Source: Zygnema circumcarinatum SAG 698-1b
Taxonomy: Eukaryota > Plantae > Zygnematophyceae
DNA: 64,000 nucleotides
NCBI GenBank assembly: GCA_037447605.1
Contig: CM074813.1
Location: forward strand, 1,984,001 to 2,048,000
Direction: 5' to 3'
The notes under the pieces were generated by a model. It searched no databases. It had not been told where the DNA came from and was given only the letters and a program-made list of their open reading frames with translations. Shown one piece after another: positions 1 to 64,000 of this stretch; within the stretch, counting starts at the first letter, position 1, and the number at the start of each line of letters is the position of its first letter. The position numbers and the translations under genes were made by a program.

Positions 1-2491
1 CCCAGCTTGGAGATGGCGTAAAGCGATCCCACTCTTTAGGTAGGCACCTTATAGCTTAATCTTCACTTCCTGGAAATAAGATGGCTGCCTTCGGAAACGT
101 AAGCCTCTCTCTTCCCTCTGCGTCTTCCGCCACTTCGTTTTCAACTTCTCAACCAGTACTTTCCTGAGTGCCTGCCATTTGATTGGTCACCTCATGGGAT
201 TGCCTTGGTTCCTCTGTGTGTGCACCATCTCTCAAGATCATTCTTTTTACTTTAGGAGAACCGTTTTTTCAAAGATATGGCCGCTGTTTTCTGTCCATCA
301 TCCTCGTAGTGTCCTTTTTTTCCTTTCCCTGCCTTTACCTTCTTCCTCACCTAAGCACTCATGCGTTCTCCACCCTTTCCCCCATTTCCAGATTCTGCCT
401 CTTCAGGCCTACCAGCTGCTTCAATTCGTCGCGCTCCAAGTGTGACCAATGGCATGGCAGCAGCCCCCGCTTCTTCAGGCCACCATCTTCCGGAAGTGGG
501 AGATGATGATGAGGATGAAGAAGAGGAGCTTCCTGAGGATGATGAAGAGGTTGGCAAAGAAGAGGACGAAAATCAGCCAATAGTCTCCTCTGCCAAGTCA
601 AATGAAAATGGCGATTTACAGGTAAGAACTTCATCTGAAGTCCGAAAATGTTACCCTCTCCCTTTCCTCTTTCCGAAAGTGTTCAAATCCTCTGGACTAA
701 TAACCTCCTGTATGATTCTAGAGAAGATCCCCTTCATTCCTCCCTTCTTCCTCTTTCCTACTCCCTCACTCCTTTCCTTCCTCCTTCCTCCTCCTCCCTC
801 TCGCCGTCCCTCCCGCCTCTGTGGAACCATCATTGAAGTTCTAAACTTCACTTCATAATGTATGGGAATGCCACGCAGGAGAGGCCCATGGAGGCAGCAG
901 GGAACCACCATGGCCATGGCCACGATGATTCCGCCATGGCAAGGTCCCGCAGTGTGCAGGAGCTTCATGGCTTTCTTGCTCCCGATCCTGTTGCTGCCGA
1001 TATTCTCCGTAAAGAGCCGGAGCAGGAGACTTTTATTCGCCTTCGGGTGCATCCTGTAGGTGCGCTATCGCATAGCCCATCTAAACTGTACTGGAAAAGT
1101 GTACATGTTTTTACGTACGCAGCCAATGCAGTACAACTCGATTAAAGACTCGACACGCTTTAGGTTTTTTTTTTTGTTTTTTTGCCTCTGTACGTGAACT
1201 GGCTCAAGTGTGAAATGAAGCCCAACTGATGTGGTTCAAAGGTTGCTTCACGGGTCTGTGGCGGATGGACATGTGGTGTCCATTCACCGAACCCGGATTG
1301 CAGATGATAAAAATAACTGTAAGCTCTTCTTAGCCATGCCAAAAGACTTCGGCTATTGCCTCTTTAGGGATGGAAGTTAACGTACCTGGTTTCTGTTTAT
1401 AGAAGGATAATGCTGGTGAGTTTGATTCATGCAGATAAGCCATCGGCAGAGGAGGAAGAGGTATGCGTAATGATGCAGCAGCTTCTAGCCATGCGGGAGA
1501 GTTACGTATTCCGGGAGCAAGCTCCTGCATGGAGGACTGAAGCAATAGACCCGGGCACCCCTAAACCCAATCTTGTGCCGTTCAAGTACGACCCAATGCC
1601 GCCATCCGAGGTGCTCTCTCTCTCTTTTTCGCACTCGCCCTCTCCCTCTGTCTTCTTTCCTCATCGTGTACTTCGCTATAGAAAATGAGATTAAATGGGC
1701 CTCTATCTCGGGCTTTTCTGACTCTTTGTTCTTTCGACATTTTCTCTTCTCCCTCCCCCACCCTCCTCCCTTTCTATTATTTTCCCATAATGTGTTTTTT
1801 TCTAAGGAATTTGTGGATCCTCAAACTTCGAAAAACCGTAATGTGTTCTAAAAGCCCACTTTACCCTGCGTTTGGCAGCATGTGTTCGCCATGGTCGATG
1901 GCGTGGTGCGAGTCTACGCCAACCGAGATTGTAACTCCGACTCCTTACCACTGCCCTTTATGCCATACTGTGTTTAGTCCATGCCGAATAGAAAGCCGCG
2001 CATTTTTAGAATCTACTGACACAGTGGGAATGGGAGAAAGTGCAGCTACCACAGAACTGTTCCCTGTTGCGGACGCGACGACCTTCTTCACAGACCTTCA
2101 CCGCGTGCTGAGAGTTGTCTCTCTGGGCTCAGTGCGAACGCTCTGCCATCACCGCCTGCTGCTCTTGGAGAAGGTATGTTTGTCCCTCCCTCCCTCCCTC
2201 NNNNNNNNNNCCTGCCTCCCACTCCCCCTCCCTCCCTCCTTCCCTCCCTCCCGTCCCCTAACCTTCCCCTTCCCTTTCGCCGCGCGCAGAAGTTTCAGCT
2301 GCACCTGATGCTGAACGCGGACCGCGAGTTTTTGGCCCAGAAGAGTGCGCCGCACCGCGACTTCTACAACGTGCGGAAAGTGGACACGCACGTGCACCAC
2401 AGCGCGTGCATGAACCAGAAACACCTCCTGCGCTTCATCAAGTCCAAACTGCGCAAGGAACCCGATGAGGTCCCCCATCTCTCACTCTATC

Positions 2492-2553
<62 letters not shown>

Positions 2554-5125
2554 CCCATCCCACGTTTCTTTCTCACCCATCAGACGGCCGTCTTTTCACA
2601 CCTCATGCACACGCATGCGCTTCACCCTGTTGGGTTTGCGAAGGCGTTACAAAATACTTTTTGTTCTGTTATATTGTTTGGTGAGAGTAGATAGAAGGGC
2701 TGGATACAGTGCTAGAATTTCTCTAATATGATTGGTGCAGTGGATGGGAAGGGAATTGAATGGCCGGTTCACTTTTTGTGTTTTGTCCTCCAACTTGGCT
2801 GTTGCTCAGGTGGTGATTTTCAGAGATGGAAAGTATTTGACTCTCAGAGAAGTGTTCGAAAGTCTGGACCTCACAGGGTAGGCCAGCTCTATCTTACTTC
2901 CATTTTTTTTCTAAAAGACCTTTTCGTCAATCAGTCTACCCCTTTGTACTGAAACAACCTAAGGTGTAAGATCAAATTTTGATCTAAGTTCAGACAGCCA
3001 AGAATAGCGAGGTCTTTTCGATAAAATCTAATGTATATATTTTTTTATAATGTCTGGATTGGCGTTGGTCCCTTTTCTGCAATTACTTTCTGCTTGCAGG
3101 TATGACTTGAACGTGGATCTGCTCGATGTGCATGCGGACAAGAACACATTTCATCGATTTGACAAATTTAACCTCAAATATAACCCCTGTGGACAGAGTC
3201 GACTGAGAGAAATTTTCATCAAGCAAGACAACTTGATCCAGGGTATTTCCTTTTCCCGCCTTCTGGCTTAGGGAAGTAGTAACATTGTTACTTCCACCCT
3301 AATTCTCGCCATGAACTACCAGGAGTGGTAGATCTCGGTCATATTGAACGCTTTTGTGTTTGTTGTTGCAGGTCGGTTTTTGGCGGAGCTTACCAAAGAG
3401 GTATTCTCTGATCTGGGGGCTAGCAAGTATCAGGTGAATACGCACACCATGTCAATTCTTTTTGGGATTTCTTTGTATTTTTTTTCTGGGTCGGTTTACG
3501 TATTCGTCTATATTATTTCTCATGCCGACCCTGTTCCTCAGGAGTCGCCCTTTTGGCCGATAAATTATGACTAACTAGTTGACTGCTGGTTTGAACATGG
3601 ACTGACAGATGGCTGAATACCGCATCTCGGTATATGGGCGGACGAAGAGTGAGTGGGATCAGCTGGCATCGTGGATCATAAACAACGACTTGTACAGCGA
3701 AAATGTTGTTTGGCTCATACAGGTGCTACTTCTCGACTTTCTTCAAACACCGAAAACACTAGATAGAGTCTTAACTTGGCAAAAGCTCCCAAAACCCATC
3801 TGCAGCAGACTGCATTCCGCCAATCCACATATAATTCCTTATCCTGCATTCATCTTCCTCCATATGGCTGTTCTATGCTCATTTTGGGTACATTCTGCTG
3901 CTGCAGCTGCCTCGCCTATACAACGTTTATAAGGAAATGGGGATCGTACATTCCTTTCAGAACATACTGGACAATGTGTTTATTCCCCTTTTCGAGGTTA
4001 CTGTGGACCCGTCCACCCACCCTCACCTCCATGTCTTCCTCAACCAAGTAGTGGGCTTTGACATGGTAGATGATGAGAGCAAGCCGGAACGGAGGCCCAC
4101 GAAGCACATGCAAACGCCGGCTCAGTGGGATAATCCATTCAATCCCGCATACTCCTACTGGGCCTACTATGTATACGCCAACCTCTACATTCTGAATAAG
4201 GTGAATTTCACTCCTTATTTGGAAGATTGTCTTACGATGTATTGTTCACATAATCCCTAGAACCGGGGAACTTGAGATTCCCCATCCTTAGGACCTTCTG
4301 ACAAGATTGGCTCGTGGGCGGGTGATGTCCGCCTGCAGCTAAGGGAATCGAAAGGTCTTTCGATAATTAAGTTCCGGCCCCACTCTGGAGAGGTAAGCTT
4401 CTGGGTTGTGCTTCGCGAATGTTCTGTTTCTGTAAGACCTAATGTGAAGTATGCACATTTGCCATGGACCTTATTATCGCTGCGAGGCCGGGCAGGCGGG
4501 CGACATCGACCACTTGGCCGCGACCTTCCTGCTCGCCCACAACATAGCACACGGCAACAACCTGCGCAAGTCCCCTGGTTTGCAGTACCTCTACTACCTC
4601 GCGCAGGTGCGGGAAGAAGAAGTGCTATGAAGAGTGCACACGAGGACAGCAGAGAGTGACGGAGGGCGGGGTGGGGGAGAGTGGGGAGTGGGAAGGGGGT
4701 GATGATGATGGTGAGGCTAGGGAGAAGGGAAAGGAGAGGGAAAATGCAAATTTGGAGAGGGGAGGAGTGTGGGGAAGAGGGAGAGGGAGAGGGGATAAGA
4801 GGGAGAGGAAAATACAAATCTGGGGGAGGCGGTGGGAGGGGAGAAGGAGGAGGGGAGTCATGTTGGAAAGAGAGAGAGTCTAACGCATCTCCCCTTGTGC
4901 TTTTTGTGCTTTCAGATTGGTCTTGCAATGTCGCCACTGAGCAATAATTCGCTATTTCTCGACTACCACCGAAACCCATTTCCCACCTTCTTCTCTCGCG
5001 GTTTGAACATTTCACTCTCTACCGATGATCCCCTCCAGATTCATCTCACCAAGGAGCCGCTCGTGGAGGAGTACTCGATTGCTGCTCAGGTGTGCTCTCT
5101 CCCTTTACTTCTCTCTTTATCGCTC

Positions 5126-5156
<31 letters not shown>

Positions 5157-6437
5157 GCTCTCTCTCTCTCGCTCTCTCTCTCGCTCTCTCTCTATTTATC
5201 TCAGTGTGTGGTTTTAGAAGTATACTTGGGTAGTGGACATAGGATGTTGCTGAGGAAACGGAGCAATAGAAAGTGGTTGTGGTGAGAGGACGGGGAGGGT
5301 AGAGTTGAGAAGGGGAACGCTGACAAGAAGAGGGAGACCCATTTACCAGGGCTAAAAGGTAAAAGGGTTGAAGACTTCGTGTAATGAAAATGAGAAAGGG
5401 GGAGAGAAGAAAAAGGGGTCGATGGGAAAAAGGTGGACAGACGTGAAGTGAAGTAAGGGACAAAAAGGAAGGAGAAGGGAGCAGCAGGTCTGTTGAGGCC
5501 CTGGGCCCGGGGATTCTGGATGGGAGAGGAGGTGGGGAATGAGGTGAGTAGGAGCTGCCAAGGGAGAGAGAGGCAAAAGGTTGCTAAGGGACAACGAGGA
5601 AGTAGAGAGGATTCAGCGGGGAATCTGTTAAGTTTAGTTGAATCGAATGGCGGAGTGGGATGGAGTGAGATTTGGGGTGAGGGGAACTTAGAGCTTCTCT
5701 TGGTGTGCTTTGATGGAAACCTCAGGTGTGGAAGCTGAGCTCCTGTGATATATGCGAAATTGCACGAAATTCCGTCTACCAATCTGGATTCTCACATTCC
5801 GTGAAGGTTGGCTCATTGTCCTTGCCTGTCCGAAGAATTAATTTGCATGTCTGTTTTCATTTCTCATATGCTGGAGTGTATGTCGCCCGCACCCCTCTCA
5901 TATCTACTCTCATCTCCCACTTGGTGTCTTAACAATTCGCACTTACGTGTACCGTTACCTCCACTATCCAGTGCTCAGGTAATTGTTATTATTATTTTTT
6001 TCTTTCTCTTTCCATGCATTTCTTTTTTCCAGTACTGACGATGTTGGGCAAGGGAGGGATGTTGAATTGTATAGTCACATTGGTTGGGTCTCAACTACTA
6101 CAAGAGGGGCCCCGATGGAAACGACATCCACAAAAGCAACGTGCCTCACATGCGAGTGGAGTACCGCCATGAGGTCGGAAACTATAAATCCTTCAAAAGA
6201 ATTGCTTTGCTCTGCAGCGTTCCTGCAATGCAGTTTAGTCTCACGTCCTGCCTCCTTGTTGTAGGGAGGGCAAGCTTGCCACTTCAGGCCCTAAATTCTG
6301 ATCCTTCTTTTGATGGAACCATTGAAGCCTTCAGAATCCTAAACCCTCACGATCTTGTCTGTTACCAGGTGTGGCAAGAGGAGCTTCAGTACGTGTATCT
6401 AGGGCACACCAAAACGCCCGAAGAGATCGATCCATAA
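1..6437 (+). CDS. AMPD: AMP deaminase, multi-exon, 5'-truncated by the window edge
   Basis: GT-AG exons join in frame: about 878-1059 ([18 protein letters not shown]), 2289-2469 ([37 protein letters not shown]), [48 protein letters not shown]...[23 protein letters not shown]|[64 protein letters not shown] and last exon [12 protein letters not shown]...DP* at 6437. These match plant AMPD (Arabidopsis FAC1) motifs. Confidence 0.97.
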
Positions 6438-6857
6438 AATACTCAGCACGTTTTCAGCCCAGAATTCAAAATAACCTCATTCGCGGTGATAACCTTTTGT
6501 TCAATTGCGCAAATGGTAAATGTACCAAGCACGGAAGCTTCCAATTGGCTGAGAGCCCCTCACATAGAATAGGGTACTTTGACTCGTTTTGGCCGCCTAG
6601 ATCGGGAAGGTTCAGTTTGGCCGCTTAGCTTGAGATTGGCATTACAAATGTGGCAGTACAAAGTTGTTTTTTGTAGGTGGATGATTTGTACGGGTTAGCT
6701 TTACGGGTTGCTGTTGATCCGCAGCAAGATGGGTTATTGGAGCATGTGAAATGACGCGTTGGCCGAATGCCTCGGAAAAGAATACTATTGTATCTTATGG
6801 CTTCAAGACTATCTCTATCCTGCTTCTCCATACACCCCTCTCTGTCCCACCCCTCCC

Positions 6858-6955
6858 TCTCTCCCACCCCTCTCCCCCACTCTCCCCCACTTTCCCCCTC
6901 TCTCCCCCACTCTCCCCCACTTTCCCCCTCTCTCCCCCACTCCCCCACTCCCCCA
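6858..6955. repeat. C-rich minisatellite (TCTCCCCCAC-based, about 30-nt unit), G-quadruplex-prone on the minus strand
   Basis: TCTCCCCCACTCTCCCCCACTTTCCCCCTC repeated about 2.5 times downstream of AMPD. Confidence 0.8.
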
Positions 6956-7318
6956 CCCCCCCTCTCCCATCCTCCTCCTTCCTAGCGCATCCCTCCATCC
7001 ACCTCAGAACATGACAGCCCTACAACTGGCATCAAGGTGAAAAGGATGAATCTCTACGAACTGCAGGCCTCAAAGAAGTGAAGGATCTCCTTTCTCACTC
7101 GCTTCTAGGTTTCATCTATACATGTCTTCGCCGTGAAATAAACATATATCTGCGGTGTAAAATGAACCGCTCGAACCTCGCTCTCTCTTTCGCCCCTCGT
7201 TCTCCTACATAGACTCTCATCTATCTAAGTACATTACGATTCCTAGCCCCTATCCAAGAAAAAACTTAATCGAGAAACAAGAATGAAAGAACCGCCATCC
7301 TCGAAACAGTATCGGAGC

Positions 7319-8641
7319 TTAGCTCGGTGGGCCAGGAAGCAAAAAATTGACGCCGGAATGGAGGCGCTGAAACTCAATGAATGCACAAAAGAACCCCCAG
7401 TCCACGGTTTCGGGCGCAGGCTGACTATCATCTTGGAGATAGATCCCAAGCACCTTCAAGTTAGACTGCCAAGCTAGGAACTGCCCGAGAAGTTTCGCCA
7501 CTGAAGTGTCGAACGTTTGAAACCCCAAATGAAGCTCCTCGAGACTGTTCGATGCCCCACTCGCCTTGCTCGACTCAAATCCTAATTCCGGCAGACGAGC
7601 CGTAATATCCGCACCTATATGGGCAAACTTCAGGTATTCGGACAGGCCAAAAAAATGGTTTAACATTTCAAGCGGGCATGGCGCCTGATTCTCATCTTCC
7701 TGCAGACTCACGTTCTCCAAAACTAGCTTCTTAAGACTTGAACTTTTCGCCAAAAGCGCTCTGACAGGCCCCCACTCCTGCCGCATTGCGTGACTTTCTT
7801 CGCCCCGCAGATAAAGGACTTCCAGCGAGGGCAACTTCTCTTTGTTAATCTGCAAAGAAGTTTCCGACTGTCCTAAAATCTTCAAAACTTTCAAAGCTGC
7901 AGCATCCTCCAGAACCACGTTCCGCGTGTCTCGCAGCTCCAGTTCTCGCAAATTGGGAGCGTTTATCACAATATTTTCAAGTTCCTCCGGGCAGAAATCC
8001 TCCTCCGCTGTTTGAGGGCCCCTGTGCAGCTTCTTCAACGACTGTGAGGACACTACGGGCAGAAATAGTCCCACCACGTTTCCGAGCTGCAAAGTCTCCA
8101 GTCTAGGGCACAGTTTCACCAACCCATCCAACTGGTTATCAGTAACACACAACCCTAACCCTAAACTTAGGGTTTGCAAATTGGCCAGCGGCCGACATTT
8201 CTTGTCCAAATCCTCGTCTTGAATGGTCCCTCCCAGAAGCTCCAGCCTCACCAAGTTCCTGAAAAGCGACAGCTGCCGAATGCGGTGCAAGTCCCACGGA
8301 AACCGGTTGCAGAAATGCAGCGACAAATGCTGCAGAGAAGGAGACGTGTGCATGGCCCAGGCCGCCAGCACGGCTGCGCTGAACGAGGAGTCTGTGAGAG
8401 GGTCCTTGAACTTGAGCACCTCCAAATTCTCACTGTCGAGGACCATCTTCGTGACCACGAGCTCCTCGTCCGCGTCCTCCACGCCCAGGCCGCTCATGTC
8501 GAACACGAGCTCGCGGGCATGGCGGGATGCTTCTGCGAAGGTGCGGGAGACGATGGAGCAGGAGAGAACGTCAGCTGCGGACCCGAGGAAGGAGAGGATG
8601 TGGCTGATCAGGCTCTGCGGGAGGCGCTGAAAGGGGTCCAT
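7319..8641 (-). CDS. Intronless F-box/LRR (RNI-like) protein, At1g67190-like
   Basis: Lies in ORF 7319..8815. Likely start is the ATG at 8641 (MDPFQRLPQSLISHILSFL...CSIVSRTF, an F-box). LRR-like repeats follow, plus FSAAVLAAWAMHT and SSSLKKLVLENV segments resembling At1g67190. The part upstream of 8641 is a (CT) microsatellite. Confidence 0.88.
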   Translation of the reverse strand: MDPFQRLPQSLISHILSFLGSAADVLSCSIVSRTFAEASRHARELVFDMSGLGVEDADEELVVTKMVLDSENLEVLKFKDPLTDSSFSAAVLAAWAMHTSPSLQHLSLHFCNRFPWDLHRIRQLSLFRNLVRLELLGGTIQDEDLDKKCRPLANLQTLSLGLGLCVTDNQLDGLVKLCPRLETLQLGNVVGLFLPVVSSQSLKKLHRGPQTAEEDFCPEELENIVINAPNLRELELRDTRNVVLEDAAALKVLKILGQSETSLQINKEKLPSLEVLYLRGEESHAMRQEWGPVRALLAKSSSLKKLVLENVSLQEDENQAPCPLEMLNHFFGLSEYLKFAHIGADITARLPELGFESSKASGASNSLEELHLGFQTFDTSVAKLLGQFLAWQSNLKVLGIYLQDDSQPAPETVDWGFFCAFIEFQRLHSGVNFLLPGPPS

Positions 8642-9720
8642 GGGAGGCGGAGAGAGGGAGAGGGAGAGGGAGAGGGAGAGGGAGAGCGAATGCTGAAGGG
8701 AGAGCAGAGGGAGCGAGAGGGGGAAGACGGAGGGAGTGCGGGAGGAAGACCAGAGGGGGGAGCGGACCGGCCAAGCCTGTTCGTACAACGTGAAAATTGT
8801 CCCGTTGAAGGGCATCCGTACAGTGTCGACCGTACAAATTTCGACTTCTTCTGTTCCTCGTGGTTTCTAGTTTCGTTTCGTGGTTTTTGGTAATTGGCTT
8901 GTCATGGTTGCGAGGTTTTCTGCTATCCCTGACTTGTCCAATATTTACTTTCGTTTTCGCAGGTCATCTTTTATTGGATTGCATAGCTAGTTTTTTTTTG
9001 TTTTTTTTTTTTTCAATAGCTACTTACTTTCGTCCAATACTCGGTGGCATTTCTCGTTTAAAAGTATTCCCAGCAGAGGTTTCTTAGCCTGGTCGCCTTT
9101 CTTTCTTCTCAGTGCCTTACTTTTTCGCTTTCGATGGCTTTCTGTTTCCCCCAACCTTTTCTCCGCTGGTCTTTATTGTCTTATGGGGAAACCACTGAGA
9201 AAATGGACCCAGAAATCACAAGGCAAAAACAAAAAAAAGGGAACCACACGTGAAATAGAAAAGGACCATCTAGAACTCTTGCATACAAAATCAAGATCAA
9301 TTTAATGAACCTACTTAATATTACAGTGCTAATTTCAATACATCATGTACCACATCTGTACGCAGTAGCACATGAAGCCTCATAGAAACCCGAGATTATA
9401 ATTTCCTTTCCATTGGCCAAACTCTTCTGAACCTTCCACAGCGGAGCCTGAATTTAAGTCATCTCTGGTCGTGGTCGGCCGCACCCTGTAGCTGAAGGCA
9501 GCAAAACGGCAAGGCCGAGGTTCGGTGAGAGAGCTTGGCGCGGCCGGGGGGGGGAGGGGGGGAGGGAGACCGGGAAACCTAAGGAGACCGGGAAAAAATT
9601 TCAAGCTGAGTTTTGGCGTCCTTTCACTGACAGTAGAACGAACATACGGAGGTGAGAGAGCAGCGGGCGAGACAGAGACTGTGAAGGAGAGAGAGAGAGG
9701 AGAGAGGAGAGGGTGGGGGT

Positions 9721-12700
9721 TCAGAATCGTCTGAGTTTGACAAGAGCCCAAGCAAGGAAGCCGGTGAAAGCCCCCCCGAGATGCGCTGCGTGGCCGATGC
9801 TCGCATTCTGGCCCCCCTCCGTACATACATAGGGGAGTGCACGAAACAAGTCAAGCTAACGCGTTGTATTCTATGGCTGCCACCTCACACAAAGCATGTT
9901 TGAGATCACTCTGGACCGCCCAATGAGCGCAACACAGCGAGACATGAATGTAAAAGGTGCGAGCATGGACACCGAAATGCCTCACCGTATTAGTTACGTT
10001 GTAAAAGTCGTGCAGGATAAAGCCCAGACCCTGCATGCATATACGATGGGTTCACCAAAACTATGAGAGCAGGGCTGCCCAAATGATAGGAATCTAGCGA
10101 ACGCAGGGAACCTGACGACGAGGCGTGTTGGTCGCACAAAGAGCATAGTCACACGTGTGCTGGATTTGAAGCATAAAGTGATCATTGCAATATATAGTTT
10201 TCCGGCTTTGAAATGGTGGTACATATTGTCTTGACACGAAACTTTGAAAACAAAAAAGAATAATGGAACGAAACAGGCAGCAGACTGAAAGGGACGCTTC
10301 TGAAAGGGTCTAGAACGAACATGTAAGTGATTAATTACGGCCGTTGTGGTTAAAGGATGGTGGAAAGGCCTGCTTACCACAGCAATGGCTGGAAGAGGGA
10401 TGAAGAAGTTGATGTAAATGATGCGAGTTGGAAACAAGAGGCACTGCATCAGCACGATGGCGTTGACTGCTCCACTCGCACCCTAACATAAAAAAAAGGC
10501 AGAAAGGACTCAGCATTTAAGTCCACCATCCACCAATCTAAGCAGAGACCACCAACAACTGCATGCCAGCTAGAATATACATGCGACCCTAAAAGCCCTA
10601 TCATGCTTCAAAACATTGGCTTCAGTACTTTACCCCAGGAACTAAATTCTGTGGGGGAAACTGGCAAAATTGTGAAAAAGAAATGAAGGAGAAATAATGG
10701 ATTTACGAGTGCAGGAATGTCTAGGTATTGACGTCCCCCCAAAGAATATTGCCTTCGTTTCATCTGCATCCAGCTCAGAGGAAAAAATCATTTGAAACAA
10801 CTCAATATCCTCACTTTCTCTGATCATGAAGCTTGAAAGCTATGAAACATCATCATGAATGGAGAACACAGTAAAAGACAGAACATAGAAATGAGAAATA
10901 TCTAGCATCTGTGCCCAAAGATTTGAGAATACCAACCTGTGACTCGTTCACATACTTAACATATGCTAAATGGCAGAGAGAGGCTCCCAGTCCGCCCACT
11001 AAGTAGAGGCCCAACAAGTAGTTCGCCCCAAATAACCGAGCGATCTGCAGCAGCAACTTTCCGAATGCAGGATCAACCTCACTTCAAAAATCAGACAAAG
11101 AGGGAAGTCGGGCGGGGGAGGATGGAGGAAACCGAGCTTTTGCAATAGATTCTGAGGGGAATAATGGAAGTATTGGACAGACAACAGAAGGGAAGCAGGA
11201 GGCAGTGAGTAGAGAAAATACTCCTTCCCCTCCCTTCCACCTTTGATTTTTTTTTCTGCTTCTCACATTTCCAATGAGAACACATGATTTTCCCGTCCTA
11301 GCACCCTTCCTCAGCATCCCTATTCCCTCTTCGTCCCTCACCTTTCCCTCCACCGACTCCCTCTCGTCTCCCATTTTCCGTCCCCCACTCACTCCTCTCC
11401 TTCCCCTCGTCCCTTCTCCCTCTCTCTTTTTCCCTTTCCCTTCGCATTAACCCTCCCCCTCCTCCCTCCCACAGTGAAGCGGCAAATGCAGCACAAACCT
11501 CTGTCCCAAAGTAGTACAGGCCGATCATGTTGGCCGCCAGATGGTAGGGCTCGCGATGGCTGAACGCGCTCGTCAGCAGAGTGTGCCACCGCCCGCTGGA
11601 CACACTCTCATAAGATATCTGCTCTGCTCAAAAAGAGCACTTGTAAATTGGGCAGAAATTACAAGGGGCAACACGGGGTTTCAGTCTGATTGATGAAAAA
11701 GAGCCTTGCCCTGAAAAGCTTAAATGCATAGCTTCAATTGCTTTCTGTAAGAGTCTACAATCCTTGCTTTATTCTTCCATTTTCAGCATTGTTTTGCATA
11801 CCGTGAAATTTCTTCGCATGAAACCGGTATCAACAACTTGCCAGGCAGAGAATACTGCAACATTTGTGAGGATAAGGCCCCATACTGTCTCGGTTTCTCT
11901 TCTGCAAAAGATCGTAGAACACAGAACATACCTTCGCAGTTTAACTAACCTTCAAAACTGGACACGCTCAACAAAGAGCTCACTGGGGTTCGACATACGA
12001 CATGGAGAAACACGTACACAAGTTGCTGATTCAAGGACCGACGGAATCGTTTTTTGAGAAGCAAAAAAAAATTACTGAGGGCAGACGAACTCATCTTTAA
12101 ATATACCATCATTACTCCTACTCTTACTCATACTCCTGCATGCACGCTGGTTTATTCCAGTTTGATAAAGCAAGTTCAGAAGCAACGCTGTGGAAATTTG
12201 AATCCTGCCTTTTGGTAATAACGATTAAACGGATTCAAACGATTACTTTAGTTTTGAGCAAATGAGTGAACACCTTGTCGTATATGCGAAATTTCAGTAT
12301 TTTAGTGTTCAATGGCGCAGGAACAATTTTATGTGCAAAAGCATTGGAAAAATGGGAAAAAAAGAGACAAATTGACAGGCAATGTCAAAGACATTTAATA
12401 AAATTAAACTCTAATAATGCTGAGGTTAAGCCACAAGAAATTTAAATAACACGCGTCCTATGGCTGTGCAACCTGCACGGCTACAAAAAGAGACGATAAA
12501 AGTACCCGAAGCTCCTGCGAAAAGAGAGCGAGCCGTAAGGAGCGCGCTGAGCCATCGCTGAATTCCCTCCGCGGAATAAGCGGAGGGCGCTTTCTCTCCC
12601 TCGCGCCGCCACATGGTAGAACGCCACTCGCCGCCGCAGCCTAATTATCTCCTCTGACGCCCGCACAGGGCGGGGATCACGAGCGAAGCCTTGAAGCTCC

Positions 12701-12879
12701 CGCCATGGATGCCACGTCGGCCTTGTTGACGAGGCATGGTGTGGAGAAAAAGGAGCTTGCAACCTGCAGGAGGGCGGTGCTGCCAAGGCGGATAGCTTCG
12801 AAGGAAATGCGGGAGATAAGGCGGCGCGAAGAGAGCAGCAGAAAGCTCTGCGAAGGACAGACGCAGCCATGGCCGCCAT
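9721..12879 (-). CDS. RBL12: Rhomboid protease, RBL12/PARL-like (probably mitochondrial), multi-exon
   Basis: Arg/Ser/Ala-rich N-terminus MAAMAASVLRRAF. Exons encode VWGLILTNVAVFSAWQ, GRWHTLLTSAFSHREPYHLAANMIGLYYFG, IARLFGANYLLGLYLVGG, DIPAL|GASGAVNAI (catalytic Ser), LLFPTRIIYINFFIPLPA and GHAAHLGGAFTGFLAW...RRF* (catalytic His). Confidence 0.92.
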
Positions 12880-13663
12880 GGCTGCTGGCCCTGCTCTGGG
12901 AGCGCGGAGCCATAGCGATTGCCAACTGGCAGCGACGCTGCCCGTCGGAGACACTGCTGGGGTTCGTACGTCATGCTGACGTCTGCATGGTGCAAATGCA
13001 TAGGGTAGCGCATGGGTGCATGGATGCATGGCATGTGTGTCGATGTGCATGTATGTGAGTGCTCATGGCGTGATGATGCCCATCCAGTCATCCATTGAAA
13101 AGGGATTTCCTAACATCATGGCATGATCCCTTGCCTCGAGTTATGTTATGTGATCTTTAAAACATCGCAAAAGTCGAACCATTTGGATAGGCAAAACAAT
13201 GGAATGTCTGCAAAGTAGTGGATTCAACGATTGATAACTATTGTTAAATATTGCATCCATTTCTTACTACTAGTCACAACAATTGTCTGCCAATGGATGC
13301 CAATGGGACTGCTGAGCGGGGGACCCAGCCAACCACTGCCCATGGTTGGAGCGTTAATCAGCGGGCCTAGCCAATGACTGCCAATGGTCGAAACCATTGG
13401 ATAAAATGGTAGCCAACCATTGGCATGTTGGCCATGTTGGCACATTGCTGTTGACATGTTGGCCATGTTTGCCATGTTGCCATTATGGCATGTTGGCATG
13501 ATGCCACCCATGGCACAATATCGCATCGAATCCCCATCCTTGTCCATATCGAGTGGCGATATATTGGCGCATGTCGGCAAGTGCAGTGCGAGCGCGGGAG
13601 GGCGCCAGTGGAGGAAGGGGCGGGGGAGAGCGAGGCGCTGGTGCGGAGAGGAGCGAATGAGTC

Positions 13664-16600
13664 ATGGCGGCACCCACCCTCAACACGCCCTTCCAACCTT
13701 ACGTCTATCAGGTACGCCCTCTCTTCTTCTCTTCCTTTTATCTCTCTCTCTCTCTCTCACTCTTTCGATCTTTCTCTCGTTCTCGTACTCCCTTTCTGCC
13801 CGTCTCTCTCGCGCTTGTCGCCGCTTCTCTTTGGTCCTACTCTTTCCCTCTTTTCATTCTTCTCATCCATTTTCACCACCCTCTCGCCGAAAACTACATA
13901 TCCCTCGCTCCTTTCAGTCTCCCTTTCTTAATTAGCGTCTCTCCCCCCCCGCTCCCGCTCCTTGCTGTGCACTTTCCTCATGTTCTGATGCTTGTGTTTG
14001 TCTGTTCAGAGCCCTCAAGCGGTGGTTACTCCTTTTCAAATTCTCGGAGGCGAAGCGCAGATTGTTCAGGTGGGATTGACTGAGTGCCCAACCCAGCTCT
14101 TGTGCAGCAATCCGATGTCTCCTTAACTTTAACCACCGTAGGTAGCCTCTAGGAAAAGTTTAGATCTAGAAAAGATCCCTGGCGATCGAGCGCCCGGAGG
14201 GAGAAAGCGAAAGGAGTTTTACAATTAATTAACCCTTTTCATTCTTCTTTTTTTCGGTCATGTTGATCACATGTTTCTATAAGAGTGCGTGCTGTTCTAT
14301 TCAATTTATCAATGCTTCCCAAAGAGTCAGTGATGCACATTAACATCTGAAGCCATTTCTCTGAATGACTGAACCATCACAGTCTATTCTGGTTGACTGA
14401 GGGTTGCCAACACTTTTGTTACTTGACCATGCTAGTCTCCTTTTACTGGTTAAAGCTTTACCTTTTCTAGTTCTGAACTCTCCTCCGCCATTGGGGGTCT
14501 TGATCCACGGGTCAGAACCTATCTTACCTTAAATGCATTTCTCCAACGAAGTACTTTAGACAGTCTTTACTCATGCAATCAAACTGCATCTGTCTCCCAA
14601 GTAAAGATACGTAAGTATCCAATGTGTAATCTTGAAACGTACATAGATTGTCGAGGTACAAGTATCCCGCATATCATCAATTAGTTCTAAGGTTGAAGAT
14701 ACCGTCCACTGATCTGGTAGGTCCAGAAGAAGTTAAAATGAAGAGACGGCGCACGTTCTTTGATTTACTTTGTGCCAGTTGTTATTCCGACTCTGCAAAC
14801 TACCTTCGAGAAGTTTGAACTAACTCACTACCCTGAGAATATTCCCTGATACCCCTGAAAACACAACCAATGCGCAGAAACTCTGAAACTTCTGAAATTT
14901 GATTAAGTTATTGCTTAGATTTAGCACGAGTTGCGTCCGTACCTACTCTGATCATCATGCATATGTTTTGGATGGCAGTTTCTGTTGAAGCCGGGGGAAC
15001 GAGTCCATGCAGAGCCAGGTACATACATTGTCTTAACTTGCAGTTGCAGTAGAAAGACGGGAGGGCTTCACATTTCTGATTTTGACTGCCAGAGTGATTG
15101 TGATATCTGCAGATGTTTTTCTTTCTGGAAAATTTATTCTACGTCTGCATCGGAAGAAAGAAACATTCTGTGTTTGTAGAGGAAGTATCATACCTGTGGG
15201 GAATTACCTGTGCTTGAGAGATTGCAGGGGCCATGTGCTACATGTCGGCCAACATGGCGAGCGATACGACCATCACTGGAGGAAGCTTCGGGCGATGGAT
15301 ATCAGGAGAAAGCTTGTTTACCAATCTGTGAGTCAAACGGCACGAATGCGGTGTGCAAATAGCATGCCATATGAATGTATGACGGTATTGCAAACTAGCA
15401 AAACAAGATAATGATATGTTAACATGAAGGCATCAAGTTTAATTGGAAGTGTTGACAGTCACTTAATACTAATGCTAAGTGGCGCTTACAGGTTCATAAA
15501 TAAGGGACCAGGTGACGGGTATATCGGGATCGCTACTCCAACGCTTGCAAAGGTTCTACCTGTAGGTTTTCTGTTACATGCTCAGCACTTGCATACCTGC
15601 ACTTGTGAGAGGAGATCATGAACTTCATTTTCTTTTTTTGAACCACGTGTGCATACAGAGGAGGGTTTCTTCAACTCATGTTGCAGTCAGACTTGCCTGA
15701 GATATGCATGGATACATGAGTTCCAGGTCTTCATGCTCTCGCTGCATCACTTGCTCTCTCTCGCGTTCTTTGTGACTCTCTCCCTCTCTCCCTCTCTCTC
15801 TTTCCCCTTCTTGGACTCCCTGTATGTAATCTGGCCCTCCCTCCACTTTACTACTCTTTTCCCCCCTGTTCCATGGCTCTCTCTCCCTCGCCATTTTACA
15901 ATCGACCCTTATAAATGCCTGTGCAGGTAGATTTGGCCATGTACGGGGGTGATATCGTATGCCAGGTTTGGTGGCAGCCTTAAATCTACCTCTGCAGGAT
16001 GAATTAATGTCCTTCCTTTTTCTTTCTCCTTTTTTCATTGTCAACATGTTCAGTCAAGTTATCCTTTGCTGCTTCTATGAGGTGATGCAGAGGGATGCGT
16101 ACCTTTGCTCCATTAATGATGTGACAGTCACTGCGGAGGTGACCAGACGAGCGAGAGTTGGCCTCTTTGGCTATGATGTGAGCTCTTCACGGGTCACTTT
16201 TCATGCTATGCTGATGTGATAGGGCGGTAGTCCAGGAAATACCATGTCGGGGTTATTCATGAGACTAACAATATGAATATATGTTTTATAGCTCCAGTTA
16301 CGAGGCATATATGTGTTGTAGAGTACTACTTCCATGGGTTGTTGAATGTAGACCGCCCAAGCCGAAGATAGGTCGCATCTCTGATAGGTTCTCTTGCTCA
16401 TCGATTTCCGCCAACCAGAAACTTCTCGATCATCATTCATCTCAGTGTTCGACACTGGCTCCCAGTCTCTCTCCCCCTCTCTCTCGTCAATGGACCTCAA
16501 ATTCACGTTGCCTTGTTAAGTTCACCTCTAGGAATAATGGCGGTATGGTGGGTTGGGAGCATGCAGGGTTTCTTCCTTCAGCGACTTGCTGGGCGAGGGC

Positions 16601-17447
16601 TGGCTTTTATCACTGCTGGCGGCTCAAGTATGTCGCAATTTTTCTCCAAGTTTGATATCGTGTTTCTCTTTATGCTAGTATATGTTTTTTCCTAACTTTT
16701 TGCTTTCTTCGGGTCACGTACTCCTGCGTTTTATGCTGCAGTTGTGCAGAAGAATTTAGCGGTGGGAGAGACGGTGATTGTGGACGCTGCATGTGTGCTC
16801 GCCATGACCCGGTCGGTCGACTACGACGTCAAGTACGTCGGCTCCATCAAGCGAGTCCTGTTTGGGGTGTGGCCATTGCTCAGTCCTCAGAACAACCCAA
16901 AAGCCAAATTTCAAGACTTTTAAATAACTTGAAATCCCATAATCTGTAGTTCTAAAGGTCTGAAGAACCCTAAACTTCTCGAGAACGGAGTTGATTGGAA
17001 ACCAATTCTGGGACAACTGCGGCGTTTCAAGACGAGAAGGCTTAGAGCTGGAAAAGATTGCTGTGATGATTTTGGAGGCATATCCACAGGTTCAATTGTT
17101 CTGAGATAGGAACAAGGAGGTGCTCGTGTGCAGGGTGAGGGTATGTTCTATGCGCACTTGACCGGGCCGGGAGTGGTATTCTTGCAAAGCCTACCTTTCC
17201 ATCGACTGGCTGCAAAAATCACCAGGTGAGAAAGCCTACTTGCCGCAATTCTAAACTTAAAATCCCAATTTCCTAAAGCCTTCAGAATTTCGAAATCTCT
17301 TACTACTTCTGGGGGTGGAAGTGCAGGGTAGGAGTGACTCCGCGATCCGAAGCTGCGCTTGTTGGTCCCTTTTTTGTCGCACTTATTACTGTTGCTTTCC
17401 TTTGCCTCCTGTTCTCTGTACACATATATGCCGAATTCGGACAGTGA
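13664..17447 (+). CDS. AIM24: AIM24 (TRAP-like) family protein with C-terminal transmembrane helix, multi-exon
   Basis: Exons encode MAAPTLNTPFQPYVYQ|SPQAVVTPFQILGGEAQIVQ|FLLKPGERVHAEP|GAMCYMS|...VDLAMYGGDIVCQ|RDAYLCSIND|FLQRLAGRGLAF|LTGPGVVFLQSLPFHRLA. The last exon, 17327-17447, encodes a hydrophobic tail. These match plant AIM24-like proteins. Confidence 0.93.
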
Positions 17448-19445
17448 CTCGCCCACCCTCTGTATGTACTCGTATCTGTTCACCGCCCTTTTTTTCTAAA
17501 CACTAACTGTAGCAATGTCCCCCCATAGAGATAGGTCCATATCTGAAGATGGAAGATGTAAACAGCGAATCGTAGATGGACCCTTTTAGGGTGTACCTGA
17601 CGAGGACCCATGCAGTGGCTGAAATGAACTGAACTGAATCCGTAGCCGTAAGCATACAGAATATAGCATACTTCATACAATTTTGTTGGAGGGTACCGCT
17701 TCTCTGTCATCCCAAGCTGTTACTGCTCTTAATCCTTTTCTAATGTGGAATTCAGGAAGAAGGTAGGCGGCACATCTAAAATCTCAATTTCCTTTGAGAC
17801 CTTAGGGGATTAGGGTCTTTGCTGTTTAAGGCGTTTTTGGGGGTACAATTGGGGTCTTATTCGAAGTCACTGCCCTTCAAAGGTCTGTAACGACTTTGCA
17901 GACACAAGCTTGTTCTACTTTTATGCGGAAAAAATGGCATTTTTTTTCTTGTTCAACGTCAGTTCTTTCTTTGGATTAATTTGGGACATTAGCAAAAAAT
18001 GTGTTTCACTTGTGATCCGGTGTTGTCGGCGGTTGTGCCCTGTGGTCGCACAATCACCATCACATGAATAGTAATAAATAATCGTCTAAAAGCGCCTAAG
18101 AAGCGGGAGTCGAAAACGCTGTTCGTGTACCCATTGGGTTGCACAGCCATCGCGAGAGCAATTCCAGTCCCTCACACGTGCGATGGCGTGTCCCATGTGG
18201 CAGCCCCGGGGCGTGGGAGTTGCTCGCATCCCTTGGTCATTCTTAGTCACCACACCGACTTGTCTCCAACTTCGCACGCGCGAAATTTTTCAAGGCGTAC
18301 GTATGTACGGTAGGTACGTAGGTGCCGTACGACCAGCCAGTCCGTCCGTCCGGCCGTCCGTACGGCGCGCCGTGCCATGACCTTTGTAGCGTAACGGAGC
18401 TGCGTTCGACGGATCCGCGCCCGTTCAGTTGTACTTGACATGTTCATATTCAGTGTCACGGACCGGCCTGATCCAGGAATTGCCGACGGAAAATGCGAGA
18501 CGGCGGCGCCATTTGTTGGCGGCCCACGGGACAGCACACCATCCAGCTAGGCGCACTCGGAAGCGCCGCAAGATGCCGCCGATTGTCATCAGTTGACCTA
18601 TCCGAAGGCTCCACGCAGTCAGTCAGGCCACTCAGTGGGCAGTTGGCCAATCAGGGACTGTCACTACTAAGGCTCAAGATCTATTGTCAGTGTTAGGTAG
18701 ATGGGATGTCAGTGATGCTTGTTTGTCTTTTAGTGCTGGGCTTAGTATTTGTATTTGCTGTGTGGTTTGTTGTCTTGTTCTTCTTCTTCTTCTCTTCAGT
18801 TCCAGCAACAGATGCTAAGTGTGAGAGAGAGAGAGAGTTCCATGCCATAGATAGAGAGAGAGAGAGAGAGAAAAGAGTCTTCTTGCTGATAGCATTTAGA
18901 CGTCCCATTCAGCCCAGCTAGACAAAGATTTCAGTGAGAAGATCCTTTCATTGTAATGACTATCCCCAGCCAACCGCTGGCTGGGGTGACTTTCCAAAAT
19001 ACAACCTTTATCTAAATTGAGTCCTGTTTTCCCTTTGCTGTCACTATGCCAAGCTACCATCTTGTTCTATCCTGCCTTGCATCCCTCCCAATGACCAATG
19101 ATAACTAGAAGCCTAGCTAAGAGACTAGCCGAGGAGAGGACAGGGGAGGAGAGCCCCCAAGGAAGGGCTCTTTGCGCATCGAGTCCAGCCGCCGGTGGGA
19201 ACATCTTCAGGATCCCTACGTCTTCCGCTGCGCGTACCTCTGAATCTCCCGGATCCTGGCTCTATGCTGCAGGCAGACCCACAGGACCAACACAACCCTT
19301 CATCAGTTTCAGCACGGACGCGCGAGTGGCCGTACAGCACCTGCAACTAGCTCAGCAGTCTCCTCTTAACCCCACTTATCTTGTGCTACACCTTGCTTGG
19401 CACGACACTGTACGGAGATGCGTGCAACTACACATGGAACGGCGC

Positions 19446-19474
19446 GTGACGTGACGTGACGTGCACACGTACGG
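19446..19474. promoter_or_regulatory. Tandem (GTGAC)n / TGACG-ACGTG bZIP-type motifs upstream of ACBP
   Basis: GTGACGTGACGTGACGTGCACACGTACGG about 440 bp before the ACBP ATG. Confidence 0.35.
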
Positions 19475-19916
19475 CATTTCTCCTGCTGCCGCACGGCACC
19501 GACCGTACGGTACGGGCGGTAGTGGCTGCGGAGGGCAGACGGGGGGTCCGTCCGGACGGATGACGGAGGAGCAGCTCCTCTCCTGCTGGTGCTGCTGCTT
19601 GTGCTGGTGCTGGTGCTGCCGCTGCTGCTCCCGTCAGGACCCTGCAGGTGCCACTGGGGCTGCCTGCCTGCTGATTAATTCCAAGAGAAATTTGCGGAAG
19701 GCGGTGTGGAGGAGGGAAAGTTATCTGTGCTGCAAATTATTGCGTTCAATTTGTTTCCTTCGCTGTGTGTATGATTGCTCGAATCCGCGCGGTCGTCCAA
19801 GAGGAAAAAACCTCCATCTGTTGCAAGGAGCGCGAGAAAGGAGGAGCTTCTTGTCATCTTTCGTAATCGATTTCCTTCTTGTGCAGCTCGAAGTCTCGTC
19901 GAATCAGGCAGAGGGA

Positions 19917-22900
19917 ATGTTTGAAAAGAGAATGGAAATTCTTGCAAGCTCCGGCGAGTGGCTCACCAATTTCTTCCTAACGGCCGCGCTCGGCTACATG
20001 CTATATGTGCTTTTCTCCATACTATTTACTTTCCGGCAGCAAGAGCTGACAATTACTCGCCAGCTTGGAGCAGAGGACAGGGCGGAGAAGGAGGGCGAAG
20101 TTGGAGAAGAGGGATTTGAGGAAGTGGAGAAGTTGCAGGACGAATTGTTGAGAGAGAGAGGAGAGGGGAGAGAGGAGGAGGGAGACGGGGGAAACGATGC
20201 AGACGGCGCGGAATCCCTTGTGCAAGAAGCAAGGAATGTTGACAATGGAGGCCGCAAGGAAATCGGAGAGGAAGCGGAGCCCGGTAAGGCCGTCATGGAG
20301 CCTGATGCTGCCACCTGTCAGTCCGCAATGCACAATTCGTCCCTCCCTGGTGACGACGGGCGGCTTTAAGTCTGCGTCAGTTAGGGATATGTCGAATGTT
20401 TCTCAAACTGACATTGGAATTGACGGTCAATCTGAAATGACAAAATGCACAGTCAAACTGACATTCCACATGAAGGCTGCATTGGCAATTCAGGAAGGTC
20501 GAACAAGAAAAACATGATGGAACAAAGTCTTGCCGCTTTACCTTTAGTGGGAGGTGCCATTACTGAGCGCCAGGAAGCGTCGTCGAACGGTACACCTTCA
20601 GTCGAGGAGACCTCTGCAGAAGCTGCAACGGAAGCGAACTTCGGCACACAGGATGTGCTGGCAAGCGTTTCCAGTTCTGTTGCAGGACATGGAGAACAGA
20701 TTACTCAAAGAAAGGAGAAGTGGGCGGCTGAGGAGGAGGACTGGGAGGGCGTTGAAAGCAGTGAGCTTGAAGACGACTTCCATGCAGCTGCGACGTTAGT
20801 CGAAGCACTGGCGGTTGGGCAGGGACACAAAATTGCGCAGGATGTACAGTTGACACTGTACGCATTTTACAAGCAAGCTACCGCTGGACCTTGCGGAAAT
20901 CCACAACCGTCTCTTTTGAACATGAAAGCTCGAGCAAAATGGTACATCCGACCCTTTGTTATCCCTTTTTCTCATTATGCTGTTCAAACTTGGGCATATC
21001 TTTGAACGAGCTTGGAGGGCTCAAAACAAAAACTTTTGATGTGACTGCAATGTGGAAGGTCTGTGAAGTAAAGGAACTACAGTGCTAAAACAGTATTTTG
21101 TATGGAGGGCACCGTGTATGTGGAGGGCTCAGTAATGTTGCTTGGTGATGTCCATTGCACAGTAATTTAATGTCGTTACTCATCTTTGAATCTTAAACTC
21201 GTCGCAATGCAGGGCTAATCTTTTGCTACTGAGTTACTTAGTTTCATGTGAATAAATGGGTACCAGACGTTGACGTGTGTGAATGGTGTTCTTGTTTTTT
21301 GGTTGTTTTATGAGGGTTAATGTTTACTTTTTTACACTCGTGACGCAGGGCATGTGCCGGATGAGGTAACGCCTTAGCGATGTTTAAAGTCTTGGTTGTT
21401 TCTCTTGTATCTACATGAGCTTTGAATAGCTTTTAATGTTGGTACTTCAACTACAGGAAGTGTTTGAGTTGTTCCTGCAATACTGGCAGTGTAAATGTGT
21501 GTAGGGTAAATGTGCGTGTGGCATACTAACTTTCCTTGGAAAAACCTGGCATGTTTCCAGGAATGCCTGGAAAAAGCTTGGAGAGATGAGGATGGAGGAG
21601 GCTATGCTTGGTTATATCCACGTAGTTGAAACTCTCTATCCGGATTATTCAGAGGATCAGAACTCTGGCAAGGTCGGGGCAATAAGGGCCTGACTATAAC
21701 CCTTGCTAGATACACGGAAACCATTAAAGAATCTAGAAAAAAGCATTGTCAAGATTATCGCTCTTTCTCTTTCTCTCGCTCTCCTACATTCCTCACCGCC
21801 CTTCTAACCCCTCGCTCTCTTGATATGTGGCTTGGTTTTCATGGATTTTGATCTCGGTAACAATTCATAAGGATATTGCTGCTTTCTTTACTGCCTTATT
21901 TTCTTGTGACCAACATAAAATATGGTTTGGAGAATATTCAATGTGTAGGAGAGTGTGCTTGATTGGTGTTCCAGGTAGGAAAACGGAACAGCAACATGGG
22001 ACCCGTGTTCAGCACTTTGGCAGAGGGCGATGATACAGGAGACGACGGGTACGACCACTCCATTCCCTTGTTTCTCTGCTTCCTGGATTTTCGGGTTTTC
22101 CACGGTTTGGGGGAGGACTTATTTATTTTGTCAGACTAATCAAAGGTAAGAAGGAAGATGATACTTGCCTTGATCTAAACAAGTTTTAAGATATTATGTA
22201 CCCACGTTGATGGTTGCGACCGATGGGCTGCGGAATTTGGGCCTGCAGAAACCTCCAAGTCTTGCAAGCTTCTGCAAGTGAGGGGGATATCAGTCGCCTG
22301 CAGCAATTGATAAACGAGGGATGCCCAATTGACAGTGCCGGTGAGTGCCTTATTCAAGAGCCTGATGCTTTCGACAATTTTGTGTTCATAGACCTTCTGC
22401 ATGTCCTCATGCACTCCGAAAGTATAGTAAGCAGGGCATAAGTGGGACGTGGAAAAAAAAGGTTTTTCACCCTTAATAGGGTCCTCCAATGTATGAAAGT
22501 GTAAGAGGTCCAGCTTGCGTTTGGTATCAATTGTGGAGAGTGATGCTACACTTGACATTCACTTTATAGCATGCGGTTATCTTGTTTACGGAAAGTTCTG
22601 GTTGAGCTCAGAACGACTTGTCCTGTCTCATCAAATATCTCTATCATCGTTTCTCCTTTCCTGTATTCTTTCTCATCATACCGCAAGTAACTGGTAAGGC
22701 TTCAGGGAGTAAAGAGCTTTTCAGGTCCTTCTAGGGAGCCTCTATTCATGCCAACGTGAATGAGTTTGTTATGAAGAGCGCTCCGCCAATTTCTGTAAAT
22801 TAATTGCGGTTTACACACTTTGGTTTGGATGTTTTGCAGATGAAGAAGGCAGGACTGCACTTCACTGGGCAGCAGACAGGGGACAGCTGGCAGCTGCTCA

Positions 22901-23379
22901 AATGCTGCTAGCTGCAGGAGCTGCAGTCAACGCAAAAGTAGGGTATCTTATCGGATGACAGCTTTTCTTGTGTTTCCTCACGATACCATCAGTGGGATGC
23001 AGATGTGGGCATAATAGCACCTTGCTTCCTATTTCACATGTCCCATGTCTCATTTCCCTCTCTGAACTCAATTGTTAGGACACCATGAGCTCCGTTTTAT
23101 AAGTCTCATGGCTGATAGACTGCTTCTTCACTCTTCCCATCTCTTTTGCTTGTACAAAACTTAAAAATTCTCTCTCACATTCAGGCCCTCACGATGATGT
23201 GGACTTTCTGGCAGGATGGAGAGGGCCAGACAGCCCTCCACTATGCTGCGACTTGTGGACACGAAGCTTTGGCAGAGGAGCTGCTAAAGTATGGAGCTGA
23301 TCCTCTTGCAGCTGACAAGGACGGAGTTGTACCTGATAGTGTGCGGCCACATCACTGGAAGTGGCCCTCATTCAAATAG
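19917..23379 (+). CDS. ACBP: Class II acyl-CoA-binding protein (N-terminal TM, ACB domain, ankyrin repeats), ACBP1/2-like
   Basis: TM segment WLTNFFLTAALGYMLYVLFSILFTF, acidic linker, ACB domain (LYAFYKQATAGPC...ARAKW|NAWKKLG), MGPVFSTL, and ankyrins DEEGRTALHWAADRG and DGEGQTALHYAATCGH. The junction near 20340-20452 and the start (19917 or 19932) are uncertain. Confidence 0.92.
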
Positions 23380-25263
23380 GGAGCTTCTTCTATTTCTGAT
23401 CTGAGAAGGGCTAGCTGAAGGGTAGAAGGAGGCCTCAGAAAGAGGGGTTCCTTTGCAAGACTCAAGTATGAAGAAGACATGACATGTCCTATAGTGGGTT
23501 ATTGGGCTATGCACTTTAGACGGAGAATATGACTTGGATGTGCTGGCTATCAAGGAGCAGCGAGCAAGGACGCTGCGGTTTCATGTGGCATTGCCTGCAA
23601 AGGAGGAGCCCTCCATAATTGTCAATAGAGTTTAGCAGCTGGAGGATGGGGTGATGCTCTTTTAGAGGCAGGTAGCGAAATTGGGACTAAAATGCCCTGC
23701 GTTTGTGTGTATTCGGAGCAGTGGGGGAAGAGCTTGGTTCTGAGGGAGAGAAGGCTGGAGGGAGAGAAGAGGGGGAGAGGGATTGAAATATCGCCATTTG
23801 GGGGAGCTACTGAGGAGTATTACTTTCATGTAAATTTGTGTACAGTCCCTAGGCAGCAGCTGTATAGGTGTGCTGTTAGACCGTGGAGGGTATGCAGTGG
23901 GAGAGCTCATTCTTTTCTGGGAGGGATTGCGCACTGAGCGGCATATGTGCTCGGCTTGCGCGGTAGGAAATCACAGTTTTCCGTTACAGTTTGGGCACAG
24001 GCTTCGATGGAAATGCCAACTTTTATGTTCTGTTCACTTATGTGAGTCTACTGCTATGAGCTCGTTTTACTGTTGTGCGATCAACGTAGGCCTTTTCTGC
24101 CGGTGGTTGTCCATTCATCTGTGCATGTCAGTAGGTTCCTTGTTTCTTCATTCGATGTCGTTCTGTATAGTCCCGTTTGGTTTGGTTGTGTGTTCATTCT
24201 CCTCGTTAGTCTTTGTGTTGGGTCGCAGCATTCTTTTTTCGCCCCTTTGGACTTGGAGGGCTGGACCATCGCCGGTAAAAGTTAATAGAGTCAGACCTAA
24301 TCACTGGTTTTGGGAGCAATGGTTCTTAGAACGAAAATCAAAAGCTATGAGCCGAACTCCGCTTCCAGGCCCTTAACAGCACGGCTCTTGAAGCAGCCGC
24401 GAAGGTCGCCTAGAAAAGGAAAACTCGATACCACACATATCGGCGACCTTCGCGGCTGCTTCGAGGGAGGGCTGCGTTGTTGAGCCTAGGCGTAGCTTTC
24501 CGCTCCTAGCTTTTTTCTTATGTCTTTAGGTCCTTTGCGACCAGCTCCTCGTGGTTTCCCATGATGATTTCGTCCATGTACATTTGATGGCATCATCGCA
24601 CCACATCCTCCCCCTAGAAAAGGAAACCCCGTACAGTATGAAATAGGGGGAGTCAGACCTTGACCATCGCCAAATCAATTTCGTAAGCCTGTCGGGCGAA
24701 TTAAGCATTGGCAGGTACGTATTTCAGGACGGCTGTGTACGGCGGAGCCGCGGATCCCGACCCGGAATTCGTACACGAAACTTTGACTTTAGTATACAGT
24801 GGGGGGTCCTCATATTTTCGCCATGGTATTGGCCAAAAAGGGGCGAAAATATTGATTTTGCAAATATAAGGTTCGTGTTACCAATAGGCGGGCGGTATTA
24901 TGTTAGAGTTCATGTTTGTTCGTATACATCGTATCGTCTAATACCGTATCGTATCGTTACGTATCATGTAGTATCGTATCGTATTGTGCCGTATCGAAGC
25001 CAAGATGAAGGGGAGAGGAGCGAGCGCCTCTTACGGCGGCACGTGCGGGAAGATTCGGTTTGTTTTGCTTAAGCCCGTAACGGCTAGTAAAGCAAGTACG
25101 GTTAGTACGGTTAGTACGATTAGTACGGTTAGTACGAATAGTAAGAATAGTACAAATAGTACGGTTAACACAGAGTTACCGTACAAAAAGGTGGTTTCAG
25201 CAAAATCGGGGCGAATTTCTTGGGAGCGCACTGTACAGGGTGGAAAATACGAGGACCCCCCAC

Positions 25264-27109
25264 CAGGGTTCGTCAAATAGGGGAGATCCCCTAAATATCG
25301 TAAATAGCTTATTTATGTAAGATTTTGAGATTAGTTTACGTGATTTCAACTTAAATACCACACAAGCCCCAAAAAAGCATTTTTTTGGTTAAAAACAAAA
25401 AGGAAATGAATTGCATTTGCAACCACGATAGCAATGATGTATATGAACTTTTCTTGTTGGTATTACAACACGGCTTTAGAAACTGGTGCAACCTCTTCGA
25501 CTCTTATAGATTGGTAAATTTTACCAATCAATTAGAACAACTGTGCATTTGGCAATCACAACATATAGTTGCCTATTCAAAAACCCAATTGCTCGAAAAC
25601 TTTGTAGATCCAATCCTAAGCTCTCTATTTCCTTTTCCATCCATCATTAATTACTCCAAGTACCACTTTAGAATCCATCATAGTCTTGAAATTTCCTCAC
25701 AAAAACTCTATTCCAAATCATAACCTCTGAAATTCTAGGTGTAGTCACAAAAGAAAAACTGAAATAGGAACTAAAATTAGAAATGAAATGAAAAATGGTC
25801 CCACTCCCTTAGGAGTTTTAGGCTGAACAAGACAGCTATAGAAGTGATGCAAACTACTCAAAGAGACCCTCGAAGAGCGGTCAAACTATCAAACTGTTTG
25901 CAATGAAGAATTCCTTCCAATGAAAAGTCTGTCAACCTCTTTCGAAACTCGTCTTTCTCTCAAACAATTCATGTCTTCCTGCATTCCTGTCTCGTCCGTA
26001 CGTGTACGGTTTCGTTCGTACAGTCCATATTTACGTGTTTTTACAAGGAAAATTCTATTCTCACACCTTTTTTGTCTACACACAGGCCTCTTTTCGCCGG
26101 GCAGATTTTAGAATAGCACAAAAAAAGAACACACCTTTCACACCTTCTCACCTTTTTTTTTTTTCACCTTTATTTTCACACCTTTTTGAAATCGACACAC
26201 CTTTCTCCATCGGGCAGATTTTACCCCTTCTTGTTTTTTTCAGAGAAAAAAATATCGGCCTGCCCGAATCCTCTCGGAGCAAAAGATCCGTCCGCCACGA
26301 GATCGTTCGCGGGTGGCCGTCCTTCACACGTGCAGAAACTATTCACCGTCGATTCTAGCGCCGATCACACCACGGCAGATCGCCGTTCGATCGGCAGCCG
26401 GGCTCGGTCCCAGCGAATGGCACACGCCCACGTGTCCGCCCCAAGCCGGCTTGAGGTCCGTACACTATTCATACGGTCGTAGCTTCGAGGAAAGTCTAAA
26501 TTCCTTACATTGTGAGCTTGTACCAATCACCATCTGCCGCGTGCTATTTTTGGACGTGGCAAACTGTGATTGGTACAGGCACTCAACTTTTTATTACGTT
26601 TTTTGACTTTCCTCGAAGCTGCGGACGTACGCCTTTTGTACGGTCCTTTGAGCCGGCTTGGGTGGGACACGTGGGACAGAGCCCGGCTGCTGATCGAACG
26701 GTGATCTGCCAAGGTGCGATCTGAGTAAATATCGACGGCGGAAAATTATTGCACGTGTAAATGACGGCCATCCGCGAACGATCTCGTGGCGGACGGATCT
26801 TTCCCTCCGAGCGGATTCGGGCAGGCAGATATCTTTTTCTCTGAAAATAAATGATAAGGAGTAAAATCTGCCCGACAGAAAAGGTGCTCACGGCGCTCGG
26901 CCGCTCAGTAGTAGCGTGTATCGATTCCAAAAAGATGTGAAAAAAAAAAAGGTGTGAAAGGTGTGTTCCTTTTTTGTCTATTTTAAAATCTGCCCGGCGA
27001 AAAGAGGTCTGTGTGTAGACAAAAAAGGTGTGAGAATAGAATTTTCCTTTTACAAAACCAATTTAGGGGACAGTCCCCTATCTTAAGCCGAAATCCCCTA
27101 TTTGACGAA
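25264..27109. mobile_element. Element C with imperfect TIRs (hAT-like CAGGG left end, truncated right end), host of the B2 copy
   Basis: TTCGTCAAATAGGGGA (25269-25284) is the reverse complement of TCCCCTATTTGACGAA (27094-27109). TCCCCTAAAT and ATTTAGGGGA are also inverted. No TSD was found. Confidence 0.55.
26047..27047. mobile_element. Long-TIR element subfamily B2, intact, with its centre inverted relative to the 56.6-58.5 kb copy
   Basis: Ends GGAAAATTCTATTCTCACACC...GGTGTGAGAATAGAATTTTCC with inverted arms of about 400 bp. 8-bp TSD TTTTACAA at 26039-26046 and 27048-27055. Confidence 0.95.
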
Positions 27110-27264
27110 ATTTATATTTTCGCCTCAAATTGGCCGGAACCAGGGTGGAAAATATGAGGACCCCCTACTGTACAGTACGGCGCAGCATTGTACGAAACCG
27201 TACTCTGAAGGGGAGGGAAATGCAGAGACGACGGCAGGCTGAGCGCTTCGGGTAAGTGGTAAAA

Positions 27265-27306
27265 TTAGGGTTAGGGTTAGGGTTAGGGTTAGAATTAGGG
27301 TTAGGG
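27265..27306. repeat. Interstitial (TTAGGG)n array, telo-box-like
   Basis: Six TTAGGG units plus one TTAGAA, inside a putative short 5'-UTR intron (gtaagt at 27252 to cag at 27322). Confidence 0.9.
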
Positions 27307-27328
27307 GTGTGCTGCTGCTCCAGACGCC

Positions 27329-30300
27329 ATGATACTCGGTCTTGGAGACTACACATGGCTTCCTCCTTGCCATGGCTTCCTGCAGAAAAGCAGAGACACT
27401 CCTCCCCCGATGAAGGTGGGAGAGAGGAGCGAGCATTTCAAGCTGCAGCACTCGTACGCAAGATGTGCGTTGGAGGAGGGGGAGGCTGGGGAGGTCAGGA
27501 TGGCTTCGAATATTCTAGAGGACATGAATGTATTTCAGTTTGTTGGGAGCGTGCGCCATCTGCAAATGGATGCGTCGACGAGAGAGCTGCACGCGCGAAA
27601 GCATCCAGAAGAGGCTCCTGCTGGGAAGGGGAAGGAGGGGAGATGGAAGGGGAGGAGGTCTCAGGGAGGGAGAGCTGTAGGAGAGGGTGGCAGAAGAGAC
27701 AGCGGGGCTGTTGGACTGGGTGGGACGAAGGACGCGAACGCTCGAGACAATGGCGACTTTTCCAGGTGAGAAGAGATTGGGGTATGGGACGGGAAGAATG
27801 AGAAGATGGGAAGAGAAAAGAGTGAAAGAAGTAGGAGAGAGGCCAAGAGGATAGAGAGAGAGAGAGGAGAGGCAGGAGAGGGGAGTGGTTGTGAAAGGAA
27901 AGGAGCATGGAATTTTAGAGAAAAGTGAGATGGAGAGGACGGAGCAGGCGTGACTAGGTGGACATTGCGGGCGGATTGGAGCCAGGAACGAAGGTAAAAA
28001 AGGAGAGAAGGTTTGGGCAGTGTGGTGGAGAGGAGTGTGGAAAATTGCGTTGTTCAGAGATAGATGAACGAAGGGAAGAGTTTGTGTGTCTGTTAGACAG
28101 TGTGGGGGGGAGAACGAAAAGTAGCAGAAATAGTTTGTTGTAATGGAGCATCAAATAGTCTATCGAGAGTTCAGACTGGCGTATGTGAAGGAGGGCCAGA
28201 GTGAAATTCGTGTCAGTTGAATGTTGAGGTTTGGAATTGCATCCCTCTTTATCTTGGAGCATCCTCCCTGACACCTTTCCGTCCCTCAAACCCGAAAGTC
28301 TCCTGAGGACCCAACACGCCCTGCAGGTTGAAAGCGGGCAGCCGCACCTTCCAGGATACATGTCGCCTTCTGTTGGCGAAATGTGCACGGGAACGGAATT
28401 TGCAACTGGCCCTTTCCGTGTTGAAAGGCCTTCCCCATCCAGACATGCACTGCTACCGAGCCGTCATTGATTTGTGCGGGAAGTGCGGCGCCACAGAGAC
28501 GGCACTCACTGTCTACGAGGTGACAACCCTTATATCTCCTGAAGATCTCTCAAACCTTGCATCTTGTAGCTCTGAAGGAACCTTAGAAGCTTTGGCAGCC
28601 TTGTGAGCACTAAAACCTTTGCAATAATCAATGCACTGGAAAGTGGAAATGGATTTGGTGCATGAGCTGGGCTATTGCACTCTACAAGGTGATGTGATTG
28701 CTGCTAAATGATGTTTAGCTGTTTTCCTTCTTTTGTGGGGTTGGGAGCAGGACATGCTGGACGCTGGTGTGTCACCGAATGTGTTTGTGTACAACAGTTT
28801 GATGAATGTCCTCGTGCGCGACTGGGAGGCGGTGTGGGAGGTGTATGGCCACATGAGGGTCCGCACTGTTCCTTGCTTAGTTTAATGGAACGAAGTTAAA
28901 TGTGAAGTGTGAGCATGTGTTCAGTCAGAGGCTTCAGAGTTGTTCCCGGTGTGGAGATTGTGGAGCACAGGGAACCAAGAAAGGTCTAAGTCTTGTGTAC
29001 ATCCTTTCGGATGCTTTCACATACTCGCGAACACTCCTGCTCCTGCTCCTACTCCTACACCCACGTGTCTCACTTCTTTCCTTCAAGTCTCCCCCACGTT
29101 ACCCTCCTGCTATTCCTCCTAGTTCTGCTCCTCTCTGTCCTACTGCGACTACCTGACGAGTGAGGCTGAGGGGTGCAAAGCGGGATTAAGGAAGCGAGAA
29201 CACAGTCGCACACCCCAAAGCACTTCCCAAAGTCATCTTTACCCTCGCCCCTCTCTCCGACAGTGCAGCCACTGGGATACGGCAGCCCCCTCGCTCCTAT
29301 GTCTTCCCTCTCCTCCTTTGTCACTTTCCCCTCCGTACCCCTAAGAACCTTCAGAAACCTAAACCCCTGCAAGCCCCGCGTTCTGGCAGGCTGCAAGAGT
29401 GGAGCCGGACACCGCCTCCTTTGGCGTCCTCTTGAAGGCGTGTGCTCGCGCTGGGAGAACGCGAATGGCTGCTCGCATCTACCGCGATATGAAGAGGTGG
29501 GCAGCGGCAAGGGGCGGAGCACTGGATGTCATCTCCTACAGCTCTGTCATCCAGGTGGTGTCTGAACTCTGGAAGTTGAGGACATCTCTCGCAATCACTC
29601 TGACTTCCTGGTTCATTTCTTCCCTTATCTGTCAGTCAATCTCGCTGTTTTTTCTCACAGACTCACTCTTCATCTGCCCTCTCAAGCCATCTCTCAACTG
29701 CCCTTCCCGCCTCGTCCTTTCCTTTTCCGATTTACATCATTCTCCCACCTCCTGGCTTCCTGTTTTCCTTGCTTCCCCTCGCAGGTTCTTGTTGTTCAAA
29801 ATTTTGCATATAAAGAGGTGTCATGTGCTGCCAAAGACACAAGTGGGAATGCGGCTCCTATAGCCTTGAAACCACCTGAAACCATGGAATTCGAAAATCC
29901 CCTCAAAACCATAAAACTTCGAGATTTTTTCCTATGATCCTGTGTATTCTTAAAACCCGAAATTTTGAAACCATAAATAACCATCGGTTCTGAAAAGCGA
30001 TGTGGCAGGTCCTCGCCGAAGCGAAGGATTGGCAGGCAGCCCTTTCAGTGAAGGACGACATGGAGGCTGCGGGAGTAGAGCCGAATGTGGTGACATGGAC
30101 CTCTTTGATTCGAGCTTGTGGCAAGGCAGGATTGGTGGAACAGGCATTCCAGCTATTTGAGGAAATGCTGTTGGCTGAAACGGAACCAAACACTTTTACA
30201 TATAATACGCTTATAGATGCGTGCGCAGAAGCGGGCCAAGAGGAGCGAGCATTCGCTCTGCTGGAGGAGATGAAACGGGGGGGAAGGGGGAGGGAGGGGG

Positions 30301-33300
30301 GGAGGGCGAGGAAGGAGGAGAGCGTGGGAGGGGGGAGAAAGGGAAGAGGATGCAAAAATGTGGAGAGATCAACGGGAGGGGTGGAGAGTGTAGATGCTCG
30401 GATAGAGGGCGATTATGTCGAACTCGCTACCTCAAGTGTAAACCTAAATGAGGAGGGAGCAGGTCCTTTTCAAAGGCAAGAAGGGGAGGATCATTTTCCT
30501 GCTCTCTCCTTAGCAGCAGGTGTGCCCGTATGGTCCATGGAAGGAGATACGTTAGAGAGTCAGGATGGTCGTAGGAATGGGTTGAGAGAAGGCAGAAAGA
30601 ATTGCTCTCCAAACGAGGTGACGTACAATACATTGATGAAAGCATGCGGTGGATCTCCAAAGAGGGCAATGGCTCTCATGGAGGAGATGAAAGAATTAGG
30701 GTTACAGCCCAACCAGAAGAGCTGGTCGGCTTTACTAGACGCACATGGGACCTGCGGAGATCTGGCAGGGGCACTGCAGGTCTCTCTCTCCCTCTCCCTC
30801 TCCCTCTCCACCTCCCCCCTCCCTCATGACGTTAGTTGTACTTCTGCAAACTGAGATGCCAAAGGTACTGCCGGTCTTGCAGGTGTTTGAAGATATGCAA
30901 GAGCACGGGGTGCCTGCCGATGTGGTGACCTATACTGCTCTCATTAAGGTATTGATCCTCGTCCAATTTTTCGTCCAACTGCCTTAGATGTAATAACCAG
31001 AATGCTTAGAAATTGAAAATACTTTAAATTCTACAGTAGTGTACTCTAAAATTTGAACGCATTAACTGTTAAAAACTCTAAAAACGTAGTTGGGGTGTCA
31101 GGCTTGTGTTAGAGGAGGAGATGAAGATAAGGCTTACGACTTCCTGGACGAGATGAAGGCGGCTGGTGTTCGACCGAATCTGGTATGACAGAATGTGCAG
31201 ATTCTTGTGATTGCGATAGCTTACAGAAGAAGCTTCTCCTGTTTATGATTTTATGCTGAGGAATTTTGCATGCCTGAAGAGAAGAATCAGCTTTTTCGGT
31301 CCAGGTGACATACACCACTCTGCTTCGGCAGCCCCCTGGAGGCGGAGGGCTCCGAAGGGTTCAGCGAGCCCTGAATCTCTACCACGATATGCGTGCTGCA
31401 GGGTACAGCATGGCTCTCACTCCTTTTAGGATTTCTATTGGGGTTTCCTGCCATTATATAAGCTATCAGGTCCTCCAGAGCTTTATGGACTCCCTGATGC
31501 CATTTTTTGGACCTTTTGGGGTCACTAAGACTATCTCTCAGGAGGAGTGTTTGCAGAAGTTTTGAGGGTTAAAGGTATTCTAAGTGGCTGTTGCTGTATC
31601 GCTTCCATTGGTTCTGCTGATTTCAGAACTTAGGGCCTTTGTCTGCTTTGCTGCAGGTATGCGGCCAACGACCACCTTTTTAAAGGCCTTCTGGAGGAGT
31701 GGGCTGAAGGGGCCTTGCATGGCAATGCTCCGGGACAGAGGCAGGCGCAGCCTCTCTCTGAGAGGGCAGATTTTGGGTCACTCTATGAGTGGGGGGGGGA
31801 GAGAAGCGGTAGCGCTCTTGAAATTACGGAACGGCTCTTGGAAACCGTAGCACGGCACGACCATAGAACCCCAGCGGAGGATCTTCTTTCTGTTAACCTG
31901 CAGGGCCTGTCCAAGGTGCGGGGAGAGATTTAGAGTGTGGTGTATTGTGGTTTTCATAGGATTTTGGGTTATTTTGTATTCTTTTGGATTTTTCAGTTTT
32001 TTGGGGCTATTGGGGTTTGACTGTTGGAAAATGGTGAAGAAAGGTAGCAAACAGAGTGAATCTACTTTCAGAGGTACGGCAAAAGGACAATAAATTGGTT
32101 AGAAATCAACTAATGGTAACTGCTAACAGAAAGATGTTCTAAGCAGACATAAGTTGGGGAGATTGTAAGCAGGCGGAGGCTCGCACTGCGACTCTTTCTG
32201 TTCTTCGAATATTAAAGGAGCGCCACAAAAGTGGTGAGTTTTCTTCTTCTCAATGAAGCTCATGATCTCTCCACGCCACTCTCCTCTGTTACTCGCACTC
32301 TTTTCCTCCCCATTTCCTGACTTCTTTCTCTCTCCTTACCCTCTCTGTCTTCACTGCCATTTGTCTCGTCCTACTTGTTCCCACTCCCTTTCCTATTCTT
32401 TTCTCTTTCTCATGTCTGAGTGTCCCTCTCGCCTAATCCTTTTCCTGCCTCTCGTTTGGTTTCTCCCCCCCTCTCGTCATCCCCTTCTTCCCTCTCACTC
32501 GTCAACCCACTCGCCTGTTTCACCCCTCAGGCTTGTTTCTTTCTTCTTCCCTTCCCCCCCTCCTTCACGCTCACCTCTTGATTCTGTCTTCCTCGCGTTT
32601 TCCCTTTCTACCTCCTCCCATTCCCCGTGTCTCCCCTCTCACTCCCACGTCTCCCTTCCCCTGCTCACTCCCTTCCAATCCTCCTCATCCCCGCCTCCCC
32701 CTCTCGCCCCATTGTTTTTCCTCTGTCGCTCTGCTTTGGCATCTGCATTACATTTCAGCAATGCAGATTGAATTAGAATTATAAGCATATTTAGTATGCT
32801 AATACATGAGAGAGAGATGGGGAGAAAGAATATAAATGTACAGTATTTCACAGGTCGGACCATTAGATCGGCAACCATTGGACAACCCTTGGATGGCAAT
32901 GGTCGGACGTCCAATGGTTTGCAACCATTCATTCAAACGGTTGCCAGCCATTGGCATCCAATGGTTCTGAACCATTCGAATGTTTGTTTGGGTCCGGCGC
33001 CAATGGTTGCCAACCATTCGAATGGTTGGTCCAATGGTCCGACCTGTGAAAACTTTTAGGATTTCCAAAGTCGGTCTGCCGTCTGCCGTGTCAGCACGTG
33101 ATTCGTTCGAAACTTTGAACTTGTAGTAAAATTTCACAGGTTGGATCGGCAACCATTGGAGAACCGTTGGACGTCCAATGGTTCCGAACCAATCAAATGG
33201 TTGTTTGGGTCCGGCGCCAATGGTCCGGAACCATTTGAATGGTTGCCAACCATTGGCATCCAATGGTTCCGAACAATTCGAATGGTTGTTTCGGTCTGGC

Positions 33301-33812
33301 GCAAATGCTTCTCAACCAGTCGAATTGTTGATCCAATGGTCCGACCTGTGCAGTATTTACACCTGCTGAAATTTGCGATCATTAATTAACTCTCACATCT
33401 TTCTAATTCTCTGAGTTCAGGCGAGCAAGTGAAGGATGACCTGCTCATATCTACAGGCTCCAATGAGACCCCTGCCTCCTTGGATGTCCGAGGCGAAATT
33501 TTACATCTGCTGCGAGACGAACTCGGGTTACCAACCCTCGATGCTGCAGCGGAGAAAAATGAGGAAGATGAACTGAACCGGAGCAAAGGAGTGGAGCAAT
33601 CCTCAGCTATGAAGGACACTAATCTGGATACAGGTGCAAATAACTATCTGGGTGGGCCCGGCCTGAGAGTAAAGCCGAAGACAGGGGGCAAAGGCGGCGA
33701 GTTTGGTGGAAAACATGGTTCTGAGGAAGGGAACAGGAGGTACGAGGCAGCCATGGGAACACTCACTGTTCCCGCATCGGCTCTCGATGTGTGGCTGTCC
33801 AAACGGAAATAA
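27329..33812 (+). CDS. P-type PPR protein with C-terminal SMR-like domain, At5g02830-like (plastid), multi-exon
   Basis: PPR exons PDMHCYRAVIDLCGKCG, PNVFVYNSLMNV, PDTASFGVLLKAC, PNVVTWTSLIRACGKAGLVEQAFQLFEEML and PNEVTYNTLMKACG. Then NDHLFKGLLEEWAEG, VNLQGLSK|AEARTATLSVLRILKE, EILHLLRDELGL and ...WLSKRK*. The start codon is uncertain. Confidence 0.9.
32849..33350. mobile_element. Intronic MITE (hAT-like 8-bp TSD) built from two CCAATGG/CCATTGG-rich subunits
   Basis: CACAGGTCGGACCATT...AATGGTCCGACCTGTG flanked by CAGTATTT on both sides. Extra internal TIR copies at about 33031-33048 and 33135. Lies in the last intron of the PPR-SMR gene. Confidence 0.8.
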
Positions 33813-34764
33813 TTTGTTTAGAGATATGGGCAGTATAGGATTTACTTCTGTAAGTTAGAGGGGAGGTGTCACATGTGATTGGGTCAGAATTGACCTTTCA
33901 AATTTGTATTTAGGATAAGTTTAGCAGCTCTTTCAATGTCATACAATTATTGTGCTCCCTGATGCCAATACTGTACTGCATCTGAAGGCAAGCGTACGCT
34001 AAGCAGATGACTTGATAGCTGATAGTCACTGTAACATTCTAAAGAATCTGATAAAGGCCAGAGTTAACTAAATCATGCACATGGCAGAAGGGGTCAACCA
34101 ATGTAACAAAGACTCTGATTAATTATCTGAAGAGGTCACATTCACCATAATCACTGCGAGGTAACGAGCCTTGGAGGACTTTCTACACCTAAAAATCTGC
34201 AAGTGGCCAAGTAAGGCCACTATAAATACTAAATATTGACGTGATTTACTCTAAATCCTCTCAATCTACGAAGTATAAAATTCTTCATGTATTAATTTGG
34301 CATCTTTAGTGCAAGAGCACTTCATGTAAGAGCCCACCGGCTGAGCAGCCTTCAGGCCCGTTCTGATGTTTTGCCTTTCTCTTTCTCTTGGCTAGGCTTG
34401 CAAAGCCATTCCAATCCATTTGCGGCCTCACGGTCCTTCACCGCAGCAGTCCATACTTTGCTAAGTATCGATCGACAGCCAGTAGCCGTATTTTTGTGGT
34501 TAAACTTCCACGATTAAATCTCGCTTGGTTAAATTGGTCGCACAACAGGAAGTTCTGTACACATGTCGCTGTGTTAACTGTCTTCAGAACAACAATATTC
34601 TCGAACCACTTGACTTAAGAGGAGAGGGCACCTATCCTGCACGTGTAACCATAGAGGCTGTGCCATGCAGCAATTCTGAACTAAAATTTCTTCGAATTCA
34701 GACTACACCTCTGTACACGTCCATACAGCGCCTGCAAAAGGTTGCAGGGAAGGGAACTTCCCTT

Positions 34765-37700
34765 CTACGTCCACATGTGATACCTCTCTTCCTCCTCCGC
34801 TTCCGAATCTGAGCCCTCTGAGGAGGGCTGAAAGCCCGCCTGCTTCATCCACAGGGACCAGCGTGCAGCCTCCAGATAGTCCCCACTGCGGCGGAAGGCG
34901 GAGATCAGATTGCAAAATGTGATGCGGTCTGGTGACAGGCCCGCATCCTGCATATCCCGGAAGACCTGCATAACAGCAGAGAGGCCAATACTCGTGTGAG
35001 GTGAGAGAGGAAATAAAAAGGTTGAAGTGGGGGGAGAGCTAGGAGAGCAAAGTGAAGTGGACAATGGTATGAGTGACTTACTCTAACGGAGGCGAAAGGC
35101 ATTTGGAGCTCCCCATATACACCAATCAGTATATTGTAAGTCCAAATGTCGCGCCTCAAACCAGCCTGCTTCTGCCTCTCCAACACATTCTCCATTTCCG
35201 CCGCCATGTTGCCCATGCCATATGCATGGATCATGGAGTTGAAGCTGCGAATTGGGAGAGGGGGGGGGTTGTCAGATTTCAAATTATTATTTTGTGGTTT
35301 TCAAATTGTTTGAGGATTAAGCTGTTCCACTTACATGAAAGAATAAAGTTTAGGCTCTGCGTATCATAGAAACTGATTGTTTGTTTGTCTTATTGCAATA
35401 GGCATAACATCAATGCAGCAAAAGCGTGTATGATGCATGATGGATGAGCAAGGCAGCTGACCACATTGATCAATGACAGCGCTTCAGGTCTTAGGAACCA
35501 AGATCAGAGATAGAGAAGAGCGAGGGAGGGAGGGACAGCGAATAAGAGAGACGAAGGATACTGAAGGCGAGAGAGGGATAAAAACTGAGACGAGCAGAGA
35601 AGGACGGGAAAGAGGAAGGGAGGAAGACAAGGACAAAGAATGGAAAGGGAGGACGAGACCTGAAGGCCCACAAGGGCGCAGGAGAAGGGGGAGGGACAGG
35701 GAAGTACAATGAGGGAGTTAAAGTGCAGGGAGGAAACAAAAGTTTGCACAGAGGATCGGAGGTTGGAAAACGTGGGGCTTAGCGGGAAGTGAAACGCCGA
35801 GTGGGTCAAGGGGCAAAAAGTGGGAGGACGGGAGGCAAGGAGAGTGAGGACGAGAGAGAAAGTGAGAGAGGCGGCAAGGGAGTTCTACCTGAAAAGGTCA
35901 GGCTGCAGGCCATCCTCCTTCATCCGCAGCACTGCCTTCTCCATAGAGCCATACTCTTGCGCCTTCCCATACGCATCGATCATGGCGTTGTATACGCTGA
36001 CCGACAGTTTCATACCGTCACCTCGCACCTCCTCTACCAACTCTTCCATGCGGCTCAGTTCCCGCGCCTTTCCGTACATGTTCACCATGGTTGAACAACT
36101 AACGGCATCCATGCTCCCCTCGGCCTTCAACCTCTGCTCCATGACACAAAAGTCTTAAGGATTTTGGAGAGCTTTCCATTTTTGCAAAATTGACTTATTG
36201 GGAGCTTTCGAGAATTAAGGGTGTTCATGGGGTGGCTGGGAGTACACTGAGGGTACCCCAGGATTTTGGGCTACTGATTTTTGCATCAACTAGAGAATAT
36301 CTCAGGAAGAAGCAATGGCGAGCAGTGAATAAAAAAGTAAGGTGTGATGAATGAGGGCCCTTTAATTGGCTTCAGCATGTGATGTGCCTTGGCATAGGAT
36401 CGAATGGAAATTGAGGAAAATAAGCCAATTAGCACAAGCGCAGGTGGAGTTAAAGAGGGAGGGGGGAGGGGGGAGGGGAGAGGGAGGAATGGGGGAGGGG
36501 GAGAAATGAACGAGAGTAGGGAGGAATGGTAGAGGATATAGGGAGAGAAATGTGATGGAAGCACATAACATGGTCACTCAAAGCACGTGTCAAGGCCACA
36601 ATCACTAGGGCTGAAAACCCTAAAGACAAGTTACCCGGGCTCTCACTACACTGAATGGGGTGGTCCAGTGAGAACTCTCAGATTGAGACGATATATATCA
36701 ACAAAAAACATTAGGAAGTAGTCAGTATCCAGCGTACCTTAAAGAGCACTTCCGCCTCAGATGTGAACTCGTTTTTGATGAGTAGAGAAAGCACGAGATT
36801 GTGGGTAACCATGTTGGGTTGGAAGCCCTCTGCCTGCATGGCCCTGTACACGTGGAGGGTCTCCTCGAGGGGCAGCAGTTTGCCGCATGCGTTGATGACG
36901 GTATTGTAGGCGATCTGCCGGGCCACATCACCATGCACGCGTCAGCACTAGAGAGGGAGAGAGGAACAGGGTGGAAGAGCAGTGGAGAAGGGCGGAGAGG
37001 GAGGGAGGTGCTGCGGCAAGTGGGGAGAGAGGGGATTGGGATAGAAGAATGGACAAGGGAGGCGACATCGTGGAAGAAGGGTGGAGAGGGTGGAGAAGAA
37101 AGTTCAGGGGGGGGGGGGGTAGCGATAGAAAGGACAAAGGTTGGCAAAAGGGTTTGGGGGAGGAGGGGGGGGGGAAGAAAGAGACAAATGAAAAAGGGAG
37201 AGAGAGTGTGTCTGTGTGTGTGTGAGAGAGAGAGATTAAACCAACAAAAAGTGACAACACAAGATTACTGACTCGTTAAGTAAGCTTGAATATCCAAAAA
37301 AGGATACAAAACCTAACTGTTCCCCAATTTCAGCTCCTTCAAAGCCGGAACACATGTTCTGCTTCACAGCTTTCAGCAGTACATCCTCAGCTTAGAAAAT
37401 CGCACCTACTCCCACTTCGTTCCTCCCTCGGTCACTCTCCCCCTCTCCCCCTTCCCCTTCCATCTCACTCACCTCATCTAACACAATGCCAGTGTCTTGC
37501 ATTGTCCGATATGCTTCCATAGCCTTGTCAGCTTCTCCTGCTTTTTGAAAGGCCTTCAGCAGAAGTGTCCATGTCCGAGCTGTCGGTTGGATTCCGGCTG
37601 TTTGCATTGTCTGAAGAAGAAGTTCTACCTCTGCCCCCCTGCCCACCTGCTTGTAGGCGTTCATCATAGTGTTGTAGCAGACCTGCAAGTTTGCAAAAAC

Positions 37701-40700
37701 GTTTGTATATACTCAAAATTTTAGTTTACAAATATTCCTCAAAGTTCAAGTTCATTTAACAACAAACGAAATCGAATGAACAAAAAGAAACTGCAAAAAC
37801 GGTCTTGTAGCCGTGTCTTTTACCATGGCAGATATCCACTCTGAGATGTCGCGACTCAGATGCTTAATGTTTACAGGCCAAAGCAAGGTAAAGTAGAGAA
37901 CTCTGACTCACCGAGTCTAGCTCAAAACCCCTCTCTTTCATCTCCAAAAAGACAGCTTCTGCCTCCTCCACCTTCCCCAAATGGCCATACAAATCCATCA
38001 CCATATTTAAGGTGCCTTTTGAGGGTCGGTTTCCATCCGCCTTCATCGCAGCCAGGGCAGTCTCCACCCCTTCCAAATCCTTCCTATAGAAATGGTACGC
38101 AATTATTGACCTCCAAGTAATGTCGTCTAAGGCAATGTTTGCCTCATGCAACTCCTGAACATCAACTCCAACACCAAGGGTAAGAGCACCTTCACAATAA
38201 CCAACTAGTCCCAACAAACAAGTGAATTGGCATGAATCTCTTGAATGCTTGAAAAGAAGCAGCACCTTGGCAATCTGCAGCATCTCCTTTGGCATGGGGT
38301 GCTGCTTGTGGTAGCCTTGCATGAGGCCCCTAAGCTGCCATGCGGAGGGCTGCCATCCCATGGCTCTGAGGTCCATTAGGGTTTGGTCGACGGCTGCCCA
38401 CTGATCTATGGAGCACGAGCATGCTCTCAACACTGCGTCTATGAAAGCCTGCGCAGCTCCAACCCGCCTGTGTTTAGGAAGGGAGGAAAGGGAAGAACGG
38501 GAAAAAAGGGGGAGGATGGGAATGGGTGGAAGGGAGGGGAAGGTGAAGGGGGAGGGAGGGGGGGATAGGCGGAAGAAATTAAGAGGTGGCAAGAGGTTAG
38601 AATTTTGCGAGAAGGGGGGGGGAGAGGGGGAGGGGGAGGGGGAGGAGGAGACAGCAGGCTAACCTGATCCGGCATCACACCTGCAGACCGCATGTCTGCC
38701 AGAACAGACGCCACAGTTTCCATGCGTTGGCCTCGCCCAAAAGTCATCACTAAGTTCGCATAGGTGCGCAAGTTTGGTGGAGGTCCTGATTCCTGGAGAG
38801 GACCCATCATGCCCGGAAAAAGAATGTTTTTTTTCATGAAGCGAGCGAGCGATAAAGAAACAGGTGGAACGCATGACATGACGCATGTTAAAACACGTTC
38901 ACTTCAGTCGCCAATCACTGTATTCATGTCTTCCTCTAACAGTAAGAAAATGCTCCAGGTTTTAGGCTCATATTTTAAGTAAGGAAGCCTCACGCACCTT
39001 AAGCTCCCCATATAGTTGAGTCACATCATCAAGCATGAGTTCTGAGCCCAGCGAGCGGAGAAGATTGTTGTATAGAGCGATGTCCGGCCGTACTCCCCTC
39101 GCATTCATCTCATGAAGGAGCCCCACTGCCTCCTCCATGCGCTGTGCCGCTCCGTAGATCCCCACCATGATAGTGTATGTGATCACAGTCACCGAGGCGT
39201 CATATTCTGTACAACCGGATGGGTAAAGGGGGATCTCCATGTTTCAGAACCTTTTTGAAATGAATTCTCGCGTCTTGTATGGTGAAGTATGCAGCCAATG
39301 TTAACGTCAGGAAGTAGGTGGAAAAAGTTTCCCATAAGTTAACGAAAAACACTGAAGTTGAAAGCTGTTCTGTTCAAAATTGTATTTGTGAGTTACTAAT
39401 ACTATTCCTTCAAAACGGAAAGGAGACAACTGGAGAGAGTGAGAGGGAGGAAGTGTGAGAGGTAGAAGGAAAGAGGCTGACCATGGCGACGAGTAATCCA
39501 CTGGAAAAGCTCACTTGCAGCATCCACATTTCCTGTGAGCCCAAATGTTCTCAATGCAGCGTGGAATGTGAATATATCCATAGGCACATTCAGCTCCTCC
39601 ATTTCCCGCAATAGCCTCAGGGCTTTGTCGTGAAGCCCAGCCTTCAAGTACATATTTAACATTGAGTTGTATGGTGGGGTGAACCTGCGCAGCAGAATTA
39701 TATAAGCACCTTCTTCCCCTTCTTCAAACTACAACAAAAACCAAACCGTTAACTACATTTTTTTCAGAACACCACCAGATGGAAAACGTTTGTCCTTTTT
39801 GCATCTCGTTAAAGCTATTGAAGCGAATGAGGATTCAGATAGGGTTCTCTGAGTAGGATTACACCAACTGGTGGGTTTACCCCATATCAAGATATCCACT
39901 CACTTAATCCCTTGCGTATTCATCTGAACGAGAACCCTTTCCGCCGATGCTACCACCTTCAGAGAGGCTTCCCCGGTGTCTTGCGATTTCTGCAGCCCTG
40001 TCATCAAAGTCGTAAAGGCCTTCACTCCAGGCATTACTCCAAGACCCACCATTCGATCGAACGTAGTCAGGGCTAAGTCCACCTGCTTGGCCCTGACTTG
40101 CCCTAAGATGACAACTTCATATACAGAATCGCTTGGTAGTTGACTGCTGCTCTCAACCTGCTCCAAAATGGAGTCCACAACTCCCCACTGTTCGGCATCT
40201 CCAAGAATGCGGAACACATTTGCAAGAGCATCCATGTTTTCCCTTTCCATTCCATTCTGCTGCATCCACTGGAATATCTCTAAAGCTTTTTGCCAATCCT
40301 GCAGAACCCAGACGCCATCACGGGTGAGCGTAAGGGCAAGAGTCTGGGGTGGGCTGCGGAAAGGGAGAGCTTAGAGTTCGGGTGAGCGTTCGAACATCAG
40401 TCACAGTCAATCAAAGTGAAAATTAGGACAAGGCTAGGATCAAGACTCTGAGCTTGGCTCGAAACGATGTTAGAGATAAACGGTTATTGCCCGAGGGGCA
40501 AAATTCTGATAACTTAAACCGGAAAAAGTAATGAAGTTCATTCTGTATAATCCACAGAGAAAGGTCATAATAGAAACAAACCGTGCTTAAACTTCAACAT
40601 CATAATTTACTACAAACAACAACAAAAATAAATCAAATATACTCTTACATGCATAGCCTTTGATCTTCAGACTGAGAGAACAGCCCAAACCCTAAAAATC

Positions 40701-41740
40701 GTTTGAACAGATAACGAATTGAAAAAAGAAAAAAAATCCAAAATGCGAGTGACTGCAGATTTCCACATTCTTCTAACCTGCTGTCTCGAAATAATTGTTG
40801 CCAAATCCATGGCTCCGAGCTTCTGACACCGCTGTTCCATGACAACTTTCAAGTCCGAACCATCCGGAAGGTTTCGAATAAATCCAATAAGTTGCAACAG
40901 CTGTCGAGACCCGAGTCTTGGAAGCTTCTCGGGAGCTTCCTCGGGTTTCTCCTGAGACTCGAGAATTCCCAGCCTTACAGCCTCTGCCGATCCTTTGTCG
41001 ACCAGCCCTTTGTTGTGCATAATGCGGCTATTTCTGGGTCCAAAAGTCGGCGTTTCTATGTCCGAATTCCTCCGTGGAACTTGGACCTGTTCTAGATCAA
41101 GCGATCTTTCCCAAGAGTGTTTTTTTGAAGCCAGATCGCCAGCATAAGTAGCAGTCCCAGTGTCTCTGCTCTGCCCTAAAACGCTTCTCCGCTCTCCCTC
41201 TCTCCCTCCACCACCCTTCCTCTCCGCATTCTCTGACCGCCGCCAGCTCTTCCCATCTACCTGCTGCTGCTGCTGCTGCCCGCCGTTAGCCCGAATCTCC
41301 TGCCCCCTAACCCTAATCGCTGTACTTCGTTTTCCCCTGAAATACCCTGCAGGCTGTCGTTCCGAGAAATCCGGACAGCCTTCCACGTGCTCCTCTGCAT
41401 CCGTGAAGCCTCGCTCGTTCACCATGGCTTCCGCACAAATCATCAAGGGGCCCCCATGCTTCCTCCCTTGAGCCACAGCCCTCTCCGAGCTCGCCTCAGT
41501 CGCAGCAGCACACTTCACCTTGGAGCATACCGCCTTCTGAAAGCAATGATTTGAGCTTGTCAATCTTCTGGAGCTTCCGGAAGAAGCCCTCGCGATCTGG
41601 CAAGGCGACGCGACGCGCTTGAGATGCTCCACCATAGCGGCCTCGCTGACGATCGGGGAAAGAAAATTAGCGGGGCTGCCGCAGGCCGCCATGGCGGCCG
41701 CTCCTCCCCCGGTCGACAGGAGGCTGTGCGCCATGGCCAT
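34765..41740 (-). CDS. BFA2: P-type PPR protein, At4g30825/BFA2-like (plastid), multi-exon
   Basis: Transit-like N-terminus MAMAHSLLS... and many PPR exons, including YNTVINACGKLLPLEE, YNAMIDAYGK and WTYNILIGVYGE. The C-terminus PDRITFCNLISAFRRSGDYLEAARWSLWMKQAG recalls the At4g30825 ending. Orthology rests on recalled motifs. Confidence 0.85.
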
Positions 41741-41842
41741 GGCGCTGACGAGGGGCGGAGGCGGACAGGAGAGCGCTGGGCGAGCGACACGTGGCCGGGA
41801 TAAACCCCTCTGCCTCCGCCCACCCTCTGAGGGGAAGGGGCC

Positions 41843-41902
41843 GTACATCGTACGGATCGGCATGGTGTACGAACCGTACAATGATGTACTGTAACATTGT
41901 AC
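41843..41902. promoter_or_regulatory. GTAC (SBP/SPL core) cluster in the divergent PPR/vanY promoter
   Basis: Six GTAC in 60 bp, two of them in CCGTAC context. Function is inferred only. Confidence 0.45.
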
Positions 41903-42007
41903 TTCAACTAACGTGGCGCATAAATGGCCGTTGGATGTGGCACGCTAGCAAGTGTGATCTTCCGACCGTTGGATGTACACCTGCGAGATTTCAGGAGTTT
42001 GGATAAT

Positions 42008-42166
42008 AGGGGGTGTCAGACTTAACAAAATCTTACGAAAAGCGTTACGAAAAAAAAGGTTACGAAAGTACTCCGCCGCAGGAGGATCGCGATTATACTG
42101 GAGTACTCGTTCTGATGTCAAACTTACGAACACGCGTACTGAAATTTTTTAAGTCTGACACCCCCT
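42008..42166. mobile_element. PIF/Harbinger-like MITE (159 bp)
   Basis: 18-bp perfect TIR AGGGGGTGTCAGACTTAA and 3-bp TSD AAT. Lies between the divergent PPR and vanY genes. Confidence 0.9.
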
Positions 42167-42506
42167 AATGTCAACGTGGACAGACGGTAATATTACAACC
42201 GTTAGATAACAGTTGGCGTGATTTGGCCGTTGGATATACCACGTTGACAGTCTGGTGGTTCAGGCCGTTGGATATGCCGCGTGGATAATCGGGCGATTTT
42301 GGCCGTTGGATGGCCACGTGTTAGGTGCGACAAGCATAACGCTTTCCATGTGGGCAGTTGGACGGGCGGAGCGTTCGAATCTGGTCGGCGCGCATGGACC
42401 GCGGCCCCTGTTCGTGGCCGCCGCGCGGCCTCATGCCGCACGTGCGAGATCCCGCGGCGCGCGGAGGAGCGCCACGTGGCAGCGCCGCTGAGAGCCGTTG
42501 GAGGGG

Positions 42507-45500
42507 ATGGCGGCCGGAGGCGTCCGCGCGCCCTCTGCCGCCATGGACTGCGCCGCAGCAGCCATGGCGCCTTGCTGGCATGCCCAAGCGCCCCGCGGCA
42601 TCTCGCTGCCACCAGGTGCGTTCCCTGCTGTTGCAATCACGTGTACGACGTCTTCTCGGCAGCTTTTCCGCCATGGCAGCGGGCAAGGAAGGTCGGCTGC
42701 ATGGCGGCAAGAGAAGGGACTCTGCAGGGCCGCCCTACTGATGTTCAGCCATACCAGGCTTGACACGTGGCATCTCGAGAAGCTTTCCACGCCAGCATTT
42801 TTGGCCCCGAGCTTGCGTCACCTGTCCCCTCCGCGGCCATGGCTTCCGGCCGGCGCTGTCGCGGCCCTCTCTTCGTCCGTCGACAGCAGTGACGCATCTC
42901 CAACAGTAAAAAACGCCGCCTCCTCCTCCCCCTCCGCCTGCGAGGACCGCACTGAGCCCTTGTCCAAAATTAGGGTTTCCGACCTGACGACTCCAGAAGC
43001 TACGCCTTCCACGCTTTCTGTAATGAATGTGAGAATTAAGCACAGCAGGGTTCAGAATGCGGAGGCTTTGGGAACGGTGAGGGAGAATCCATGGAGGGGA
43101 GGGATAGGAGGAGAGGTGGAGATGGATGAAAGCAACCTTGGCGGTGATACGCAGGCGAGGTTGCGGGAGGATTTTTCGAATGGATTCGTAGTGAGGGGAA
43201 GGGTGGGAGGAGTGACGGAGGGTGTGGGAGCGGGGGCTGGTCTGAGACAAGAAGTTGGAAGTCCTGCTGAGATTGCAAAGTCACGGTTTGAAGCGGAGAA
43301 GGAGGGGGTGATAGGGGGAGGACGAGGCATGGCTGCGCCAGTAGAGGGAGGCGGATTAGGGTTCATGTCGAGTGGAAGTTTGCGAAGAGATATGGAAACT
43401 GCGGAGCTAAATGGGAACGGAGCACGGTTCGGAAATCGACGGCAGGTGAACAGTGGTTTGCAATGCACAGGAATAGAAATGTAATTGAATTGAAATTTTG
43501 AGTTCTCTCCTTAAAGAAGTGCCGACAGTAACCGACTTCCATTTGCTGGGGTGGTCATGTCCAAAACTAGACTCCAATCAGGCGAGCTCAGCGAATCCAT
43601 GGCGGGAATTCGCCGGAGGGATTACCGCTTCCTTCGACAAATGTCATTGTGGTCACGTTGGCTGCATGTGCCATTGCGTTGGCGCTGGCCATATCGAGAT
43701 ATAAGGGGACTCGATCTTCCAGACTAGGTAGTTCGAATTAGACCCTGCACTTTAATGCATAAGCTATGGCATTCTTCGTATAGATAACATTCAGGTCCTT
43801 GATGCAAGTGAGCACATTCGTATGTTAATGGGTTTGTTGTATATGGCATTTGCTGCAATTATATGCAGGTTTGCTCTAGGCAAACGTTCATATTTATGAT
43901 TATGAAATTTCAGGAGATTTGCAAATTGGAGGTCTCATTTGATTTAGGTGGTCTTCTGCAGAATACGCACCTCGACCGGTGGCAGCAGCAGTGGTATTCG
44001 AAGAACAACAGAGACCAATGCAGGTGCTTATTAACCTGGGCTCATTTCGGGTTACAATAACTTAACTTGTCCGAAATGAATCGTAAAGTCAGCAAAACAA
44101 TTCTCCATGTATAGAGAAGCACCAATTGCCATGTCTGTTATGATTGGTGTCGTAGTATTTTTTTATGAATTAAAGGCGAAAGAATCTTGACCTCAGGATA
44201 TAGCAAATCAGCTCAGTTGACGCTCGAAATCTGAATATTCAAACTGAAAACCACATAGTGATTTGTTTGCATTGCTGACTTTATTGGACTCGTATGTACT
44301 TGGAATTGAAAGAACCATAGGCTCTGAGGCATACGAATCATATAACACACTTCATGTTATCTCCTGGAACAGTGAAGAATGTCCATTTCTCCCCGGCTTC
44401 TTGTTTCCCTGATCCCCGTTTCTACCTCTTTGTCTTTTCTCCTTTCCACTAATCCCTCTCTTTGCCCCTCGCTCTTCCCGCACTCTCCCTCGTCCCCTCC
44501 CACTCCCCTCCTGCCCCCTCTCTCTTTTTCCCTCTCCCTCTCCCTCCCCTCCCCCTCCCTTTCTTCCCATTCCCCCCTCCCTCTCCTTGTCCAACTCGTC
44601 CCTTCCCTCTCTTTCCTCCCTTTCTTTTTCTCGCCCATTTGAGCTCGTCCTATTTGTGACATCCCCAACTGCCAACTGACAAGCGTACTTTTTGCAGTTG
44701 CTGGGTCACTTCAAGGCAGAGGAGGCACCGCTGGAGGACCTTCGTCCTGTTCTGGCAGATGGGAGGTGGGTCCTAAAACAAACATTCAAACATTTTTCGG
44801 TCAGGAAAGAGTCAAAGAAGAAGGAATCATGCGATAAATTTATCATGAAGTTAATTTCTCAGCTTTCCTCAGTTCGAACCCGGCTTGTTATGTGATGAAA
44901 TTGAACTGTGCTTGTCCGGCGAAGGCTTGAAGGTAAGCAACGTCACTGTGTCTGATAGTCGCTGAAACCTTTCGAAGCCCATTCTTTGAGAAGAAGTATG
45001 ACGGCATTCTCCTGCCGCAGTTGAGAAAGTATTGACGAGGAATTTTGACGCAATTCAAGGGCGTTGTCACATGGAAATGGTTGTATGGCAGTGTCAAGCT
45101 CCGGAGCTCAGCTGCGAAAGCCTTTTTGCAAATGCAGGGAACAGCGAAGGCAGAGGGAGTGTACCTTGTGCCTCTCTCAGGGTGATTCTCTCCTCCATTA
45201 TTCAAGTCAAGTCGAGTCAATCTCAGTCAAGCCAATGACTGGCGAGAGCAATGGCAAGTCGAGTCAACACGTGTGCATGCATGCATGCATGTTTGGGCAC
45301 ACAGATGTGCTAATCGACGGACTGCGGTGGATCCACCAGATTCCGTTCCGTAAGCGATCAGGAGGCACTTTTCTATGGAGTGAAAGCGTTACGAAACCAA
45401 CAAATTACGGAGCGGGCGAAGGTGAGTCACATGTGACCGATGTCACTGCATCTGCTGCAGACTGCCACGTGCCTGTAAATAAGAGGAAGATCGCATATCG

Positions 45501-46400
45501 TGCGGTGTCTCTCTTAATCTCTCTGATTTTAGGGGCTTCCATTTTCACATGCCAGGTGTCAGCTCCTCCAGGTTACAGCGAACATCACACGGGTTATGCA
45601 GTGGACGTTGGGGATGTGCTCGCAGCGGAAACGCATCTGGAGTTTGGTACATCTCCGGCACACCTCAAAATCCACCCCTCATTGTCCCAAAAAACACGAA
45701 ACAATTTGAAAATATAACCTGACCACAACTGAAAAAACTATTCACTTTAGGATTACAGAAAGATAAAAAAAAATTGAAAGGTTTTTGAAAATTTTCATGA
45801 GTTTTCTAGGCTCCCATTTTTTCCTTATTTTAGTTTGCTGTAGCATAAATCTACTTTTTTTAAGAATCGAATTCAAAGTACTCGCTCTCACCTTTGCCAT
45901 TGATCATGGGAAAAGTAAACTATGGCTAATTATCAGACGTTCTTAGACGCATTCTTGCAAAACATAAACACCATAGGTTTTTGCCGCATTTCTGGTGCAG
46001 AGTTTGAGAAAACCGAAGCTTTCAAGTGGCTCCAAAAGAACGCAAACAGGTGAGAGTGCAAATGGGGTTAACTTTGTCCTTTAACTTCGCATATAACCGA
46101 AGCTCGACTGCTTTCCTGACTCAACAAAGGCGTTGCTCGCCGATTAGCTTGAAGAATAGTGTACCTTGATTACTGTTTTCTGGTCTAAGGGATACACACG
46201 TGTGAACACGACAACCTCATGAGCTTGTGGGGTGTTCGCACTGGAGCAGGTTCCACTTCGAGATGTCGTTTCCTCGGCACAACGAGCAGGGCATTATGTA
46301 CGAGCCGTGGCATTGGCGCTTTGTGGGAGACGCGCACAGCACGCTCGCCTTCCACGCTCAACGGCACGGAGCCGGTCAACGGCAGCACAATCAGATCTAG
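42507..46400 (+). CDS. vanY: VanY-type (peptidase M15B) D-Ala-D-Ala carboxypeptidase with long N-terminal extension and TM helix; plastid peptidoglycan hydrolase
   Basis: Phase-consistent exons: long first exon to about 43446, TM exon (NVIVVTLAACAIALALAIS), LLGHFKAEEAP...ADG, VKLRSSAAKAFLQMQ...GVYLVPLSG|FRSVSDQEALF, VSAPPGYSEHHTGYAVDVGD, FEKTEAFKWLQKNANR, FHFEMSFPRHNEQGIMYEPWHWRFVGD...* at 46400. Zn-binding SxH-D and ExxH motifs are intact. The exact start is uncertain. Confidence 0.93.
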
Positions 46401-47522
46401 CTCTCTCTCTCTCTCTCTCTCCCACACACACACACAAACACATCGCTCTCGTACATTCTCCCCCCCGTCTCTCTCACCTCCTCGCTATTTCTCTGTCTTG
46501 CTCTCACATCCCACCCCCCCCCACGTCTCTCTCTCCCCCACTCCTCCCTCATTCGCCGCTCTCGCACATCCTCTCCCCCACCCCTCTCATCCTCTTATTC
46601 CTGACTTCTCTGTTCCTCAACTCTTCCTGTTCTTGAACAACCATCCGCTGAAGTTATGTACAGCCCATCTGCTGCAGTTCCACTCCATGGTTTCCTATTG
46701 CCGCTCCATTCAGATACAGAGGTAGGACTGCCACGTGTACATTTCCATCGTTCGGAGGCTTACAAGCTAGAAGCCACATGGCGCTTCAAGGAGCGTAGTA
46801 GAACACACCGCCGCTGTTCTTTATTCTTAGGGTGGAATAAGGTCCACGCTAAAAGCTTTCTGCATTCAGATTTTCAGTAGCTTTGTGGTGATTTATAGGT
46901 TTAGGGATGTCAGGGTTTCATGGTTTTTTAGGGTTTATTCTGGACCACCACCTGTCGGTATCACTTGTAGCAGAGAAGGCATTGCACGGTTTAACGCGTT
47001 GGGTCGCTGCTCACTATTCGTAGGTGGTTCGTAGGTTGGAGTTTTGTGAATGCTTGGTTCTATGCGCCGACGCAGAAGGACAATTGAAGTTTCTGGAATC
47101 CGTTTGGTTATTTTAATTGCGTTTCATTTTTCCTATTTCCACTTTATTCTGTAAATCGACATGTTTTTTTTTTAGCGTAAGCCTCGAATGAACTTGGCGG
47201 TTCAATCCTCGATGTGTAGCACGACCGTTTCAGTCTTCAAGGGAGGTTTAAGAGGTTGAAAGACCAATATTACTGTTTGCAATGTTTGTGAAAACACGTG
47301 GCAAGAATGCAATTAGGGTTCCAATGATCCAATGAACATCGACCAAAGTTTTACGGGTTCGGGTCAACATTGACATTGCTTATTCAAACCTAAAAAAGAT
47401 ATTAAACAATTAAAGAATACTGTTGGCTTCGAGCTGTCTGGATTTTTTGTCCCTCTTTTTCCTTCGAAGGTACGGGGTATCAGACCGAGGGTATAGCTGC
47501 CCTCGTGAAGCGAGCAGATCCC

Positions 47523-48277
47523 TCACTCACTCACTGCACGCATCTGGGCTCCTCTTGGGGGGGTGCAGATGCCCAGATCACCCTTCCTCCCTCCCCTCCC
47601 CTCCTCATCCCTCCGCTGCGCATGTCCCTGCTTCCGCCATGGATTGCCTACACGCAATAATTTGTCTGCATCTCCGTACAACACTTCTCTGCTTCTCGAC
47701 TCTGACCCGTTTGATATCTCCAGCACCAAGACTTTCTTTTGAAGCGTTTGGAGGCTCTCAAATTTTACGTGTTGAAACTCAGCATCCAAAGTTTGAGCAA
47801 AACCTATCTTCAACATCAGCTGTGCGACTGAGTAAGACGGATCGTCCACGTACGAAAATAAGAGATCAAACTCAATATTATAATGCTTCACAGCGGTGAC
47901 CTGCCTGCAGAGAGGCCACCGCCTTTGCATATGCACCTTGTATGATACTGCCTCTGCAGGACCCATTCCCCTGTCTTTCCACGTGGAATCCAGCTCATGG
48001 TTCTTAATTTCGTTAAAGTGTCATTTTTAGCTTGACCTTTTTAAGCCAATCTACTGCGAAAGATACCCAATCCGAGCCTCTGCACCCTCGACTGCGCAGA
48101 TAAAGCTCCAGGCTGAAGAGTCACGGCTGCAAGTCCTCAGACTTCTCGCCCCTGAAGGGTGAAATGTCAAGGCCTTGACCTCCTCATCCTCGCACTCCAC
48201 CGATCTCTCTCATCAGCGTCCTTCGCCTTCATATGAGCCCACTGCCCGCCTTGGCCGGCCCCCATGGGCGCTACCAT
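47523..48277 (-). CDS. Hypothetical small protein, possible ubiquitin-like (beta-grasp) fold
   Basis: Exon 48277-48180 (ATG...AG|gt, phase 2) splices to the acceptor at 47970 in the frame of ORF 47523..47966. The predicted pattern YKVHMQ / VKHYNIEF / SVAQLMLKIG / VLVLEI fits beta-beta-alpha-beta. No homologue was recognised and the 3' end is uncertain. Confidence 0.4.
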
Positions 48278-49458
48278 AGAAAGGGCCTTTCCGTTACAGT
48301 GGAACTGCGTATTCCTCAGTTCGCTGTACCGCGCCACGGAACTACTGGTGCCGTACGAACACCGTTCGCTGCATACCGTTGCGGCCTCCGTTCGCCGATG
48401 GCGGCTGACACGTGTCGGCTCGTGTGCGTCGGCGTGGCGGTCGAATGCCGCCGATCGGTGGGACCCTCCTCTCAGAGCTCCTCTCCTTTCAACGTTTTGT
48501 TGGCCTCAGTCAGTAATCGTCGCATGTGTGGCTATCTATGCTGCAGCGAAAAGCATGGAATCTACCTTTTAAAGGCTCGTACAAAACTGGTTGGTTGCAA
48601 GACAATATGGAAATGGAAGCAAAAATGTTAGACGAGCATTTTGTTGAAAAAAACAAGCGTTGTGCGCTTCGATTTTGCTCTCACAATGAACAGCCGGAGG
48701 CAAATGATACGAATGGAAGATGAATTTTAGCTTAGATTTCACTCTATCCAGCAAAGATGAGATCCCATACTGCCCCACACGCGCCTCCACAAGTTCAATC
48801 TAAGCAGGGAGTGCGAGAGACAACCAGGTCACATTGTGTACATTCATTAACACGTGGAGCAGAGCAACAGGATGGAACAAGAGGGAGCAACAGAGAAGCG
48901 AGGGAACTCAAAACCTGAAAATGCCCATAGAATGTCAATTTTTAAAATTGAGGCGCAAAAATATCACAGTCTGCCCAAATGCGGGTCTCTCTCTAATTTC
49001 CTGCCTTAAAAATGACATCTAGCCTGCTAGACGTCTACCGTAGTCTCTGCTACTTCTTTTTCCCGAGGTGGCATGCCACACATGGGAGATAAAAAAAAAG
49101 GCGGAAAATAATGAAAAGGATAAGACGGAAAGAATAAAAAACGTCATTAAGGTCCTACATTTCCTGGAACTCCTCCACAAAGTTTTGCTGGCAGCGACAG
49201 CTGGCATTCTCTCTCTCTCAAGAGGCTCGTGCCCTGTCACTGTCACTGTTACCAACGTTGCACCGAAAATAATGAACCCAAAAAAGAGGGAAAACCCAAC
49301 GAATTCCCTCTCCGCAGGGAAAAACATGCAGCTGCAGCCGCAGCCCATGTATGTACTCCACGCCCCCCCCCCNNNNNNNNNNCCCCCCCCCCCCCCCCCC
49401 CCCCCCGCCCCCCTTTCTGAGGGTCTATGAATGGGAATGACGACCTTCTATTGTGCCT

Positions 49459-51111
49459 TCACAGAGCGAGTTTTAAATTCAAGTCTACCCTCTGCCTTGC
49501 CCTCCCATTTCGCAGCGCTTCGCCTTCTGGTAAGCGCGCATCGGCCTCAAGTTGCGCAGCAGCGCTGCTCTGCTCCTCCGCCAGCCTCCGCAGAATCTCC
49601 TGCGCGAGCCAAGTCTTCTTGCTAAGGCCTTTCGCACTCGGAGGAGAGCCTGACTCCTTCACTGGACGTTCGGTTTCTGTTAGCAGCAGGGGAGGCTCGC
49701 TACCGCGGCCTGTGGATGTGGGAGAAAGGAATGATTGGGAGGGGAGAGTGGTAGTGGTAGAGGGAAGGGAGGAGGGAGAGGAGGACGGTGCCGCTTTAGG
49801 GAAGGCCTTTCCATGGCAGCCACTCAAAACCCTCGTGGAGCGGCACGGCACAGAAAAGAAGTTACAGTACTGCCCGCAGCATGGTTCTATGGCAGACATC
49901 AATTTTCCGTCCCTGCTGACTGTTCCTTGATGCTGCTGCTGGTGGAATGCAAGGAACGGCACAGAAAGGCCGTCCAGGCTGCCGCCCAGATGCTTCATTT
50001 CAGCTCCTCCAGTCGTGGACATCCCTTCACCGCCGCTGCTTTGGGCAGAAACTGGCACGAGGCTGGGAGAAAACCCACTGTTGGGATCCTGTTTTGGCCC
50101 TGCTGAAACTCCCCAGCTTTGAACCTCCCTCTCTCTCTCCCTCTCCCTCTCCCTCTCATTCTCTTTCTCCCTGATCTTGCTCGTCTTTCCTCGCGGTCTC
50201 CTTTTCCCCGCCGTGCTTCTGTGCGGGAGATCCGGGTGCACGCCCTTCAGTTCCCTGTGCCCGTTTCTATGTCCGCCGAGCGCCTGCACAGTTGGAAACC
50301 GCATGCCGCAGATGGAACATGCGTGCGGCCCCGCCCCGGCGTGCCAGCTGGTGACTGACGTGGCAGACGAGGGCGCCGAGCTGGCAGCCGCAGAGCGCAG
50401 CAGCTCTGCCACGTGTCTCGGCGCCGCCCCGGCCTCGAGCGGCAGCGAGACGGCCTTCTCCGTACCTTCGCGCAGCAGCGCGGCCCGCCACGAGGGGACG
50501 GAGGAGAGGCTGAAGAGGGTGTCGCTGAGGGAGCGCTGAGGAAGCTGCCGCGCACCTTCCGGGGCCACGGTGGAGGTGGTGGAATTGCTGAGGTTGGGAC
50601 ACGTGTTGCTGCGCTCCGGGTCGGGGAGGGCGAGGGGCTGCCATCGGGAGGAGGAGGAGGGGGCGGCCATGGAGTCAGGGGAGGACCGCGAGGCCGCCAT
50701 AGATCCGGAGACTGCGGTGACAGAAGAGCGGCTGGTGCTGCCACCTGGCGCCTGCAGAAGCCAAGCCCGCCCAGAGGGCGCGGTGCAGATGTCGAGGATG
50801 GAGGGGCACGAGGCGTGGGGCGCTGCCACGTGTACACTGTGGCTGGGCTCGGAGTCTCCAGAAATGGCGCCATATAAGGCGCCTTCCTGCTCGCCTTCCC
50901 TCTCCCAGTCCCTCTCTCTGCTGCGAGTGGGAGCAGCGGGGACAGCCGCAAGCGTGCCGGCGCGCCACTCTTGCGCCTCCTCCAGGCGGCCGCGCTTCGC
51001 CTGCCGCTCTTCAGAGGATCGCTTCCGGGCGCGGGGCCGCGATTCAGAGGGCGGCCCGGAAAAGGAGTCCATGGAGGCAGCGACCGCCACCGCCGCATTG
51101 CGCTGGCACAT
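49459..51111 (-). CDS. Intronless single C2H2 zinc-finger repressor (QALGGH type) with C-terminal EAR motif
   Basis: ORF 49459..51336 contains HACSICGMRFPTVQALGGHRNGH and ends VDLNLKLAL* (EAR DLNxxL/LxLxL). Likely start is 51111 or 51072. The upstream part of the ORF is (SP)n microsatellite. Confidence 0.88.
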   Translation of the reverse strand: MCQRNAAVAVAASMDSFSGPPSESRPRARKRSSEERQAKRGRLEEAQEWRAGTLAAVPAAPTRSRERDWEREGEQEGALYGAISGDSEPSHSVHVAAPHASCPSILDICTAPSGRAWLLQAPGGSTSRSSVTAVSGSMAASRSSPDSMAAPSSSSRWQPLALPDPERSNTCPNLSNSTTSTVAPEGARQLPQRSLSDTLFSLSSVPSWRAALLREGTEKAVSLPLEAGAAPRHVAELLRSAAASSAPSSATSVTSWHAGAGPHACSICGMRFPTVQALGGHRNGHRELKGVHPDLPHRSTAGKRRPRGKTSKIREKENEREREREREREVQSWGVSAGPKQDPNSGFSPSLVPVSAQSSGGEGMSTTGGAEMKHLGGSLDGLSVPFLAFHQQQHQGTVSRDGKLMSAIEPCCGQYCNFFSVPCRSTRVLSGCHGKAFPKAAPSSSPSSLPSTTTTLPSQSFLSPTSTGRGSEPPLLLTETERPVKESGSPPSAKGLSKKTWLAQEILRRLAEEQSSAAAQLEADARLPEGEALRNGRARQRVDLNLKLAL

Positions 51112-52827
51112 AGCGGACAGGCCTCTCTCCCTTCCGCTGACCCGCACCCGCGCCCTCTCTCGACCCCTACGCCCCTCTGACCCTCTGACCCTCCTTCCCT
51201 CCCACCCTCTGCCTCTCCCGCCCACTCCCAGCGTCGTTGCCCTACGGAGAGAGGCGGAGGCAGAGAGAGAAGGCGAGGGAGAGGGAGAGGGAGAGGGTGA
51301 GGGAGATGGAGAGGGCGAGGGCGAGGACGAGGCCAATCAGGGGAGGGGCGTTGGGCATGAGGCGCGAGGCCCGCAAGTGCGAAAGGGGACGCATCCCGCA
51401 CGTGCGACGGAGGGCACCGAGTGGCGGACGGGTCATGACGTGGCGCGCGATTCTTCTCGAAAGAGCCGCCGATTTGCTGCGGCGGTCGGCGCGTGCCACT
51501 GGGGCCGCGGCGACCGCGGGGGCACGGGCGGGCGGGCGTACGGCCGAAGACGGGGCCGGGAAACGCGGGGGACGCGTGGGGGGAAGGAGGCCGTCGGATG
51601 CGATGGGGACGTGGGCAGCCAGGACAAAAACGTCTCGAAATTAGGGTAGGCGGATTTTTGCACGCCAGCGCATCACGTCGCGACAAGAATCGTCATTGGC
51701 TGGCCGGCCCGCCCGGCGCGGCGCGGCGCGCTACGCGACAAGCGGGCGGACAGCGGGCGGGCAGGGGAGGCCGAACAGTACGGCCTGGCAGTCTTGGGAA
51801 AAGCCGGGCGGGGCTGGGCGGGGGAGGGGCTGCGGAACTAGTACTCTGCATTCGGTTTTATAATTTCTACTGCGGGAAGCTCGTATTGATTTTGAATTTT
51901 TCATTTCTTTATTTTCCCAGTTCCCTTTTCAAGATTGCAAAACCCCCGGCGGAATACATGTAATTCTGTGGCCGGATAATAATAAGTTACTGTTTGGCGG
52001 GGAGCGGCCGGCGGGGCTCTCTCCGCGCGCCACGTCTCGCGAGGGCGAGGGGCAACGTGGCGCGCGGAGAGCGGTGTCGGCGGGGGCAGCGGCCAATCGC
52101 GGACGCGCAAAAAGGGGACGGCGAGGCGGCACCGACCGAAAAGCGCATTGGAAAAGGGGGCATGGTCGCGACAAAATGTCGTTCTTTGAATTCTGGCGCG
52201 ACAAAAGGCGGTGCTCGTACGGCCAGATGCGACCCGTAGGTGCCAACGTGGCGTACGGCCTCGGCTACATAAAGACTGGGCTGCGAATGCAGCCAAGGAC
52301 CGTACGCCTCGATGATGCGGATGGCAGGATCTGAGGATCGGATACGATCCTAGCGATCCGATCCTTGTCGGCACGCGTACTGATTGGGCGGCCCGAGGGC
52401 TCGGTCAAGCAGGCCAAATCCGCCAGCTGGCGCACCCACAGTGGCCGCGAGAGCCGGGGAGCCCAGGCGCCCAATCGCATCATTTGCCGCAATTCGCTCG
52501 CGCGAAGCGACGAGGCGGGCGGGCGGGCGGGCGAGCGGGCGGGCGTTGTCAACTAGCCCGCGGGGTGCCCAGGAGGCGCCACGCGGCGCGGCGTACGGAG
52601 GCCAGAGTCAACGCGGGCGGCAGATCCGTACGGCGCAGGCGGCATTGATGGCCGCGCCCGCCAGGTCAAAAAGCGAACGCCCGAACGTTGCCGCGGGCCG
52701 CGGGGACGTTTCGTTTCGGGCTGGCGGGGGAGGCCGCCGGGCGGGCAGGGCTCCCCGCAGGGCGGGGAGGGGACTACTGTACCGTGAAACCGAACAGATT
52801 GAGAAATTGAGACACGAGTTTACTTAA

Positions 52828-53767
52828 GGGTAGTGATATGTCCACCCCTTTTTTGGATCCAAACACCCCTTCCCGGCCGGGCAGATTTCAAAAGGGATTA
52901 AAAACGGAAAATGGTTTTTTCACACCTTTTTGGAATCGATACCCACCTCCTTCCTTCGGCTGATTTTATTTTTGCTAACCAAGGAAAATGATACCCCGTC
53001 ACCGCATTTTGAATACTGTATCCCGCCTCCCTGAATTTTTTTTTGGAGGGAAAGAAATATCTGCCTGCCCGAATCCGCTGGGAGCGGAAGATCCGTCCGC
53101 CACGAGATCGTTCACGGGTGTCCGTCCTTCACACGTGCGTGTCAATCGCATCTGTCGATTTCCCTCGCAGATCGCACCACTGCAGATCACCGTTTGATCT
53201 GCAGCCGGGCTCGATCTTAGCGAATGGACCACGAGTCCCGCCAAAGCCGGATCGCACGTGCGAGTGCGCGCGTTCCTCGACCCGAGATCTCGTGCATTGT
53301 CAGCTCTCAGCCAATAAACATATGCCACGTGTTAAATTTTTGACATGGAAAACTTTGATTGGTCCAAGCTCTCAATGTACGAAATATTGGGTTCCTCAAA
53401 GTTGCGACCGTACGACATTTGTACGGACAAACTATTGAGACGAGTTTGGCGGGATACGTGGGCACGTGCCATTCGCTGTGACCGAGCCCGTCTGCAGAGC
53501 AAATAGTGATCTGCCGTGTTGCGATCTTCGAGGGAATCGACGGCTGCGATTGACCGCACGCGTGAAAAAAATTCAGGTAGGCGGGATATTCAAAATGGGA
53601 TGACGGGTTATTTCCTTGTTTCGCAAAAATAAAATCTGCCGATGGAGGGTGGGTATCGATTCCAAAAAGGTGTGAAAAAAGCATTTTCCGTTTTTAATCC
53701 TTTTTGAAATCTGCCCGGCCGGGAAGGGGTGTTTGGATCCAAAAAAGGGGTGGAAATATCACTACCC
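52828..53767. mobile_element. Non-autonomous long-TIR (foldback) DNA element, subfamily B1
   Basis: Ends GGGTAGTGATAT...ATATCACTACCC. About 200 bp of near-perfect TIR plus weaker inner inverted homology. 8-bp TSD TTACTTAA at 52820-52827 and 53768-53775. Confidence 0.95.
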
Positions 53768-53818
53768 TTACTTAATTTCTCAATTCTCAATCTTACAGAG
53801 AATCTTATAGGGTTGAAC

Positions 53819-55825
53819 TTTGAACACTCGAGGTCGAAACTTTTTCGATTTTAGAAAGCGAAAAGTTTAAAAAAAAATGTTCAAAGACTGAATTGGTTCA
53901 GTCGCAGGTGTGGATTCCATTTTTTGCCAGGTTAGTTCCGTGCGATTCGAGGGATTCTCCCGCGAGCCGATCAACAATTTCTGTACGAAACTCCGGGTTC
54001 ACGCGCAATGCGATCCGCTAAAATCTAATTGTTGATCAGTGGACCCAGGGAAAACTCAACTTGAACACGAACGTCGGGGAGCTTGGACGACCAGACTGCA
54101 TGACTGCATCGAGATTCGAGACTACTGTCCATGTGTGCGATGGCGGTTATGAATTCTCTTATCGGTCTCTTGCGCATGCAAGGCCAAGTTTGGTTGGGAG
54201 GAAGTCCACGCAATATGGCATGAGCATGGCGGCAAGATGGCAGACCTCCGGGCAGAAATTGAAAAATGTTGGATTCAACCCATTTGCCACGGCGAACATT
54301 CGGGCAGGTCAAAAACATTTGACCGATTTTGCCGTCCGACCGCATCTATTTCCAAAAGTCCCAAAGTCGGAGCGGGCCCGCTTCAAATTGGCGTTCCCGT
54401 CCCATCCGGTCTGGCGGCCTTCCGCCCGCCCACTTGCGGACGTGCGGACGGTGGCCGTACCGTACGGATATCGCACCTGTCCCGTCTGGCCCGTCCTGGC
54501 CCCGGCCTCGACCGAACGGCAGGCATCATCAAATAAGGGAATTCGCATAAAACCCATGGTTAACTCCACTAACTCCACTAACTTGTAATTTTGAGGTTGT
54601 ACTTGCCAGTGCCAGTTATACCTTTTATGTACTATTTGTGTACTATTTTTGTACTATTTTTGTAGTGTGGACGAAGTTTTTGTCTCATAGTAGCATTCGA
54701 ATGTCATCACATCATCAGTGGACACACGCCCTAATGTTTCTCGCAACAAAGAGTGGCTGCATAAAGAATCCATGGACTTCACCACTCACCGGTTCCACAT
54801 CATGCTTTTGTCCATGTACATTTGATGGCCTCGCCATCGTGAGTTCAGTGAAATTTCTTTTCACCACTGCTTCAAGCATGAACTCGCCAGTCAACCCATG
54901 GCAATGCCAACAACTGAAAGTTACGCCCAAGCCCTGGAACTGAGACACGTACCCAAGGCCTGGCCTGCTGTTGTGCCCCGACCAGTGCGTGCCCTCGGGA
55001 CCAGCGTGTGGCCGTGTCCTTGCTGGACCTCTCCAACCTCCCTCTTTGCTTCACCCGCTGCCGATGCGCCGGTAGGCGAAGCCGCGATATCCGGGGCCGC
55101 GAGGAGCCGCGGTCGGTCGGTCGGTCGGTCGGTCAGTCGGCGGCGCGTGATTGGCCGCTGACGCTCACTGCGCAAAGTCGGCCGTACCACAGCAACACGC
55201 TGACGTCGCTGTCGGTCGCGCCCTCGGGCGGCGGCCCGTCAGTCCGCGTGGGCAGCCGCCCCCGCAAGCGGCCAAAGCGCCCCTTGAGCCTGCCCGATCC
55301 GCCTTTCCACCGGAAACTCGAAGTTTACGGGACAGTCCTCCCGTTGTACTTGATACCAGCGGCGGCAGAGGGGGAGCGTGAGGGGTGCGCGCACGATCAG
55401 AGGGACGAGTACCCTACTACCAGTAGGTTTGAACAATGAACAACAACTTTTTTGGAGTTGTCCAAGGTTCAAGTGAAAAGGTGACATTTGAACACTCGAG
55501 GTCGGAAATTTTCAAGTTGAACAATGTGAAAAAAAAAATCAAAATTCCAGTATATTTGCTTACGTGTGGATTCCAAATTTTGCCACGTAGGATTCAAGCA
55601 ATCTATAGAATTTGCTTGCGTCCGGCCCAATTTCTGTCGTATGAACTTTTTCCGCTAGATCAATGATTTCTGTGCGAAGGAGAATAGAAGAATTTTACTA
55701 CCTTACGGTAATGGAAAAGGACAAAAATTGAGCTCGCATGGACCCAAGTTCACGCACTTCTCGATTTTCCAAAATCTCATTGTTGATCCGTGGATGCGAA
55801 GTAGACTGAAATTGAACACGACCGG
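53819..55825 (+). repeat. Diverged direct repeat pair (about 53819-54075 and 55487-55825), probable TE relic
   Basis: Shared TTTGAACACTCGAGGTCG, GTGTGGATTCCA...TTTTGCCA and TTGATC.GTGGA...TTGAACACGA blocks in the same order. Confidence 0.6.
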
Positions 55826-56569
55826 AAGCAGTTCAATTCATTTCATATCGTGCCAATCTTGAAAAGGATAATACCTTAAAGCTACTTCGAAACTAGTATA
55901 CAATTCCCCAGTTACAATTCGAAGCAGCGAGTTGGGGTACTACGTTCGAAACAGCCTCCTTGCAAGATTGAGAAGCTTCTATTGCCAGCCTTAACTAGAA
56001 AAACGACAAAACTGCTGACGCCCTCCAAACTCCCGCCCCCGTCCGCGCAGTGGATCATCGCGCGCAGTAATGGCCCCTGAGGACCGAGCACGTGTCGAAG
56101 CACTCCGTACGGACGCCCCCTGCCGGCTAAGAGGATCAGATCTGGAAGCCACGATCGGATCCCATTCTCTTCCTTGTTAATGCAATCTACCTCGCACAAG
56201 ACGCTTGTCGCTTGCGCCACCGCGGCAAGCGGCGATTCGGCGGCTGGTGGCGCGCCAGGTCAACAGATATTATCCAGATACGACACTCACAGCATTGCTC
56301 CGACCAATGGGAGAGGAGAATGGCACGAGTTAACGGTCAGGCGGGGCTAACTAAAAATTGTCGTATCTGAGATATTGTCGAGCCAGATTCACTGTGTGAC
56401 TGGACGGCGCCCGTGCCAGATAGCGACTGTGCAGCGCTGGCACGCTGGCGCTAGTCCACGTCGGCCTCACGGCCGGTCAGAAGCGGTCTCGACGGCGATC
56501 TTTGGACGCACGTGAGCGGAACTGGGTGGCCGTACCAAGGATTTGTACGAAATATCGCCCATTGATGGT

Positions 56570-58466
56570 GGAAAATTCTATTCTCACACCTTTTTTGTCT
56601 ACACACAGACCTCTTTTCGCCGGGTAGATTTTAAAAAGGGTAGTGATATTTCCACCCCTTTTTTGGATCCAAACACCCCTTCCCGGCCGGGCAGCTTTCA
56701 AAAGGGATTAAAAAAGGAAAATGCTTTTTTCACACCTTTTTGGAATCGATACCCACCTTCTTCCGTCGGCTGATTTTATTTTTGCTAACCAGGGAAAATG
56801 ATACCCCGTCACCGCATTTTGAATACTGTATCCCGCCTCCCTGAATTTTATTTTTGAGGGAAAGAAATATCTGCCTGCCCGAATCCGCTCGGGGCGGAAG
56901 ATCCGTCCGGCACGAGATCGTTCGCGGGTGTCAGTCCTTCACACGTGTTTGTCAATCGCAGCTGTCGATTCCCTCGCAGATCTTACCACTGCAGATCACC
57001 GTTCGATCTGCAGCCGGGCTTGATCTCAACGAATGGAAAGCGCCCACGAGTCCCGTCAAAGCCGGATCGCACGTGCGAGTGCGCGCGTACCTCGGCCCGA
57101 GATCTTGTTCTACTGTCAGCTCCAAGCCAATCAACATTTACCACGTGTTAAATTTCTGACGTGGAAATTTTTGATTGGTCCAAACTCTCAATGTACAAAA
57201 ATTTTGGTACGACCGTACCACATGTGTACGGACAATTTTTGAGACGACTTTGGCGGGATACGTGGGCCCGTGCCATTCGCTCTGACCGAGCCCGGCTGCA
57301 GATCAAATAGTGATCTGCCTCGTTGCGATCTGCGAGGGAATCGACGGCTGCGATTGACCGCACGCGAAAAAAAAAAATCAGGTAGGCGGGATATTCAAAT
57401 GGAGTGACGGGTTATAATTTTCTTTGTTTCGCAAAAATACAATCTGCCGATGGAGGGTGGGTATCGATTCCAAAAAGGTGTGAAAAAAGCATTTTCCGTT
57501 TTTAATCCTTTTTGAAATCTGCCCGGCCGGGAAGGGGTGTTTGGATCCAAAAAAGGGGTGGAAATATCACTACCCTTTAAAAATAGACAAAAAGGAACAC
57601 ACCTTTCAAACCTTTTTGGAATCGATACAGGCTACTAGTCCTGAGCGGCCGGGCGCCGTGAGCACCTTTTTTCGTCAGGCAGATTTTACTCATCTTTTAT
57701 TTTCTGAGAAAAAATATCGGCCTGTCCGAATTCGCTCGGAGCGGAAGATCCGTCCGCCACGAGATCGTTCGCGGGTGGCCGTCCATCACACGTGCAATAA
57801 ACTTTCGCCGTCAATATTCACGCAGATCGCACCACGGCAGATCACCGTTCGATCAGCAGCCGGGCTCGGTCCCACGTGTCCTACCCAAGCTGGCTCAAAA
57901 GTCCGTACAAAAGTCGTAAACGCGCAGCTTCGAGGAAAGTCAAAATAGCGTCGCCATCGAGAGCCTGTACCACTCACAATTTGCCACGTCTAAAGAGAGC
58001 ACGCGGCAGATGGTGATTGGTTTAAAAGCTCAATGTAAGGAATTTAGACTCGTGTACAAACTTTTGAGCCGGCTTGGGTGGGACACGTGGGCGTGTGCCA
58101 TTCGCTGGGACCGAGCCCGGCTGCTGATCGAACGGTGATCTGCCGTGGTACGATCTGCCCCAGAAGCGACGGTGTACTGTAGATTCATTGGACATGTGAA
58201 GGACGGCCACTCGCGAACGATCTAGTGGCGGACGGATCTTTCGCTCCGAGCGGATTCGGGCAGGCCGATATTTTTTTCTCTGAAAAAAACAAGAAGGGCT
58301 AAAATCTGCCCGACGGAGAAAGGTGTGTATCGATTCCAAAAGATGTGAAAAAAAAGGTGAAAAAAAAAAGTGTGAAAGGTGTGTTCCTTTTTTGTCTATT
58401 TTTAAACTCTGCCCGGCGAAAAGAGGTCTGTCTGTAGACAAAAAAGGTGTGACAATAGAATTTTCC
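56570..58466. mobile_element. Long-TIR element subfamily B2, interrupted by B1
   Basis: Ends GGAAAATTCTATT...AATAGAATTTTCC. 8-bp TSD TTGATGGT at 56562-56569 and 58467-58474. Confidence 0.93.
56638..57575. mobile_element. Second B1 copy, nested in the left TIR of a B2 element
   Basis: Same termini and internal sequence as 52828-53767. 8-bp TSD TTTAAAAA at 56630-56637 and 57576-57583. Confidence 0.95.
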
Positions 58467-58630
58467 TTGATGGTGAAGCAGCCAGGTTCCGCCAAGTTGT
58501 CCGTATGCCGTACTGCGACTCCATGCGGATATGTGAGGCGGGGCAGTTCCGTTCTCTTTAACTGTGCAGCCCCTGTCGCCTTTGAACCCTACTGCTGTCG
58601 GTCCGTACAGAGCGTTTGGTTACCCTACTA

Positions 58631-59110
58631 CAATACCCCCCCTTATTTTCGCCATAGTAGGGGGTGTCAGACTTAAAAATTGTTCGTAAGTTTGAGACCA
58701 GAACGAGTACTTCGGTGACATCACAATCCTGGTGCGGCGGAGTACTTACAAAACTATTTTGTTCGTAAGTTTTCGTTAAGTCTGACACCCCCTAGTTTCG
58801 GCAAATACTGGGCGAAAATATTGGAATTTGCAAATATAAGGTCCGTGTTACCAATAGGCGAGCGGTATTATGTTAGAGTTCATGTATGTCCGTATGTATC
58901 GTATCGTATCGTTTGTTTTCGTATCGTACCTCATCGTACCGTATCGGCTAATAAGGCTGGTACTGCTAATACGGATATTACCGTATCGAACGTATCGTAT
59001 CGCATCTCATCGCATCGCATCGTATCGTGCCGTATCCATGAACAAGTGGAGAAGAACAAGCGCCTCTTACGGCGGCACGTGCGGGGAAATTCGGTGAGTT
59101 TTGCTAAGGG
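58631..59110 (+). mobile_element. Family-A-like left end and subterminal block
   Basis: ta|CAATACCCCCCCTTATTTTCGCC start. About 58810-59100 aligns with 24840-25070 (GGCGAAAATATTG...GTGTTACCAATAGGCG...GAGCGCCTCTTACGGCGGCACGTGCGGG-like blocks). Confidence 0.75.
58659..58793. mobile_element. Second copy of the Harbinger-like MITE (135 bp, opposite orientation)
   Basis: Same TIR, with TSD AGT. The interior is the reverse complement of the 42.0 kb copy. Inserted in a family-A-like left end. Confidence 0.9.
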
Positions 59111-60051
59111 TGGGTTTCCATCAGCCCGTTTCGTAAAGCGCTCGTTACGGTCCACGTAGGATGCCGTTTTCAAATGGAACGACGAGTTCCATCAGAACGC
59201 CGTTGGCCAGCGTGGCAGTCGCACGCTGGCGGATCTTTGGTATCCACGTGGCGGCACGCGAATGGTTGTAATGGCGTTACACCACCTCCGGAGCAGCATT
59301 CTGTGCACCGGCTGCAGCGAGGCTCCCCCCCTCCCCACCGTCGATCGCCACGATCGGAATTGCTGCAGCTCCCCGCCCCCCGGCCGCCCACCCGCCCTGC
59401 AGCGTCCTCCCAGGTACGGCGCAGCGCCCGAGCGGGCGACGCCGGCCGAGCGCGCGGTCACCGCGGTGCCGATTGCCACGTAGATGCCNNNNNNNNNNCT
59501 TGCCCACCGCCCATTGAAATTGAACATCGTGTCCTGGTACCGGTAGGTCTAGAGTTCGATCTCTGCTGGAGGCGTGTTTGCTACACAGCCCGAGCGAGCG
59601 AGGGAGGCCCTGCTTGCTTGCGGAGAGCGGTGTGTGGCGGCCGCGCCCCCCCCCCCCCCTTACACATTACCACCGCATGTGTTGCAGGTACGCCTCTATC
59701 CATCTTTCTGCATTCTGCATTCTGCTTTCAGCATTCTGCATTCTGCATTCTGCATTCTCCATCTTTTTTTCTATCCATCCATTTATGCAGCGTCGTTTAC
59801 TTAACTCTTTCATATATTGTAGAAATGGATCCAAGAATTCCTCATCTCTATCCTCATCATCTAGGGTTGAGTCCAGAAGACGAAGCGTGGAGCGTATTTG
59901 ATGATGCCTCTTATCTAGTGAAGAAGAATGGATGTATTATAGGGAATGAAGAGCTTAAAAAGGACAATATTTTGCAGCGGAAGCGACAATTGAAGATGAG
60001 AAGAGAGAGGAACAAAGACGCGACATGCCTATAAAGCCAAGGTATGCTATT

Positions 60052-61657
60052 GGCTTTCTGCTTTCTGCTTTTCACTTTCTGCTTTCTGCTCTGTGCTTTC
60101 TGCTTTTTGCTTTTGGCTTTCTACTTTCTGCTTTTTGCTTTTGCTTTCTGCATTCTGCTTTCTGCTTTCTGCTTTTTGCATTCTGCATTCTGCATTCTGC
60201 ATCTTGCATTCTGCATTCTGCATTCTGCATTTTGCTTTCTGCATTCTGCATTCTGGATTCTGCATTCTGCATTCTGCATTCTGCATTCTACATTCTGCAG
60301 TCTACATTCTACATTCTGCTGTTGGCTTTCTGCAATCTACATTCTACATTCTGCTGTTGGCTTTCTGCTTTCTGCATTCTGCATTCTGCATTTTGCATTT
60401 GGCATTTGGCATTCTGTATTCTGCATTCTGCATTCTGCATTCTGCATTCTGCATTCTGCATTCTGCATTCTGCATTCTGCATTCTGCATTGTGCATTTTG
60501 CATTATGCATTATGCATTTTGCATTTTGCATTTTGCATTCTGCATTTTGCATTCTGCATTCTGCATTCTGCATTCTGCATTCTGCATTCTGCATTCTGCA
60601 TTTTGCATTCTGCATTGAGCATTGAGCATTGAGCATTGAGCATTGAGCATTGAGCATTGAGCATTGAGCATTCTATATTCTGCATTCTGCATTCTGCATT
60701 CTGCATTCTGCATTCTGCATTCTGCATTCTGCATTCTGCATTCTGCATTCTGCATTCTGCATTCTGCATTTTGCATTCTGCATTCTGCATTCTGCATTCT
60801 GCATTCTGCATTCTGCATTCTGCATTCTGCATTCTGCATTCTGCATTGAGCATTGAGCATTCTATATTCTGCATTCTGCATTCTGCATTCTGCTTTTGGC
60901 TTTCTGCATTCTGCAATCCGTATTCTGTATTCTGCATTCTGCATTCTGCATTTTGCATTCTGCATTCTGCATTCTGCATTCTGCATTCTGCATTCTGCAT
61001 TTTGCATTCTGCATTCTGCATTCTGCATTCATTCTGCATTCTGCATTCTGCATTCTGCATTCTGCATTCTGCATTCTGCATTCTGCATTCTGCATTCTGC
61101 ATTCTTCTGCATTCTGCATTCTGCATTCTGCATTCTGCATTCTACATTCTGCATTCTGCATTCTGTATTCTGCTGTTCTGCAATCTGTATTCTGCATTCT
61201 GCATTCTGCATTCTGCATTCTGCATTTTGCATTCTGCATTCTTTGAGCATTGAGCATTGAGCATTGAGCATTGAGCATTGAGCATTGAGCATTGAGCATT
61301 CTATATTCTGCATTCTGCATTCTGCATTCTGCATTCTGCATTCTGCATTCTGCATTCTGCATTCTGCATTCTGCATTCTGCATTCTGCATTCTGCATTCT
61401 GCATTCTGCATTCTGCATTCTGCATTCTGCATTCTGCATTCTGCATTCTGCATTCTGCATTCTGCATTCTGCATTCTGCATTGAGCATTGAGCATTGAGC
61501 ATTGAGCATTGAGCATTGAGCATTGAGCATTGAGCATTCTATATTCTGCATTCTGCATTCTGCATTCTGCATTCTGCATTCTGCATTCTGCATTCTGCAT
61601 TCTGCATTCTGCATTCTACATTCTGCATTCTGCATTCTGCATTCTGCGTTTTCTGCT
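60052..61657. repeat. 1.6-kb heptamer satellite (TTCTGCA)n with TTGAGCA blocks and CTTTCTG-type edges
   Basis: Directly visible, over 200 units. Blocks of (TTGAGCA)n-TTCTATA occur at about 60614, 60845, 61243 and 61481. Confidence 0.99.
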
Positions 61658-62124
61658 TTTCTTTCAAATTAGGTACATTTTATGTCACTCTTTTTGAAGA
61701 ATTATTGAATTAAGGGTTTTCTTTCTGTTTTTGTGCAGGGCAACTACAGCTCAAAGCCAATTATTAGTTTCTGGGGTAGAGAGGTTACGCCCAAAATCTA
61801 CGAAGGCATCATACCGCCCCGTAATAAAGCAATTTGTTGCTAAGTGTGAAACAGAGGGTTGGAGGCCAATTCCACATTCAGAAAGAGTGGCAGCATTTTT
61901 GTTTTGGAGATTAGACAATGGCACTATGAATGCAGGTCCTTTAACCCCCAGCACTTTGTCTAATAGTATTTTTGCATTGCAACATGCCCAAAAAACTATT
62001 GATTTTATAACACATGATCCTGTATCTTTGGGTGTAAAAGTGAGTGTTAGCTGCAAAATTAGTATATGGTGGAGATCATGGCCCTTCTACCGATGAAAAG
62101 GCGACTTAGGCAAGTTATCTTTTG

Positions 62125-62460
62125 CTACGCTTTCGCGTTCGTATTACGTTGACATTGGCGTTTTAGATTGCAAAAATTTGCGTTACAGATTACGCGTTCT
62201 GGCATACGCGTTCTGGAGTTACCGTTCTGCGTTAGCGTTTTGTATTTTCGCGTTACTGCGTTACGCATTTGCAATCACGTATTACGCGTTTTTAGTTACG
62301 TGATGCATTTCGTTAAGATTCTGCGTCTGGCGTTAGCGTTACTGCGTTACTGCGTTACGCGTTTTGTGTGTGCGTTTTGCGTTCTGGGTGCGTTACTGCG
62401 TTGCGTCTTTGCGGTGCGGGTGCGTTTTGGGTGCGTTCTGGCGTTACGCGTTAGCGTTGT
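62125..62460. repeat. Degenerate GCGTT-core repeat array inside a Crypton intron
   Basis: Units GCGTTAC, GCGTTCT, GCGTTTT and GCGTTAG recur between donor 62040 (gtgagt) and acceptor 62578. Confidence 0.85.
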
Positions 62461-64000
62461 TTCGAACGACACTATAACCACTCTTGGCGCGTCTCGCCTG
62501 CTCACTCGCCTGCGCTCTCCCCCACTCCCCCCTCACTATCACTCCCTACAAATGTCTTTTAGTTTTTTGTGTCTACAGGATGTTCATTGATCCTAAACGA
62601 GGGACTGTTAAGTATAAACTAGCGCTTTCAGACTTTCAAAAGTTAATTAAGGTATGGGGTCATTCAACAACGAAACATATTTAAAGTATGGTAGTATGGT
62701 AGCTACAGCAAAAGCAATGATGCTTTGAGGAGATGACCCGAAAGGGTGGTCGGTTGGTCGGTCATTTATTGATGATATGTTCCTGACGGTATTGTGTCGA
62801 GATGTCTTGTGCAGGTGTGTGGTCAATAAGTGGGAGAAAGCTGGGAGGGGCTTACGGTCAAGTATGGAACTCACTTTGTTGTTCGGATCCGAATTTTTCT
62901 TGATGCGTGGATGGATATCGCGATATTTGTTCCTTGAGGTTGGGTGTATGTGAGAAGGAGCACTCCTCTCGGATGCTTGAGACAGCTACACTTTGGTGAT
63001 ACAAGAAACATCGATCAGTATTATTATTTGTGTATTTTTGTTTTATATTTTTACTTGTGAATGTATTGTTTCGTTTTATTGGCCAACGTTGTTTGTTGTT
63101 GATTTCTTGAGGAGTCCTGAAACACTTATTGTTTCCGTCAAAGCTCAGCTGAGGTTGAAATGTGTAGTGAAGCCTTGTCGAAGTTAAGTAGAAAAAAATG
63201 GGTGGCTTGGCTTAGATACCAGTTGTTCGGGGAACGCTGCGCGTATTAGTGGCTGGCAAACGAGGGAATGTTTACGTGGCATGGCTGCTTGTGGGTTTGA
63301 TCAAATCCAGGTGGCAGGGAGGTGGGGCCCAGCTTCAAATAAATCCCTTGCAATCAATTACCTTTCTTCGATTGTCCCTCCAGTCTGTAGGGTGCTTGCA
63401 GGATTCAAAAAAGAAGGCGATGATTATTTTTTGGAGCGTTCTTGTCTTAAACCAAATGAAGCGCTTGTGAATATGGTTTTCAAGATTTCTTCCGGAACGC
63501 TTGAAGGCCCCTAACATGCAGCGAGGTAATGACATATAAATACTGCGTGGATCTTTTTAGGTACGGAAATGAGAGAAAGAGGTGTGAAAAGAGATTGAGA
63601 GGGGAGGGGGAAAAGGGTTAGCGTTATGTGTTTTTATGTGTAGGTTCTTCCGTGGAGTGCACTTTTTAAGTCCCGGAATCTTTTGGTGAGGAGGCTTTGT
63701 GGGCATCTTGCGTTATTTTCGTGTGTTTATTGCAAGATGATGCATCGTTCGTTCCATAAATTCCATTGTTCGCGAGATAAATCCCGTTCTTCCAGCCCGG
63801 TGGCAGTAAGGTATGAGTATCAAGGTTATTCACTAGCTTTTTTTTGTTCTTGGCCACTTTTTTGACTGCTGCTTGGTGCTCACTTTCTCTGCTTACCAGC
63901 TGGCTGGCTGTAACTCTACATTTTAAATTTGTTTTCTTATTGTTGAGAAAACACTGCTACAGCTGCTGTTGCTACTGCTGCTATGTTTTCTGCTGCGACT

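Follow-up and report, generated by a model that had tools for sequence, protein, structure and literature searches.

A probable relic of an intron-containing CryptonF-type recombinase gene in a plant-lineage alga

Our analysis of a 64-kb window, the whole stretch of DNA under study, located one gene relic on the + strand at 59825-64000, interrupted by the end of the window at 64000. Its homology and layout were observed directly, and its features are as follows (a slash marks a splice site).

59825..60041, +: exon 1, N-terminal region, broken; ATG at 59825, YLVKKNG at 59912-59932
60042..61738, +: intron 1, GT..AG, phase 2, nearly filled by a (TTCTGCA)n satellite
61739..62032, +: exon 2, N-terminal core-binding-like domain, RPKSTKASY...RPIPHSERVAAF...STLSNSIFAL, frame intact
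62033..62578, +: intron 2, phase-2 donor GG/GTGTAA, or GTGAGT at 62040
62579..63525, +: catalytic-domain exon, large and badly broken, traced by frameshift-aware alignment and Tyr-box matches
62583-62609, +: FIDPKRGTV of the catalytic exon, collinear with contig L002
62681-62737, +: true Arg box, LKYGSMV..MML(stop)GDD, from frameshift-aware alignment to L005
62823-62843 (frame 3) and 62857-62877 (frame 1), +: Lys hairpin, SISGRKL and VKYGTHF, from frameshift-aware alignment
62897-62932 (frame 2), +: helix FLMRG..SRYLF, the "Arg box" of the original prediction
62949-63208, +: stretch of the catalytic exon without alignment
63233-63244, +: NAAR of the catalytic exon, replacing HxxR
63317-63325 and 63359-63361, +: GRW and the Tyr codon of the Tyr box of the catalytic exon, followed by LAGF and YFLER
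63482 (approximately) to 63525, +: 3' end of the catalytic exon, broken by a frameshift near 63482 and continuing with FLPERLK to the donor 63525/63526
63526..63643, +: intron 3, GTAATG...TGTAG, at the same place as in L002, after FPWLEEKEAAVKE
63644..63810, +: exon with remnants of a helix region, ...LRxxLLQD...HP(I/F)F..., placed by position and paralogue conservation
63938..64000, +: start of an Ala/Thr-rich exon, TATAAVATAA at 63953-63982, ending with the window

The original prediction had described a Crypton-type recombinase from scattered spliced segments, and the peptides that it quoted were all recovered in + strand translations (RPKSTKASY at 61788-61814, STLSNSIFAL at 61950-61979, GLRSS at 62849-62863, FLMRG at 62897-62911, AGRW at 63314-63325, NYLS at 63356-63367, LAGF at 63395-63406 and YFLER at 63425-63439), as was the Ala/Thr-rich run at the window end. 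Three putative introns were placed in the relic; the pieces within 62579-63525 proved to be one exon with frameshifts and no introns between them.

The ATG frame of exon 1 ran into a TAA stop 8 nt before the donor, and a frame change was placed between about 59962 and 60041 because only the alternative frame (MPIKPR, 60025-60042) fits the donor at 60041/60042; an A5 run near 59957-59961 is possibly the site of the change. Frameshift-aware alignment of exon 1 to the N-terminus of the L002 model scored 47, with shuffles averaging 26 and reaching 45. The satellite of intron 1 occupied 60077-61647 in about 225 copies (TRF). Contigs from runs X20 and X6 joined 60041 to 61739 exactly, and an X3 contig retained the intron's 3' end. 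Intron 1 appears to share its position and phase with a putative 72-nt L002 intron, itself placed by GT..AG alone (in frame and stop-free). Feature-based neighbors of exon 2 included Phage_int_SAM_1 and QRICH1 clusters, which serve as a lead only. Intron 2 agreed in position and phase with the L002 intron ahead of (E/M)(Y/F)(V/I)DP, and its 3' part (62111-62578) formed a self-contained AG/GCAAGT...ACAG/G unit with GCGTTAC-like repeats that was missing from some paralogues: about 62112-62579 was skipped in the X20 and X6 contigs, and the X3 paralogue carried a TTCTGCT-type satellite after 62123 in place of the unit. In the region of intron 3, an X20 contig was about 108 letters shorter than the X1 and X3 contigs.

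Homology was clearest for the Tyr-box piece (63188-63511), which gave eight matches at E<=1e-3 in an exhaustive phmmer search of 1.84 billion proteins, the best being P0002 (E 3.4e-6) and P0003 (E 4.6e-6), so that the Tyr box of the original prediction is real and above chance. The six non-repetitive matches among the eight had the signature GRW..YL..AGF..L.R in common. In Pfam, four matches carried NDC10_II at E<=3e-4 (P0002, 2.6e-26; P0003, 3.2e-26; P0004; P0008), and P0005 and P0007 showed it merely faintly (0.013 and 0.082); the domain was also found in P0012 (2.9e-31) and in the middle piece of L005 (3.5e-12). A profile built from six relatives scored 68.6 bits on the Tyr-box piece, 113 bits on the joined window model and 36.9 bits (E 2e-10) on the exon 2 piece, which is likewise above chance. 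The locus was collinear in tblastn with the metagenome contig L002 (N-terminal piece, 1.3e-9; FIDPKRGTV, 1e-3; Tyr box, 2.6e-11), and the metagenomic relatives were intron-rich, with L002 keeping the N-terminal, FIDPKRGTV and Tyr-box order of the window. Frameshift-aware alignment of the L005 protein to 62586-62948 scored 134 (shuffles: mean 31, sd 4, max 44; z about 25). In the contig L001, a GCR1_C gene lay directly after the NDC10_II recombinase, and L002 ORF 4256-4600 matched GCR1_C at E 0.004, under Pfam's cutoff. A Ser/Thr/Ala-rich linker lay between the recombinase and GCR1_C in L001 (P0002) and in L002. The spliced L002 model, with splice sites taken from sequence alone, was open and carried RGDD, GKRNQ, HAFRPSG, GRW and SYL, that is, an intact catalytic set.

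The family assignment is transitive because direct matches to a Pfam family or a PDB chain were lacking for every piece of the window. Pfam returned nothing for five ORF pieces of the locus, even at E 10, and PDB sequence searches gave nothing relevant for the two main pieces, a 7-row profile or the relative P0012, and no direct match to Ndc10 chains. A word-indexed protein search found nothing for the Tyr-box or N-terminal piece and one relative only for P0003, probably owing to its length window and word index. A single-protein scan of metagenomes found no relative, and the 77-aa ORF had no exact match on record. As short queries, the LLQD exon and the Tyr-box tail were not significant against the relatives. 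An AlphaFold model of the Tyr-box piece from the 7-row alignment reached a pLDDT of 55, too poor for a fold search.

The lesions of this copy were likewise observed directly. Within the catalytic set R-K-H-R-(H/W)-Y, three positions were altered: the Arg I codon at 62726..62728 (+) was TGA where relatives have RGDD or RGE, the Lys had become Arg (SGRKL versus GK.N of the relatives), and the His of HxxR had become Asn (NAAR); Arg II, Trp and Tyr were retained. The alignment to L005 placed frameshifts at 62653, 62798, 62856, 62890 and 62936 in addition to the stop at 62726. About 260 nt of the catalytic exon (62949-63208) bore no resemblance to any relative, and no alignment was obtained there with the four relatives tried. 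In the 63644-63810 exon, a stop at 63667 was accompanied by frame changes near 63704-63738 and by TAA codons at 63757 and 63778, and the whole copy amounted to at least six frame changes and at least five stop codons. The locus cannot encode a protein of recombinase fold because its reading frame is broken by these frameshifts and stops. A reading of 62816-63511 as one frame with three stops was rejected for 62816-62948, where profile and three-frame scans were blank and shifting frames fitted instead.

These alignments also redrew the motif map. The proposed Arg box, GLR...FLMRG, was misassigned, as 49 of 500 shuffles reached its score in that frame; its DNA corresponds to the Lys-hairpin region and the next helix in shifting frames, and the true Arg box lies at 62681-62737 with its Arg codon as TGA. 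The strings of the predicted LQD..PLF..PFF motif were present (LLQDD at 63727-63741, with the 63757 and 63778 TAA codons in frame); taken alone they had no significance, and the assignment draws on position and paralogue conservation.

Repeated, dispersed copies of the family were represented by paralogous contigs in 20 runs from eight studies under one species label (the kinds of run, DNA or RNA, are guesses), 87-100% alike in patches and with differing intervening sequence. At position 62726, the X1 and X20 paralogue contigs had C (CGA, Arg), and the X6 contig kept T. Paralogue contigs, 92-100% alike in patches, had a net gain of 1 nt at 62646-62652 and kept the LLQD frame open, and X6 carried an out-of-frame indel at 62652. 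At least three lesions of the window copy, namely the frameshift at 62653, the stop at 62726 and the frame changes at 63704-63738, were thus seen to be absent from paralogues. Read from the listed differences, X1, X3 and X20 yielded one open frame, ...LRYFACVLLQDASFV... and then DHPFFQREE. The start of the Ala/Thr-rich exon (63938-64000) was identical in the paralogue contigs. Within the 64-kb window, tblastn and blastn found no second copy.

Since paralogue contigs lack interruptions at places where the window copy has them, and the frame change of exon 1 may fall at the A5 run, we considered that the copy might be intact or nearly so, its frameshifts and stops being consensus errors of the assembly and the locus a live Crypton gene. 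Some indels could indeed be assembly errors; however, several lesions are substitutions rather than indels (TGA in place of CGA, the Lys-to-Arg and His-to-Asn changes, the TAA codons), and in the X6 contig the T at 62726 recurs independently, together with a frame-breaking indel at 62652. Sequencing error would be even, whereas the divergence from the paralogues is patchy, 87% to 100% by segment, and 260 nt remain unalignable, all of which makes a live copy improbable. The altered catalytic positions, three in number, and the introns at positions apparently common to L002 (splice sites again being read from the sequence) would also suit a domesticated, catalytically dead host gene derived from a Crypton, such as an Ndc10/Gcr1-like DNA-binding protein, instead of a transposon relic. 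Such a gene would keep its frame and be a single conserved gene of the host, and with at least six frameshifts, at least five stops and many diverged paralogues at hand, we regard this explanation as highly improbable. That the recombinase is part of a DIRS/Ngaro-type retroelement, or of a fungal or oomycete contaminant joined across the 10-N scaffold gap at 59489-59498, is scarcely credible: the ATG at 59825 follows that gap at a distance of 327 nt, CryptonF has been described solely from fungi and oomycetes (PMC3212892), and the exons have 41-43% G+C against 49% for the window, yet the window ORFs held no RT/RNase H, the relatives are NDC10_II rather than DIRS-type, the paralogues occur in runs of eight studies under one species label, and the introns contain heptamer satellites of a type also found elsewhere in the window.

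The absence of RT/RNase H extended to the large ORFs of the window and the 8 kb upstream of the locus, and none was on record on the relatives' contigs L001-L008; up to 64000, the unit thus had the composition of a DNA transposon and no adjacent RT-RNase H reading frame of the DIRS/Ngaro kind. The window also contained plant-type F-box/LRR, PPR and C2H2 genes, a gene content consistent with a streptophyte host, and the concern that the contig end is fungal contamination was unfounded in light of these genes and of the paralogues. Collectively, the locus very probably represents the 5' three quarters of a dead, intron-containing gene copy of a Crypton-class DNA transposon of the CryptonF/NDC10_II type. 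This reading, in which an intron-containing tyrosine-recombinase element of CryptonF/Ndc10 type has decayed in a plant-lineage genome, is supported because its true sequence relatives are solely NDC10_II, relatives carry NDC10_II and then GCR1_C in the CryptonF layout, no RT/RNase H lies nearby, and stops and frameshifts are many. The original prediction was thereby upheld, with the Ndc10/Crypton profile match obtained through relatives (NDC10_II, about 3e-26), the window pieces having no Pfam match. On the catalytic set the family qualifies as Crypton, and the 59825-64000 copy is a relic.

Cryptons are a rare, patchily distributed class of eukaryotic DNA transposons, and CryptonF elements of fungi and oomycetes were reportedly treated by Goodwin et al. 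in 2003 and were covered by Kojima and Jurka in 2011 (PMC3212892). Domain II of Ndc10/Cbf2 and Gcr1 of budding yeasts are domesticated CryptonF derivatives (Pfam PF16787 and PF12550), and the DIRS1/Ngaro/PAT tyrosine-recombinase retrotransposons, known in green algae, carry RT/RNase H, and some also a methyltransferase, in the same unit. CryptonF combines a YR with GCR1_C and gave rise to Ndc10, and the CryptonF group with its domesticated offspring (Ndc10, Gcr1) has been described from fungi and oomycetes only (PMC3212892). Our locus resembles CryptonF in its NDC10_II-type recombinase with the C-terminal signature GRW...YL...AGF...L.R, in having introns in the gene and in the lack of an RT and of any visible long terminal inverted repeats; its family further resembles CryptonF in the succession of YR and GCR1_C in the relative L001, the locus itself being read only to 64000. 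It differs in its plant-lineage algal host, in relatives that are metagenomic eukaryotes, in having more introns, including satellite-filled ones, and in being a dead copy cut by the window. With Ndc10/Gcr1 it has in common the Pfam fold family of its relatives and the loss of catalytic residues, as in Ndc10; unlike Ndc10, a conserved, open, single-copy host gene, it belongs to a multi-copy family and contains stops and frameshifts. Like DIRS1/Ngaro/PAT elements, it derives from a gene for a eukaryotic tyrosine recombinase whose N-terminal domain is core-binding-like, but RT/RNase H is absent from the locus and from the relatives' contigs, and the relatives match NDC10_II, not the YRs of those elements.

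The family protein would begin with a short N-terminal region and continue through a helical, core-binding-like domain to the catalytic domain of a tyrosine recombinase, followed by an Ala/Thr-rich linker and a GCR1_C DNA-binding domain, the last two of which we infer from relatives; at this locus, a GCR1_C tail would agree with the continuation that the original prediction had suggested. Under the published Crypton model, an intact member would break and reseal DNA by way of a covalent 3'-phosphotyrosine intermediate, be excised as a circle and then re-integrate site-specifically at a short sequence matching its own putative ends.

The literature searched contained no report of Cryptons in green algae or streptophytes, which is not proof of their absence. 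What is new here is the host lineage, a plant-lineage alga, for a known kind of element, the single locus itself being ordinary. A multi-copy, intron-rich CryptonF-like family in such an alga, together with intron-bearing environmental relatives, points to a wider host range and is relevant to the question of whether the patchiness stems from ancient vertical descent or from transfer. The locus contributes a dated dead copy and a corrected motif map with the true Arg box and the Lys hairpin. A bolder joint proposal, which we consider rather unlikely, holds that the family is indigenous to a streptophyte or green algal lineage and remains active there, and that its early introns are not ordinary ones but introner-like insertions or units spliced recursively; they would be assembled from self-contained AG/GT(or GC)...AG/G units, carrying heptamer satellites, that some copies possess and others lack exactly. 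The horizontal acquisition that the original prediction had considered possible found no support, and the intron positions apparently common to the locus and L002 would, if they indicate anything, favor a long stay in intron-rich hosts.

At 59825-64000 (plus strand), this plant-lineage alga has a copy of a CryptonF/NDC10_II-type transposon gene that belongs to a multi-copy family and contains introns; the copy is dead and partly decayed. All peptide strings quoted in the original prediction were found in plus-strand translations of the window. Pieces of the locus matched nothing in Pfam or, by sequence, among PDB chains. An exhaustive phmmer search of 1.84 billion proteins with the Tyr-box piece (63188-63511) returned eight matches at E≤1e-3; two (P0001, P0006) were repeat proteins, and the other six shared GRW..YL..AGF..L.R with the window piece. 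Pfam NDC10_II was present at E≤3e-4 in four of these six relatives (P0002, 2.6e-26; P0003, 3.2e-26; P0004; P0008) and faint in P0005 (E 0.013) and P0007 (E 0.082). NDC10_II, the fold of yeast Ndc10, descends from a recombinase; Kojima and Jurka trace Ndc10 to CryptonF elements, a group defined by them as carrying a tyrosine recombinase (YR) together with GCR1_C and as coming from fungi and oomycetes (PMC3212892). A profile of the six relatives, with the window sequence excluded, scored the joined window model at 113 bits; its scores were 68.6 bits for the Tyr-box piece, 36.9 bits for the N-terminal piece (exon 2, 61739-62032) and at most 5.5 bits for any of 2000 shuffles. The prediction of a decayed Crypton in a plant-lineage genome is supported by the NDC10_II relatives, the order NDC10_II then GCR1_C in the nearest of them, the lack of RT/RNase H in the ORFs examined, and the stops and frameshifts of the locus. 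By analogy with the published Crypton model, the family would transpose by tyrosine recombination via a circle.

Products of the window's large ORFs include an At5g56370-type F-box/LRR protein, PPR proteins and a C2H2 finger; none of these ORFs encodes RT/RNase H. The following ORFs favour the view that the window is nuclear DNA of the plant lineage:

7319-8815 (minus strand), 30000-30854 (plus strand), 37864-38592 (minus strand): plant-type F-box/LRR (At5g56370-like) and PPR repeat ORFs

A literature search found no report of Cryptons in green algae or streptophytes, which makes this family a new host record for an element of known kind. An island of 66% G+C at 49459-51700 holds long overlapping ORFs on both strands, one of which (49459-51336, minus strand) has a C2H2 zinc finger (zf-C2H2_6).

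Relatives lie on metagenomic contigs, among them L001-L005. In L001, a GCR1_C gene directly follows P0002. This contig (L001:1-4420), which bears a complete NDC10_II plus GCR1_C element, repeats its first 123 nt exactly at its end, so that the unit measures 4297 nt, and the same genes occur in another rotation in a second assembly; L001 must accordingly be a Crypton in circular or tandem form, from an organism of 33% G+C. The window N-terminal, FIDPKRGTV (62583-62609) and Tyr-box pieces align, in this order, to an intron-rich gene present on L002-L004 (1.3e-9, 1e-3 and 2.6e-11). The spliced L002 model, with all splice sites inferred from sequence, is open over 513 residues with RGDD, GKRNQ, HAFRPSG, GRW and SYL present; downstream of it come Ala-rich sequence and an ORF whose GCR1_C match (E 0.004) falls short of the Pfam cutoff. 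The gene (L002:391-4600, likewise L003 and L004) appears intact, with about nine introns, every catalytic residue and a tail resembling GCR1_C. It has 54% G+C and comes from three JGI metagenome samples, and its host is likely an alga. L005 contains three collinear pieces, with NDC10_II at 3.5e-12 in the middle one.

A three-frame profile scan detected the N-terminal and Tyr-box parts of the locus and nothing else. Frameshift-tolerant protein-to-DNA alignment of the L005 middle region to 62586-62948 scored 134 (shuffles: mean 31, sd 4, maximum 44), requiring frame changes at 62653, 62798, 62856, 62890 and 62936 and one stop, TGA 62726-62728, which falls exactly on the Arg of the family RGDD/RGE box (window MML*GDD). 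Thus 62579-63525 is a single exon broken by frameshifts, not the several spliced segments first proposed. The proposed Arg box GLR...FLMRG (62849-62911) scored no better than shuffles in that frame, and its FLMRG..SRYLF is the helix after the Lys hairpin (relatives ...ARYLFFRF). The hairpin itself reads SGRKL in the window versus GK.N in relatives; a paralogue in read data runs on past 62779 with a peptide like ...TAIGPSEC, which in relatives lies immediately upstream of it. None of four relatives aligned to 62949-63208 (260 nt), the family's most variable part, where L002 has an intron. The Tyr-box part has NAAR in place of HxxR and retains Arg II, Trp and Tyr; a frameshift follows VNMVF (63481), and next-frame FLPERLK runs to the donor 63525|63526. 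The LLQD exon (63644-63810) has more frame changes and stops and by itself showed no significance against relatives. Exon 1 (ATG 59825) resembles the L002 N-terminus (score 47 versus a shuffle maximum of 45), and its ATG frame stops short of the donor at 60041.

No second copy was found within the 64-kb window. Portions of the stretch occurred in twenty public runs (8 studies, one species label), with word shares of 0.19 at most, and the contigs of these runs matched 61650-64000 in patches 87-100% identical, separated by unlike letters of similar length, as would be expected of paralogues. Contigs from runs X1 and X20 have C at 62726, giving CGA (Arg), and a net +1 nt at 62646-62652 that removes the 62653 frameshift; contig differences near 63703-63738 give a single open frame through ...LLQD.... 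The X6 contig retains T at 62726, so this assembly is not alone in having the stop.

Three introns of the locus compare with L002 as follows:

60042-61738, plus strand: intron 1, apparent match in position and phase to a putative 72-nt L002 intron
62033-62578, plus strand: intron 2, shares its position and its phase (2) with the L002 intron that precedes (E/M)(Y/F)(V/I)DP
63526-63643, plus strand: intron 3, placed as in L002

The 72-nt L002 stretch, recognized from GT..AG alone, is in frame and stop-free and is therefore no more than a candidate intron. In the X20 and X6 contigs, 60041 is joined exactly to 61739, and across intron 3 one X20 contig lacks about 108 nt relative to those of X1 and X3; both fit spliced RNA, the kinds of run (DNA or RNA) being guessed.

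Almost all of intron 1 is a (TTCTGCA)n satellite (60077-61647), 1.6 kb long with about 225 copies, in which CATTGAG-variant blocks recur at roughly 60615-60670, 60845-60860, 61245-61290 and 61480-61535. Directly 3' of a short GT..AG intron (62033/62040-62110) lies a 468-nt unit, AG|GCAAGT...ACAG|G, with GCGTTAC-like repeats (62111-62578). It is exactly absent from the X20 and X6 contigs, and in an X3 paralogue the first 13 nt in common are followed by a TTCTGCT-type satellite. It may represent an insertion of the introner kind, a unit removed by recursive splicing, or simply an indel that distinguishes copies. This genome seems rich in heptamer microsatellites of differing sequence: a short TTCTGCA array (59706-59762) lies upstream of ATG 59825, and degenerate TCGCATC/CGTATCG repeats (58870-59030) lie upstream of a 10-N gap (59489-59498).
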